Shown here: piece by piece, positions 1 through 64,000 of the stretch | Position numbering within the stretch: the stretch's first letter is position 1 | Layout: each line of letters opens with the position of its first letter | Assembly: GCA_026936335.1 (NCBI GenBank) | Contig: JAPMXV010000016.1 | Location: 186,001 to 250,000, forward strand | Origin: Mantamonas sphyraenae STR306 | Taxonomy: Eukaryota; Protista; CRuMs | Length of the DNA stretch: 64,000 bases | Reading direction: 5' to 3' | Made by a program: the position numbers and the translations under genes | Notes under the pieces: generated by a model | Databases searched by the model: none | What the model was told of the DNA's origin: nothing | Seen by the model: the letters and a program-made list of their open reading frames with translations, nothing else

Positions 1-2
1 GA

Positions 3-3000
3 ACAAGCGGCAACGGAGGCGGCGGAAGCGGGTACGAGTCGAGCTACGCAGGAGTGGGCAGTGTGGGCAGTTCACGACCGTCGACGTCGCATCAACACCA
101 GCACAGCAGTTTGCGAGCTTATGCCAACCAGCACAGGGAGTTATTTGACGCTGGGAGCGACTTTCAGGCCTTCAAGCGCGCCACAGCGCAAAATGGCGCT
201 CAAAGCGGGTCGACGAACCGCAAGGGCAGCCGTGAGTCGAACGGCATCCGCGGAGACAACCTGTTTGCAGCGTCGTCGATGTATGCAGACGAGGATGGGT
301 CGCAACGGACGAGCAGTGCGCCTGTGGCCGTGTTTGAGCGACCGGCGACGGCAAGCGGACGGTTTGCGGCAAGCAAGCAGCTGCGAGACGAGGCGTGGCG
401 GGAGAGCAGCGAACGCTGGCGAGAGGACAAGGAGAGAGGCGAGGAGGAGGAACTGAGCCAAGAGATGGATCTGAATCAATTTGGAAGCACATCGCGTCGG
501 CAACAGGCGTCGGGGAGGCGTGCAGGGAGCGCAGGAAGCGCAGGAAGCGCGGGAAGCAGCGGAAGCGTGGGACGGCCACAGACATCGTCAGGACGGCATC
601 GAAGCTACGAAGAGAGCAGTGCAGGCTCATCACTGTTCTCTGCACCTTCGATTGAGTCGGTACAGGGACCAGGGTATGGTGATGACGAGGAGGCGGAGGA
701 CGACGAGTTTGTCGGCTCGCAGACCGCCTCATCCAGCCGAGGACCCATGCGGGCAAGCAGTGGGGGACGCACACGAACACGACCAAACACAGGCGATGCA
801 TCGTCAGGGACACGTCAACAACAACGAGGCGGACGAGAGGAGAGGCCGATTCGACCCGGGGTGGGTTCGGGGGGTGCCACATCGTGGGAGGAACTGTTGG
901 AACGGGAACTGCAGCAGGAAAACAAGAAACTGAAGAAGCGACGTCCCATCTCGGCACCGGTGAAGAAGAAGCCACCCACACCCAAGAGTGCGGGAGGGAG
1001 TGGGAAGGCTCAGCAGGATGCAGGTGCAGGGGAAGGTGGTGGGGGCACACCAAAGAGCATGACAGCCACGTTTGCTGGCAGCAGTAGGAACCATCAGCAA
1101 CAACAGCAGAGGATGGCGACGGAAGCACGGCGCAACAGTGTGTCAGAGGTGATGGATCGAAAGGCGAAGCGGCAGCAGAGGATGAAGGAGGAAGAGATGG
1201 AGCTGGAAGAGTTCAAGGCGTTGGAGTTGACACTGGAGATGATGGAGACGAGCAGGGACGAGTCTGGGTTGGATGTGGATTCGCTGATGGAGTCAACACG
1301 GCGCACGGGGATGGTGAACGAAGCGGTGGTGGATTTGGAGCGCACGGTGGAAGAAGTGACGCAGTCGGAGGCATGGGTGCAGTCGTTGACACCCAACACA
1401 AGTGCACACACACACGAGGTGGCAGATTCCAGTGGGGACGAGGGACAGGCAGAGGAGGACGAGGACGAGGAGGAAGCCATCGAGGTGATCCATCCCATAG
1501 GGTACCAGGACAGGGCTGCAGTGAGGAACAGCCACAACCAGCAACACGTGGACATGTGGACCAGACCGTCGCTGGCACGGGAGCACAAGCAGCAATGGGG
1601 CGACGACCACGAAGACTATGGCGATGTGGACAAGGACGTGGACGATGATGAGGTGCAGTACGGGGATGCCAGGGATGAGGATGAGGATGACATCGAGGAA
1701 AGGATGCATGATGATGAGGATGATGAAGATGATGACGACGATGAAGATGAACACACGGAGAGGCAGCGGTATGGCGGTTGGCAGGAGGATGATGCTGACG
1801 AGGAGGAGGAGGAGGAGGGACACGAAACCACCACCAAGGCCATCATGCTGGATGAGTTTGATGGCGTGGCCACACCACCACGCAGCAAGATTGTCTCGAA
1901 GCTGTTTGGCAAAGGGCAGCAGCAGGGAGGGTCAGCCCCGGCAGCGGCCATGGGAGACACGCGCACAGAGGCACAGAGAGGCATCAACAAGGCTACATTG
2001 GAGGCACAGCAGCTGCTGCAGGAGCAGCAGGCAAAGAAGCTCGCGCAGCAGGAGGAGGCCTTGAAGGGAAGGATGGAGAAGCTGCAGGTGGAGATTGCCA
2101 AGATGGACGAGGAGGGCAAGCGCATGCGCAAGATGCGCAAGGTGCTGAGTGCAGACATGGCGCAGCTGAAACGGGAAAAGGCAGAGGCAAAGGCACGTGA
2201 GGAGGCGTTGGAGAAGGCCAAGGCTGAGGTGGAAGACGAGAACGAAAGGCTGCGCAAGGAGAAACGCAGTCTGGAGAAGCGTCTTCGTGCGGCCAAGGAG
2301 CAACCGGACCGCAAGGCACGGGCAGAGATTGAGGAGTTGCAGAAGGAGGTGCGTGCGTTGCAGGCACAGCTGCACGAGGAGCAGCAAAAAGCCGGTTTGA
2401 CGCAGGAAAGGCTGAAGAGGCAGGTGGATTTGCTCACGCAGCGCAATCAGGAGCTGAGCCAGGAGGTGTATGTGTACGAACAGGAGCGTGTGAAGGCACA
2501 GTTTGGCAGTGGGCGAGGGGAGGAGGATACAAAGGGTAGCAAGGGAGAGGGGGAGACACAGGCGCTGGTGCAACAACAACGGAAGGGGAAGGGGAACGAT
2601 GGGAGACGCAGCAGCAGCGAACAGGATGTGCACGAAGCACGCATTGCACGGGACATGGGTGCATACGAAGCAGAGCTGGCCAAGGTAAACGAGGAACTGG
2701 CAAACAACCACGGTACGCCTTTGGGCAAGACGTTGGACGATGGCAACCACCGGATGGTGGACAGTGGCCTGGACATGGTGCGCTACGTGGACTCGGACGA
2801 GGAAGAGGAGGACGAGGAGGAAGAGGGCGATGCAGAGTCGTATCCGTACGGCGATGACGAAGAGGTGTTTGGGGACGGGGAGGAGGAGGAGGAGGAGGAG
2901 GATGAACGGGACGACATGTACAGTGACGACGACGGGGAGATGGTGGAGAAGGAGGGCAAGCGCGGGTATGATGATGATGATGAGGAAGAAGAGGAGGACG

Positions 3001-3854
3001 AGGGCGAAGAGGAGGAGGAAGAGGAAGAGGAGGGTGAGGATGAGGACGAGGATGAGCAGGATGACGAGGAGGAGGAAGCGTCGGGAGTGCTGTTTCTGGA
3101 CATGGACAAGACGGGGGAAACGAAAAGCAACAGCACACGCAGCAGCCGAGAAGACGGGCAGCAGCAGGTGAGGGATGGGGCAAAGGGAGTTGCATCGGAG
3201 GACTTGACGGATGAGGATCTGGAAGCGATTCAAGAGGCGTTTATGGAGATGCGACTGAGCCCCGACGACGACAGCGTGGAGGCGCCGCTAAAGGTAATTG
3301 AGCACAGGGATGGCAAGGTGGAGAAGCGGTACCGGAACAAGCGCAAGGTGGTGGTGTTTGGCAACGGGACAAAGAAGGAAACGCAGCACGGGAACACGGC
3401 GGTGTACTTTGACAACGGAGACATCAAGAAGACGTCTGTGGACGGTGTGGTGGTGTACCGGTATGCCGAGACAGAGACGACACACACGACATACACGGAT
3501 GGGTTGGAGGTGTTTGTGTTTGCCAACCAGCAGACGGAGAAACACTACCCGGACGGGAGCAAGGAGATCTTCTTCCCAGACAAGACGGTGAAGCGCATCT
3601 ACAGCGACGGACTGGAGGAGAGTGTGTTTCCCGACGGAACGATGCAGCGTGTGAGCACGGATGGGGAGCGGGTGGTGTTGTTTCCCAACGGCCAGAAGGA
3701 ACTGCATCACAAGAATGGCGTCAAGCAGCGGGTGTATCCGGATGGCACCACCAAGACCGTGTACCCCGACGGACAGCAGGAGACGCGATACAGCAACGGA
3801 CGTGTGCGCATCAAGGACGCCCAGGGAACGGTGATTGTCGATGAGTTCCGTTGA
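3..3854 (+). CDS. CENPJ: SAS-4/CENP-J (CPAP) centriole assembly protein, 5' truncated by window edge
   Basis: Frame is open from position 3 (the track start at 54 is a GTG). PN2-3-like EEMELEEFKALE, central coiled coil, long acidic tracts, and C-terminal TCP10/G-box repeats (VYFDNGDIKKT, YPDGSKEIFFPD, ETRYSNGRVRIKD). Confidence 0.9.
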   Translation, partial: TSGNGGGGSGYESSYAGVGSVGSSRPSTSHQHQHSSLRAYANQHRELFDAGSDFQAFKRATAQNGAQSGSTNRKGSRESNGIRGDNLFAASSMYADEDGSQRTSSAPVAVFERPATASGRFAASKQLRDEAWRESSERWREDKERGEEEELSQEMDLNQFGSTSRRQQASGRRAGSAGSAGSAGSSGSVGRPQTSSGRHRSYEESSAGSSLFSAPSIESVQGPGYGDDEEAEDDEFVGSQTASSSRGPMRASSGGRTRTRPNTGDASSGTRQQQRGGREERPIRPGVGSGGATSWEELLERELQQENKKLKKRRPISAPVKKKPPTPKSAGGSGKAQQDAGAGEGGGGTPKSMTATFAGSSRNHQQQQQRMATEARRNSVSEVMDRKAKRQQRMKEEEMELEEFKALELTLEMMETSRDESGLDVDSLMESTRRTGMVNEAVVDLERTVEEVTQSEAWVQSLTPNTSAHTHEVADSSGDEGQAEEDEDEEEAIEVIHPIGYQDRAAVRNSHNQQHVDMWTRPSLAREHKQQWGDDHEDYGDVDKDVDDDEVQYGDARDEDEDDIEERMHDDEDDEDDDDDEDEHTERQRYGGWQEDDADEEEEEEGHETTTKAIMLDEFDGVATPPRSKIVSKLFGKGQQQGGSAPAAAMGDTRTEAQRGINKATLEAQQLLQEQQAKKLAQQEEALKGRMEKLQVEIAKMDEEGKRMRKMRKVLSADMAQLKREKAEAKAREEALEKAKAEVEDENERLRKEKRSLEKRLRAAKEQPDRKARAEIEELQKEVRALQAQLHEEQQKAGLTQERLKRQVDLLTQRNQELSQEVYVYEQERVKAQFGSGRGEEDTKGSKGEGETQALVQQQRKGKGNDGRRSSSEQDVHEARIARDMGAYEAELAKVNEELANNHGTPLGKTLDDGNHRMVDSGLDMVRYVDSDEEEEDEEEEGDAESYPYGDDEEVFGDGEEEEEEEDERDDMYSDDDGEMVEKEGKRGYDDDDEEEEEDEGEEEEEEEEEGEDEDEDEQDDEEEEASGVLFLDMDKTGETKSNSTRSSREDGQQQVRDGAKGVASEDLTDEDLEAIQEAFMEMRLSPDDDSVEAPLKVIEHRDGKVEKRYRNKRKVVVFGNGTKKETQHGNTAVYFDNGDIKKTSVDGVVVYRYAETETTHTTYTDGLEVFVFANQQTEKHYPDGSKEIFFPDKTVKRIYSDGLEESVFPDGTMQRVSTDGERVVLFPNGQKELHHKNGVKQRVYPDGTTKTVYPDGQQETRYSNGRVRIKDAQGTVIVDEFR

Positions 3855-3982
3855 CACGGGCCTGGCAACATCCAGTGATGACTGTGTGTGAGTGGGTGTG
3901 AGTGGAAATGAACTGGGTCGTGGTCATGTATTGTACACAGCGCATGGTGGTGCAAGACAACAGCAAAGCCGTTTTCGACGCG

Positions 3983-5168
3983 ATGAGTCGCCCGGAGTAT
4001 CAGAAACCGCCGGAATTTGTGAGTGGATGGAATGGAGAGGTGTGGTGTGGTGGAAAGGGAGAGACACTGACACGGGATGGGACAGTTTTACGACCGAAAG
4101 GAGGCCGAGTCGTACCAAACCTCGTACGTGCGGGGGGGCGGACTGCAGAGGCGTGTGTGGGTAAATGGAAACCCACAGGACGGGAGGTGGGGACTGACAC
4201 AGAGTGGCACACAATACACATGGACAGGACGCGGTACCGTGAGATCCAGCGGAAGATGACGGAGCGTGCGTTGCATTTGCTGAATCTGCAAACGGACGGA
4301 CCGGCGCTGATTCTGGACGTGGGCTGCGGCACGGGATTCAGCGGCGATGTGATTACAGAAATGGGTCACTATTGGATGGGTGTGGACATTTCCAAGGACA
4401 TGCTGGGTAAGGGGAAGGGTAGGAAGGGGAGGAAAACGAGTGTGCGTGGGTGAACTTGAGAGCTGACACACACACACACACACAACCACCGCAGACGTGG
4501 CAAAGGAACGTGAAGTGTCTGGAGACGTGACGTTGACGGACATGGGCATGGGCATGCACTTCCGTGCGGGCATGTTTGACGGAGTGGTGTCTGTGAGTGC
4601 GCTGCAGTGGCTGTGCAACGCAGACAAGAAGGTCAACATCCCTCGCAAGCGTCTCAATCGCTTCTTTGATTCCCTGTACAAATGCATGTGCTCCGGCACC
4701 CGCGCTGTGTTCCAATTCTATCCGGACAGCGCCGAACAAATCGAACTGATTACCAGCTGTGCCACGCGCAACGGGTTCAACGCAGGCCTGGTCATCGACT
4801 ACCCCAACAGCACACGCGCAAAGAAGATGTTCCTTGTCCTGTCTGCAGGGCGACCCAACCACGAGTTTACCCTCCCTCGAGGCCTGGAAAACGGCGAGGA
4901 CCAATCGACGGTGCAAATGTACGGCCAGGATGAAGGGTCGTCGTCATCGTCGTCATCGTCGTCAGCACGTCGCACCATCCAATCGGGCAGTGGTGGGGCA
5001 TCGGAGGATCTGGGCAAGAAGCGGAACCGGCGCAAGAAGGACGGTTCGGACCGGGATTTCAAGTCGCGGGACTGGGTGTTGGCCAAGAAGGACAGGCAGC
5101 GAAAGCAGGGAAAGAGGGTCAAACGAGACAGCAAGTACACTGCCAGGAAGCGCAAGGACAAGTTCTGA
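3983..5168 (+). CDS. BUD23: 18S rRNA m7G methyltransferase BUD23/WBSCR22; exons 3983-4018, 4086-4123, 4228-4406, 4495-5168
   Basis: Spliced MSRPEYQKPPEF-FYDRKEA; SAM motif ILDVGCGTGFSG; SVSALQWLCNA; C-terminal SKYTARKRK. Three in-phase GT-AG introns with CTGAC branch motifs. Confidence 0.95.
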
Positions 5169-5216
5169 TGATGATGATGATGGTGGTGGTGGGTGAGCAG
5201 GGGAATGGATCATTGT

Positions 5217-5233
5217 TGTGTGTGTGTGTGTTT

Positions 5234-5267
<34 letters not shown>
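5217..5267. repeat. (TG)n microsatellite between convergent genes
   Basis: Visible imperfect TG run, preceded by (TGA)n/(TGG)n starting at the BUD23 stop. Confidence 0.9.
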
Positions 5268-5288
5268 TGCGCATCCAGCATCCATCCA

Positions 5289-7276
5289 TCACAGCTCATC
5301 CTTGTCATGTGCTGGCTTGCCCTGCTCCTGCGTGTGGGCCTGGGCCTGCTCTTTCTCCTGCTGGGGCTTGGACACGGGAGGCACAGCACCGACGTTGGGG
5401 TTGGGTGTGCCCTTGGGATCATCAGGGCCCCATGGGGTGTACCATTTGTCCATACCCTGTGTGTTGAGTGGGTACGTGTCTGCAAACAGCTCCTTGGCGA
5501 GACGGAACTTTGCGTTGAGTTTGTTGAGAAGGAGGGTCTTCTTGGACTCTGCTCGGATGGTCAACACCTTGCGTTGGTTCTCCGTCACCTCTGGAGACAT
5601 GATGTAATCCAGATCGAGTTGGATGCTGGAGTTCTGGGCCTGCAGCTGGTGGTTCGCCAGGTTGAAGATGGATCGCAGCACCTTGCGCTCATTGGCGGGC
5701 GACAGGACCTTTTTGTGGGCCTTTCCCACCTGTCCCTCACTCATGAACTTGGCGTAGTCGGCCTTGTTCATGTGCATGATGCGGAGGAACTGTACGAGGC
5801 GTGTGGAGAAGCGCACGCGGTTCATGCGGAAGTACACCCGATCGGTGGGGAAGCCCAGACGGGCAAGGATCTCCGCCTTCTCACGGTACAGACGCAGCTT
5901 GGGAGAGACACCCGGAAGGACGAGGTGGTATGTGTCATCGTCAAAGTTGGGCATGGCCAGGTTGAAGCGACGCAACAGTTCGCCGTGTGCAGAGACACCC
6001 AGGTTGACGGTAACCTCATCGCCAGCGGCCATGGGATGCGCTGCCGTGTACTCTGCATCCTTGTCCAGTGTCCAGGCGTTGGGTTGCGGGGCAAAGTCGT
6101 GGAAAAGCAGGTCCATGACGGGGATCAACACCGTCTCTTGGTTGTTTGCCCCAACACCCACGTCGCGTGCAAACGCACGTGCATCGGCCACATTGAAGGC
6201 CCATCGGAATGCACTCAAGCTGTGCGCTCCGTCAAAGTCAAACTGATCCAGCTTGGACTGCACAGCCTTGTTCTGCTTGAACCACACGTTGTACGCCTCC
6301 TCCTGCTGCTGGTGCCGTCCCACCATCGATGCACCAGAATCATCTGTGTGGTGGTCCATTGTGAGTGGGTGGGGATGGGTGTGGTTGTGGTTTATGTGCG
6401 TGTTGGTGTGTGAGAGGGAGGAGCGGGGGGAGGGGGGACGCGAGAACCTTCCAGCACCACCCGCTGTCTGCCACACGACGACTTACCCAGGGTATACAGC
6501 GAATCCACAAGCTCCATCTCCTGCACTGTCCATGTGTCCACCTGCAGGCGCTTGTCAGCCTTGAGCATCTTGATCCAGGGGGCAAACTCCGATTGGCTGC
6601 GGGCGGCGTGGTGTCAGTGTTAGGTTCCTTGTCTGGGAAAGCACACACACACACACACACACACATGTGGATGATGGGGAAGGGAGAGCAAGAGAAAATG
6701 CACCACGTACGGGTTGGCAGCCTCAAGGAACAGCCACAGGGCGACGGTGTCGGTGGCCGAAAGCTTTCCACCGCGCACAGGCATGCCCGCAAGCATCTCC
6801 TGCAGCAGCGGGTTCATGCTCAGCACACGGAACGAGGTGATGAACATCCTTTAACAAGGGAGGAGTGAAACACAGTGTGTGTGTGGGGGGGGGGGTGGGG
6901 GGAAGGAGGTACAGTGGGTGCACACGGGGGTCGAGGGAGGGGGTTGGTGTTAGCAGAGAGAGGAGAGAGAGGGGAAACGAAACGAAACGAGTCCGCAAGG
7001 GCCAAGCACTCACTTGTCCGGAACAAGAGCAAACTTGGTGCCGGTAGCAATGGGTTGGGTGGCCACAAAGGTGAAACCGTGGCGCTTGTGCATGCGCAGA
7101 TCGAGTGCGTCACCCTTCCAACCACGGGCGGTGGCCCACTGCTTCAGGTCGGTCCACAGAGCCTGATCCTTGTCAGACAGGGGCTGCAGGTCACTGTTGG
7201 CATTGGCTGCATGACTGGGAGCACACACAACACAGAGTGTCACGAGAATGGTGATTGCTACCACGCTACGGTGCAT
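5289..7276 (-). CDS. SET-domain (Rubisco LSMT/SETD3-like) protein with signal peptide and C-terminal KDEL; exons 7276-7014, 6848-6711, 6596-6487, 6343-5289 (521 aa)
   Basis: In-phase splicing gives N-SET HGFTFVATQPIATG, SEFAPWIKML, FRWAFNVADARAF, LIPVMDLLFH, AGDEVTVNLG..HGELL and a Rubisco-substrate-binding-like region (ANERKVLRSI). N-terminus MHRSVVAITILVTLCVVCAPSHA; ends HDKDEL. Confidence 0.8.
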
Positions 7277-7380
7277 GTTTTTTGTTCAAGGGGAGTGTGG
7301 CTGCGCAAGCGCATCCACACATACACACACATACACACACACACACACGCACGCACAGCATCGACACACACAGCCTACCC

Positions 7381-8367
7381 ATGTCCAAGCAGATGCATCT
7401 GCGCAAGAAGCAGTACAAAGAGCTGCAGGTGACGCTGGAGTCGGAGTGGAAGCAGGATGTGCGTGAGCGATGTTTGGCCAGGCTCAAGGAGGAACGGGAG
7501 GCGTTTACGGGACGATTACGACGTCTCCAGGAGAAAAAGACAGAGGAGGCACATGGAAACCCAGAAACAGGGTCATCGTCGTCATCCTCATCGTCGTCAG
7601 GGGCCAATGGCAAGCGTGACGCGGCTCGACGGCTGGCGGCAGGAATGGTCTCTCGGGAACTGCAGCGGTACAGGCAGGAAAAGGTGGATGCGTTGGAATT
7701 GGACGACCAAAACACAAGGGAGGATGGCAGGTGGCACAGTTACGAGGCGCCGGAAGGCAGCGACTTTGACTTTTTCACAGACGAGCTGCCGGAAGAGTGG
7801 GAGACACAGCACAAGGGTGATCAGCACACTTGGGATGACACATGGTTTGACAGGGCAGGCGGGGAGCAACAGGACGGGATGGGCGGGCATCATGATGATG
7901 ATGGCGATGATGAGGACGAGGAGGCATGGGACGAGGAGGTGGACTTGATGGTGTATGTGGAAAGGCAGATTGAGCGAGAGCTGGCGAAACGGGAACGGGA
8001 AATGCGCATGGCAATGCGGCGTCAACAACGGATGCACCAACGAGAGTACGAGGAGCTTGTGGAGTTTGAAGAGGAATCATTGTTGGACCTTGTGTTGGAG
8101 TACTCTGACATTCCGTGTCCGCTGTGCTGGGAGCACGAGCTGGCCAAGACCAAGGATGTGAATCCAGTGATGGTGTGCGAGTGTGGCTTCAAACTGGACA
8201 CCAAAGACGACTTTGTGACGTTTGACATGCTGAGGCAGCGACTGGAGGAGTTGTATGATGAACACAGTACTCGCTGTGACCACGAGCCCCAGTACGAACT
8301 TCAGGACCAGGGGTTGATACTGTACATGAGTTGTGGCGAATGCGACACCCTGGATGTGGTGGTCTGA
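7381..8367 (+). CDS. RPAIN: RPA-interacting protein (RIP/RPAIN)
   Basis: N-terminal WKQDVRERCLARLKEER, acidic middle, C-terminal zinc finger CPLC..CECG..H..C..CGECDTLDVV. Confidence 0.85.
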   Translation: MSKQMHLRKKQYKELQVTLESEWKQDVRERCLARLKEEREAFTGRLRRLQEKKTEEAHGNPETGSSSSSSSSSGANGKRDAARRLAAGMVSRELQRYRQEKVDALELDDQNTREDGRWHSYEAPEGSDFDFFTDELPEEWETQHKGDQHTWDDTWFDRAGGEQQDGMGGHHDDDGDDEDEEAWDEEVDLMVYVERQIERELAKREREMRMAMRRQQRMHQREYEELVEFEEESLLDLVLEYSDIPCPLCWEHELAKTKDVNPVMVCECGFKLDTKDDFVTFDMLRQRLEELYDEHSTRCDHEPQYELQDQGLILYMSCGECDTLDVVV

Positions 8368-8441
8368 GCCACGAGCCACAAGGAGCGAGCAGGAGAGCAT
8401 CGAGTGCTGCTCTTCCACAGACACCCACACACACACACTGT

Positions 8442-10003
8442 CTACGGTTCCGGATGCAACGTGCGTGCCACCTTGACAGTCTCATGGATGGCTTCGGATT
8501 GCCACTTGCCTGCCATGATGGCTGCCATGACATGTCCGCCTGGTTTCCAGGTCATTTTGCGCGGACCATCGCAGACACTGGCACAAATGTCAAACAGCTC
8601 CTGGGACCATGCGTGGGGCACAAAATGGTCATCTTTCATGCCCACGGCATAGAGCGCAAGCAGGGGCCGTGCTCGGTGCTGTTCGTTCAGCAGCAGTGGC
8701 TTCATGTGCGCCACGAGGCGAGCGAGATGCACCTCGAGCAGCACCTCGAGCAGACGAGCACGCACCACAGCGTGGGACGGAGGCGCCTGATCGTCCGGTT
8801 GGGTCATGTCACGTGTGAGGCCAGTAAAGTCGATGTCATCTTCCAACACACCTTCCAACAGGGTGGCAGGGGTGGCAGAGCCGACGTAGGGCACGGCGGC
8901 AATGGGCACTCCGAGGAGGGCAGCCATGCATGAGGCAACACCGGTCATGGCTGAGCCCCAGGAGAAGCCAGAGACACACAGGGGTGTGTTGGGACACCAG
9001 AGGTGGGCCCACTCCAGCATGAGGGCACCCTCCAGTGGCGAGGCATACCCGGTCATCAGGTAATTATCTACATCGCGCACAAAGTGTCCCTTTTGTTCCG
9101 GCTGCTTCCGGGTGCCGTAATAGGGTGCCATGAGAAGCATGCATGCGTAGCCATGCTTCAACAACGCACGCGACACAGGGAAGCGGCTGCGGTACCACTC
9201 GTCACCTGTGGCAGTCAACAGCAACACGATTCCGTTCAGTTCACGTGCCTGTCTTCCCCCTCGCTTTCCAATATGTCCTCCTTCCTCCTCCCCTGCTCCC
9301 TCATCTTTCCACGGCGTCTGGAACCCCTGCGGGACAAGCATCAGGAAGCGCGCCTCACGCACCTCCTCCGGCACCAGGGCAGCCACAGGAGAAGTGAACT
9401 GTGCAAACAAAAGCGGGTATCAATCAGTGGAAGGGGGGCGAACACAGGCATGGTGTGCATGATGAAACAGAATTTGGTGTGTGAGTGACGGGGGCACCCG
9501 CACTCTCTCTTCGTCGGGACGGAAATTGCAGAACTGACGTGTCCTTCACGGGCTTGGCAATCGGGCAGGGTGTCATCGGTGGGCGGTTGGGTAAAGGTGA
9601 CTGTGATGGGTGCATAGGGCAATGCCCTTCCCAGACTCTTTCCACACTGCACCCAATGGTCTTCGAGAACGTGCATGACCCGGACGTGGTTCTGGCCGCC
9701 GAAGCCCTGCACAAAGAACTTGCTGGAGCGACTGTACGCCTTGTAGACCATGTAGAGGGAATCGAGGTGGCCAAGGAGGTAGGAGTGGACATTGGCATGC
9801 ATGCCCATGTGGAAAAACACAACCAGGAGGAGGAGAAGGAGGATCACCTCGACGGGGGTGGTGGTGGTTGTGGGGTGGGGCAAGGCCTGGAACACAAGGA
9901 GCGCCAATCGCAACACAGAGCCACACACACACAAGAGAAGCACCACACTGAGGGTCACTGGCCGTGGCACAACTTCCTTGGGCACAGGCACAGTCTGTCC
10001 CAT
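8442..10003 (-). CDS. ABHD18: ABHD18/DUF2048 alpha/beta hydrolase; exons 10003-9539, 9398-8442
   Basis: Spliced EGH-FTSP; ATGDEWY; APYYGTRK; nucleophile elbow GFSWG; DDHFVP; GGH. N-terminal hydrophobic segments. Start codon approximate. Confidence 0.8.
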
Positions 10004-10213
10004 GGTTGGTTTGGAGTGTGTTGGGTGGGATGGGGGGGATGCTGCCATTCGCTGCCGCACTGCACACACACACACACACACACAGTCACACCACTGTCAC
10101 ACCACTGTCACATGGCATCTCGCTGTCTCTGTGTCTTTCTGTGTCGTTCTGTGTGGGGCTCTCTCTTTCTTTCTGGGATGCCCATGTGGACGCAACACAA
10201 CAGCCACCGCGAG

Positions 10214-11425
10214 ATGAGCGAACAGGAGTTTGACGTGCAGCTGCTGGTCAGTGGAGGTTCCAAGCTGGCCAGTCCCATGTTTGACAGCAATGGAGAGCTG
10301 TATGTAGTGTCCACCACCAGTGGACACATTCACAAGGTGGTCCAATACGAGGCGGAGGCAGGGGAGGACGAAGAGCAAGACGAACCGGGCTCGGGACTTG
10401 AGCTGGACACCTTCCTCAGCCTCGGACGCAGTCCCACCTCCATTGCCGCAAGTGCAGAGGGCATCTACATCTGCGACCAGGGCCAACAGTCCGTCTGCTT
10501 CTACCAGACCGAGAGTGAGGAGCTGTTGGACTTTGTGGCCGAGTTTGAAGGCAAAGCCCTGCTCGTGAGTTTTGCGAGCCGTTGGCGCCTCAATCATCCT
10601 TGTCCAGAATCCAGAATCCACACCCACACACACACACACCTGACACATCCATTCATGCACATCACACTGGACACACACACCCACACACCCACACCAATCT
10701 ACACACAGGGACCCAACACGGTGGTGGTCTCTCCTGACGCCAGTGAGATCTACTTTACGGACAGTGGACCCATGGGCAGCACCAATCTGCAATCAGCCCA
10801 GGGCTCGTTGTATGTGGTGCAAGACATGATCCTGCGTCCATTGGCCCATCAGTGTCTGGCTCATCCGTCTGGCTTGGCCCTCAGTGGTGACGGCAATGTC
10901 GTGTGCGTTTCCCCCCCCCCGTTGCCCCTTGTGCCCTCCGTTTGTGGATGTGAAGCATGCGTTTTATGCCCATGCCATGTGTGCATGTCCATTGACAACC
11001 GTCCTCCCCCCAACCCCCCCTTCCATCCCCCATTCGCCACGTACACTCCCATTATGTGCAGATATGTGTCGGAAACAATGACCAACCGTGTGCTTGCGTT
11101 CTCCAAAGACCAAACCGGCGTCCACCACGCCTCTGTCTTTCTGCAACTCTCTGGTCTGGCCCTGCCTGGTGCATTGGCGATGGACACAGACGCTGGCATC
11201 CTCTACATTGCCCAGCATGCCATTGCCACACCCTTGGCCAACAAGAAGCAACAACAGGAGCCCAGCAGCACCATCCTGGCTGTCGATGCCTCCTCTGGGG
11301 CCACCTTGGCCTCCATTCCGGTCCCAGGCACCCACATTTCTGGTCTGGCGTTCCGCAATGCCACCCTGTACATCACAGAGGCCTCTTCCTCATCCATCTT
11401 CTCCACACCCGCCCTTGCCAACTGA
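10214..11425 (+). CDS. SMP-30/gluconolactonase/LRE family beta-propeller protein, 2 introns (~10565-10708, ~10903-11060)
   Basis: GPNTVVV..IYFTDSG, HPSGLALS, YVSETMTNRV, ALAMDTDAGILYIA, SGLAF..LYITE. Confidence 0.8.
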   Translation: MSEQEFDVQLLVSGGSKLASPMFDSNGELYVVSTTSGHIHKVVQYEAEAGEDEEQDEPGSGLELDTFLSLGRSPTSIAASAEGIYICDQGQQSVCFYQTESEELLDFVAEFEGKALLVSFASRWRLNHPCPESRIHTHTHTHLTHPFMHITLDTHTHTPTPIYTQGPNTVVVSPDASEIYFTDSGPMGSTNLQSAQGSLYVVQDMILRPLAHQCLAHPSGLALSGDGNVVCVSPPPLPLVPSVCGCEACVLCPCHVCMSIDNRPPPNPPFHPPFATYTPIMCRYVSETMTNRVLAFSKDQTGVHHASVFLQLSGLALPGALAMDTDAGILYIAQHAIATPLANKKQQQEPSSTILAVDASSGATLASIPVPGTHISGLAFRNATLYITEASSSSIFSTPALAN

Positions 11426-11435
11426 GAATGGAGTC

Positions 11436-11483
11436 ATCAATCAATCAATCAATCAATCAATCACACACACACACACACACACA
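11436..11483. repeat. (ATCA)n followed by (CA)n microsatellite
   Basis: Visible in the spacer between the convergent SMP-30 and kinesin genes. Confidence 0.9.
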
Positions 11484-11550
11484 TGTACATTGTGTACCGA
11501 GTTTCCACCCACACGTCCCACTGCGTTCCATGTGGGTCTCATTCTCATCA

Positions 11551-13585
11551 TCATCGTTTGCGTCGTGATGTGTTCTTGGCATACAGGGTTTGCAGTTGCA
11601 ACAAGGCCTCCTGCAACTCTTGGTTCTCCTGTTCCAATTGGGCAATGCGTGCATCCTTCTCGGTGTCCCCTGCACCCCCTGCACCCCCTCCACCGCTCTG
11701 CTTTGCTGCTCCTTTGCCAATGCCAAACACGCTCTCATCCACAGGACCAAACTCGCTATGTCCTGGGCCTTCCCCGTTGTTGTCGTCGTCGTCGTTGGAT
11801 GCCATGAATGCACTCTCCAAATCCTCCACCCTGCTTTGGTACGCCTCGTTCTCCTTGAACAACGCCATGTACTGCTTCTCCAACTCACCGTAGTGTTCCA
11901 GGATGTTGCGGTTGTACGACACCAGCCGTTCGTTCTCCTGCAACAACACCCCCATGGTGCTGTCCCTCTTTTGGTACTCCGCTGCCACCGCCTTGTCCTG
12001 CGCCTTTGCAATCGACGCCAGCAGCGACGGCGAAAACTTGGGCAACTGCTCATCCACAGCTTTACCCAACCCAGCACCACCAGCACCACCGCTGCGTGGT
12101 GATGATGATGATGATGATGCCACGTGTTGTTGATCAGCGTACGGATGTCCCAATCCCACGTAGGACGATTGCCCCGCCTCACTCATACGCACATTCTCCA
12201 ACTCTGCCACATCCCCACCATACTCCACCAGCATGGCCTTGAGGAAGGTATTCTCCGTACGAAGCAGTTTGATTTCACTGCGCAGGTTGTACACCAATTG
12301 CTCATGGGCATTCATGCGTTTGACGGGCTTGTTCTTGATGTGCCTCGCCCAGCTGGCATACTTCAACGTGTTCATGCTCTCGTCTGCGTTGTAATGGGCA
12401 GGCGAACAGCATGCCACCATCATGGTGAGACCCGAGCCACCCAAGGAGTCCATGAGGAGCATGGTGATCTTGGACTCGCGGTAAGGAATGTGTCCGTCCC
12501 GCTTGCGTGGGTCACTCAGACTGGAGATCACCTTGCCCAATGCAAACAGACTCTTGTTGATGGCATTGGCCTCCTTCAACGTCTCCCCTTCGCTTTGCGT
12601 CTGCTTGACCCGTTCGCTTCCCGCCAAATCCACAAACGTCAGCTTGCCTCGCTGCATGTACTTGTGGCCATCCTGCGGATCCACCATCTGCCTGTCCACA
12701 TACACAATGAGCATGGAATGGGAACGGGACGAGTCACGGTTCAGTGCATGCGATCCTGTCTTGCGATTGCGCAACCCTTCGTCCACCACAGCCTGCAGAT
12801 CCTCTGCACTTGTGCATGACACCACAAGCATGTTCTCCACGTAGAAGCCATGTTCACTGTTCCATCGCACAGGCAATGATCCGGGCTGTGGGTTCAACAG
12901 GTCGATGATGCTCTCCTTGTACAGCTCAATGTGTGCCGCACTCAGATGCACACTCCCACCCGTCTCACCACCCTCCTGTTCACTCAATTGGAACACATAA
13001 TCAATGCTGTGTGCAATGATCCCATTCCCTGCCTCCCCATCCTCTGCTCCATACATCGTGTATGTCTTGCCACTTCCTGTTTGTCCGTACGCAAAGATCG
13101 TGGCTGAGAAGCCGTCAAACGCACTCTCCACCATCTGCGGTGCTCCACACTGCACAAAGAACGACTCCTGATCCACATCCCCTCCCATCGACGCATCGAA
13201 TGTAAACGATTGCCGTTCGCTTTCGCTGCTGCTGGCCTTTTTCCGCTGCGGCGCTGGCGGGTCGATCTGGGCCGTTACACACACACACACACACGCGCAG
13301 GCGTCAGGAGCGTGACGTGACTGTGCCCCATCCCATGCTTCCTATTGTTCACTTGCCCATCCTCCCCACCCCATGGCACACACACACACACACACACTCA
13401 CTCACCTCCACCGTCTGGCCGTCGTCCAACACGTCCATGTTGACCCTTGCCCCTCGCTGGTGCTCCACGTCTGTGAGAGGCCGTGTACGCACCACCACAC
13501 GGAACCCATTCTCCCGGATGGACTCCATGCCATCTACCACCATATCCAACCCCTGTGAGGCATCCAACAGGCTGCCAACAGACAT
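11551..13585 (-). CDS. KIF12: Kinesin motor, KIF12/kinesin-16-like; one intron ~13404-13267
   Basis: VVVRTRP, P-loop GQTGSGKT, switch I SSRSH, switch II DLAGSE, HIPYRESK. LPVRWNSEHGFYVENM resembles KIF12. C-terminal coiled coils. Subfamily call is from memory. Confidence 0.85.
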
Positions 13586-13673
13586 GGTGTGTGTGTGGGG
13601 GTGGAGTGAGCTCGCTTTGCCTGCGCCATCGCTTCCACACAGTGCCCCCTCTCTTTCTTCGTTCTGCACCTTC

Positions 13674-15014
13674 ATGCCATTGCTTACCTTTGCACTGGAA
13701 TCACCCGTGCGTACAGCTGTGGTATGGCGTGTGTGCATGGTGGCATGTGCAGTGGCGGTGTCCATGGTTGTGAAGGACTACGACACCAGCACGCAGGTGT
13801 TGCTGGCCCATTGGCAGGCCCAGGACGCTGCCAAGGCACCCCCCACCCGGGGGGATGCCCTTCTGCTGCCCATCCTCACTCCCTTCTTCAAATGGGATGG
13901 CATCTACTTCCTGGGCATTGCACGTGAGGGCTACCAAACCGAGCAGTTCCATGCCTTCCAACCCCTGTTGCCCTGGTTCCTTCGTGCCCTCGCCCGTCCC
14001 TTTGTCCTCCTCCAATGGCTCTCTCCCACCACTGCCCTCCTCCTGGCTGGCTTCCTCCTCTCCCACCTGGCTTTCATTTATTCCGTCCATGTCATGGCTT
14101 CCCTCAGTGCCTGGTTGTGTGTCCGCCACCCCCACGTCGGCCGCCTGGCCACTCTCCTCTACACCTTCAACCCTGCCAATGTGTTCACCATGGCCATTGG
14201 CTACACTACGTCCCTCTTTGCCCTCTGTGCTCTCAAGGGCATCCATGTCTACCACGTCCACGCCCCTTCTTGGTTCGGACAACTGATCCCCACCCTCCTC
14301 TTTGCCGCTGCCACGGCCATCCGCAGCAATGGCATGTTCCTCATTGGCATCTTTGCCTTTGATTACCTGCGTGTCCTACTGCGTCCCAGTGGCAGATCCC
14401 TCCTCACTCTTCTCGCCATGGGCCTTGCCACTCTCCTCCAGGCCCTCCTTGTCCTTGCTCCCTATCTCTACTTTCAGTACTGGGGCTACCAACGCTACTG
14501 TGTGCAGCTGCAGCCACCCAGTGTGCAGCCTTCCTGGTGTGCACAAACGCTGCCACACATGTACCCGGCCGTCCAGGCCACGTACTGGGACGTTGGTTTC
14601 CTGCGCTACTGGACACTCAACCAGGTGCCCAACTTTGTCCTTGCCGCTCCCATGCTCCTCACCATGGCCTATTGTGTGCGTGTGTACGTGCGCGACACCT
14701 ATCCACTCATGCTCAGCCTGGGTCTGGCAAAGGACGACCTCATTCACCCGCGCCATCCGTTCCTGTCGCCCATGCTGGCTCGGTACATGACCTACCTTGT
14801 GTTCTGGCTCGTCCTGGCCATCACCAACATGCACGTGCAGGTCGTCACTCGCACCATGATCCACATGCCTGTCCTCTACTGGTTTGCCGCCTATCTCCTC
14901 CTGCATCCAGCCGACGCTCACTACCACCGTGTCGGCCTCAACATCGTCACCTGGTTCTTTGCGTACAACCTGCTCGGCGTGGCTCTTTTCACGCGCTTCT
15001 ACCCGTGGGTATGA
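13674..15014 (+). CDS. PIGV: GPI mannosyltransferase II (PIG-V/GPI18)
   Basis: KWDGIYFLGIAREGY..EQFHAFQP, NPANVF, RSNG, YWDVGFLRYW..QVPNFVLAAP, MHVQVVTR, terminal FYPWV. Confidence 0.93.
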   Translation: MPLLTFALESPVRTAVVWRVCMVACAVAVSMVVKDYDTSTQVLLAHWQAQDAAKAPPTRGDALLLPILTPFFKWDGIYFLGIAREGYQTEQFHAFQPLLPWFLRALARPFVLLQWLSPTTALLLAGFLLSHLAFIYSVHVMASLSAWLCVRHPHVGRLATLLYTFNPANVFTMAIGYTTSLFALCALKGIHVYHVHAPSWFGQLIPTLLFAAATAIRSNGMFLIGIFAFDYLRVLLRPSGRSLLTLLAMGLATLLQALLVLAPYLYFQYWGYQRYCVQLQPPSVQPSWCAQTLPHMYPAVQATYWDVGFLRYWTLNQVPNFVLAAPMLLTMAYCVRVYVRDTYPLMLSLGLAKDDLIHPRHPFLSPMLARYMTYLVFWLVLAITNMHVQVVTRTMIHMPVLYWFAAYLLLHPADAHYHRVGLNIVTWFFAYNLLGVALFTRFYPWV

Positions 15015-15081
15015 GGCCGTCGCCAATGTACACCATGCAAATTTTGATTCACATGTAAATCACGAATGAGAAGCGTCGGCG

Positions 15082-16900
15082 TTAATTTCTGTTTGAATCA
15101 AAATTCTCAAACTTGCGCTCCTCTGGCTCCTGTGTGGGCGATGCAATGATGCGGCCCATCTCCACGCGGTCGCCAGGCTTGATGCGGATGTGCAGATCCT
15201 CCGGGCCTTCAAAGACAAGGACAACGGTGGAGCCAAAGGCAAACTGGCCGAGGCGGCTGCCGGCTTGGGCGGTAAAGTCGAGGGCACATGTCTCTGCGAC
15301 GGGCTGGGTGGAGGGTTGAAGAAGCTTGGGCATGGCGTAGGGCAGACTCTGGCGGTTGGTGGCCAGCAGGGCGGTGTCAAAGGGAAACTCCATGGAGCCG
15401 ACGTTGAGGGCGCCGACGGCCACGAGACCCATGTAGCCCTGGGACCAGCGACCATGGTACACAACGCGTTCGTTGACGACGTAGAGACCAGCGAGGTGAC
15501 GAGCGAGACCACGTCCGACAGGGAGGAGATGGCCATGGACATGGGTGCGGAGAGAAAAGGACAGGTCGCAAGGAGCATGGATGGCGTGGTAGTCGCCAGG
15601 ACCAAGGTAAAGGACCACATGGAAGATGCGTCTGCGTGTGCCACTGTTGCTGCTGCTGCTGCAGCTGGTTGCCAGGGGTGCTGGTCTCGTTCTGGCCATT
15701 GGCATTGGCAATAAAGGCGGGAGCATCGTCGCTGTCGCTGCCCTCGTGGGTCTGATTCCAGGTGGGCAGGCTATGCACCTTGCCCGTAAGGAGCACATGT
15801 TCCTTGGATCGGGAGTGGCTGAGATACTCACGCAACTGCAACACCGTCTGGCGAGTGGCGTCGTCCAGGTCCGTCTGCGAGTCCAGGTAGAGATCGGACA
15901 GAGCCAACAGGTCCTTCATGCTGTATCGGATGCCCTTGACCTGTTCCAAATAAAAGTCGGAAGGGTCATTGGGAGCCGTGGCATAGGTGGCTACGGCGGG
16001 GCTGCCTCCGTCGGGCAACAACTCGGTGCTGACACTCATCACCTTGCCATCCACAGGACTGACCAAACAACACTCCTGCTGCACTGCACCTGGTTCGGCA
16101 GTGGCAGCAGTAGACAGCTGTTCCACACGGCGTGCCCCTTGCTTGAGGTTGCGGTTGAAGAACTGCTTCAGGGTTTCATACTCCACCAGGGGTCGTTCCA
16201 CCTCGGCCAGTCCGCGTGGGTTGTACACCTGCATCCAGCCTGTGTACAACCTCTCACGCAGAGCCACAGGGATGGTCACCTCCCACAGTTGGCCCCACAG
16301 GAAGGAGGCCAATCGGGTGGGCACCAACTCCAGCTGGTGCAACACGCCGCGTTGGTGCGGTTCAATCTGCACCACCGCCTCCTTCTGCGCCGCCCCATAC
16401 TCCCATTCCGGTTCCATTCGGTCCATGCGTTGCATCCATGCCACATGGCTCATCCCAGGTGCCCACAACACAGCCAATGCCCCTGTGGTCCACAGCAGCA
16501 CTCGTCGTCCGCCCTTCTTTCCTCCCTTGGGTCCGCTCTTTGCTTTCTTCCCGTCACTTTGCCTGTGACTGCTCCTACTGAACCCACGGTGCAACACATG
16601 ACTGCGTGTGGCACTCCCACTGCTCCCAGAGGCAACCACAAGCGGACTCTGCGTGCCCACTGTGCTTTGCCTTGCCCATGGCTGGCTCACCGTGCCTGTG
16701 CTGGTGCCCGTGCTGGTGATCAACCCCCGCAGAGACGCACTGTGCTCCTGGGCCCCTCCCAGGCGCATGCCCACACGTGACACCACCCCATGCATCCGTA
16801 TCTTGCCCCCAACCATGCTGGGGCTGGGGCTGCTGGTCACAGATGAGCATGATCTCATGGTCATCACCGTTCGTGTCAACCGAGTGCGGCTGGACGACAT
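15082..16900 (-). CDS. PISD: Phosphatidylserine decarboxylase (mitochondrial type), split over two frames between ~15831 and 15630
   Basis: FFNRNLK, LVSPVDG and QVKGIRYS in ORF 15377-16900; YLGPGDYH, NERVV, VGALNVGS and self-cleavage motif FGST in ORF 15082-15831. Ser/Arg-rich N-terminal leader. Confidence 0.9.
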
Positions 16901-16994
16901 GGTGCTTGCTTGTGTTTGCTTTTGTGTGCCTGCTCATGCGCACATGCATTCTTCATTCCTTTGCGTGCATGGGTCATGATACTCCACACACCCT

Positions 16995-18084
16995 TCACTT
17001 GGACACCAGTGTCTCCATGAGTTGACGTGCCTCTTTCAGCTCAGCCAGCAACACCCCAAAGTCTTCCCCGGACACTTCGAAGCTTGTCTCCTGGCCCTCG
17101 CTGCTCAGCTTCAGTGACACGTTTGGCTGCTGCACCTCTTCCAACGACGAGCTGCTCAACACATAATCCACACGCCAATCCACCCCGCTCAATTTGTTCA
17201 CTGTGTGGTGTGTGTGTGTGTGTGTGTGAGTGGACAGCGCTCTCTCTCGGCAGAACCCACCCTCCACCACTCACGTTCCAACGACTCCTCTGCAAACGTA
17301 GCCTGCAGTCCCTCTTTGTTGTCACGATACACACGTCCGAACCCTTCGCTGTGTTCTGTGTTGTGTGTGTGTGTGTGGAGGGCAGAGGGTGAGATCTCCA
17401 GCGTTGCCCCGTGTACACCGTCTCTCTTCCTATCTCTCCACGTGGGCATCAACACCCGCTGCCTGCACCTACCCTTGGGCAGACCCAACTGCTGCAATTC
17501 CAGTGCCAGTGTGCCATGGTCTGTGTTGTACTTGGCCGCACTGGTAAACACAAAGTGCATCGCTGCGATGATGGCTCGCAGGTCGCTCTCGCCTGCCCTC
17601 TGTGTGTCAGTGCCCCCACCCCCCCCCTCTCCCTCCTTACACACACATCTGCAACGCTGAACGGGTGTCCCAACCCCTTCAACCCAGCCTGGAGAGGGTG
17701 CTGGATGCGTCCCAAGCTTGCTTCCTTACCCTCAATGGTGTCCTTGCACAGTTTGGCAATCTTGGCGTAGTCCATCTGCTCACCCAGCAGCCCCTTGATC
17801 ACCTGTTTCCCCAGCACCTTGACTCGCACAGACGACTGTGTCCATCGTAAACGCATGTTAACATGGTCAGAATACGTTTGCTACCCATCCCAAGTCTCCC
17901 TCACCACACCTACGATCTTGCTGAGCACCGTAAACTCGCGCAGGAGAAAGTCGGGGCAGTCCAATCCGCCGCAGAACCGGAATTTCTGCACACACACAGA
18001 GTGACAGGGGTGGGAACAGACAGTGTGTGTCAGTGATACAGATTCTCACCCATGCCTTGATGTGTCTCTCTCCTTACATACCAT
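16995..18084 (-). CDS. COMMD4: COMM domain-containing protein 4, multi-exon; first coding exon is only the ATG (18084-18082)
   Basis: M-KFRFCGGLDCPDFLLRE, DYAKIAKL, LELQQLGLPKEH, VDWRVDYVLSSS. Confidence 0.9.
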
Positions 18085-18143
18085 GGATGGAGGTGTGTTG
18101 CTCTGGTCCAGGCAACGCCATCGACTTTCCCCCACCCCCATCC

Positions 18144-18241
18144 ATGTCCAAGGCCTTCAGGGGGCTTGTCTCCAAAAAGAAAGTCCGTTTCCAGGAGGAT
18201 GGCTTCGACCTGGACCTCACATGTATGTTGTACAGGTTGTT

Positions 18242-18275
<34 letters not shown>

Positions 18276-19771
18276 TGCCATTTGTTTGTCCCTGACCCGA
18301 AAACCACTGCAGACATCACCCCACACATCATCGCCATGGGGTTCCCATCAACAGGTGAGTGTGTCAACAGACACCATGCCCCCCATGCGATGGACATTCC
18401 ACACATTCTCTCTGTCCATCCATGTCCCTGCAGTGCCCAGCGGGAGCCTGGGACGCACCGCTAACCAAATTCTGGCACTGACCACAGGCACCGAGGCCGC
18501 ATACCGCAACCCCATGGACGAGGTGCAAAGGTGAGTGTCGCACACTGTGCAAAACGGGTGGATGGACAGGTGGACGTGTGTGGAATCCTTGGATGACCAG
18601 CTTACCCTGTGTGGGGGCCGTGTGCAGATTCTTTGAAGAGCGCCACAAGGACCGCTTCCTGATTGTCAACCTGTGTTCCGAGCGAAAATACGACCACAGC
18701 GAGTTTGATGGCCATGTGCTTGAGTTTCCCTTTGACGACCACAACGCACCGCCGTTCAACCTCATTCCAGAATGTGTGCAGGCCTGTGTACGTCCTTTTG
18801 CCTGTTTCGGCAAAAACACGAAGGGCACAAGCTGCACGGCTAGTCTCGGCCCTTTCCCACCCACCACTGACACAGGGCGATTATTCCATCACACACACCC
18901 ACACCCACTTGTACCCACCTCTTGGGTTGTTTCCCCCACCCTCTGGTGATATTGTGTGTGCTCTCCCCTACCTTCCACCTGTGCTGTGCAGGCAGACCAC
19001 CTGGGGGAAAACGAGGACAACGTGGTGGCCATCCATTGCAAGGCAGGCAAAGGACGCACAGGAGTGATGGTTTCGTGTCTGTTGCAATTCTTGGAGCTTG
19101 CTGCGGATGCAGACGCAGCCTTGGAATTGTTTGGGGAGGCACGGACGTCGAACGGCAAAGGAGTGACCATTCCGTCGCAGCAACGCTTTGTGCAATACTA
19201 TGGACAAACGCTCAAGGCAAAGGTGGAGTATCCAATCAAACCACCCGTGCGAGTGATTGAGCGCATCCACGTCACCACCGTGCCCAGCTTCGATCTGGGT
19301 GGAGGTTGCGACCCTTACTTTCAGCTCTACACTGCCGACGGCGTGAAGTTCTTCCAGAGTGGCATCCAAGAAAAGGTGAAAAAGAAGGCCAAGTTCTTTA
19401 CCTTTGAGTTTCTGGAGCCCATTGCCGTGCGTGGGGACATCAAGGTGTTGTTCTGGGATTGGGATCGGGGATCCGCCGACGACGAAATGTTTTGGTTCTG
19501 GTTCAACACATACTTTGAGGACGACATCCTGACCCTGGACAAGACCCACACGGACGGTGCGGTCAAGGACAAGAGGAACGAGCACTTTGAGGATGACTTT
19601 TCCGTCGAGGTGACCTTTGGCACCCCGGACAACGACGACGCCGAACAGGCTGCCCTGGAGCAATTTGAAAAGAGCGTCAGGGATGCCTCTGAGCAAGCAG
19701 AGCAGACCCGTGCTCGCAGTGGTTCCAGTGCCAAGAAGAAGCGCAGTGGCAGCATTTTCGGACGAAAGTGA
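18144..19771 (+). CDS. PTEN: PTEN lipid phosphatase (phosphatase + C2), 4 introns
   Basis: VSKKKVRFQEDGFDLDLTYI, FPFDDHNAP, catalytic HCKAGKGRTG, GVTIPSQQRFV, C2 RGDIKV..MFWFWFNT. Confidence 0.96.
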
Positions 19772-19828
19772 GGTGTGAGGTTTGGTGTTTTTGATTTGAT
19801 TGGCCAGGAAGGATGCACACACACCTCA

Positions 19829-22800
19829 TCAAATGTCAAAAAAGACTGTGTCGCCGCCGTTCCCTGCTCCTTGTTCCCTGGTTGCCCCTTCCTCACCAGG
19901 TGGCGGTGCAATGGTGTCCACCTTGACCGGTGTCCTGTTGCGCTTGCCCACGTCTCGGATGAGCAGACGCACGTCATCATCGTCGTCATCATCGTCGTCA
20001 TCGTCGTCATCGTCTCCAATGTCAAACAAGTTTCCTGCGTGCAGACGAGCCAAGGCCACATCCCCACCTGCAGTGCTGTTTCCATGCTTGGTGCCTCGAC
20101 CCGTGTGGAAGCTGGGCATGCCATCCTCATCCTCTCCACGATGGCCATAGCCACTGTTGGTTGCCTCTCCCTCCTCATCATCGACTATCGTGTCCACATA
20201 ATCCGAATAGGGAGCGATGGCACTGCCAGCAGCTGTGCCCACCCCACCTGCTGCCACACCGCTTCCCCCACGTTTGCCCTTCGGTTTGCCCGCCTGCACC
20301 TTGGCCTTGTTGGCCAGGCTCCTACTCTTGCGTCGTGCGACCGTGTCATACTCTCGATCCGCGTGTGCCGAGGCCCCACCCTCGAGTTGCAGACTGATAA
20401 AGGTGAGGGAAGCATCGGCGGCGTCGCTTGCTGCACGGAACGTGGACGCAAAGACGCCGTCCTGATGCAACAACTCCTCCTGGCTGCCTGTTTCGATGTC
20501 CATGCCGTCTGCCAACACCACCACGGTGTCGCACATGTCGATGAGCGAACGACGGTTCGTGATGACCACACACGAACGCCCATTGAGCAGGTTTTCCAAC
20601 AGCGGCAACAGCTTCTCTGCCTCCTGGGCACTCACGTGCTCCAGTGGCTGATCCAACACCAGCAACTTTGGGTTGCGCAGGAACGCACGCGCCAATTCGA
20701 TGCGCTTGATTTCACTGTTGGTCAGCGGGTAGCCTTGCGCGCCAACGCGGGTCTTGTACCGATGGGGCAGGTTGAGAATAAAGTCTGCGGCTTGGGCCTT
20801 TTCCGCAGCCTCGCGGACCTGTTCCATGGTGACGTCGGCCACGCCAAAGGCAATGTTGTCTGCCACTGTCATGTTGAAGATCTCCGGGTGTTGCTGGAGG
20901 ACGTGTGTGTGTGCACGCAGCCACTGGGGGTCGATTTGGTGGATGGGGGTGCCATTGATGGCCACTCGTCCGCCGTGGCAATCGTACAGACGGGTCAGCA
21001 GATGGGCCACGCTGGTGCGACCGCTGTTGGGGGCACCCACAAGGGCCACATTGTGTCCATGGGCCACACGCATGGAAAAGTCGGTGAGAACAGGCAAGGC
21101 GGGGGCGCTGGGGTAGGCAAAGCGCACATGGCTCATCTCCACCTCCAACGGTTCGGCAATCGATCGCATGGGCGGAATGACACCGCCACGCGTGCGGATA
21201 CGCGGCACGCGGTCAAAGAGGTTGTACAGTCGACCCAAGAGGCGAAGCGTCGTCTCGAGGGTCTTCCAGGCGGCGGGCACTCTGCTCAAACGGCTGATGG
21301 TTTCGATGCCAAAGAGAAGGAAGGTGACCAAATGACCCACACTGATCTCCTTGTCCATAATCAACGATGCCGCATACCAGCTGCTCATGGCCACTGTGCT
21401 GAACACGACAAAGCGCACCCCCATCTCCACCATCCCCGAGGCAAAGGCCTGTCTCTTGGTTTGGCGGTAATGCACGTCTGCACGCTCCACATACCGTTCC
21501 GCCTGCCCGCCCTCCCCACGCAGGTTCTTGATGGTGCGTGCGTTGACGAGGGCATCCTGCGCCACCATCATGGCCCTCTCACGCGCCTCCTCCTTTTGCT
21601 TGCGGAACCGTGCATTGTTGGTGTCTTGGAAGTGGACAAAGAAGCCTACCACGGGCACCACACTACACAGCAGCAGCGTAAACTTCCACGACACCACCAT
21701 CAGGTAGGTGAACCCGCCAATCACCAGCATCCACGAGCCGAAAAACCCGTGGCTCAACCCAAGGATGTTGCCACCAATGGTGTCACAATCCATGGATAGA
21801 CGTGCCATCAGGTCGTGTTCCTTGTATGCGGTCAGGAAGCCCAGGTCCTGGCGAAGGTACGCTGCCACCAAGTTGACCTGCAACTTGGCCGAGTATCGCT
21901 CGGAAATGGTGGCAAAGGAGATGCGTTCCAGTCCTGCAAACAGGGCATGTCCTGCTGCCGTACCAATCAGGGCAATGACATTCTTGCGCACCTCCTCCTC
22001 ACGCAGCTTGCCCGTCATCGTCACCGCTTCCACAATGCGACCAATGTAGAAGAACAGGCACATGTACAGGGACACAGAGAGGATGAGACACAACAATCCC
22101 AGGAATAACAGCTCCAGTTCCGTTTCCATAAACAGAACCGCACGAACCTTGTCCACGCTCTCCGTCTCGGGCAGCTCCATAAAGTCGTCAAATTCGCTGA
22201 GGGCATCGTCGTCGTCGTGGTTGCCTGCCTCTTCCCCGTCGCTGTCGCTGTCGTCCAATGCACGTGAGCCACGACGGCTGCTGCTGTTGCTTCGTCTGCT
22301 GTTGCCTCCTGTGCCACGCCTGCGCGTGTACGCGTCTGAGCTCTCGCTCATGGCTTGGTCGGCTTCCTTCTTCCAGATTTTGCGCAGGATGCGGTGGAGG
22401 AACGAATTGCGGTCGTAGGCGGCGTTGGCGTCGTTGTGGCTCTCCAGAGCACTTGGGTCGCCAGAGAGGGAGGCCCGGTAGGCGTTGCGCACAAACTCGT
22501 CTGTTTCCAAGTCCTGCTCGTCGTCCTGGAGGGAAAACGGGTTGCCCACCTGGCCGGCAAAGGCGGAAAGGCCGCCGATGACGAGGTAGAAGGAGAATTG
22601 GATGAAGTAGATGAGGTGAGTGAGCACCGCCTTACCCTTGTAGAGGAAGAGGATGGTGGAGCGCAGTTTGATGGCCCCACAGATGAAGGAGACAATCCAA
22701 AAGAGGCGCAGACCCAGGCCGTGGTTGTTGGCGGTGCGGAATTCACGCGCCACAAGGGCAGACGAGAGGATCCACGCGAGGAAATGAAAGGCAGAGGAGA

Positions 22801-23086
22801 CCCAAAGGTACGGGGGAGGGTGTACAGGGTCGAGGAGCCTGTGGGCGGTGTTGACAAGGGGCAACACCGCAAGGACGGTGGACACGCGCATCTTGGTCAC
22901 TGTGGTCGCCGATGGGTTCCACGGCAGGAACACCTCTTTGTTGAGGAGCACCAGACGGGAGATGGCGTAGATGGAGAACAACACATTGGTTGTCGTGAAC
23001 AGGGAGATCTCCTCAAAGCAGTCCGCCCGTTCACTCAGCCACTCTTGCTCAGGCAGAAATTCTTGACCACCGCAGAACGACCCCAT
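19829..23086 (-). CDS. Half ABC transporter-like protein: TMD0 + ABCB-type TMD + degenerate NBD, intronless
   Basis: MRP-like N-terminus (FCG..W..CF); TMD with LRQD..F and RLSMD; NBD fold VRFAYPS..VL, INGTPI, LPHRYKTRVG. Motifs read GAPNSGRTS, LTNSE, LVLDQ, ITNR. Confidence 0.85.
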   Translation of the reverse strand: MGSFCGGQEFLPEQEWLSERADCFEEISLFTTTNVLFSIYAISRLVLLNKEVFLPWNPSATTVTKMRVSTVLAVLPLVNTAHRLLDPVHPPPYLWVSSAFHFLAWILSSALVAREFRTANNHGLGLRLFWIVSFICGAIKLRSTILFLYKGKAVLTHLIYFIQFSFYLVIGGLSAFAGQVGNPFSLQDDEQDLETDEFVRNAYRASLSGDPSALESHNDANAAYDRNSFLHRILRKIWKKEADQAMSESSDAYTRRRGTGGNSRRSNSSSRRGSRALDDSDSDGEEAGNHDDDDALSEFDDFMELPETESVDKVRAVLFMETELELLFLGLLCLILSVSLYMCLFFYIGRIVEAVTMTGKLREEEVRKNVIALIGTAAGHALFAGLERISFATISERYSAKLQVNLVAAYLRQDLGFLTAYKEHDLMARLSMDCDTIGGNILGLSHGFFGSWMLVIGGFTYLMVVSWKFTLLLCSVVPVVGFFVHFQDTNNARFRKQKEEARERAMMVAQDALVNARTIKNLRGEGGQAERYVERADVHYRQTKRQAFASGMVEMGVRFVVFSTVAMSSWYAASLIMDKEISVGHLVTFLLFGIETISRLSRVPAAWKTLETTLRLLGRLYNLFDRVPRIRTRGGVIPPMRSIAEPLEVEMSHVRFAYPSAPALPVLTDFSMRVAHGHNVALVGAPNSGRTSVAHLLTRLYDCHGGRVAINGTPIHQIDPQWLRAHTHVLQQHPEIFNMTVADNIAFGVADVTMEQVREAAEKAQAADFILNLPHRYKTRVGAQGYPLTNSEIKRIELARAFLRNPKLLVLDQPLEHVSAQEAEKLLPLLENLLNGRSCVVITNRRSLIDMCDTVVVLADGMDIETGSQEELLHQDGVFASTFRAASDAADASLTFISLQLEGGASAHADREYDTVARRKSRSLANKAKVQAGKPKGKRGGSGVAAGGVGTAAGSAIAPYSDYVDTIVDDEEGEATNSGYGHRGEDEDGMPSFHTGRGTKHGNSTAGGDVALARLHAGNLFDIGDDDDDDDDDDDDDDVRLLIRDVGKRNRTPVKVDTIAPPPGEEGATREQGAGNGGDTVFFDI

Positions 23087-23335
23087 GTTGGATGGATGAA
23101 ATGTTGTATGTGTGTGTGTGTATGTGTGAGGTGGGTGTTGGTGTGTGGTCTGCGCCGCAGTTTGTGTGCCCCCGACCACGCTCGTCGTCCCACCCAGGTC
23201 CTTGTGACGCACCGTAGAACGTTTCTGTGCGTGGCTGAATGCAATCCATGTCAAACCCACCCATTCGATGACAATGGGTTGCACATCCCCTGTCGTTGAC
23301 CCGCACGTCGCGTGAGCAGAGCCAACCAAAGCGTC

Positions 23336-24373
23336 ATGGGATTGTTCTCGCTTGTCGTTGGCTCAGAAGCCACGTGGTTGCAGGAAGTCTTGGCATGGAT
23401 TGTGTTGTATGTCGTCGTGGCTGTGGTGGCGCGCTATGGCTACGTGGAAGCGCTGTGGTACGCACCGGTCGATCTGCGCGGAAAAGTCGCCGTGATCACA
23501 GGTGCCAACAGTGGCATCGGCAAGGAGTCGGCTCTGCAACTGGCACGCAGTGGCGCACATGTGGTGATGGCCTGCAGGTCGCTGGAGCGAGCGGAGAAGG
23601 CCAAGAAGGAGATTGAGGCGGAAATTGCCGCTTCCGGCTACTTTTTTGGCGACCCCAGGGAGCATGTGCCGCCGACGATCGTCCAATGTGACCTGTGCGA
23701 CTTTGAGAGTGTGCGCAAGTGTGCTGATGAGATCAAGGGACAGGTGGATGCGATTGACATCCTGCTGTGCAACGCCGGTGGCGTTTACCCCAAGGCACAG
23801 ACGAAGGATGGACACGACGTGCAGATGCAAGGAAATGTGTTGGGACATGTGTTGCTTGTGGATCTGTTGATGGACGCCGTAAAGCAAGTGGGTGGACGCA
23901 TTGTTCACGTGAGCAGCGAGGCACATCGCGGCTCCTCGATGGACCCGAACGACTTTGACATGGCCAAGGCATCGGGAGGCTCCATGATGGACTTTAAGAT
24001 GTATGCAAACACAAAGTGTGCTCAGATCCTGCACATGCATGCGCTTGTGGAGGAGCTTGCACAAGATCCGGAAAACAAGGTGACCGTGAACTGCGTGCAT
24101 CCGGGTGCTGTGGACTCTGACTTCAAGCAGTACTTTTCACCCGCAGTGCAATCATTGGCTGTCATTGTCAAACCCTTTTTCAAGACTGTGCGTGCGGGTG
24201 CGGTCACGCAGCTCCACGCGGCAACGGCTCCCAAGATGGCCGGTGTCACCGATCGATATCTTGCCCAGGCCACGTTTGCCTCGTATGGCAACCCACAAGC
24301 CACCGACAAGAAGCTGCAGCAGCAGTTCTGGACGTGGGCGCGCAACGCCACGGCCGAAGCACGGGAGAGTTGA
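23336..24373 (+). CDS. Short-chain dehydrogenase/reductase, retinol dehydrogenase (RDH11-14)-like
   Basis: TGANSGIG, LCNAG, VSS, catalytic YANTK, VHPGAV; N-terminal TM anchor. Confidence 0.92.
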   Translation: MGLFSLVVGSEATWLQEVLAWIVLYVVVAVVARYGYVEALWYAPVDLRGKVAVITGANSGIGKESALQLARSGAHVVMACRSLERAEKAKKEIEAEIAASGYFFGDPREHVPPTIVQCDLCDFESVRKCADEIKGQVDAIDILLCNAGGVYPKAQTKDGHDVQMQGNVLGHVLLVDLLMDAVKQVGGRIVHVSSEAHRGSSMDPNDFDMAKASGGSMMDFKMYANTKCAQILHMHALVEELAQDPENKVTVNCVHPGAVDSDFKQYFSPAVQSLAVIVKPFFKTVRAGAVTQLHAATAPKMAGVTDRYLAQATFASYGNPQATDKKLQQQFWTWARNATAEARES

Positions 24374-24420
24374 AAATGAAAATTGAGTGTGTGCTCTTCA
24401 TTCTTGCTTGCAAGGTTGCA

Positions 24421-26063
24421 TCACGCAACCTTGAGCTCACGGAAACCAATGCTCTGACGGACGCTCTTTCGTCGTGCAGCGGCGCCTGTGGCAGTGTCTT
24501 CGTAGGCGAGATCGACCGGGTCAAAGTCATCCATGTCGCCTGTGAGTGGCGCATAGCTTGTGTCGAAGCGACGACGTCCAAGCATGGCAATGATGACGTC
24601 GACAAGGAGGGCAATGCCAATGACGGCACAGGCGGCAATGATGAGATCGAGACCCGTGAGCATCTTGAGGCACACGGAGTATTGCATGCCAGTGACGGCC
24701 TCACGTACAATGGAGCAGGAGAGCAGCTCATTGAGGCGTTTGCCTGCACTGACAATGGCATCCATTGCACTGGCCAGCTTGGCATAGGCCTTGCGGTCGT
24801 CGGTGGTCCACGTGCGTGTGTCGATGGTGCGATAGTTCTGGCGGGTGACCCGGACGCCGTTCTTTGCACCCAGGTCCTGGAGGCCCTGGAAGCACTTTGT
24901 GTCTGCGTTGTTGATCATGGTGCGTGATTCGCCACTGGAGGCATTGTTGGCACAGGCCAGGAGGACAGAGACACCCGGCTGCGGGGTTCCGGTGCTGGCA
25001 AACTGCTGCACAGAGTAGCAAAAGTCACCAATCATGACGGAAATGGGCAAATGGGCAGCAAACTGCAGCCAAATGATGGTCATTGCCACAAGACCCAGCA
25101 TGGCCATGAGGGCAAAGATCCAGCCGCGACCACGCACGATGCCATACACACCCACCAGAGACGCCAAGACGGCAAAGCCCAGGGAGATGTTGATGACCCA
25201 GAGACGAATGACGTCGTACTCCTCCACGGTGCCCTGCAAGGAGGTGAGCTGCTTGCGTGCGGCGGAACTTGCCTGGATCAACGGGTTGGTTGCACTGTTG
25301 ATCTCCTTCTCCGTGGTCTGCGCCACTCCAGCCTCACGTGCAGCGTTGAGGTCGGTGCGAATGCCTGTGGCAGTGTCCACCAGGCGGGCGGCGGCCTTGT
25401 CCAGGGTGGAGAAGCTGAGGGAGAAGCTGGTCTGCACGCGTGCGTTGCCCACATACCCCATGGCACCTCCAGCCACACAGGCAGCCACACCAATGACAAA
25501 CACCACCTTGAGGGTGTTTTGCACCCCTTTGCTGGCCATACAGGAACGAGCGGCCTTCTCTGCGTTCCAGCACACATCCCGTCCTGTGCACTTGTGCAGG
25601 CAGGCACGCAAGACCGTCCACAGCATGTACACAATGAGCACCAGCAGGCTGACGGCGGCAAACACCAGACTCGGCACTCCCAGCAGGAAGACACCGGTAA
25701 GGTACTCCAAAGACATGGGGTTGAACGTCTTGCTCACCTCCTTGCCCTGCAGGTCGTACCGAGGCAACGCTCGCTTCACCTTGATGATCTGCTCCAGCAC
25801 CTGCGACTCGGCACCCTCCAATTGCAACAGTTGGCGCTGCGTGGCACCCTCAGTGGCTGTGTGGCGTACGGTGGCGCGCGAGAAGGGCGCGTGTGAGAGA
25901 GGGGAAACGCGCGGGTCACGAATCGCCACTCTCCCGGGACGTGGGGGGAGGTGGGGGAAAAGGGAAGGGCAAGGAGGGCAAACGCACCAGGCAGCTGTTC
26001 GGCACCCAAACACACACACACCAGCATGCAAGCCAACAGAGCAAGCACGAGTGGACGTGTCAT
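24421..26063 (-). CDS. Multi-pass membrane protein, Tweety/prominin-like; intron 25987-25857
   Basis: Signal peptide and about 5 TM helices with a helical ectodomain; GNARVQ after TM2, GDFC after TM4, Cys-containing second loop. Confidence 0.6.
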
Positions 26064-26234
26064 GGTCGCGATGGGATTCGTGTGGGCAGGGTGGGGTCGG
26101 GTGGTGATGCAGATTCAGATGCACACACCAGTGGCCATGAGGACAAGTGGAAGGGGGGTTGATGGCAATGGTCGATGATGATGGCATTGTGTGTGTGTGC
26201 ACGGAAGACGCCCCGTTTCGACCACTGGAAACGA

Positions 26235-26461
26235 ATGAGCAGCAGCGGCGAGTCTTCCGACGGCCTGGAGGCCACCATGAAGCTGTTGGACGATGGGTCG
26301 CACCATCTCAATCTGGCACTGTACACTGAGGTGACCAATGCAGCAGAGTTGCGTGCACAGGTGCTCAAGGGCGAACTGCGGGCAGCCTTGATCAACACGG
26401 AGCTGGTGAGTGGGAAATCCTGCGGGCAGCCACACACGCCACCCCCCTTCGCGAGCACACT

Positions 26462-26499
<38 letters not shown>

Positions 26500-26997
26500 A
26501 TGGTCGACCATATACACAGATTGTGGATGCAGAGCAGGTGATGGTGGCTGCCAACTATGCCATGCATCTGGACACGCAGGACGAGCGAAAGACGAGGTCG
26601 CTGGAAACCGAGCTGTTGTACATTCTCTCCGCCGACACAAAGGTGAGTGGTGTGACACACACAGACGTGCACACACGTGGATGAGTGTGCTGGTGACCCT
26701 ATCCAATGCTCATCCCGAGTCCCACTGTCCCACCCGCAGATCTCCAACGCACTAAAGATGTTTGGCGCTGGAGACGAGGCGACGTCGCTGCTGGTGGCTG
26801 TGTTTGACGGCACCGCCGAGGAGATGGCGGACATCCACAGCAAGGTGCAGGGCACACAGGTGGCACTGGACACAGTGGCGCAGCTGTGTGACACTGCACG
26901 TGTGCAGAGTGTGTACAAGGTGGAGAACAGAGAGGTTGCCGTCCCGGGTGGGTTGCTGGCAGCTGTGGTGGGACGCATCAGCACACGCGACTGTTAA
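26235..26997 (+). CDS. TPRKB: KEOPS complex subunit CGI121/TPRKB, 2 introns
   Basis: VTNAAELR, ALINTELI, KTRSLETELLYILS..ISNALKMFG, VYKV. Confidence 0.9.
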
Positions 26998-27038
26998 CTT
27001 TGTGATTGTGCTCTCATCTCATCCCATTCATCATTCGT

Positions 27039-28958
27039 TCATTCGTTGTCACTCAGCCCAGTCAACGCTTCCCATCCCCCTTCGTTGTAGGCGTCGATGT
27101 CACCCCGCTCTTCCTTGGGGTTCAAGGCCTTCTTGAGGACCAACATGAGACCACGGTCGACCTCGTCGCGGAGAAAGTCCACGAGGACGTCGGAGAGTTC
27201 CGTCCACACGTTGTCCCTGGTCCAGTCGAACACGGAACGCACAAAGGTGTCGTTGTTCTCGTCAAAGTCCACATGGTCCATGGCTTGCAAAAGAATGTGT
27301 TCCACCACACCCTTGCCCACCTCCACCCATCCCGATGTGGTGACATACAACACCCCCGGCGCCAATCCCAATCGTCCGTCCTCCTTGACCGGGTTCTGCG
27401 CCGCAAACGACTCGGGGGTGAGCACAAACGACGCCTGCGCATCCTCCATGCTCGGCACCTCGATGCTGGCACCGACAAATGTCATGGCAGGCAGGTCGCC
27501 GTAGAGACGGCCGCTGAATGTGCTCTGGCGTTGCGTGTGGTCGGTGGTGCTCAGGTCAAACACGCGTGCGGGGGCGGACGGATCCACCTCGGACGGTTTC
27601 ACCTTTTTGCTCTCTTGGCCCTCCACGTAGGGGTTGCCCTGGAAGAAGAGCATGGTGTCGAGCATCTGGCCGATGTCTTCCACCACGCTGCCCATGGTCA
27701 GTTTGCACTCCACCACGGCCACCACCTCGTCGTACTCGGGTCGGTTGGCATTCTTGCGCAGCACCAGAAAGTCGAATTCGTTGGAGCAGCCGTAGGGCAT
27801 GCCATGGAAGGTGACGTTGGCCACCACGTGTACACTCTCCTCCTTCCTGCATGGCACCGTCTTGGCCCACTCCTCCACAAAGTGTCTGCAGTTGTGTTCA
27901 AACTTGACCCCACGCCGTCCGTTCCGTGCACCCTCCTTGCGATTCACCTTGTCCATGTCATCCAACACCTGCGTCAGACCCCATCTTTCCCTGGCCTCCT
28001 CCAATGCCCGTTTGGCCTCTTCGTATGCCACCACCTCCTCCAACGCTTCCCACTCCTCCACCGCCGCCTCTGCCTCTGCCATCTGTCCCCTCTTCCTCTC
28101 CAGGATCTCCATCATGCGTTGGTCCTTCTCACTCAACTCCCCATCCTGCCCACCCTCTCCTCGCTTCTTGGCACTCTTCTCCGCCTTGCTTTCCATCTCC
28201 CGGATCGCACGTTGCAGGTCAAACTTGCGCTTCTTCACCGCCCCCTGTCGCTTGTCCTTTTCCAGAGTGCCATCCATGGCTTCCATGGCCTCCTTGGCCG
28301 TCTCCATGGCCTCCTCCAACGCCTGCAACGCGTCCCCGTGCTCCCGCAGGATGGCATTGCGCGTCTCAAACAGCATCAGACGCGCATCGTTCATGGCACG
28401 TCGTGTGTTGATCGATTCCCGGAACCAGGCTGCAAAGTGGTCGAACGAACGCACACTCAGCGTCTTGGGGTCGCTCATGTCTGCAAAACTGACCAGCTCC
28501 TTGCCGCCCGTCCAGTACATGCCTGTGGCGTTGTACACGGAGGAAAACATGCTGCGAAGGTTCTGTTGCACCGTGGCTTCCAGGCTCTCCTCGTCCAAGT
28601 CCTGTTGGTCGTTGAGGGTGCGATCGCGTTCCAGCGCGGCCGCCTCCTTGCGTGCACGCATGAGTGCGTTGACGGCATCTACATACCTGCCACTGTGGAA
28701 CAGCATGGGTGCACGACACATGTCACACCCAGTGGTGGTGGTGGTGGTGGTGGTGGCGATGGTGCCCTGTTGCTCCTCCTCCTCCTCCTCCCTCTCTCCC
28801 AGCCTCGTGTTGCTTCTCGTAGGCCTCGAGCGCCTCGCGTGCCAACTGGGCCTGATCCACCTCGTGCAACGCCGCCACATCCGTCACCACCTTGTCCTGC
28901 GACAGATCCAACAGAGTGGTGGGTGCATACAGTGATGGTGTGGCATGGGTCAAGTTGG

Positions 28959-28994
<36 letters not shown>

Positions 28995-29304
28995 TGCTGT
29001 TGCCTGCGTTGGTGACGGCTTGGCGTTGTTCGCAGACGGGACAGGGCATGGCTCGGTTGATTTTCCCTTTGCATGACACTCTGTGGATAAACATGTCCTG
29101 GGTGGAACCTACGTAGTTGTGGAGCAAGGTGAGGGCACCCACCTCGGCTACGGCCCGGTTGCCTGCCGTGCCCTTCAGCAGCTTGGGTTGTCCACGCGCC
29201 TTGAACACCCCTCCCGACACTCCCTCCTTGCGTGTGCGCAGCTCCGTCTCACAAAACCGTGTGGTGGCCCCCTGTTTGGATGACGATGACTGACGCGATG
29301 ACAT
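27039..29304 (-). CDS. Coiled-coil protein with PD-(D/E)XK nuclease-like domain; frame break near 28790
   Basis: Helical/coiled-coil region followed by G.KFE, EFDFLV and VVECK. The N-terminal part lies in ORF 28723-29361 and joins after removing one base in a GAG repeat. Confidence 0.6.
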
Positions 29305-29386
29305 GTGTGCAGAATGACGGAAAAAGTGAAGTTGGCACCGCCAGTGCGACACCTGATCCACAGCTTTTCAACAACCCACACACACA

Positions 29387-30205
29387 ATGACACGTTGCAC
29401 TTTTCTCATGATTCTGCTGCTGAGCGCAGGTCTGTTGGCACACGCAATGATCCCCGGACGGGTGGCGGTGGGCGAGTCCGAGCCTGAGGAGGAGTCGGAC
29501 GGGACGGAAGAAGTGGGCTTTGAGCCGCCGACGCCCGGCCAGGAAGGTGAGGACGTCATCGAGGGCACAGAGGGGGCGGAAACCACACAAAGCGGCGGTG
29601 CCAAGGACACAAAGACGACACAAGACACTGCAGACACGCAAAAGACAGGCGACAACGCACCTGCGACGGGCAAGGAGGCAGGCATGGAAAACAAGGAGGG
29701 ACAGGAAGACCAGGAGGAAGATTCTCTGGGTTCGATGCTTGGGGATCTGTTCCGCGAGCTGGGCAAGGAAGTGAGCAAGACAGTGGAGGAGGGTGGCATC
29801 AAGATTTCCATGCATGGCCACTACTGTGGACCGGGGCATGGGGATGTGAACTATGTGCAGGAGCCTGTGGACGTCATCGACGCCGCCTGCAAGGCCCACG
29901 ACTACTGCTACGAGTATGGCCATTACCAGGATTGCTACTGTGACGCAAAGCTGGTGAGTGACATCGACAAGGCTCTGAAGGCGCCCAGTGTGCGTGGCAA
30001 ACTGAGCCAGGAGGCCAAGCAAGCTGGCACGGCCATTCGCTCCTGGTTTGCCCTGGCCGGATGCTCATGTCTGGATGCACAAACGGGCAAGCGTGTCGAG
30101 CAGCAGGCGTATGATAGGGACAACCTCGTCAGCTGTTCCGACCCGGTGGCCTTCAAGGCGTTGCACACGGGCAACATGGATGGTGTGGACAAAGATGAAC
30201 TTTAA
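29387..30205 (+). CDS. Secretory-type phospholipase A2 with acidic linker and C-terminal KDEL
   Basis: Signal peptide; Ca-loop HGHYCGPG; catalytic DAACKAHDYCY; CDAKL; ends DKDEL. Confidence 0.88.
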   Translation: MTRCTFLMILLLSAGLLAHAMIPGRVAVGESEPEEESDGTEEVGFEPPTPGQEGEDVIEGTEGAETTQSGGAKDTKTTQDTADTQKTGDNAPATGKEAGMENKEGQEDQEEDSLGSMLGDLFRELGKEVSKTVEEGGIKISMHGHYCGPGHGDVNYVQEPVDVIDAACKAHDYCYEYGHYQDCYCDAKLVSDIDKALKAPSVRGKLSQEAKQAGTAIRSWFALAGCSCLDAQTGKRVEQQAYDRDNLVSCSDPVAFKALHTGNMDGVDKDEL

Positions 30206-30224
30206 GTGTGGACAAAGATGAACT
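30183..30224 (+). repeat. 19-bp direct repeat GTGTGGACAAAGATGAACT (30183-30201, 30206-30224)
   Basis: Two exact copies separated by TTAA. Confidence 0.95.
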
Positions 30225-32028
30225 CTAGGTGAAATGAACGATGTATTCGGCGTAGCATTGGGCATTGTCAAACACACAAAACATGTTGGTTCCCGATGTG
30301 CTGTCATAGCGCACAGGTTTGCGCTCTGTTGTGCCAAAGATCGTTCGGTTTGTGTTGGGTTTGTACGGCGGTGCACGCAGGCCGCTCTTGCCGCGTGTGC
30401 TGTCACCCACCAACACACGGCAGTACAACATCTTTTGGGTGCGTCCCACATAGCCAGAGGAGATGGAAGCAGAGGTGCCAAAGTAGATTCCCGCCCCAAT
30501 GGCACCATGGAGATTGCTCACCCGATGATCAAACCCTTCCGCGATGATGGTGTCGTACACATCGCCACGTGAGCCATGCCACAGCATCTTTTCGTTGCCA
30601 TTGTTCTCCATGTCCTGGCTTTTGAGGAAGTACCACTTCCAGGTTTGCAGATTCTGGTTGCGTTCGATGCGCGTCACTTTTCTCCCTTCATCGTTTTGAG
30701 AAACTCCCGTGCGACGCCGTTCCACTCGCGAGTGCCTTGGGTGACGTCAAACACCTCGTGTGCCTGGCTCTGGAACTCCCAATACTCTGGGAATCGGATG
30801 TCCGAGGTCAGAGTGATGCCATGACCACTGCTGCTCGCCTGCTGCTCCGACTGCTGAGCACGCAACTCCTCCACCTGCCTGCGCATCTCCTCCATCTCTG
30901 CCAACGCTTTTGCCAGTTGCAACGACGCCTCGTCGTTGCTGGTGGTGCGCAGCAACCCTGGCGTGCCTCCACGAGGGCTCGTCGCATCCCGTTCCTCCTC
31001 TTCAGCCAGAAACCGCGCGTACTCCGCATCCGTCATTCCATTGGCCACAGAAACATCCAACTTTTCGAATTCTCCGTCTCCTGCATCGTATTCGTCGTCT
31101 CCCTGCACCTGGATGACCAATGGTTCGTTCGCGGTGCTTGTTGTCGTTGTTTCCTGCTCAAATTGACGTGCCAGCTCTGCGGCAATGCGTGCATCCTCCT
31201 CCTCCTGCTCCTTCAGTCGTTTCAACATCTCATTGTCCCCCTTGACCAACGCCAGGGCCACCAGTTTGTCTGTGGTTTCGTGCGACTCGGTTTCCACCCT
31301 TTGCCCTGCCCCATGCTCCTCCTCCTCCGCCAGAAACCGCGCCAATTCTTCGTCTGTCATCCCATTTGAGCCTGTCTGTGAGTCTTGTGTGCTTGTGGTC
31401 GTCGTGGTGGTGGTGGTCGTCGTCGTTCCAGCAACACCCCCGTATTCTCCTCCTTCATCTTGCTCAAACTGCCTCGCCAACTCGGCTGCCATGCGCGCAT
31501 CCTCCTCTTCCTGTGTCCTCTTTCGTGCCATCATCTCATCGTTGTCCGTGCCGTGTACTGCCACAGACACGTCTTGCCCCTCTTCCCATCCCGACGGCAG
31601 GGCCCCGCCGCTATTCACCGTGTCGTATGCCTTGCTATTGTTCTCACCACAGAATGCAAGCACGCGGATGGCATCTTCTTGCCCAAGGTTGAACACGGAG
31701 GCCAGAACACGCGCCATTCCCTCCAGCGACGTGTCGTTCACGTCCACTGCTCGCTTCTCTTCCTGAAGCTGCTGGTACACATTCACAATGGCCAATCCCA
31801 CCTCTCCGTCTGCAAAGTGTGGCACAGGTCAAGGCAACAACCATCCAAACTCGGCACGGGAATTCGCAAACTCGGCCCTCATCCTTCACCCCCCACCCGC
31901 CGCCCTTCTCCGCATGCACACCCTTCTTCCACACCAAAGGATATAGTCAATGCCGCCGTTGCCTCGTCCTGTGTGCACCCCGTTGACAAGCACACGTCTT
32001 TGATGTGCTCCTTGCTTGTGGAGGACAT
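30225..32028 (-). CDS. PARP-family (probably mono-) ADP-ribosyltransferase with UBA-like and repeated MIU/UIM-like motifs; one intron (~31934-31810), frame break ~30680
   Basis: FPEYW, IERNQN..W, EKMLWHGS, GFD, GAGIYF, CRVLVG, YDS, YAEYIVHF. N-terminal EEEDARMAAELARQF and DEELARFLAEEE motifs. Confidence 0.85.
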
Positions 32029-32124
32029 GGAAAACGTTTCCCTTTGTTTTGCACGACACAGCGCTGCACACATCTCACGCTCCCACCCCGACGACCCCTG
32101 GTTCACCCCATTGCTCCATTTCCA

Positions 32125-34002
32125 TCACACACGATTGATGCGTGCAGTCTTGCGCAGAGGCACATCGCCACCCGAGGCAGTGCCAGACTCGGACTGAGGG
32201 GGGGCCTCCTTGCGTGGCCAAAAGGTGACGAGGATGAGCACACCCAGGGCCCATTCAATAAGGCGAAACACGCTGTGGCGTGCCACGACCAAGTTCACGT
32301 CGTCCTTGTCGGGCAAAAAGGTAAACACCAGCAAGATGAGCATGGTGATGACAAAGAACACAGAGGCCAACGTGGTGATGCGAATCACCTTGGTCACCTG
32401 TGCATCCAGCTTCTTACGTCCACGTGCACTGCTGATGCTCCTGCTTTCCTTCAGGTTGCCCGCCAGCTTGTTGCCATAGCGCACAAACCCTGCAAAGACG
32501 AAAAACAATGCTGCTGCGCTGAACGTGTTGTTGTAGATGGACATGCTGATGCCCGAGTACCATCGGATGATGTCGAGCGTGGCTGGCAGCACAATTGCCA
32601 GCACATTGATCACAATCAAGGAGTTGCGGAAGCCCGTCGGGATCCCTGCCGTTGTCTGCTTCAGTTGTGCACGCGCTCCCTTGGTCATCAACACAAAGTA
32701 GAACACGAGGGTGGAGTAGGCATTGAATGTCAACCCCACAGGCAGAAACATCACCAGATTCAACGCCAGCTGGTTGATGGGCACCTCGGGAACCAGCAAC
32801 AGTGCATACGTCACACAACGCAGCACAGACATGAGCAGAATCAGCGCCGTCACCATTCGAGGCAACGTTTTGCCTTCGCCATCCATCAGATGCCGCACCA
32901 CACAGTACAGTGACACGGGAATGAGGCACCCGAACAACACGCTGGTGATCAACCGGTAATAGAAACACAATGTGGGAGCACAGCCATACGACGCCGCACG
33001 CGGTTCACACTCACAATCGTGCTTGCCACTGAGCAATAGTGTGCCCAACGCACGCACCTTGTGTCCCGGCCCCGCAAACACCGCGCTCATGTTCACAGCT
33101 GTCACCACCTCCTGCGGCACCGTTGCATTGTTCGCCGCCGTAAATGTGGCTCCGCTGTCGCTCCCCGCATCCACTGCATACACATCCAGCGTCACACGCT
33201 GCTTCCAGCACCCGTCCCGGCTGTCATACAGCTCCAACGAGTCGATCCCCACAAACCAGTCCGGCGACGGCGCAACCATGCTCACCAGGCTCACCAGAGG
33301 CCGTGTCGACGTCGCACGCACCACAATCTCATCTTGTGCTGTCCCGTGTGTGTGCATTCCCACGTAGAATTGCCCCAACCATGTGCCCAATCCCCCCCAA
33401 AGCGTGTCAGCACACAATCATCGGGTCCCTCTGCCCTCCCTCCTTGTGCCCACTGCACTTTTCCCCCTCCGGCACACGCCACACTGGCCATACAGCACAT
33501 CGAGGCCACCCCACATCACCATGGAATGCACACTGTGCACACAGGCTGCTTTTTCATCGCCCACCCCTCGTGTAAACGTACGAATTGTCGCTTCTGCGGC
33601 AATGCCACTTCCGACATGGATCGCTTCGATTTGCCTCTTGCCCTTGGCCGCCTCCAGTTCCTTGACCAGGGCGGCTGTACTGCCAGTTTCGGCCATACTG
33701 ACCACACCGGGCGATGCCTGTGTGCCCAGTCGCCACATGACGTACGAAGCGTCGTGTCCCGTGCCCACCAGCGGCGAAAAGTGGGCGTTTGCAGGAAACT
33801 CGTGCGGCTGGTTCGCCGCCGTCCAGTTTGACGTAAACCGGGCCACGTAGAAGTTTGTAGAGCCGCAGTACTGAAAACGATGTGTCCTGGTGTCCTTCTG
33901 CTGTACATTCACGCTACTCCGCGCTGCTGTGACTACCCCAAGCACACACGCGAGCAGCACCACGCTCGCAGCAGCAACTGAAACCGCCGCCACTCTGCGC
34001 AT
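32125..34002 (-). CDS. Spondin_N domain fused to 7-TM (TOM1/GPR137-like) domain; intron ~33581-33339
   Basis: Signal peptide; Spondin_N motifs AHFSPLVG..H, MW..G..ASPGV..MAETG, MVAPSPDWFVG, DAGSDSG; seven hydrophobic segments downstream in the same exon. Confidence 0.82.
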
Positions 34003-34080
34003 TCTTCTCCTGGCTCCGCCATCGCAACCAACATCGCCCGTTGCCCATGTGATGACCCAAAGCACCCTTTCCTCCCAGTG

Positions 34081-35369
34081 TCACCTTGCCTGTCCCTTGA
34101 CTCCCAATGACGGGACATGTGAACCGCGTCTGCTGCTGCTTCCACCACTTCCACCACTTCCTGCCATTCCACTGCTCCCACTGCTCCCACTGCTCCCAAT
34201 GCTCCCACTGCCCTGCACCATCGCACTCCCACGTCGTGAGCTGGCCCCACTGGTGCCACCATTCCCACTGTTCCCGCTGTTCCCACTTGCTTTTCGCCTC
34301 GATGCAACCACCTCGCGTGCCTCCTGTGCCTCTTGCTTGCTCACATCCACCAATTGGGCACGTGTACGCTCCAGCATGTGTTCCAGCTCCTCTTCACGCG
34401 CCATGCTCAGCTCCTTGACCCGAGCAATCTCCTTCAGGAACTTCCGTTCCAGGTTGGCCAACTCCTTGCGCCGCCGCTTCTCCATGGCCTTCACCAACTC
34501 CTCCTGTTGGAACTCCAGACCCGTCTTTTCCCTGTCCAGCTCCTTCACCCGCCGTGCCAGCTCCCGAATCACGTCGTCCTTTTTGTGCAAATCCTTTTCC
34601 AGCGCCCCGAGCACCTTTGTAAACTGTTCGCTCTTGCGCAACGCCTCCAACGCCTCTGCCAACGACTTTTCCAACGATGACACTTCGATCTGGTGCAATG
34701 CCAGCGACGTCTCCGTCTGCCGCACCTGTTGTTTCAACTTGACAATCACTTCCTCCTTCACTTCCAGCTTGCCCAGCAGCCCGTCCACTTTGGCCTGCAT
34801 GCTGTCGATGGCGTTCTGCGCCTCCGTTTCCTCCCTCTTTTGCAGCTCCTTCATGTCTCGCTGTGTGTGCAGACGTGCCGTGTGTGTGTGTGTGTCAGCC
34901 AGTCAAAAGAGTGAGAGCCGTTACCACCCCCTAATTTTCTTCAACCCTTGCTTGCTTCCCACACACCACCACTTTCCAATTTCCAACCCACGTCATGCTT
35001 CCCAGCCAACTTGGCCAGTTCGTTGGCCAACTGTTGCCTGCAGGCTGCACGGACGGTCTCCAGCTGCCGTGTGTGCACTCGTTGCAGGTAGTCGATCTTG
35101 TTTGTCAGCCGCCAGTGGGCCTTGCCCATGTGTTGTTCCAGTCGATTGTTGTAGTCTGCACGCAGCACTGTCTTTGTGTTCTGCAGCTCCTCTTCTGCGT
35201 GCTGCAGCTCCTCACGCAGCTCGTCCAGCAGCTCCATGAAATCCCCCAGATCCTCCAACGCCGTCTCCTCCGTCTGACACGACACATCCACCTTGTAGTA
35301 TGGATTCACCAGGTCGTCCCGGATGAATTCGCCCAGTTCCGTCTCTTCTTGTTCCACCTCGGGATCCAT
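34081..35369 (-). CDS. Coiled-coil protein, DUF4709/C10orf67-like; intron 34991-34861
   Basis: DVSCQTE..LRADYNNRL..IDYLQRVH..VRAACRQQLANELA recalls DUF4709; long coiled coil; Ser/Gly tail. Confidence 0.55.
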
Positions 35370-35438
35370 ATCGCGGAGAAAGGCGTTGATTTGGTTTGGC
35401 ACGAGGCCTGCAGCTCCTCCCCCCCCAAACCCAACTCA

Positions 35439-36308
35439 ATGTCGTCCTCCTCCGCCTCTGCCTCCCTCTCAGACGGCAACGAGGACGTGCAGCGGCTGAA
35501 AACGGCCTGGGTCAATGAAAAGAGTGCTCCCGAATTGCTTGTTTACGAGCACGAGCTGGTGACCGAGGTCGGCGCACGCATCAAGGAGCAGCAAGACCTT
35601 CTTGACGACATGATTGACGAAGGCAAGCAGGTGCTCGTCCTGGTCATCTACGAGATGGAACTCGATCGCCTCAACTATCTCATCAAAGCCTATCTACGCA
35701 CACGCCTGTACAAGATCCAATCACTCGCCTTCTACCTGTACAAAAACAAGGTGCGCCTCTCACCCCCCCCCACACGCACACGCACACAACAAACGCATGC
35801 ATAGGGTCCCGCTCACATGTGCCCCCCACTTCGTATCATTCCCACATTTTCCACAGGACGACCTCATCGGGCGCATGAGCAAGGCCGAACTGACTTTTCT
35901 TGACGGGTGAGCGTGGTCACACAGCCCTCCCACCGGCCTGCCCCTCTGGCTGTATCGCTGACACACACACACTTCCCGTGTCACTCTCTGCTTGCTTGCC
36001 TTCAATGTTGCCACGCCACCTCCTGTTTACTGTTCAGGTATGTCAAGACGCTGCGCACACACATGAACTCGCTGTTCTTGGGCGCACTGCCTGAGCGACT
36101 GCGCTCCTTGGACGGCAAGGACGACGCAGGCGACATGACACCGGGCCCAAAGACCTCCCGACACGTCATGTGTCGCATCACGGAAGACATCGGCGAGTTT
36201 GACATTGGAGGTGGCGACACCGTGGAACTCAGCAAAGGCGACCAGCTCGTCGTCCGCTACAGCGTCATCTCCGACCTCCTCTTGCAAGACATGGCCCAAT
36301 TGGTCTGA
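35439..36308 (+). CDS. GINS4: GINS complex subunit SLD5, 2 introns
   Basis: AWVNEKSAPELL.Y, MELDRLNYLIKAYLRTRLYKI, MSKAE, VVRYSVI. Confidence 0.95.
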
Positions 36309-36367
36309 AAGGGTCCCAAGTCGCAATACAAACCAAAAAGCAGTGCATTTTGCCCGCTCTGCCTGCC

Positions 36368-38408
36368 TCAGTGGGAAAATTCCTCGTCAAGGAACTCGTC
36401 CTCGCTCTCCCCCGGCAGATCCACAGGCACGGGTGCGCCGGCTTGCACCTCCACGGGCACCTCCATGTGTCCACCTCCTGTGCCTGCACCCGCCCGCCTG
36501 TCCCTGTTGTCCCGCAGGGCAATCGACACGTCGGTGTCGTTGAGTTCGTCGTCCGAGGCATCCGAATCGTCGCCCACCTCAAACGTACCCATTTCCTCGT
36601 CCCCCGCCTGGTTGATCACTTTGCCGTAGCGAGCCTTGCCACTCATTGTCTGGGTGCGGTTGAGACCCGTCCAGCGGGGGCACTTGTTGGTGCGGTGCAG
36701 GTGACACCCGACGAGTGCCACCAACACAAACAACGTCAAGCCCGTGGCAATCCATTGGCCCAACGTGGACGGGTAGGGCAGGTTGCCGATGATGTGACCA
36801 ATCCACGTGCCCGTTTCCTTGGGCTTCTCTGTCTTGTTGGCCACAATCGGATCGGGGCACACATACGGCACATGCGTCATGTTCACGTACCCGTTGCGCA
36901 TGCGACAACACACCAACTCCTGGAACTTACCCAGGCAGAAGTTGTTGATGCACGTCTCCTCAAAGTCGATGTGGTTCCACATGCACTCTTTGCTCGACCG
37001 TGTGCACGCCACAAACTCCAGTGCCTCCTTCTTGCAATCCTGGCTCACAATGGGCTGACACATGGGATCCCTGGACAGCAACACATCATTGCCACTGGCA
37101 TTGCTGTTGCCCTCGTCTGTAGACGTCGACGACGGCGTCACTGGTGCCTCCTGCGGAGCCGACGGCTCTTCACACGTGCATCGCGTGAACCGCGGACACT
37201 CCGTGCGGGAGCTGTTGTCACACGCCAGCTTCACCTCGGGTTGGCATGTGTGCGTGGCAGGGTCGCACTCCAGACCATACATGCACACGCTGGGCTGCCA
37301 ATAGGCAGAGAACGGCCTGTGTTCCGGACGTCCATTGCCCCACACGTCGCAACTGCCACCCTGACCAATGGTCAATGGCTCTGTGCACACCCCATTGGAG
37401 CAGTACAGTCCATCCAGACACTGACTCATAAAGTTGCTATAGCTCACCTCGGGTCCCGAATTGCACGCCGCGTTTGCCTCCAGACGCTTCACACACTTTT
37501 GCTCCAAATTGCAGTACATGTCTACCCCACACTGGTTCTCCTTGCTTGGGTCACATGAGTCGTCCAGCACAATCCCGCCGCAGTTCCCGCCCCCATTGCA
37601 CTCGTCTGCAACACACTTTCCGCTGTAGCACTCCTCGGCATGGTAGCATCGTTCGCCCGCGTACCTCTGTGCGTTCATAATGGCCCCCAACACACATCCA
37701 CACCCAGGATGAAGGTTGTGTTTGTGTCAGCCTGTCGTCGGCCTCAGCGCACGCGTTGTTGTTTGCGGTCATTCCGTCTCCCACCGGGCCAATCCGCAGC
37801 CCCAGCCCTGTGTTCACTCACCTTGATCACACACTGTGTCTTGGGAGGTCCATCATCGGGACTCTGTGGTACCAAAGGCTGGTGTGTGGTCGTGGGGTCA
37901 CATGGGTCAGTGTCTGTGTGTCTGTGTGTGTGGGTGTGTGGGTGTGCGACCAACTCACAGGCGAAGCACAGCGGACTCCGGGCCGTCCTTTGGCCGACGG
38001 AGGCAGGTAACGACTACGACCAGGCAGGGGCTTGGTTACCACAGCCGAGTGTGCATCCAGGTGGCTCAAGGTCAGACAGTGCATGACGCTGCCACACTGG
38101 GTGGCTTCGTCCAGCGATGGGTTGCAGTCCTTGTACAGCTTGGGTTTGCTGCATGTCCCTTGCGTGCAGAACAGCCCATTCTGGCACATGCGAATGGCCA
38201 TGCCGGCTTTGGTTGTGGTGTTGACCCTATCCATGAGGAATTGGTCTGCGTCACACACGCTTCCCTCTTTCACCAACACCGTCGCCGCCACAGGGCATGT
38301 GTAGTTACCATACACAAGCACCTCCCCGGCCCCACCCGCTACCAGCCCCATCGTCATCGTCACAGCCGCCACACACGCAATCCATGTGCACACAGCCTTG
38401 AGCAACAT
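36368..38408 (-). CDS. Cys-rich single-pass type I membrane protein, 2 introns
   Basis: Signal peptide; repeated C..C..GL(F/Y)C..G.C modules; one TM (WIATGLTLFVLVALVGC); acidic tail. Confidence 0.7.
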
Positions 38409-38461
38409 TTTTCAGGGCGCGCGGTGAGTTTGCCTGCGCCCGCGCATCCACCTTGGCTCGC

Positions 38462-39817
38462 ATGTCCCTTGATTCCACCGCCACCGCCACCGCCACTCCC
38501 ACCGCCACCGCCGCCGTGGTTGAATCCCTGTCGATTGCCGAGTTGGTGGGCGACCACAGCCTGCTGGTGGAGGCCGGGAGCGTCACGTCGAGCAGCAGCG
38601 AATCGCACGATTTCAACTGGGCTTCCGAAAACTTCACCACCGTGGAAATGCTCACGCGATGGAATCTCAAACTGCTGCGCTTCACACAAGACTGTTGGAT
38701 CAAATTCACCCATCGTCTGCTCCACCTCCTGCTCGTTTCCAAGGACTCGGAACGCTTCATCAGCTTCACCGAAACCGCAGAGGAGATTTCCCTCCTGCTC
38801 GACGCAGACACCGCCGACGAGTTTATTCGCAATGACGACGAGAGCCAAATCGGCGTCTGCGATGACATTTGGATTCCCGTGAAGCTGGTGGCGCCGGAAG
38901 ACGGAATCGGCTACCAGGGCGTCGGCGTCGTACGCCGTCTCAGCAAGCCACTGGCCTGTAGGGGCATTAGCATCCTGTATCTCAGTGCCTACGAAACCGA
39001 TTATGTGTTTGTGTGCGAGTCGGACAAGGACAAAGCCATTCAGGCCCTGCGTGAGGTTGGTTTGTTCACCGTCATCGTCGACGATGAAACCTATCCGTCG
39101 ATCGACGCCTACGAACTGGACCATTGCGATCCGTGTGCCTATCCCACGGCCGTGTCACGTCTGCAAGGCACCGAGTCACCCGACAAGCTCAGTCTGGGCC
39201 TGGGGCAGGTGGGCGAGCACTTTTTCATTGCCTCCATCGCAAAGAGCAAACTGCCACAGACAACATATCCGCTGCTGCAACTCTTGTTCCCAGACAGGAC
39301 ACGCAAGAGCGGCACTGGAGAGGAGGATGGCAATGATGATGCACAGGACGAGGAGGACGAGGAACAGGAGCACGACGACGACGACATCAACGACAACGAC
39401 AACGATTACGACGGCAAGAGCAGGAGCAGCAGTGGGAGTAGGAATAGCACGTGGGCACCCTCGTTCCTGGGGTACACAGAGACAGATGCCGAGATTTCGC
39501 TGATGCTGAGTGCAGAGGCATTGCAGCAGTTTGAGGACGAGTTTGAAGATTGTGTGCGTGTGTTTCCCACTCGGTGGTCCTGCTTGCACGTCAGCGACAT
39601 TTCCATGGGTTCGGGTACGGCCATTGTCAGTTCCATCAGCCGTGCATTGTCCACCGCGGGCATCTCCATGTTCTACGCGTCCACCTTTAGCACAGACTAC
39701 TTCCTCGTGCCCAGCATTGAGCTCGACGCTGCCGTGGCCACCCTCAAACACAACTTTCTGGTCAGTCAGGACGAGGGCGAGGAGGGCGAGGAGGGAAGTC
39801 AGGAATTTGAGCCGTGA
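38462..39817 (+). CDS. CASTOR/GATS-like tandem ACT-domain protein
   Basis: Two repeats of F.S.TET..EISL(L/M) and G.V..(L/I)S..L..GIS..Y.S.(Y/F).TDY..V. Confidence 0.85.
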   Translation: MSLDSTATATATPTATAAVVESLSIAELVGDHSLLVEAGSVTSSSSESHDFNWASENFTTVEMLTRWNLKLLRFTQDCWIKFTHRLLHLLLVSKDSERFISFTETAEEISLLLDADTADEFIRNDDESQIGVCDDIWIPVKLVAPEDGIGYQGVGVVRRLSKPLACRGISILYLSAYETDYVFVCESDKDKAIQALREVGLFTVIVDDETYPSIDAYELDHCDPCAYPTAVSRLQGTESPDKLSLGLGQVGEHFFIASIAKSKLPQTTYPLLQLLFPDRTRKSGTGEEDGNDDAQDEEDEEQEHDDDDINDNDNDYDGKSRSSSGSRNSTWAPSFLGYTETDAEISLMLSAEALQQFEDEFEDCVRVFPTRWSCLHVSDISMGSGTAIVSSISRALSTAGISMFYASTFSTDYFLVPSIELDAAVATLKHNFLVSQDEGEEGEEGSQEFEP

Positions 39818-39883
39818 ATGAACAGCACTGAAGTGAGTTTGCTCTACACGGCACGCCGTCGCATCCACTTCTTCGTCGCACCC

Positions 39884-42259
39884 ATGGACACCGAATCCGC
39901 CGTGGGCAGCAAACGCTCCGCCGAAGCATTGCACGCGTCGTTGGCCCGTTTTGATAGCCTGTGTGAGGAGTTGCGTGAGACGGCACGTGCGGTGGCGGCG
40001 CCGGAAGCAAAGCGGCAGCGGGTGAACGATGCCGCCCAGGCCGACGCCGACAGCTTGCTGCATGTGTCCAAACTCATCGTGGGCATGCGTCAGACACACC
40101 GCCAAGTTGTGCAGGTGGTGGAACAGAGCAAGGATGCCGTGGCAGAGAAAAAGGCCGCCGTCGAGCTGCAGTACCTCAACCTTCAGAACCTCATGTACGA
40201 GCGCGACCACATCCAGAGCGAGATCCGACGCAGCATGGACTTTGCGTACGTTGCCACCTCATTTTCTGCGTAGCCCATGTCTCAAATGTGGCCATGGTTC
40301 CCGCCGTGTACTGCCTTTAGTGACGCGTGAAGTGTGGGGCTGCAAAAAGGGCCCTCGAGCATGCGGCCCTCCCTCGCGGCTGATCCTGCTGCCCTGGACA
40401 CTGACACAGTTGACAACCCACCCCCCCCCCCAAACCTCACCACGCATCCACACAGTGCCGTGTCGTCGCAAGACACATCGATCATCAGCGAGGAGGAGTT
40501 TGCAGAGAGCCAGGATGTGCAGGTGGACGCGCCGGACGATGCCACGCGTGCGCATCTGCTGACGCTGCGAAGACTGACGTTTGAGCTTGCCGAACGCAAG
40601 CGACTGCAGGAGGAGTTGCAAGCACATAGGGACAGACAGGGGGAGCTGTTGGAGCAGGTGAAGGAGGAGCGACAATCGTTGTTGCAGCTTGACACGCACG
40701 TGAAAACGCTGCTGGATGCCTCTCAGAGTGTGGCACGCTACGTCAAGCAGCCGGTAAAGGAGGTGGAGGAGGCAGACATGCTCTTGTACCTGCCAGGAAG
40801 CCTGTATGTGTTGTACAACCAAGCCACGGCATGCAAGGAGGCGTACGACGAGGACATTGGCGTGAAAGTGCTGGGTTCGCTGGACGAAGCACGTGCGCTG
40901 CACCAGGCCGAGTTGCAGGCAGCTCGCGGTGCACATGAGCAGGAACAGGGACAGGGAGAAGAGGAGGAGGGCACAGACGATGCCATGCAGATGGATGAGG
41001 AGAGCACGACGGCTGCGGAGGAGGACGAGGACGACCAGGAAGAAGACGGACGAGGCGGACGACGAGGACGACGTGGACGACGGGGACAACATGCAAAGAC
41101 ACAACAGTCAGGATACGCGCAGGATACCAACGGAGCATCCTCGTCATCGTCCTCGTCCACGTCACGCCGCACGGCCATGGACGAGGCAACACTGCTGACG
41201 AAGCACCCTCTCAGTGTGCAGTTGGACATTGGGTTTGTGGACATCGAAAGCCAGGAACGCAAGGTTGCACGGCTGCAGTTTGAATACCTGAGCACGTTGC
41301 AGATTGTGAGTGTGACACACACAGTGGATTCGATGGTGGGCATCGAGCCAGCACTGCTGCAGCATGCACTGTGCAACCTGTTTGCAAACGACACGGGCCT
41401 GGAAAGCCCCAATGCAGCCAACCGCTTTGTGGAGGGTGCCCAGCCAGGCACCCTCAAGTTTGGCGCCGCTCACGGCCGCGCCTTTGTGTACAGATGGGCA
41501 CAGTGGCTGGCAGGCCTGGATCACCAGGCGCGTGACGGGGAGTTGCAGCGCTACTCCATGCTGGAGGTTGTGCAGCGGGTGCGCACACGCATGGAGGAAC
41601 TGCAGTCGTTGACGCACGAGTTGTTGCAGCTCAGCCAGAACACACCGGAGCCCATGTGCCCACCGCTGCTCGACAACAGCTTGCGTGTGGACACAAGCCT
41701 CACCGCATGCACATCCATCGACCAGCAGACGTTTGGTGAGCTGTTGCACAAGCGCCACCATCGCCTGGAGGACTCCCTCATGCACAAGGACCTGGCCGTG
41801 GGTGCACGCTACCTGCGTGTCCAGCTTGCAGCAGGGCAGCACACCATGCAAGCCTGTGTCCAGGTGCCCATCATGTATCCCCACGCGCCCGCTTTTGTCC
41901 TCATCACCGAGTGCTCTGTGCCAGACACGGCCAGCCGCGGTGTCCCGGCCGCACTCCAGGCTCTCGTCAGCAAGAGTGCCCACCATGCCCTGCGCCAACT
42001 GAAAAAGGCACCCAGCAGCAATGCATGGGAGCTGATTGAGCGCGAAGTCAACGCGTTCCCGGTCCACGTCGACGACGCCGCCCTCCTGTCCACACAACTG
42101 CGCCAACTGCAGTTCCTCTTTGGTGCCTACGTGCAGGCACAAGACGCACAAGAACAGTTGGGTGCTTCCTCTGTGTTTAATGCCTTTGGCAAGGAGTTTC
42201 GTGGCAAGCGACGAGAGTTTGCCGTGTTGGTGAATCGATCGCGGCAAGATTTTCGATGA
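39884..42259 (+). CDS. THOC5: THO complex subunit 5 (FMIP); intron ~40246-40455
   Basis: LNLQNLMYERDHIQSEI, RRLTFELAERKRL, LPGSLYVLY, HPLSV, F.YL..L.IV, LFANDTGLESPN, YRWAQWLAG. Confidence 0.9.
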
Positions 42260-42282
42260 ATGGATGGGTTTCTCAAAACAAT

Positions 42283-45039
42283 TCACTGAATCAGCTCGTA
42301 AGGACACCTTCCCATGGGACACAACACTCCGTTCACGACGCCGTTTGCGTCTGTGTGCACGACGAGGGTTTCTTGATCAGGCTGAATGTTGTCCTGGTTC
42401 TCCTGAACGACCACGTACTTTGTAAAGGGAAGCTTGTTCCGGATGTCCACAATCTTGCCGTCTTCAATGTGGATTTGGATGTTGCCAATGGGGCAGCGGC
42501 TGGTGTCGAGGGCGTAGTGGCCCGTGTGGTAGGGCTGAAGACACACGAGGCAAAAGTCATGCTTGGCACTGGGCACACTTCATGTGGTTGCACCCGTCCT
42601 TGCTGCGGTTGGCCTCGTCCATAAACTGGATGAGGGCCGGGCAGTTGGGACACTTCTTGGTGAATCGCTCGAGCCAGGCCTTGTCCTCTTGTTTGAACTT
42701 GTCGTTGACGTCGCTCTGGAACTCCACGCAGGTCATGCCTTCGTGCCATTTCACGTTGCAGCGACTGCAGATGAGCACTCCACATTCGTCGTTGGGACAG
42801 GTTTGGGTGTGGCTGATGTAGTTGGTGGGCAGGAGGTAGGCACACTGGCAGGCAGGGCAGTACCTGGTTTCGCCGTCAATGTCCAGGGCATACTGCACAC
42901 TGAAGCGCTGGTACTTTTCCAACATGGGCACATGGTCGCGTAGCACGTGTTCGATCACGTGCACGTCGATGACGGTGGTGCACCCTGCCTGCAGACAAGG
43001 AGGAAAGGCGTTGCGTGCGGTGACGTGTGTTTCCACGTGTTCACGCACACATTCTTCGCAAAAGCGATGGTCACACTCAAACGTAAGCATCTCATCAATG
43101 GTCAGTTCGTCGTCCATGCACACCTCACACTCGTGGTACTTGATGGACATTGGACCTTGGCCGTCGTCGGCTGTGCTTCCACCGCTGCTCTGGCCCGCTG
43201 CACAGGCAAACACCATGGCGTCGTACTGCAGCTCCAGTGTCAAATCGCTATCCAACGCATGGCGCACCTCTTTGTCCGACAACACCCGTATGCAGCCTGT
43301 GGTAGGACACTGAACGGCAAACAACGCCTCGCCCCCAGCCACCATGGCCGCACGCACCGCACGTCGCACACACTCCAAACATGCCAAGTGTGCACATCCA
43401 TCCAATCCAAACACGCTGTGCCCTTCCTGTTGGCCCTTGTGGCATGCCGAGCACGTTCCATCCGCGTGTGTGCTGATGTTGTTGTTGTTGTTGTTGTTGC
43501 CGCTCGTACCTGTGTTGGTATTGGTGTGCTGTGACGTATCTCCGGTGTTGTTTGTGCTGTTTGATGACGAGCTTGTGGTTGTGATCTCGCCGGTACTGCT
43601 GTCCATCGTCACCACCACCACATCGTCCCCGTCGTCGCTGTCGTGGTCAACCGTGACAATGTGACCACCGATCTCATTGAAGATGTTGCTCCCGCCGCCT
43701 TCACCACCATCCCCACCACCCCCACTCCCATCTCCAGGACCATTGCCACCACCACTGCCACCATTGCCACCGAGATGGAGCACGAGATCGCCCTCGCTGA
43801 CGGACGACGTCATGAGGACGTCAGCACGATCCGACGCCTGGCGGTCGTAGTCGCTGCGAGACACGGGCAGGTCAAGACACGTGTGCTTCTTGTCCATGGC
43901 ATGGGTGCTGGCACACGTGTCACACAGAAACAACTCGCACTTGACACACTCCTTTGGCTGCGCGGCAAGATCCCCGCATCGATCGCAATACGGCACCGCA
44001 TTGTGGTTGAACCACGCATTGAGGACTGCGTCGTGAAAGAAGCCACGCAGGGTGGGTTTGGAACCGGCCACACGCGCCCATTCCTTGCGCGTGACCGCCT
44101 TGGAGCAATCAAAGTGGGGACACTGCACTGCGTCCACATCTGAGTCCTCCCCAGGCAACACCAATTGCACCATCCCTTCCAAACACATGAGACACACCGA
44201 ATGGCCACACGCTTGCAGTTTCACCATGGCTGACCACACTCGCGACTCGAAGCAAACACCGCACTCTGTAAACTCACGCAGCTGCTCGTCCTGCTGCCCT
44301 CGTCCCAGCCACTCATCCACCAACTCGGTTCTTGTGCCTCTTGTCCCGCCATTCCCACCGCCTGTGCTGTCCCCTCCCTCGCTGTTGCTCCCGTCTGTGT
44401 GTTTGCAACGCGCGGTGCGTGATGCAGTCAGCACAAACCCCCCACGTTTGCCTCTGCACGCCCTTCCACGCGTTCCTACCTGTGCTATTGCTCCCCTCTT
44501 GCATGCAAACGCATGCGTATTTGCATCCATCACACAATGGCGATGTGCATTGTGCGCATGGGCCGGTGCTCTGTGGTCAACAAGGTGCAAGGTGAGCGAA
44601 TGAAGATGCGTTTCCACGCGTTCCGGCGTCCCACGGCGCACACACTCCACCATCTCCAACTCACTGCCGCTGTGGTACACCTGCTGCAAGGCACCGATGG
44701 CGTCGACTGCACGTTCATTTCTGCCTGGAGCGTCGTTTTGAGGTATGCCAGCTGCGAGACCTCGCCCAGCGCCTGCAACAACGCCTGCCCGGGCACAGGT
44801 GCGTTGCAATCCGGACAGCCCATCTGCAGAAGGCTTTCGTTCACCGACGTATGCATTGCAAATGCCATCAAAACACACTGTGGGCAACACGGGTGTCAAT
44901 GGGAGGCAACACGGGAAAGGAGTGGTGAGGCAGCCACACCAAGCATCAAACGCACGCCTTCACAAAAGCCATGGCCACAGGCAGGGGAGACCCATGCAAT
45001 GTTTTCATTATTGCAGCTGGCACACGATGTGGACTGCAT
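42283..45039 (-). CDS. RBR E3 ubiquitin ligase with three extra RING-like modules and a B-box-like motif; 3 introns, frame break ~42563
   Basis: RING1 CEVC..CDHRFCEEC; IBR CPAC..C..C..CSRC..WHEGMTC; RING2 CPNC..GCNHMKC..C, continuing as KHDFCLVC in the next frame. Confidence 0.85.
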
Positions 45040-45143
45040 CGGTGGCCTGTTGCTGTTGCTGTTGCTGCTGCTGCTGCTGCTTCTCCTGCACTCACTGGCG
45101 CAAACGCAAACGCAAACACACACATCGAACCTATCGGGACAAT

Positions 45144-46201
45144 TCAGGCGGCAAAACACGGGTTGGTGGAGTGTCCCGTGGCATGGAAGGCATCCAAGAC
45201 GGCGTGGCGGAAGGTGAGCAGACCCAGGGTGAGAAAGATGTGCAGGGCGTCCACCGGTGACACAAAGAGCAAACGAGCGAGCACATTGCGTGCAGCATCG
45301 CCCACAACCATCACTGCAATGCCCATGCCCACGTAGATTGCCGTGATGTTGTTCTGCGTCGGTATCGGTGTCGCGTGTGGTGTGGGTGTGGGTGTGGGTG
45401 TGAGATGGGAGATGGGAGATCTCCAAACACACAGCTCCGCTCCTCCACCCTCTCCCACCCTTCTCACACAAACACACAACAACAACTTACAAAGTGAAGG
45501 GAACAGACGGCAAAGTAGAGAAGGAAGCCAATGATGGGATACGGAGTGATGCCCTCGACCATGGTGTTGTCAAAGTTGACGAGGGAGGCAACAAAGGCAA
45601 GGCCAGAGAGAGCCATCATGATGGAACCATTGTCCATGGCCACAGCAATGCCAGAGGCACAGTTGCTGAGACGGCATTCCAGGTCGGCAAAGCGGAGCAG
45701 AGGCACCAGGGCCAGGAAGAGGGCAGCCAAACCGACGGTGCTTGTCAGCTTGACGGCCACCGTGTGCAACTTGATGACGGTGGGATCCTTGGTGGCATAG
45801 TGGACGGCACCCAGACCCGAGGCAAGGGCAAAGAGACCGTAGGACAAGGCCCAATGGAAAAACTGGTCGGGGCCAAAGTTGTGGACCTCGTGTTCGACCA
45901 GTCGGAAGTGAATCTGGTACAAGGACACCAGGCACGACGCACACAGAATCACCTCAAACACTGTGTTGATGTATGCGTTCTCTTGCTGCTTCATCACCTG
46001 TTTGCGCCACTCTGAAACCTTGGAGAAGCGCGACACAGACTCCACCGTCGCTACTGTGCTTGCTGTGCTGGCGCCATCATCATCCTCGGCAGCAGCCCTC
46101 CTTGTCTCTTTCTCCTCCACCACAGGTCCCGATGTCGCAGACTTTCCCTCGCCCTCTGCTTGCACGTCGATTAGAATGGACTTTCGTCGTCGCGTCGTCA
46201 T
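45144..46201 (-). CDS. Multi-pass membrane protein of unknown function; intron 45490-45354
   Basis: Spliced ORF with about 7 hydrophobic segments after a charged N-terminus. Confidence 0.65.
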
Positions 46202-46395
46202 CGTTGGAATCGTCGTCGGATGTGCAGGCTGGCTGGCCCGGCGCAGCCATCCCATACGTTTCGCACACTCCACACTCACTCTGATGTCCACCCGTTTTGC
46301 TACCCGTCTCTTTCCCCATCTTGCCTGACTGTCTCTCCCCATTCCCTCACACTCTGTGTGTGCCCCCACGCGGCCAGAACAAGGCACCCTGCAGA

Positions 46396-49066
46396 ATGGA
46401 CCCTGGGTTGGAGTGGCTCGAGTCGCCCGACGTGGCGTGTGAGTCGATCACAAAGAAGCTGGAGATGGTGTGTGAATCCCCCGACGAATTCAAAGAGTTC
46501 TGTGAAGTGTTCCCCGACATGCTCAACCGCATGTTTACCATCGAAGACCAAAAGTGCGTTTTCGCGCGTCCCCCCGCCGTCCTGTTGTTGATCAGCCTGC
46601 CTCTGCACTGCCCCACCATCCTCGCGCACCCGTTTTGTATCCTTCCATGCCTTCCTACAACGATTTAAGGACCCATGCGACGATTCTATGGCGTGGCTGC
46701 GTCTGCATTGCCCCGGGATACCGTTGCCACGCCAATGCGATTCCACTCGCCCAGCTTCCATCGGGTTTCCTTGTCACAACCCGCACCCCTCCCACATTGC
46801 ATCACACGGTCATTGTGTGGCATGCACCGTGTGTTCCCGTCCCCAATGCCTTTCTCTGTTTGCTGACACGATGTGTGTGTGTGTGTGTGTATGTGTGTGT
46901 GCCGGGTCATCCTCAGAGCCTGGATCGAACAAGCGCGGACGCTCGTCGAGGTGCGCAAGCACCTGCTGCTGTTTACATCACCACACAGCATCCTCTTCAA
47001 GTGCATTTGCAAGTATGCCGATGACAAGGAACTCAACTTTTCCTTCCCCAGCGACAGGTTGCCAGGGCCCACCTCGTACAATCTCAACAACGGAAACTAC
47101 GACAGCCTCTCTGTCATCTACGAGCGCAAGATTAAGTTATGGAAGCAAGAAACGCAGTTTACCGTGGGTATGTTCCCCCCTTCCCCCCCCCTATTCCACC
47201 CCACAGAGGATCTCTGGTTGATCCACCCGCTCCTTGGCTCACACACCACACACGATTCCTTGTTTTCTTTTTGACACAACAGACATTTTCGAGCTGTATT
47301 TCTTCGAGTTTGCCTCGTTTGCAGTTGTGGAACGTCCTGTGCTGCACGAAGAAGAGCCCACGGGGACGGCAGGGGACATGTTTGCGGTACCGTCGGCGGT
47401 GCATGCGGTGGACGTGGAGGACAAGGTGTACCTGCGCATCTTTGTAGAGTACCTTCACTACTTGTTGCCCTGGGAGTCGCAGGCCCAGCTACCCTTGGAG
47501 GAGTGCTTCCCCACCAGTTTGGCCTTTCTCGGCCTGCAGGGCAACAGCTTCCTCATGCAACGCCTGCAGCCCGAACTCTCCCAAGCCAAGGATGCGCTCA
47601 ACCGTGAGACGTCGGTGGCAGACAACCAGCTGGCACGTCGTGGTCTGCCCGAACGATTTGTGCTCATTTTCGTGGAGTTCTGGCTGGGCCAGAACGCATA
47701 CTATCCGGCCGAGTTTGCGGCCAAGTTTGATCCCACCAACCCCAACGCAGGGATGGTGACGTCCAACACCAGCTTCCAGGCCCCTTCGCCGTTCTATGGT
47801 GCGGACAGGGACATGATTGCCGAGTTCCACTCGCCGTTGCCCATGATGCTGCGTGGCATCCGCATGCTCATCCAACACATTGTGGCGCGGCCGTTCGGGC
47901 AGGACGACCATGAGGAGTTGATGATGGACCACAGCGGCAACGAGCCGCATGTGTACGTGCAACACCTCAGTGTGCCGTTGTACCACTTTCTGCGCGTGCT
48001 GTTCCTTGCCGGCCAACGCCAAATGGACAATTGGGCACACATCCGCGACCTGTGGCTGGCGTACCTGCAACCGTGGAAGGCCACGAGTGACACACACATG
48101 TCGGATGGGATGCGCAAGCAATGGGTGCTGTCCAACTACCTCTTCTACGCCGTGTACTTTCTGGAATTTCTCTGTCTCCCGTTCGACCTGACCACGGTGG
48201 AACACTTTGACATGCTGCTCACCGTGGTCGAGGCCATCGATGACCCAACTCTGCTGGGCCAGCTGCGTTATGCCGACGAACTGCTGGTCATGGTCATGCA
48301 AAGCCGCAGCCAAGGACGCAACCTGCCTGCCATGGATGCCGAGAAGAAGGACGACGTGGAAACTCTGGTGCGACACGTCATGGCCGTGGAGTGTGTCGAC
48401 TTTCCCTACGTCTCCCTCTTCACCAGCGACGATGTGCTCAACCATCTGCGCAGGATCTGGTTCCCCATCCTGCTGCGCGCCGAAGAAGAGGAAGCCAAGG
48501 AGGCACGCAGCAAGGCAGAGAAGGAAGAAGCGGCGGCGGCGTCGTCCTCGTCCTCTTCCTCCTCGTCGTCCATGTACGGTCTGGACAAGCTGGGACTTGC
48601 AGAGAAGACGGAGCAGCTGAAGGCGATGGCCAGCGATTACGCCTCGCTGCTGATGGGCAAGAAGGAAAACACACGAGAGGAGGTGGATGCACGCCTAAGG
48701 ACCATTTCCACACACGTCAAGAACATCTTTGACCTGGGGCCGTCGTTCAAGGAATGGGCGGCCGAACAGCGCGAACATGGCAAGTCGAAACATAACCAAA
48801 CGCGCACACAGTCATGGGCCAATGCCCACCGACGCACCATTTCCATGCGTCACGATCCGCGGGACAAGCGTACGCTGCGGTTCAGCTCGGAGCGAGGAGC
48901 ACGCCCGATTGCCTCGTACGAAAACGCCCTCCTCGTGCGTGCCACACACAAACTCAAAAAGGCCACAGGTGTCAATGTGCGCATTGTGGCCAACTATCGT
49001 GTGTGGGTGCTCGTCTTTGTGCTCTGGCTTCTGATGCGGATTTTGTCGTGGCTTTTGTTTGCCTGA
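46396..49066 (+). CDS. SMPD4: Sphingomyelin phosphodiesterase 4-like (nSMase3), 2 introns
   Basis: FELYFFEFA, EFWLGQN, LYHFL, LWLAYLQPWK, WVLSNYLFY, RPIASYENALLVR, C-terminal TM. Confidence 0.85.
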
Positions 49067-49093
49067 ACTGAACCGGCACAGTGCAATACATGC

Positions 49094-51230
49094 TCACAGA
49101 AGTCCCACACTCTTCCTCCTGCCCTTGCGCTTCTTCTTGCTGCTGCTGCTTGTCTTTGGTGTGTATGTCTTGACAGCAAGCACGCCCTTGTCCGGCGTAC
49201 GCTGCGGATCAAACGCCTCGCGTTCGGGAATGAGGCTCTTCTTGAAAAACTTGCGCACCCGCACCTTGCCAAACTTGACCGACTTGGGCGTCTCCATGAC
49301 CTCTGTCGTCGTCGCCGACGGGCTGGTAGGGGTCCTTGGCGACGCTTGCGACGCTACAGTCGACGACGTCGCTGTTGACGACACCGACGTTGCGCTCTTG
49401 GGTGTTGCCGCCTCTGCCGCACGTCGTCGCTTCTTCTTCTGCGATCGCGGTGTGCGCACGCTGATCTCTTCGTCAAAGGCCTCAAACGAGCTGTCCAGGC
49501 TCTGATCCAATGCCTCTGCCTCTGCCTCTGCCTCTGCCTCTGCCTCTGCCTCTGCTTCCTCGTCCAGCTTGCGCTTCCTCTCTTGCTTCCTCAACTTCTT
49601 CTGTTCCTTCTTGCTGAGCTTCCTCACAACTTCTTCCTCCTCCCTCTCCTCTTCCATTGTCTGCCCCTGTTTCTTGCCCTTCTTGCCCTTCTTGCGGCTG
49701 GGAGTAACTTGTTGCTCCTCCTCCTCCTCCTCCTCCTCTTCCTCCTCTTCCTCTACAAACTGCTTGCTCTGTTTGCCATTCCTCTGCTTCTGCTTCTGCT
49801 TTTGCTTCTTCTGTTCTTTCTTGCTCAGCTTCCTCACAGGTTCCTCCTCCTCCTCCTCCTCCTCCTCCTCCTCTCTTCCTCTTCCTCTTCTTCGCCCATT
49901 TGCTCCTCCAGGGCCTCCATGCCACCGGCCATCTCAAAGAGCAGTGCCTCTGCGTGCTGCTTAAACACCTGTGCAGCCTCCCTGTACGCGGCATTGAAGC
50001 TGTGGATGAGTCTGCGCTGCCATTCGTGCTCGTGACCACTGGCCAGTTTCATGAGGTGCTTCTGCAGCTTGGGCGGAGTGATGGGGACGTGGTAGCCCAT
50101 GCGTTGGATGGCCTCCTCAATCGACACCCCATCCATGGTTTCGTCCTCGTTCTGTTGGGCTTGGAACAGCCAATCCTGTTCACGCACCTCCTCCAACTGA
50201 TCCTTGCCCAACACCTGCCACACCGCCTGCACAATGCGCCGCTGTACAATCTTGTCACGCTTGTGTGTGGCCACATGCACCACCGAATCCAACAGTTGCA
50301 ACGCTGTCTCTTCGCTCACTTCCTGGTGCTCCCCCACAAGCATCATGGCGGGCACAAACACGTCCAGCAGGTGCAAGATCACCTCCTTTGGCACGCTTTC
50401 GTGGCCCGACAGAGGTCCCGCACGCTTGCCATCCCTGCACACATGTGTGAGGATATCTGCCATTGCCTCCATGCGTGTCTCGTCCCACGCCTCTCCCTGA
50501 AACACCTCCTTGCGTGCGGGGTCGGCGATTTCGGCGGCTTCCCGATTGCTGCTCTTGTTCTTCAGCGGTCCGTGCGACCCACGCGCCACCCACAGCATCA
50601 GGTTTTCCACCATTTTGCGCAGCAATGAGTAGAACTTGTCCATTCTGACGGGTGTGCATGCCCAGCATGTGTTCAACCGGCGTCCAGCGGCGTGTGTCGT
50701 GTCAGCGCCTCCGCACATGCGCGCGCTCGAAATCCGGCCCTGCGCGCCTTCTCACACCGCACCCTTGCCATGCCAGGCGCAACACTCACCGCAGTCTGTC
50801 GATGGATCTCCATTGCCTGTGCATCAGATGGTAAAATGCCTTGAAGTACTTGATGGCCGTTTCCTCGGGCATAAGGTGCACCATCGAGCTGAGGCGGTCC
50901 GCTAGCTCCTGCTGCACGGGCACCTTGTCACTCATCCACATGGCTGCCGGGGAGGGGGGATGGTTGGATGAGGGCATGAGACAGCACATTGTATCAACAG
51001 AGAACGAGAGACATCGAAAGAGGGGGACACCAGGTGTAAGTGCTGAGCATGCGACTCGCCACTCGCCAGCACGTACCATAGTACAGGCCCTTCCACAGTT
51101 TCATCATGTCCAGGTCATCGATGTCCTTGCGCTTGGACAGCCATGTGCGCAGGGCCCGCAGCGTGTTGTAGCGCTGCTTGCGGTCGTTGGAAGCCAAGAG
51201 GCGCACAAACTCGGTGTCGCTATGACTCAT
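49094..51230 (-). CDS. RRP1: Ribosomal RNA processing protein RRP1/NOP52; 2 introns, frame break ~49873
   Basis: LASND, KLWKGLYYAMWMSDKVPVQQELA, WRSIDRLRMDKFYSLLR; C-terminal AFDPQRTPDKGVL. Confidence 0.92.
49512..49554. repeat. (GCCTCT)n hexamer repeat encoding (EA)n in RRP1
   Basis: Visible tandem repeat. Confidence 0.9.
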
Positions 51231-51294
51231 CCGCTGTGGGGGCGCAGGCGCATGCACAGAATCCACACACACACACACGCACACACGCAACAAC

Positions 51295-52672
51295 ATGCCC
51301 AGCCTCAAGGAGATCGAAGAGGACGTGGAAAGCGTGCAGGAGACCCAACAGACCATTGAAAACGTGTACAAGGAGTACATGAAGGCACAGCGTGCGGCGG
51401 AAGCCTCGGGCGACAAGCTGGCCGCCCTGCTCAAGGACCAAAAGAAGGAATTGGCCCATTTGAAGCGGGTGGCTCGCACCGCCCACAAGTGTGGCGACAT
51501 TGATGAGCCCAAGAACGACGAGATTGAGGTGATGTGTGACAAGTTTGGCCACCAGCTGGCCGAACACAAGAAGAGTCTGCCAGCAGACTCCAATCCCATC
51601 CCCGTACGCATGATTCTGGGCAGTATGAATGTGAACCTTGTGTCGCACAAGAGCAGACAAGCCTTTAAGCGCGAATACGAGGAATTCAAGCTTCGCTGGA
51701 CCATTGTGGCCCTGGTCATCAACCTCATCTCCCTCCTCTGGCCCAACCGATGGCTCCTCGAGTGCTTCCACCTCCTCCTCATGTACTTTTACTCCACGTT
51801 GACCCTGCGCGAGAGTATTCTCGTTGTACGTTGCTCCCCTTGTGGCTGTGTGCACGCCTGTCTCTCTCTCCCCCCCGCACACCATTCGCACACCCAATTT
51901 TGCACACGCCCCGCCCGCTTGCTCACACCTGCACACAACCCGCAACCGTACACACGCAGACCAACGGCTCCAACATCAAGGGTTGGTGGATTGTGCACCA
52001 CTATCTCTCCATTCTGGTCACGGTGACGCTTCTGACGTGGCCGTCCACCGAGTCCTACCAGCAGTTCCTTGTTCCGTTCCTCTCCTATGCCATGTACACC
52101 TGTATGTGTGCCGCCTCTTACCACCCGCCCTGTCCCCATTGTGTGTAGCATCCATTCTCACCCACCCGTTCACATCTGCCCCCACACGCAGCCATGGTCC
52201 AGATCATGCAGTACCGCTACCAGACGGCGCGGTTGTATCAACTCCGTGCGCTGGAGAAAGCCAAGAGCATGGATGTGGCCAACGCAGAGACAGGCCAGTT
52301 TCATTGGAGCAGGGTAGGTGATGGCCAGGGAGAGAGCTCTGTGGCTCTTGTGTGTGTGTGTGTGTGTGTGTATTCTGTGATTGATGATGGGGGTGTTTGG
52401 TTCCTTGCTATTGACATCCATGTGTATATCCACAGTCCATGGCCTTCCTTCTGCCCTTTGTGTTTCTGGGCCAATTCATCCAACTGTACCTTTCGTACTT
52501 TCTGGCCACGCTGGCATGGACCTCGGACTCTGAGATCCAGGTGCCCATCCTTTCCTTTTTCTTCCTTGTCCTCGGCCTGGGCAACCTCATCACCACCATC
52601 CTTGTGCTGTTCCACAAGTGGCGCAAGTCCCGTCGCCTCGCCCGTCTGGAAAAGGTCTCCAAGTCCTCGTGA
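51295..52672 (+). CDS. TMEM120: TMEM120 (TMPIT/TACAN) family membrane protein, 3 introns
   Basis: MILGSMNV, FKREYEEFK, YSTLTLRESIL..NGSNIKGWWIVHHYLS, QYRYQ..LYQLRAL, GN..TT. Confidence 0.95.
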
Positions 52673-52678
52673 GGGCCT

Positions 52679-53482
52679 TCACATCTCCCATTCGGGCGTG
52701 CCAAACTTTTCGCTCAGGATTTCATCAAAGATGTGAAACCCCTGTGTTCGAGAATGAACAGCAATGTGATTTTGGTTTTTTTTTTTTCGCGCAGGTGTTG
52801 CATGTGAGTCGGTAGGGGAGGAGTGGATGGGGAACGGGAGGATAGCTCACCTTGGTGGCACCCTTGCGGGCGACGGCGTCGAGGACAGTTTCCAGTGCGC
52901 CGTTGAGAACGCCTGCCCCTCGGACCCGGATGGTGCCAGACTGCACCATTTGTGTCTTGCTCTCATCCGCCGTGTCGGGCGTGTACACGGTGGTTTCGAT
53001 GGCACGCACATACTTGCCAAACGTGCGCAGCCGCGTCGTCTGGGTAAACACGCGGCCCTTGCGGTCAAGTAGCGAGATTTCATCAAAGATGATGTGTTGG
53101 TCGCTGAACATCTGTGTGTGTGGATGCGCACCACGGCCGTTTCGAGCACCGTTGGCGTGTCTACGTGTCAGCAACACGGCAAAGGAAGCGGAAGGAATCG
53201 CGTATGTTCCCGGTGGTGCCGCACAAGCACGCCGTGTGGTCCGCAGGGTGTGTGTGTGTGTGTGTGTGTGTTACATACGGAGCGGGCAAACTTGGGGGCA
53301 GGGTTGATTGTAATGGCCACGCGTTTGGTGAATTGCAGGTTGCCGTCCTCGCTTTCGCCACGCTGGACAAGGTTGACCGCAACCACACGTGGCTCCAGCC
53401 TGTGCGGGTACTTGCTCCACACACCCTCAACCACCTGCTCAAAGGGGAAGCCGTAGGTGTGATTCAGGTCGATGAGCTTCAT
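52679..53482 (-). CDS. PRELI/Ups (slowmo) family lipid transfer protein, 2 introns; last exon 52741-52679
   Basis: HTYGFPFEQV..W.KYP..V, E.S..D, E.TVYTP, KG..KGF. Confidence 0.8.
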
Positions 53483-53564
53483 GTCCACACACACACACAG
53501 GGGTTGGGATGATGCAGTACGCGCACACGCGAGCAAACCAACCTTTCTGCACTCATTCGTGGTC

Positions 53565-54699
53565 ATGGGACTCCTCAGTGATCTAAGCGGGGTCCAAATG
53601 GGCGTTTGGACGGAAACAATGTCCTGGTTGCTTCTTCTGAGCCTGGTGCTCACTCTGGTCAAGCTGTACGTGGACGGCCCGAACTATTCGCCGCGGGACC
53701 TGCGTGGAAAGACAGCCGTGGTGACCGGAAGCAATACGGGCATTGGTAAAGTCACAGCACAGGAGCTGGCTCGATGTGGAGCCCAGGTGGTGCTTGCATG
53801 TCGAACGCCAGCGAAAATGGAGCGCGCACGCAAGGAGATCCTCGCGTTCATCGAAACGCACGGCATGCACTTTGGTGAAACGCCCGTGGTGGATACTCTG
53901 AGGCTGGATTTGAATGATTTGGACAGTGTGCGTGCGGCTGCGGCGTCTCTGTTGCAACGAGACGCGCCTGTGGATCTGCTTGTCAACAACGCAGGGCTGA
54001 TGACAAGCACCCCAGATGTCATCCTGCGTAGCAACCACCTTGGCCCGTTCCTTCTCACACAGCTGCTTCTGGACAGCATGCGGCAGCAGAAGGGGGCGCG
54101 TGTGGTCAACGTGAGCTCTGTTTTGCAAAAGGTGGCGGGCAACCTCTCGCCCACGCTGGACGACATGTGGATGCAATCCGAGGCCAGCAACACCAGTGCA
54201 GCAGTGGCCATGTACAGCCGCAGCAAACTCGTGCAGCTGATGTGCACTCGCGAGATGCAACGACGCCTGAACGAGGATCCCGAGAACACGCTGACCACTG
54301 TGGCCCTGCACCCGGGAGTGAGTTGCCACCACCACGTCCACACGACACCTCATCAAGTCAACAACGCATGCATGGACAGGAACACGTTGACAGTAGAGTC
54401 GCATCCACTCACACACGCATACACACACACACACGCAGAACATCAACTCGTCGTTCCTGGACCAATTCCACGTGGTGCTGACGGTGCTGGGTCGCACTGT
54501 GGCGTATCCGTTCCTAAAGAGTGAGTGGGCGGGCGCACAGACCACGTTGCATGCGTGCACACACGAGAGCATCGAGGGCAGCGGAGGCACGTACTACGAT
54601 CGGCTGGCACCCTCGACACAACTCCATGCACAAGTGCACGATGCACACCTGTGTGCAAGCGTGTACGAATGGTCACTGAAGGAGGTGGGATTGGCATGA
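53565..54699 (+). CDS. Short-chain dehydrogenase/reductase, RDH-like; paralog of 23336-24373; intron ~54318-54438
   Basis: TGSNTGIG, VNNAG, NHLGPFLLT, NVSS, YSRSK, LHPG, GAQTTL. Confidence 0.92.
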
Positions 54700-54754
54700 C
54701 AGAGTGTTGGGCACATCGGCTGCGCTGCTCAACCGCATCCAACACACATCCACG

Positions 54755-55983
54755 ATGGCCAAGTTGGAAGTCAGCCAGGAGACATACACAAAGCTGGGAG
54801 ACATCCTGGCCAATGAAGACGAGCCCATTGCCAAGCGCATGCGCACTGTGTTTACTCTGCGCAACATCGAAGGCGCCGACGCCATTGCTGCTCTTGCCAA
54901 GGGTAGGTTTTTGAAGCACACTCGCCCAGCGCATGCCTTGCGTCGCCGCCCCCGCCGGGGGGCCCCTTGCACGCCAAAACGCAAGTCACACCCGCCCATG
55001 TTCTGCCATCCAGACCTGCTTACAACGTGCTTTCTTCGTTCGCCGCCATCCCACAGGGCTCACCAGCGACTCGGTGCTGCTGAAGCACGAAATTGGTATG
55101 CGAATCCACGAATCGGCTCGATTATCCGTGTGCGGGACTCCGACGGCGGCCGCAGGAGCTGACACGGCCAGCACGGCGCACCACACACACAATGCACGCG
55201 TTGCACCCGCCCACAGCGTACGTGTTTGGACAGATGCAGGATCCAGAGGCGATCCCAGTGCTGAACAAGTTGCTGTGCAACCTGGAGGAGGATCCGATTG
55301 TGCGGCACGAGGCAGCCGAGGCCTTGGGGGCCATTGAGCAGGAGGAGTCGCTGGAAGTGTTGGAGCAATTCGTGGAGGATGAGCACGTGGAGGTTGTGGA
55401 GACATGTCGCATTGCCATCGATCGTATCAAGCACGCGGTGGCCAACGGGGGCATCCGCGGCGAGGACATTGGCGACAAGTACGCCAGCATCGACCCGGCG
55501 CCGCCTCTGGAGAATGCCATGGAGGTGGACACAGCCACACTGCGCACACAGTTGTTGGACACGTCGTTGTCCCTGTACGAACGCTACAGGGCGCTGTTTT
55601 CCCTGCGCAAGCGTGCCGACAGGGAGAGCGTGCTGGCCCTGGTCGACGGCCTGGACGACACCACCTCGGCCCTGTTTCGCCACGAAATTGCGTATGTGTT
55701 GGGTCAGATGCAGCATGAGGCAGCCACCGAGGGCCTGCTGAAACGATTGGTGGACGAGAACGAACACGCCATGGTGCGTCACGAGGCTGCCGAGGCACTG
55801 GGGGCCATTGGCACCGCCTCGGATGAACTCAAGGCCTACCTTGCCGACAAGGACGTCATTGTCAAGCAGAGCTGCGAGGTGGCACTGGACATGACAGACT
55901 ATTTCCAGGGCGACCAGCTGCAGTATGCTGACGGTTTGGTGCAGGCTGCACAGGAGCAGGAACAAGCACAGGTGGAGGCATAG
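54755..55983 (+). CDS. DOHH: Deoxyhypusine hydroxylase; exons 54755-54902, 55057-55095, 55217-55983
   Basis: Four HE motifs (LLKHEIAY, VRHEAAEALG, LFRHEIAY, MVRHEAAEALG); SIDPAPP; SCEVALD. Confidence 0.96.
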
Positions 55984-56022
55984 TTGTTCGTGATTGAAGG
56001 GTGTGCGGAGTGGGTGTGCGGT

Positions 56023-58262
56023 TCATTGGGCGTCAAAAAAGTTTTCAAGCATCGATTGCAGGGTGCTCACGTCAAACTTGAGGTACTTTCCCTTGTTCTT
56101 GGCAAAGTCGATGCCTTCGGTGCGTGCCACAAAGTCGCTGTACAGTGGCATGACCAATTCGATGATGTCTCGTTGGAGGAGGGTGCGCAGTTCTTCGTCG
56201 GGCACGGTGTACTGCTTCTGCGTGCGGTAGTTCTCCTCCACGGCGGCGTTAAAGTCTGTCAACTGCTGCTTGATGAGCTTGTGCTGGTTCTTGGAAGAGG
56301 AAGATGAGGAGCCCTGGTTGACAGACAACAAATGGGCCACGCAGGACATCCAAGCGTTGTCCAGATAGGCCTGCACAAGCTTGCCGATGCGACTCTCGTA
56401 CCGGCCCACCAGCTCCGGAGATACCATTTCGTTGAGGCCCGAGTTGCGCACGTTCTTGAGCACGTAGAACTGGTTGTTGAGCTCAAACAGGCTTGCGGCC
56501 ACCTTGCTCTTGTATGCGGCCGCCTTTTGCACCAGATTGCTCTCCAGTGCCATGAGGATGTCTGTGATGAAGGCTTCCAACGAGGTGCGTGGCACGACCT
56601 GCGACATGATCTCGTCGTCCATGGCGTCGACAAACATCATGGCATACTCTTCGGCTGACGGCGGCAACAGGCTGCTGACAGTCTCCTCGTGCTCCAGCAG
56701 CCGCTTCAGGTAGTTGACGGTGTTGGAAGTGAGCTGGTTCACAGTGCCATCTTTGCTGACCACCTTGCTGCTGTGATTGGCCACGTCGATGGTGGCCTCC
56801 TTCAAACTCTGGCGGCAGGCATTCTTCAAGTCGCCGTGGAACTGCAGCAGCGCACTCAGCAGGTTGCTTTCGGGAAGGGCGTTGCGAAACCGGTCCAACT
56901 GTGTGGAATATGTGTCCAGCAGGTCGATCATAATAAACACGCCAAACACAGCGTTGACGTTGAGGATGTTCTGCACCAGCGATCGTCCGGTGTTGAGAAA
57001 CAGATCGCAACTGTGTTCCAGAATGTCAAGCAGTCCCTGTCGTGAGTGCTCCTCGTCCAGCAAGATGTCACACAACTTGCTTTCCTTCTCAATCAGCGTG
57101 GCCATCACCTGCGTAAACTCGATGAAACGGTGGCTGCCGCGTGTGTACACCAACCGAGACGTGTTCTGGTCCGACACAATCTGGCTCGGCTGCATGCGTG
57201 TCAATGTGTCCAGCAGGAACGACGAGCGCAGGTGGATCACCTTGTCCAGATAGCCAAACTCGCGGTTTTCTGCCAGGATGGAGATGATCGACACCAGCTC
57301 CTTCAGTGTCTTTTTCGGCACAAATTCCACTGTGTCGTCGTTGAGAAGCTTGCTTGGATCCATGGGCGTGCTGAGTTTCGACAGCTGCGAGCTGATGTAC
57401 GACTCGGACTCGGAAATGGCAAGGTGCATCAGTTGGTCCTGGATTTCGTCACGAATTACGGTGCATGTGGTGTGTCAGTGCGTGGATACAAAGGGAGGGT
57501 TGCAGAAGGAGGAGGCTCGGCGGTGGATGGTCCACGTACAACCTGTTCCATCTTGCTTTCGGCGCTGCGAAAGTGAAGGTGGTTGGCAAGGAACTCCTTG
57601 GCTCGCAGAACGTGCTCCATCGACTCGAGAAAGGCCAGAAGACCTCCGCGGATGCTGTGGATGTGGGGTGGGTGGTGATTGGGTGGCGTGTGTGGGCACG
57701 AGACGGACAGACAAGTGTGCATGTGCATACGCGCGTGAGCAACCGGAGGGAAAACGGCGCCCACCAAGCGCAGGCAAGGCTCCAAACACACACAGAGTCA
57801 CAGAGTCACACACACAACATACCCTTGACGAATGGTTGCTTCTTCCTCGTCATAGACATGAAACATGTCCAGCACCTCCTGCATGTTGACGATGGTCTGG
57901 TCGATGTTCCCGTAGGCACGAGTGAGCTTCTGTGTCTTGTCCTGGATGGGCAACATCTCCTCCTCCAGCTGGCCCAAACGGGTTTGGAACGAGTCCAGGA
58001 TGCCCAGCATGGTGCGTGTGAGCTGTTCGCTGCGTGCCATGGTGTCCTGGATGAAAAACAGCCTGGCCTCGTCCTGTGCGAGCTGCTCCCTCTCCTCGGC
58101 GCTGTTCTGAGTCGTGCGGCCTGTGCTGCCCCCCTGTTCAAAGTCTGCTGCATCCAACCCGTGATGCAACACTTCCTGGTGCATGGCCGTCACCGAAGGC
58201 AAAGCGCTCGGTTTGGACGACGACGTCTCACTTCGGTGGATGGACGTGCGATGGCGTTGCAT
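56023..58262 (-). CDS. EXOC7: Exocyst subunit EXO70, 2 introns (start 58262 or 58184)
   Basis: ILDSFQTRL..LEE.MLPI, DGTVNQLT, LFELNN..YV, QKQYTVPDEELR, KYLKF. Confidence 0.93.
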
Positions 58263-58342
58263 TCCCTGTCCCTTTTCAACACCTGCTTCTCCCCGCGCGG
58301 CCTCCGCTTCTTACTGAGATTCCCCGCTCTCCACTCACTCAC

Positions 58343-60310
58343 TCACCTCTTGCGCACGAGTTGCACGACGCCGTACTGCTTCTTGCGCAAGATGTGTTGG
58401 TCGACTTGTTGCCAAAAGTCAAACACGAGCTGCTTGTCGAGGTGACGGTGGCTGCGGGACAGCTCCATGTGGCGGACGCTCCACGAGGCGACAGTGGCAG
58501 GCACGTTCTCTTCCTGCGAGAAGAACACGTAATAGCCGACGGTTTTGGAGAACACGTCGACGGGCTTGCGGTACTCGCGGTCCTTCCACGTCTTGAACTG
58601 GTATGCCTTGCCGTTGGAAAACACAGCTGCAATCTGCTCGTACTTCTTGATGCCGTGCACGCCGTCCACAAACCGGAACTCCACCTTGGGCATCTTGATG
58701 TCCTCGTTCACATGCCGTGTCACAGACACATACCGAGGTTTCTCCTGCATCTTGTCCTTTGCCTCCTTCCAGTCCACATAGCACCCGTCCTGGAAGAAAC
58801 TCTTTGCGTTCCAGATCTGCAGCAGACCGCCCACCTGGGGCAACACCACGTACACCACAGGCACCTTGTCCTGTTGCAGCGGCGTATTCGAACTCCTTGC
58901 TGTCGCCCTGTTTACACGCGACGGCGTCGTGGTGGTCGACGAAGATGATGATGATGATGAAGATGAAGATGATGATGATGACGCTGTGTTGTCCTCTTCC
59001 ACCACGGGGTCAAACTCGGTTGAGCTGAGGTCAGGCACCTTCTTCTTGTGCTTCTCCCGCTGCTCCGCCTTTTTGATCTGTTCCACCAAGTCGACCAGGT
59101 TGATAAAGTTCTGGAGAAAGGTACGTGTGATTGGGGCGAGGGGTTAGAACGTCCATACGATGGTCGGTACACGCGCAAGGTATGTGCTAAGGATTTGGTC
59201 GCAGTCTGCCCCACACCCACCCCACTGCCCTCATGCGCGCACTCACCTTTGTATCATTGATGAGGATGCTTGTGCGATCCTTGTGAATGCGTTCGTTGGC
59301 TTTGATGACGTCGACGCGTGCTTGAAGCAGCATCTCTTCGTTGAGCGGAGGCGTGCGCGGGCCCCATTCTTCCCGCAGGCCTCCGTCGGCCGCATCGACT
59401 TGCATGCTCGCCTGTGCCGTGGCAGACGCCACCTCTGTGTCCATATCGTCGTCACTGTTGTGTTGTACGATGTCAGTGTGTCTGTGGCGGCAGCAAGGCG
59501 GGCCAGAGGACATGCGCCGCGCCAAAAGTGGGTGTTGACGCGCTCCAGCACCTACCCGTGGGACACCTTTTGCTTCTTGGTGTCATGTGTCACTGTATCT
59601 CTGCCACTGCTGTCCACGTCCATGGCGCTGGCTGCGGCGGCGGACGAGGCTGCACCTGCGCTTGCGCTGTTGCTGGAGCTGCTTGCGTCGCGTGTCTCGG
59701 CGTCGCGCTTTCCACGGCTCGTGGTTGTCTCCCTCTCCTCCTCGCCAGTCTCGTCCTCATCTGTGTGGAACGTGTGAGTGCAGGTGTGTGAGACGAATGT
59801 GTGCGTGTGTGTGTGAGGCCATGTGCAAGGGGATTGTTCGTGACTGGGGCGTGCCTAGAGGGTGTCCAGAGGTGCGTCGCATGGAGGGCTTTCGTGATCG
59901 CTCACCCCGCACCCGGAAGGCCAAGGCCCATGGTCGGTGCATGCAGACAGGCAACCAGCGGTACGGAAGCAGCACCTACCAACAATGAATTCAGAGGTGT
60001 CTGAGGCACCGGAGACGTATTTGACGAGGTCGACCTTGTCGATGAGAGACACCGTCTTGATGCCCTCATTGCGACAAAGGGTCATGTACTGGGCAGTGTT
60101 CATGGCGTGGTGCTTGTGGCCAAACCACACCTGGACGATGGTGTAAAAGTCACCCGCACCCTTGCGGCTCTTGTACCGAGTCTTTGTGTCTGCATCAAAC
60201 CTCACCGGCTGCTTGGGGTCGTCAAACACGAGCTGGTCGCCCTCCAGTCGGATGTCATCCTCTCGCTTCTCCTGCACGTAGCGACGCAGAAGCTGAAGTG
60301 GGTCAACCAT
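58343..60310 (-). CDS. CDC73: PAF1 complex subunit CDC73/parafibromin, 3 introns
   Basis: MVDPLQLLR; NAKSFFQDG.YV; AAVFSNGKAYQFKTW; W.V..RHLD..FW. Confidence 0.9.
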
Positions 60311-60388
60311 GGGTGGAGCAGAAGAGGGGGGGGGGGAAAGGGGGCGAGTTTGGTTGCATTGCAATGCGCGAAGCAACCAAAAGTGAAA

Positions 60389-63300
60389 ATGTCCTCCTCC
60401 TCATCCTCCTCATCATCGGGTGTGGGGGCCAGCAGTGGTGGTGGGAGCACACCATCGCTGTCACGATCGGCAGCGTCGATCCAGCAGGGGGAAGAATGGA
60501 CGCAGGCGTGCAAAGCGTTACAGACGGCGTTGTTTGCACGGGAGGTGGATACAGAGGGGATCCATGCGCTGGTGGCAGCAGTATGGATCTGTGTGCCTCT
60601 GTGCACTTTCCCCATACAGTGATTGCCGGGGAGGAGCACGCCAAGCTGTTGGCGTTGCTTGCCCAACTGCTGGCACGCGCTCCAAATGCCACCCTGGGCT
60701 CTCGCTTCTGCGCCACAGTGTCCACTGCACACATGCGCAACGGTGCCGCTCTAGAGTATACGGACAAGGAGGTGCAACAGATGGCAGCACAGCTGGAGGC
60801 GTTGAGCAAGGACGGGGCGGCGTGGAACGAGAGCCAGTGGCGCGGCAAACGAGGCAAGGAACAACAACAGCCGGAAGACCAAGACGGGCAAGAGGGAGAA
60901 GAGGCACGGGAAGAGGATGACGATCAGGAAAGCAAGGCACATCAGGATTCGCTGGCATGGTTGCAAGTGGATGCGCTGCGTGCACTGAGCTCGGTGCTGC
61001 AGGAGCGGTCGGCGCGGCTGGACGACAGCGCGCGATCAGAGCTGCTGGAGCACTTGGTGGGCGCAGCACAGCAGGGAATGGAACGCGGGGCACTGGACTT
61101 GGTCAGCATGGCGGCCACTTGTATGGCAGCGACATGCAGCGGCACAGTGGCGCAGCTGGATGCAGAGACGGTGCACGGGGCGTTTGATCTGGTGGCCGAG
61201 TCGTTTGTGCGTTACAGTGTGGCGTTGGCGCAGGACACAACCATGGCCAAACCGGTGACGGTGCTCATGCGTGCCATGGGCACCCTGATGAGCGAAGGGG
61301 CAGCGTTGCAATTGCACCTGCGGCACATGGACTCGTTGATGCCCCTGTTGAAAACACTGAGCTGCTATGCCACCGTGTACAACCCCAGCATGGGTGGCGC
61401 AGGCATGGCCATGGGTGGCTCAGGCTCGTCGGTGGCAGCCACCAGCTCGGATTCGGAGTGGAGCGATCTGGAGGGCCGTGGCAAGAAGCGACAGGCACAC
61501 ACCTCACGCGTACGCCTTGCAGCGCTGCAGTGTGTGGCTGTGGTGGCGCGTGTCAGTGCCAAAGCCATGCATGGGTATTGGAAGCTGTACGTTCCCGACT
61601 CCAAGGGCTATGCAAGCATCCCAAAGGGGCCAAGCGTGACACGCAGCAACCTGTTGGCCATCATGTTGCACGACGCCTCGCCACGCGTGCGACAAGCGGC
61701 GGCAGCCACCTTGGCGGCCATGTTGGACGGCTCCAAGCTGTACCTGAGCGCTGCGGACGACCGCGTGTCGAGCAGTGCCCATTCGTTCACGTCCCTGTCG
61801 TGGACCCTTGCGCAGATGGTGCAACACATGCACCAGGGCCTGGCGCGTGCCATTGAACTGGAAAGCAACTCGGGTGCAAAGCAGCAGATGCTCAAGGCGT
61901 TGCAGGTGTTGGTGAACAATGCGCCGTACGGCAAGCTGGAGCAGAATCACGGGCAGGAGGTGTTGCCGGTGTTGCTCAAGGTGGTGACAAGCAAGCAGCA
62001 GGCCCACTCGCCCGAGGTGGCCGTTAAGAATGTGGCTCTGTCGTGTGTGTCTGCGCTGTGTGGTGCGCAGGAGGAGCTGGAGGACGTGAGTGGCATTGTA
62101 GAGGTGGTGCGTGAGGCAAGCCAATCGGTGGGGTTGCGCCACGAGTGTGCACAGGTGTTGCTGGCACTGGCAGGTGCACACGCACGACACATGGCAGGGT
62201 GTTGGGAGCAGTGGCATCCGTTGGTGGACGACACCATGGCAAACGACGACCAAACAGTGCGCCTGAACAGCATGCGCATTGCAGAGGCCTTTGCCGAACA
62301 CGGCAGTCCCGACGTGCACATGTGGGCGTACATGCTCACCACGTGGGTGACCCAACGGCTGCAGGACAGCTTCCATGCCGTACGCGTCGCTGCCCTGTCC
62401 TGCTGTGCGCACCTGGACGCGGACATGTACGCGGCCCTGGACACCGAGCTGGTGGAACTGTGTCAACAGGCTGCCCTGGGTGAGGTGTCACACAGCAAAC
62501 CTGCTGTGCGTGTGGCTGCATGCAGGCTGTTGGGTGTGCTGGTGTGTCTTGCGGCAGGCGGAGTCCGTGGCGGTGAGGAGATTGCCGGCGCCGAGTTTGT
62601 GCACCGGGCAACGGAGGCGTTGTACGAGGCATTGAAGGACAGCAACGCGGCAGTACGCATGCGTGCGTGCTGGGCACTGGCTGGATTGTGTGACGTGGAG
62701 GCGTATGTGGGTGACGAAGAGGCAGAGGGACGGGTGGAGGAGTTGTGCCGGTTGAGCACGATGATGGTGGAAGTGGTGCGAAAGGACGTGGAAAAGGTGC
62801 GTGCAAACGCATGTCGCACGCTTGGCAATCTGATGGCGCACGCAGGCCCTGGGTTTGGTGGACAGGAGGCGTTTGATGAGGTGGCAGAGGCGTTGGTGGG
62901 TGCGTGTGCAGGCAAGGGGGTCAAGGTGCGCTGGAACGCAGCGCATGCGTTGGGACACGCGTTGGCAAACGTCCAAAGTGGCTGGATGGAGAAGTCATGG
63001 CGAGCGGAGGCGATCGGTGCTCTGTGCACGCTGGTGGCAGGGGAGAAGAACTACAAAGTGCGCATCAACGCGGTGAGTGCGTTGGGCAGCGTGCCGGACA
63101 AGAATGGGTATGGTGATGAGTACGCAGAGGTGCTGTGCCTGCTGATTGAGGCCCGGAAGGCGGTGGAAGGGGAGCGAGTGGACGTGAAGGAGTACAGGTA
63201 CAAGGCGTCGCTGCTGGACGCGATGCTGGAGGCGTTTGCACACGTGGTGCAGATGAGCAGGCGGATGGACTTTCAGGGCGAGCTGCAGGAGGTGATGGTG

Positions 63301-63516
63301 CGTGAGGGCGAATATGTGGTGGGGATGCTGGAGGAGCGGGAACGGAAACATGGCCTTGTGCTGGATCTGTACAACTCGGTGCTCGAACTCTACGAGAGCA
63401 AGATGAAGGGCACGCTGACAATGAGTCTGCTGCAGCGTCTGCAGGACAAGGTGAGTGGGGAGGACGGTAGTCTGGACGGCAGCTTCACGAGCACGAGCAG
63501 CGGCATGGCAGAATGA
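60389..63516 (+). CDS. HEATR6: HEAT repeat-containing protein 6-like; frame break ~60580
   Basis: SSDSEWSD, RVRLAAL, GYWKLYVPD, DASPRVR, SFTSLS, LVNNAPY.KL, KVRWNAAHALG, NYKVRINA. Confidence 0.88.
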
Positions 63517-63528
63517 ACGGCATTTCAT

Positions 63529-63999
<471 letters not shown>

Positions 64000-64000
64000 A

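Follow-up and report, generated by a model that had tools for sequence, protein, structure and literature searches.

The region analysed is a 64,000-nucleotide stretch of the Mantamonas sphyraenae STR306 genome (GenBank assembly GCA_026936335.1, contig JAPMXV010000016.1, positions 186,001 to 250,000), referred to here as the window. At positions 5289-7276 its minus strand carries a four-exon gene for a protein with an LSMT/SETD3-type SET fold and two predicted endoplasmic reticulum (ER) targeting signals, which we call ER-SET. A BUD23/WBSCR22-like methyltransferase gene (window 3902-5168, plus strand) converges on the ER-SET gene across a 120-bp gap; a functional link between the two was considered and rejected, as the neighbour has a different fold. 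Beyond it lies a CPAP/Tcp10-domain gene (window 54-3854, plus strand). On the other side, an RPAIN-like gene (window 7381-8367, plus strand) diverges from the ER-SET gene, and the 104-bp spacer between them, rich in CA repeats, is a possible bidirectional promoter.

The coding sequence of ER-SET, summed over its four exons, comes to 1566 nt, comprising 521 codons and a TGA stop. Exon 1 (7014..7276, minus strand as for all features of this gene; 263 nt) encodes residues 1-87 plus 2 nt, and takes in the signal peptide, the N-terminal helix and SET motif I. Exon 2 (6711..6848, 138 nt) encodes helices of the iSET insertion, which continues through exon 3 (6487..6596, 110 nt), and exon 4 (5289..6343, 1055 nt) supplies the second half of the SET domain, the LSMT substrate-binding domain, a disordered linker, KDEL and the stop. 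All three introns are canonical GT-AG, with phases 2/2/1. Intron 1 (6849..7013; 165 nt, GTGAGT..AAG) meets a stop immediately past its donor, intron 2 (6597..6710; 114 nt, GTACGT..CAG) contains in-frame stops and branch-like CTAAC/CTGAC sites at -27/-21, and intron 3 (6344..6486; 143 nt, GTAAGT..CAG) shifts the frame, so that the gene must be spliced to be read. No in-frame ATG precedes the one at 7276, and four codons ahead of it there is an in-frame stop.

We searched for homologues exon by exon and used a public, transcript-derived protein of Mantamonas plastica, P0077, as a full-length proxy. An exhaustive HMMER search with exon 4 returned a single close match (E 1e-71), the remaining 75 being distant (23-46% identity); no close diatom match was present among these 76 representatives. 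The close match, the sole close relative found, is a protein of the M. plastica transcriptome whose cluster includes the full-length, 499-aa P0077. Two less sensitive approaches added little: a word-based search returned nothing for exon 4 and only P0077 itself for P0077, and a low-sensitivity profile search (A2) gave one additional distant match. The orthologue was found in one genus only, Mantamonas. The predicted exons match P0077 one by one and in order. Exon 1 aligns with residues 6-85 (29% identity, E 1e-8), exon 2 with residues 90-138 (local score 54, reached by 0 of 2000 shuffles), exon 3 with residues 141-171 (45% identity, E 1e-9), and exon 4 is 43% identical overall. Conservation peaks in the substrate-binding domain (52% and 60% over two segments, against 40-43% for the SET core), and the tails are otherwise unrelated apart from KDEL. 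The four in-phase exons and 521-aa product of the initial annotation are therefore well founded, and it is highly improbable that the gene is a model artefact or a decaying pseudogene: the AAG acceptor of intron 1 is of a less common type, but the frames are open, the phases agree and all four exons are collinear with the transcript-derived orthologue.

The family assignment was evaluated at the level of both sequence and fold. A Rubisco LSMT substrate-binding domain (PF09273) spans 5532..5897 on the minus strand (E 7.4e-14; 52.9 bits against a cut-off of 21.6), and exon 4 matches SETD3 in the PDB at 3e-10. The Pfam SET profile PF00856 is matched by none of the exons and not by full-length P0077 either, and the SET assignment consequently draws on PDB sequence matches and on fold matches. 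A structure model of P0077 (pLDDT 86) matches SETD3 and LSMT over the whole mature chain, with a Foldseek E of 5.6e-24 and a TM score of 0.73 against SETD3, and a VIA Z of 27.9 and rmsd of 2.6 Å over 404 residues. A helical iSET insertion interrupts the SET domain, as indicated by the PDB matches and by the fold match of the P0077 model over residues 32-460. The exon 4 model (pLDDT 80.7) has the same order of secondary-structure elements as the P0077 model, with residues 300-350, in the tail, disordered. The models were built with family alignments, which ties the fold match to the sequence match, so they demonstrate compatibility with the fold rather than providing independent proof. With these qualifications, the LSMT/SETD3-type domain proposed earlier holds for the substrate-binding domain and the overall fold, and does not extend to a Pfam SET match. 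ER-SET shares with SETD3, Rubisco LSMT and SETD6 the arrangement of a SET domain, an iSET insertion and a C-terminal LSMT substrate-binding domain, and ER-SET and P0077 are about 20% identical to SETD3, with Z about 28 and rmsd 2.5-2.9 Å. Orthology to SETD3 itself was rejected, since another M. sphyraenae locus, C51, groups with SETD3 (SH-aLRT 98 and 94) and ER-SET falls outside.

Unlike those enzymes, which act in the cytosol, nucleus or plastid and keep the equivalents of SETD3 Asn278, His279 and Phe327 (PMC6400499), ER-SET lacks the residues of the S-adenosylmethionine (SAM) site and carries a signal peptide and a KDEL terminus. ER-SET opens with a brief basic n-region (MHR) and a hydrophobic core (Kyte-Doolittle mean 2.98 for the 11 residues beginning at position 8); S-H-A occupies positions 21-23. 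On hydropathy, residues 1-23 (7208..7276, minus strand) form a predicted cleavable signal peptide with cleavage after S-H-A; the cut may alternatively follow residue 24 or 26. Beyond this segment there is no transmembrane helix, as no 19-residue window exceeds 0.94 on the Kyte-Doolittle scale in any exon, and a membrane anchor was rejected on these grounds. The protein ends in HDKDEL-stop, with the KDEL (5292..5303, minus strand) at the tip of a disordered linker of about 50 residues, where it would be exposed to the KDEL receptor that the organism encodes.

Both signals recur in the M. plastica orthologue; the initial annotation had proposed that protist proteomes be searched for orthologues keeping the two. 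P0077 opens with a hydrophobic, signal-like segment, whose residues 1-21 have low pLDDT in the structure model, and ends in KDEL; a second protein prediction, P0001, also ends in KDEL. Judged by hydropathy, both orthologues thus combine a signal peptide with no transmembrane helix, as in soluble ER residents. Given that the linker preceding KDEL is only 20% identical between the two proteins and the KDEL itself is the same, the motif appears to have been selectively kept. A K/H/R-DEL ending is expected by chance at about 5e-5 from composition, and the claim that coincidence is unlikely is strengthened by conservation of both signals across two species. Each protein further contains an N-glycosylation sequon in roughly the same loop (at Asn408 in ER-SET), which may lend weak extra support to ER entry. 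Together, prediction and conservation support targeting of ER-SET to the ER. Plastid targeting was rejected because Mantamonas is a heterotrophic flagellate (PMC10492846). It is very unlikely that ER-SET instead cycles to the Golgi, is secreted or has a cytosolic isoform. The shorter prediction P0001, which lacks the N-terminus, could be taken to favour such a fate, but it opens with an unrelated low-complexity sequence resembling a retained intron, two other M. plastica transcript models give the full 499-aa protein, and the exact KDEL persists in both species despite the divergent tail.

The M. sphyraenae genome encodes the machinery expected to read such a signal. A KDEL receptor gene (ERD2, PF00810) is present, and three Hsp70-family open reading frames end in HDEL, KDEL and KEEL. 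In a genome-wide pattern scan, xDEL-stop sites numbered 21, compared with 10 for a control pattern; their carriers include Hsp90, calreticulin, PDI-like and glucosidase II beta-like proteins. At this ratio the xDEL pattern is noisy by itself, and so the case for the KDEL of ER-SET is built on a gene ending conserved in two species together with the signal peptide. The scan also brought up several other proteins. A GT41 (OGT/SPINDLY-type) glycosyltransferase ends in KDEL (G000:C70 near 73990, plus strand), which is unusual for a normally nucleocytoplasmic family. Within the window, a phospholipase A2-like protein ends in KDEL at 30191-30205 (plus strand; G000:C16:216191), its Pfam matches being weak and below cut-off. 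Further xDEL-ending frames encode a GT61 (EOGT-like) protein, a 2OG-Fe oxygenase and a protein with a weak Fringe-like match, and three others have no Pfam match in their last open frame. Separately, two cytosolic Hsp70 copies (G000:C37:56525-58354 and 78367-80196), with identical scores and C-termini, lie 22 kb apart and represent either a recent duplication or an assembly duplicate.

We then compared the cofactor site of ER-SET with that of SETD3, in which the cofactor is held by Arg75, Glu104, Phe106, Arg254, Asn278, His279, Tyr313, Ser325 and Phe327 (PMC6400499). Asn278, His279 and Phe327 are common to LSMT and SETD6, and Phe327 stacks against the adenine (PMC6400499). Column counts were made over 63 distant homologues. 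The second Gly of motif I (SETD3 Gly107) is replaced by Thr69 (7070..7072, all positions on the minus strand), and is Thr in M. plastica too. The NH motif (SETD3 Asn278-His279) has degenerated to Phe251-His252 (6099..6104) and to Phe-Ala in M. plastica, at a position where 58 of the 63 homologues have Asn. Leu285 (6000..6002) replaces the catalytic Tyr (SETD3 Tyr313); M. plastica also has Leu, and 56/63 homologues retain Tyr. Finally, Asn298-Leu299 (5958..5963) stands in place of Gly-Phe (SETD3 Gly326-Phe327), which is Asn-Val in M. plastica and otherwise close to invariant (Gly in 63/63 homologues, Phe in 62/63). The equivalents of Asn278, Tyr313, Gly326 and Phe327 are therefore lost in both species, the first three to the same new residue in each. 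The two species both retain 15 of the 27 family-conserved columns; the losses fall mainly around the SAM site, while residues of the scaffold persist. The equivalent of Arg254, which contacts the SAM carboxylate, is kept in both Mantamonas proteins, and that of His279 in M. sphyraenae only.

Both species have lost the Asn that binds SAM, the catalytic Tyr and the Phe that stacks against the adenine. Luminal methylation by ER-SET is therefore unlikely, and methyltransferase activity is very probably absent. The initial annotation had offered two functions; luminal protein methylation is accordingly unsupported for this protein, and a chaperone or substrate-binding role is the better option. Dead SET folds have a precedent in MLL5/KMT2E, which lacks key cofactor residues and is inactive (PMC5094779). 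That protein resembles ER-SET in being a SET fold stripped of cofactor residues, but it is found at chromatin in the nucleus and comes from a different SET subfamily, whereas ER-SET is LSMT-type and predicted to be ER-luminal.

Two other readings of the altered pocket were weighed. The pocket may have been remodelled for another ligand, such as a lipid, a glycan or a metabolite, making ER-SET a luminal sensor, a carrier or a different enzyme. The two species share the same new residues (Thr, Phe, Leu and Asn, and Phe at the Asn308 column of P0077), which is not a pattern of random decay and suggests selection on the altered pocket. However, one ancestral substitution followed by ordinary packing constraint would also explain the shared residues, and pseudo-enzymes often have an empty pocket filled by hydrophobic residues; we regard this reading as improbable. 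Somewhat less credible still is that ER-SET works as a methyltransferase in the ER lumen through a rewired cofactor pocket, in which case it would methylate Lys or His on secretory proteins using imported SAM. The retained Arg254 equivalents and the His279 equivalent of M. sphyraenae speak for it, as do precedents for luminal methylation. METTL9 has a signal peptide and carries ER N-glycans (PMC12313917), SLC39A7 bears methylhistidines in regions that face the ER (PMC13027442), and putative SAM transporters of the Golgi are described from plants (bioRxiv 2021.07.06.451061). Against this, none of the equivalents of Asn278, Tyr313, Gly326, Phe327 and the motif I Gly survives, and at several of these positions the new residue is bulkier. 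In SETD3, the N278A substitution alone takes kcat down about 800-fold, from 0.809 per min to 0.001 per min, and Y313F lowers it about 36-fold (PMC6400499). A scan of the M. sphyraenae genome for EamA domains gave 28 matches, among which no single candidate SAM importer could be distinguished.

The wider family was surveyed first within M. sphyraenae, whose genome has nine LSMT-type loci. Three paralogues besides ER-SET have signal-like starts, and none of them ends in an xDEL motif. In C54 (G000:C54:155239-156732, plus strand) the NH motif is NT and the catalytic Tyr is kept; in C37 (G000:C37:219995-221457, minus strand) NH is RQ and the Tyr is Phe. The third, C57 (G000:C57:11583-12854, minus strand), has intact NH, YG and GF motifs, and is on sequence the best candidate in this genome for an active secretory-pathway methyltransferase. 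A further locus, C27 (G000:C27:136514-138800, plus strand), encodes, within a single long open frame, a SET and a substrate-binding domain and, after them, ankyrin-like repeats; its catalytic Tyr is Val, and the status of its hydrophobic N-terminal stretch is uncertain. C8, C46 and C44 are without a signal-like start. In two quick trees ER-SET and P0077 pair at 99-100 and join C54 and C37 with SH-aLRT of 93 and 94, a grouping whose support is thus below 95 and which involves long branches. Within Mantamonas, a small subfamily of secretory SET proteins probably gave rise to ER-SET by gene duplication.

Secretory SET proteins appear to recur in protists. The protein P0026, from an ENA metagenome contig (L021, 238-1755), was called with too late a start, and its frame can be followed upstream for another 67 codons, which bring in a signal-like peptide; it has intact NH and Tyr and ends in SDEL, and its relative P0008 (MMETSP) ends in DDEL. 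A second, well-supported clade comprises P0047 (Phalansterium solitarium, Amoebozoa), P0039, P0020, P0005 and P0045, which open with a signal-like segment and carry Asp where the catalytic Tyr would be, with one member ending in KEEL. This is probably a second family of secretory pseudo-SETs, of likely amoebozoan origin. Another protein, P0016, ends in KTEL and has Arg for the Tyr. Neither the P0026/P0008 nor the Phalansterium clade groups with the Mantamonas protein, indicating that secretory targeting either has several origins or goes back too far for these trees to resolve. Where relatives come from algae with complex plastids, their signal peptides could be plastid signals.

The uniqueness that the initial annotation implied for a secretory SET protein is lessened by these signal-peptide and xDEL-bearing protist proteins, and by the predicted precedent of the diatom BacSETs. 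The BacSETs of Nemoto et al. 2020 reportedly carry ER signal peptides. Two reports tie them to silica wall formation (bioRxiv 2020.11.23.393678; PMC11151724). BacSETs are like ER-SET in being SET proteins linked to a secretory process, but they are diatom-specific and presumed active, whereas ER-SET belongs to Mantamonas and is probably inactive. METTL9 is a further parallel, as a protein methyltransferase that enters the ER through a signal peptide and has largely non-catalytic roles. Full-text literature searches, which covered few subscription journals, yielded no characterised ER-luminal SET protein, in agreement with the earlier statement that none was known.

These data allow us to propose that ER-SET is probably a catalytically dead LSMT/SETD3-fold resident of the ER lumen, binding clients or partners non-catalytically. 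Based on the conserved signals and established knowledge of the pathway, the signal peptide would take the protein through the translocon and be cleaved, and KDEL on its flexible tail would allow the KDEL receptor to retrieve it from the Golgi. As judged from the sequences of the two species, the two-lobed architecture of SET and substrate-binding domains has been kept and the SAM pocket lost. The most likely job of such a protein would be to bind other proteins in the cleft between the two domains without modifying them. The Arg254 equivalent kept in both species, and that of His279 in M. sphyraenae, would count against this proposal. ER-SET may act as a client-specific folding or retention factor, or it may be a partner without catalysis of its own that anchors in the ER those signal-peptide SET paralogues which have no KDEL. 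CRTAP, glucosidase II beta and PDI serve catalytic partners in the ER, and a partner-subunit role for ER-SET would resemble theirs, an analogy that we offer as speculation. To our knowledge LSMT and SETD3 are not obligate heterodimers, which counts against the partner-subunit option.

A broader and more tentative possibility, which we rate as rather unlikely, is that protists have a secretory-pathway methylation system made up of signal-peptide LSMT-type SET enzymes, such as C57 and the SDEL/DDEL clade, and dead KDEL-bearing partners. If so, CRuMs, Amoebozoa and other lineages would possess the system and animals and fungi would have lost it, and the dead partners would retain or activate the secretory SET enzymes or feed clients to them.

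ER-SET thus presents a known fold in a new setting, conserved between two species and, as far as we could find, undescribed in the literature. SET proteins are usually regarded as cytosolic, nuclear or organellar enzymes. A conserved dead copy ending in KDEL suggests that a lineage branching close to the base of Amorphea has brought the SET fold into the ER to serve there in a role other than catalysis. Whether Lys and His are methylated in the ER lumen is a question already raised by METTL9 and by diatom wall proteins, and the signal-peptide paralogues of M. sphyraenae, together with the intact xDEL-bearing relatives, would provide concrete candidates for that activity.
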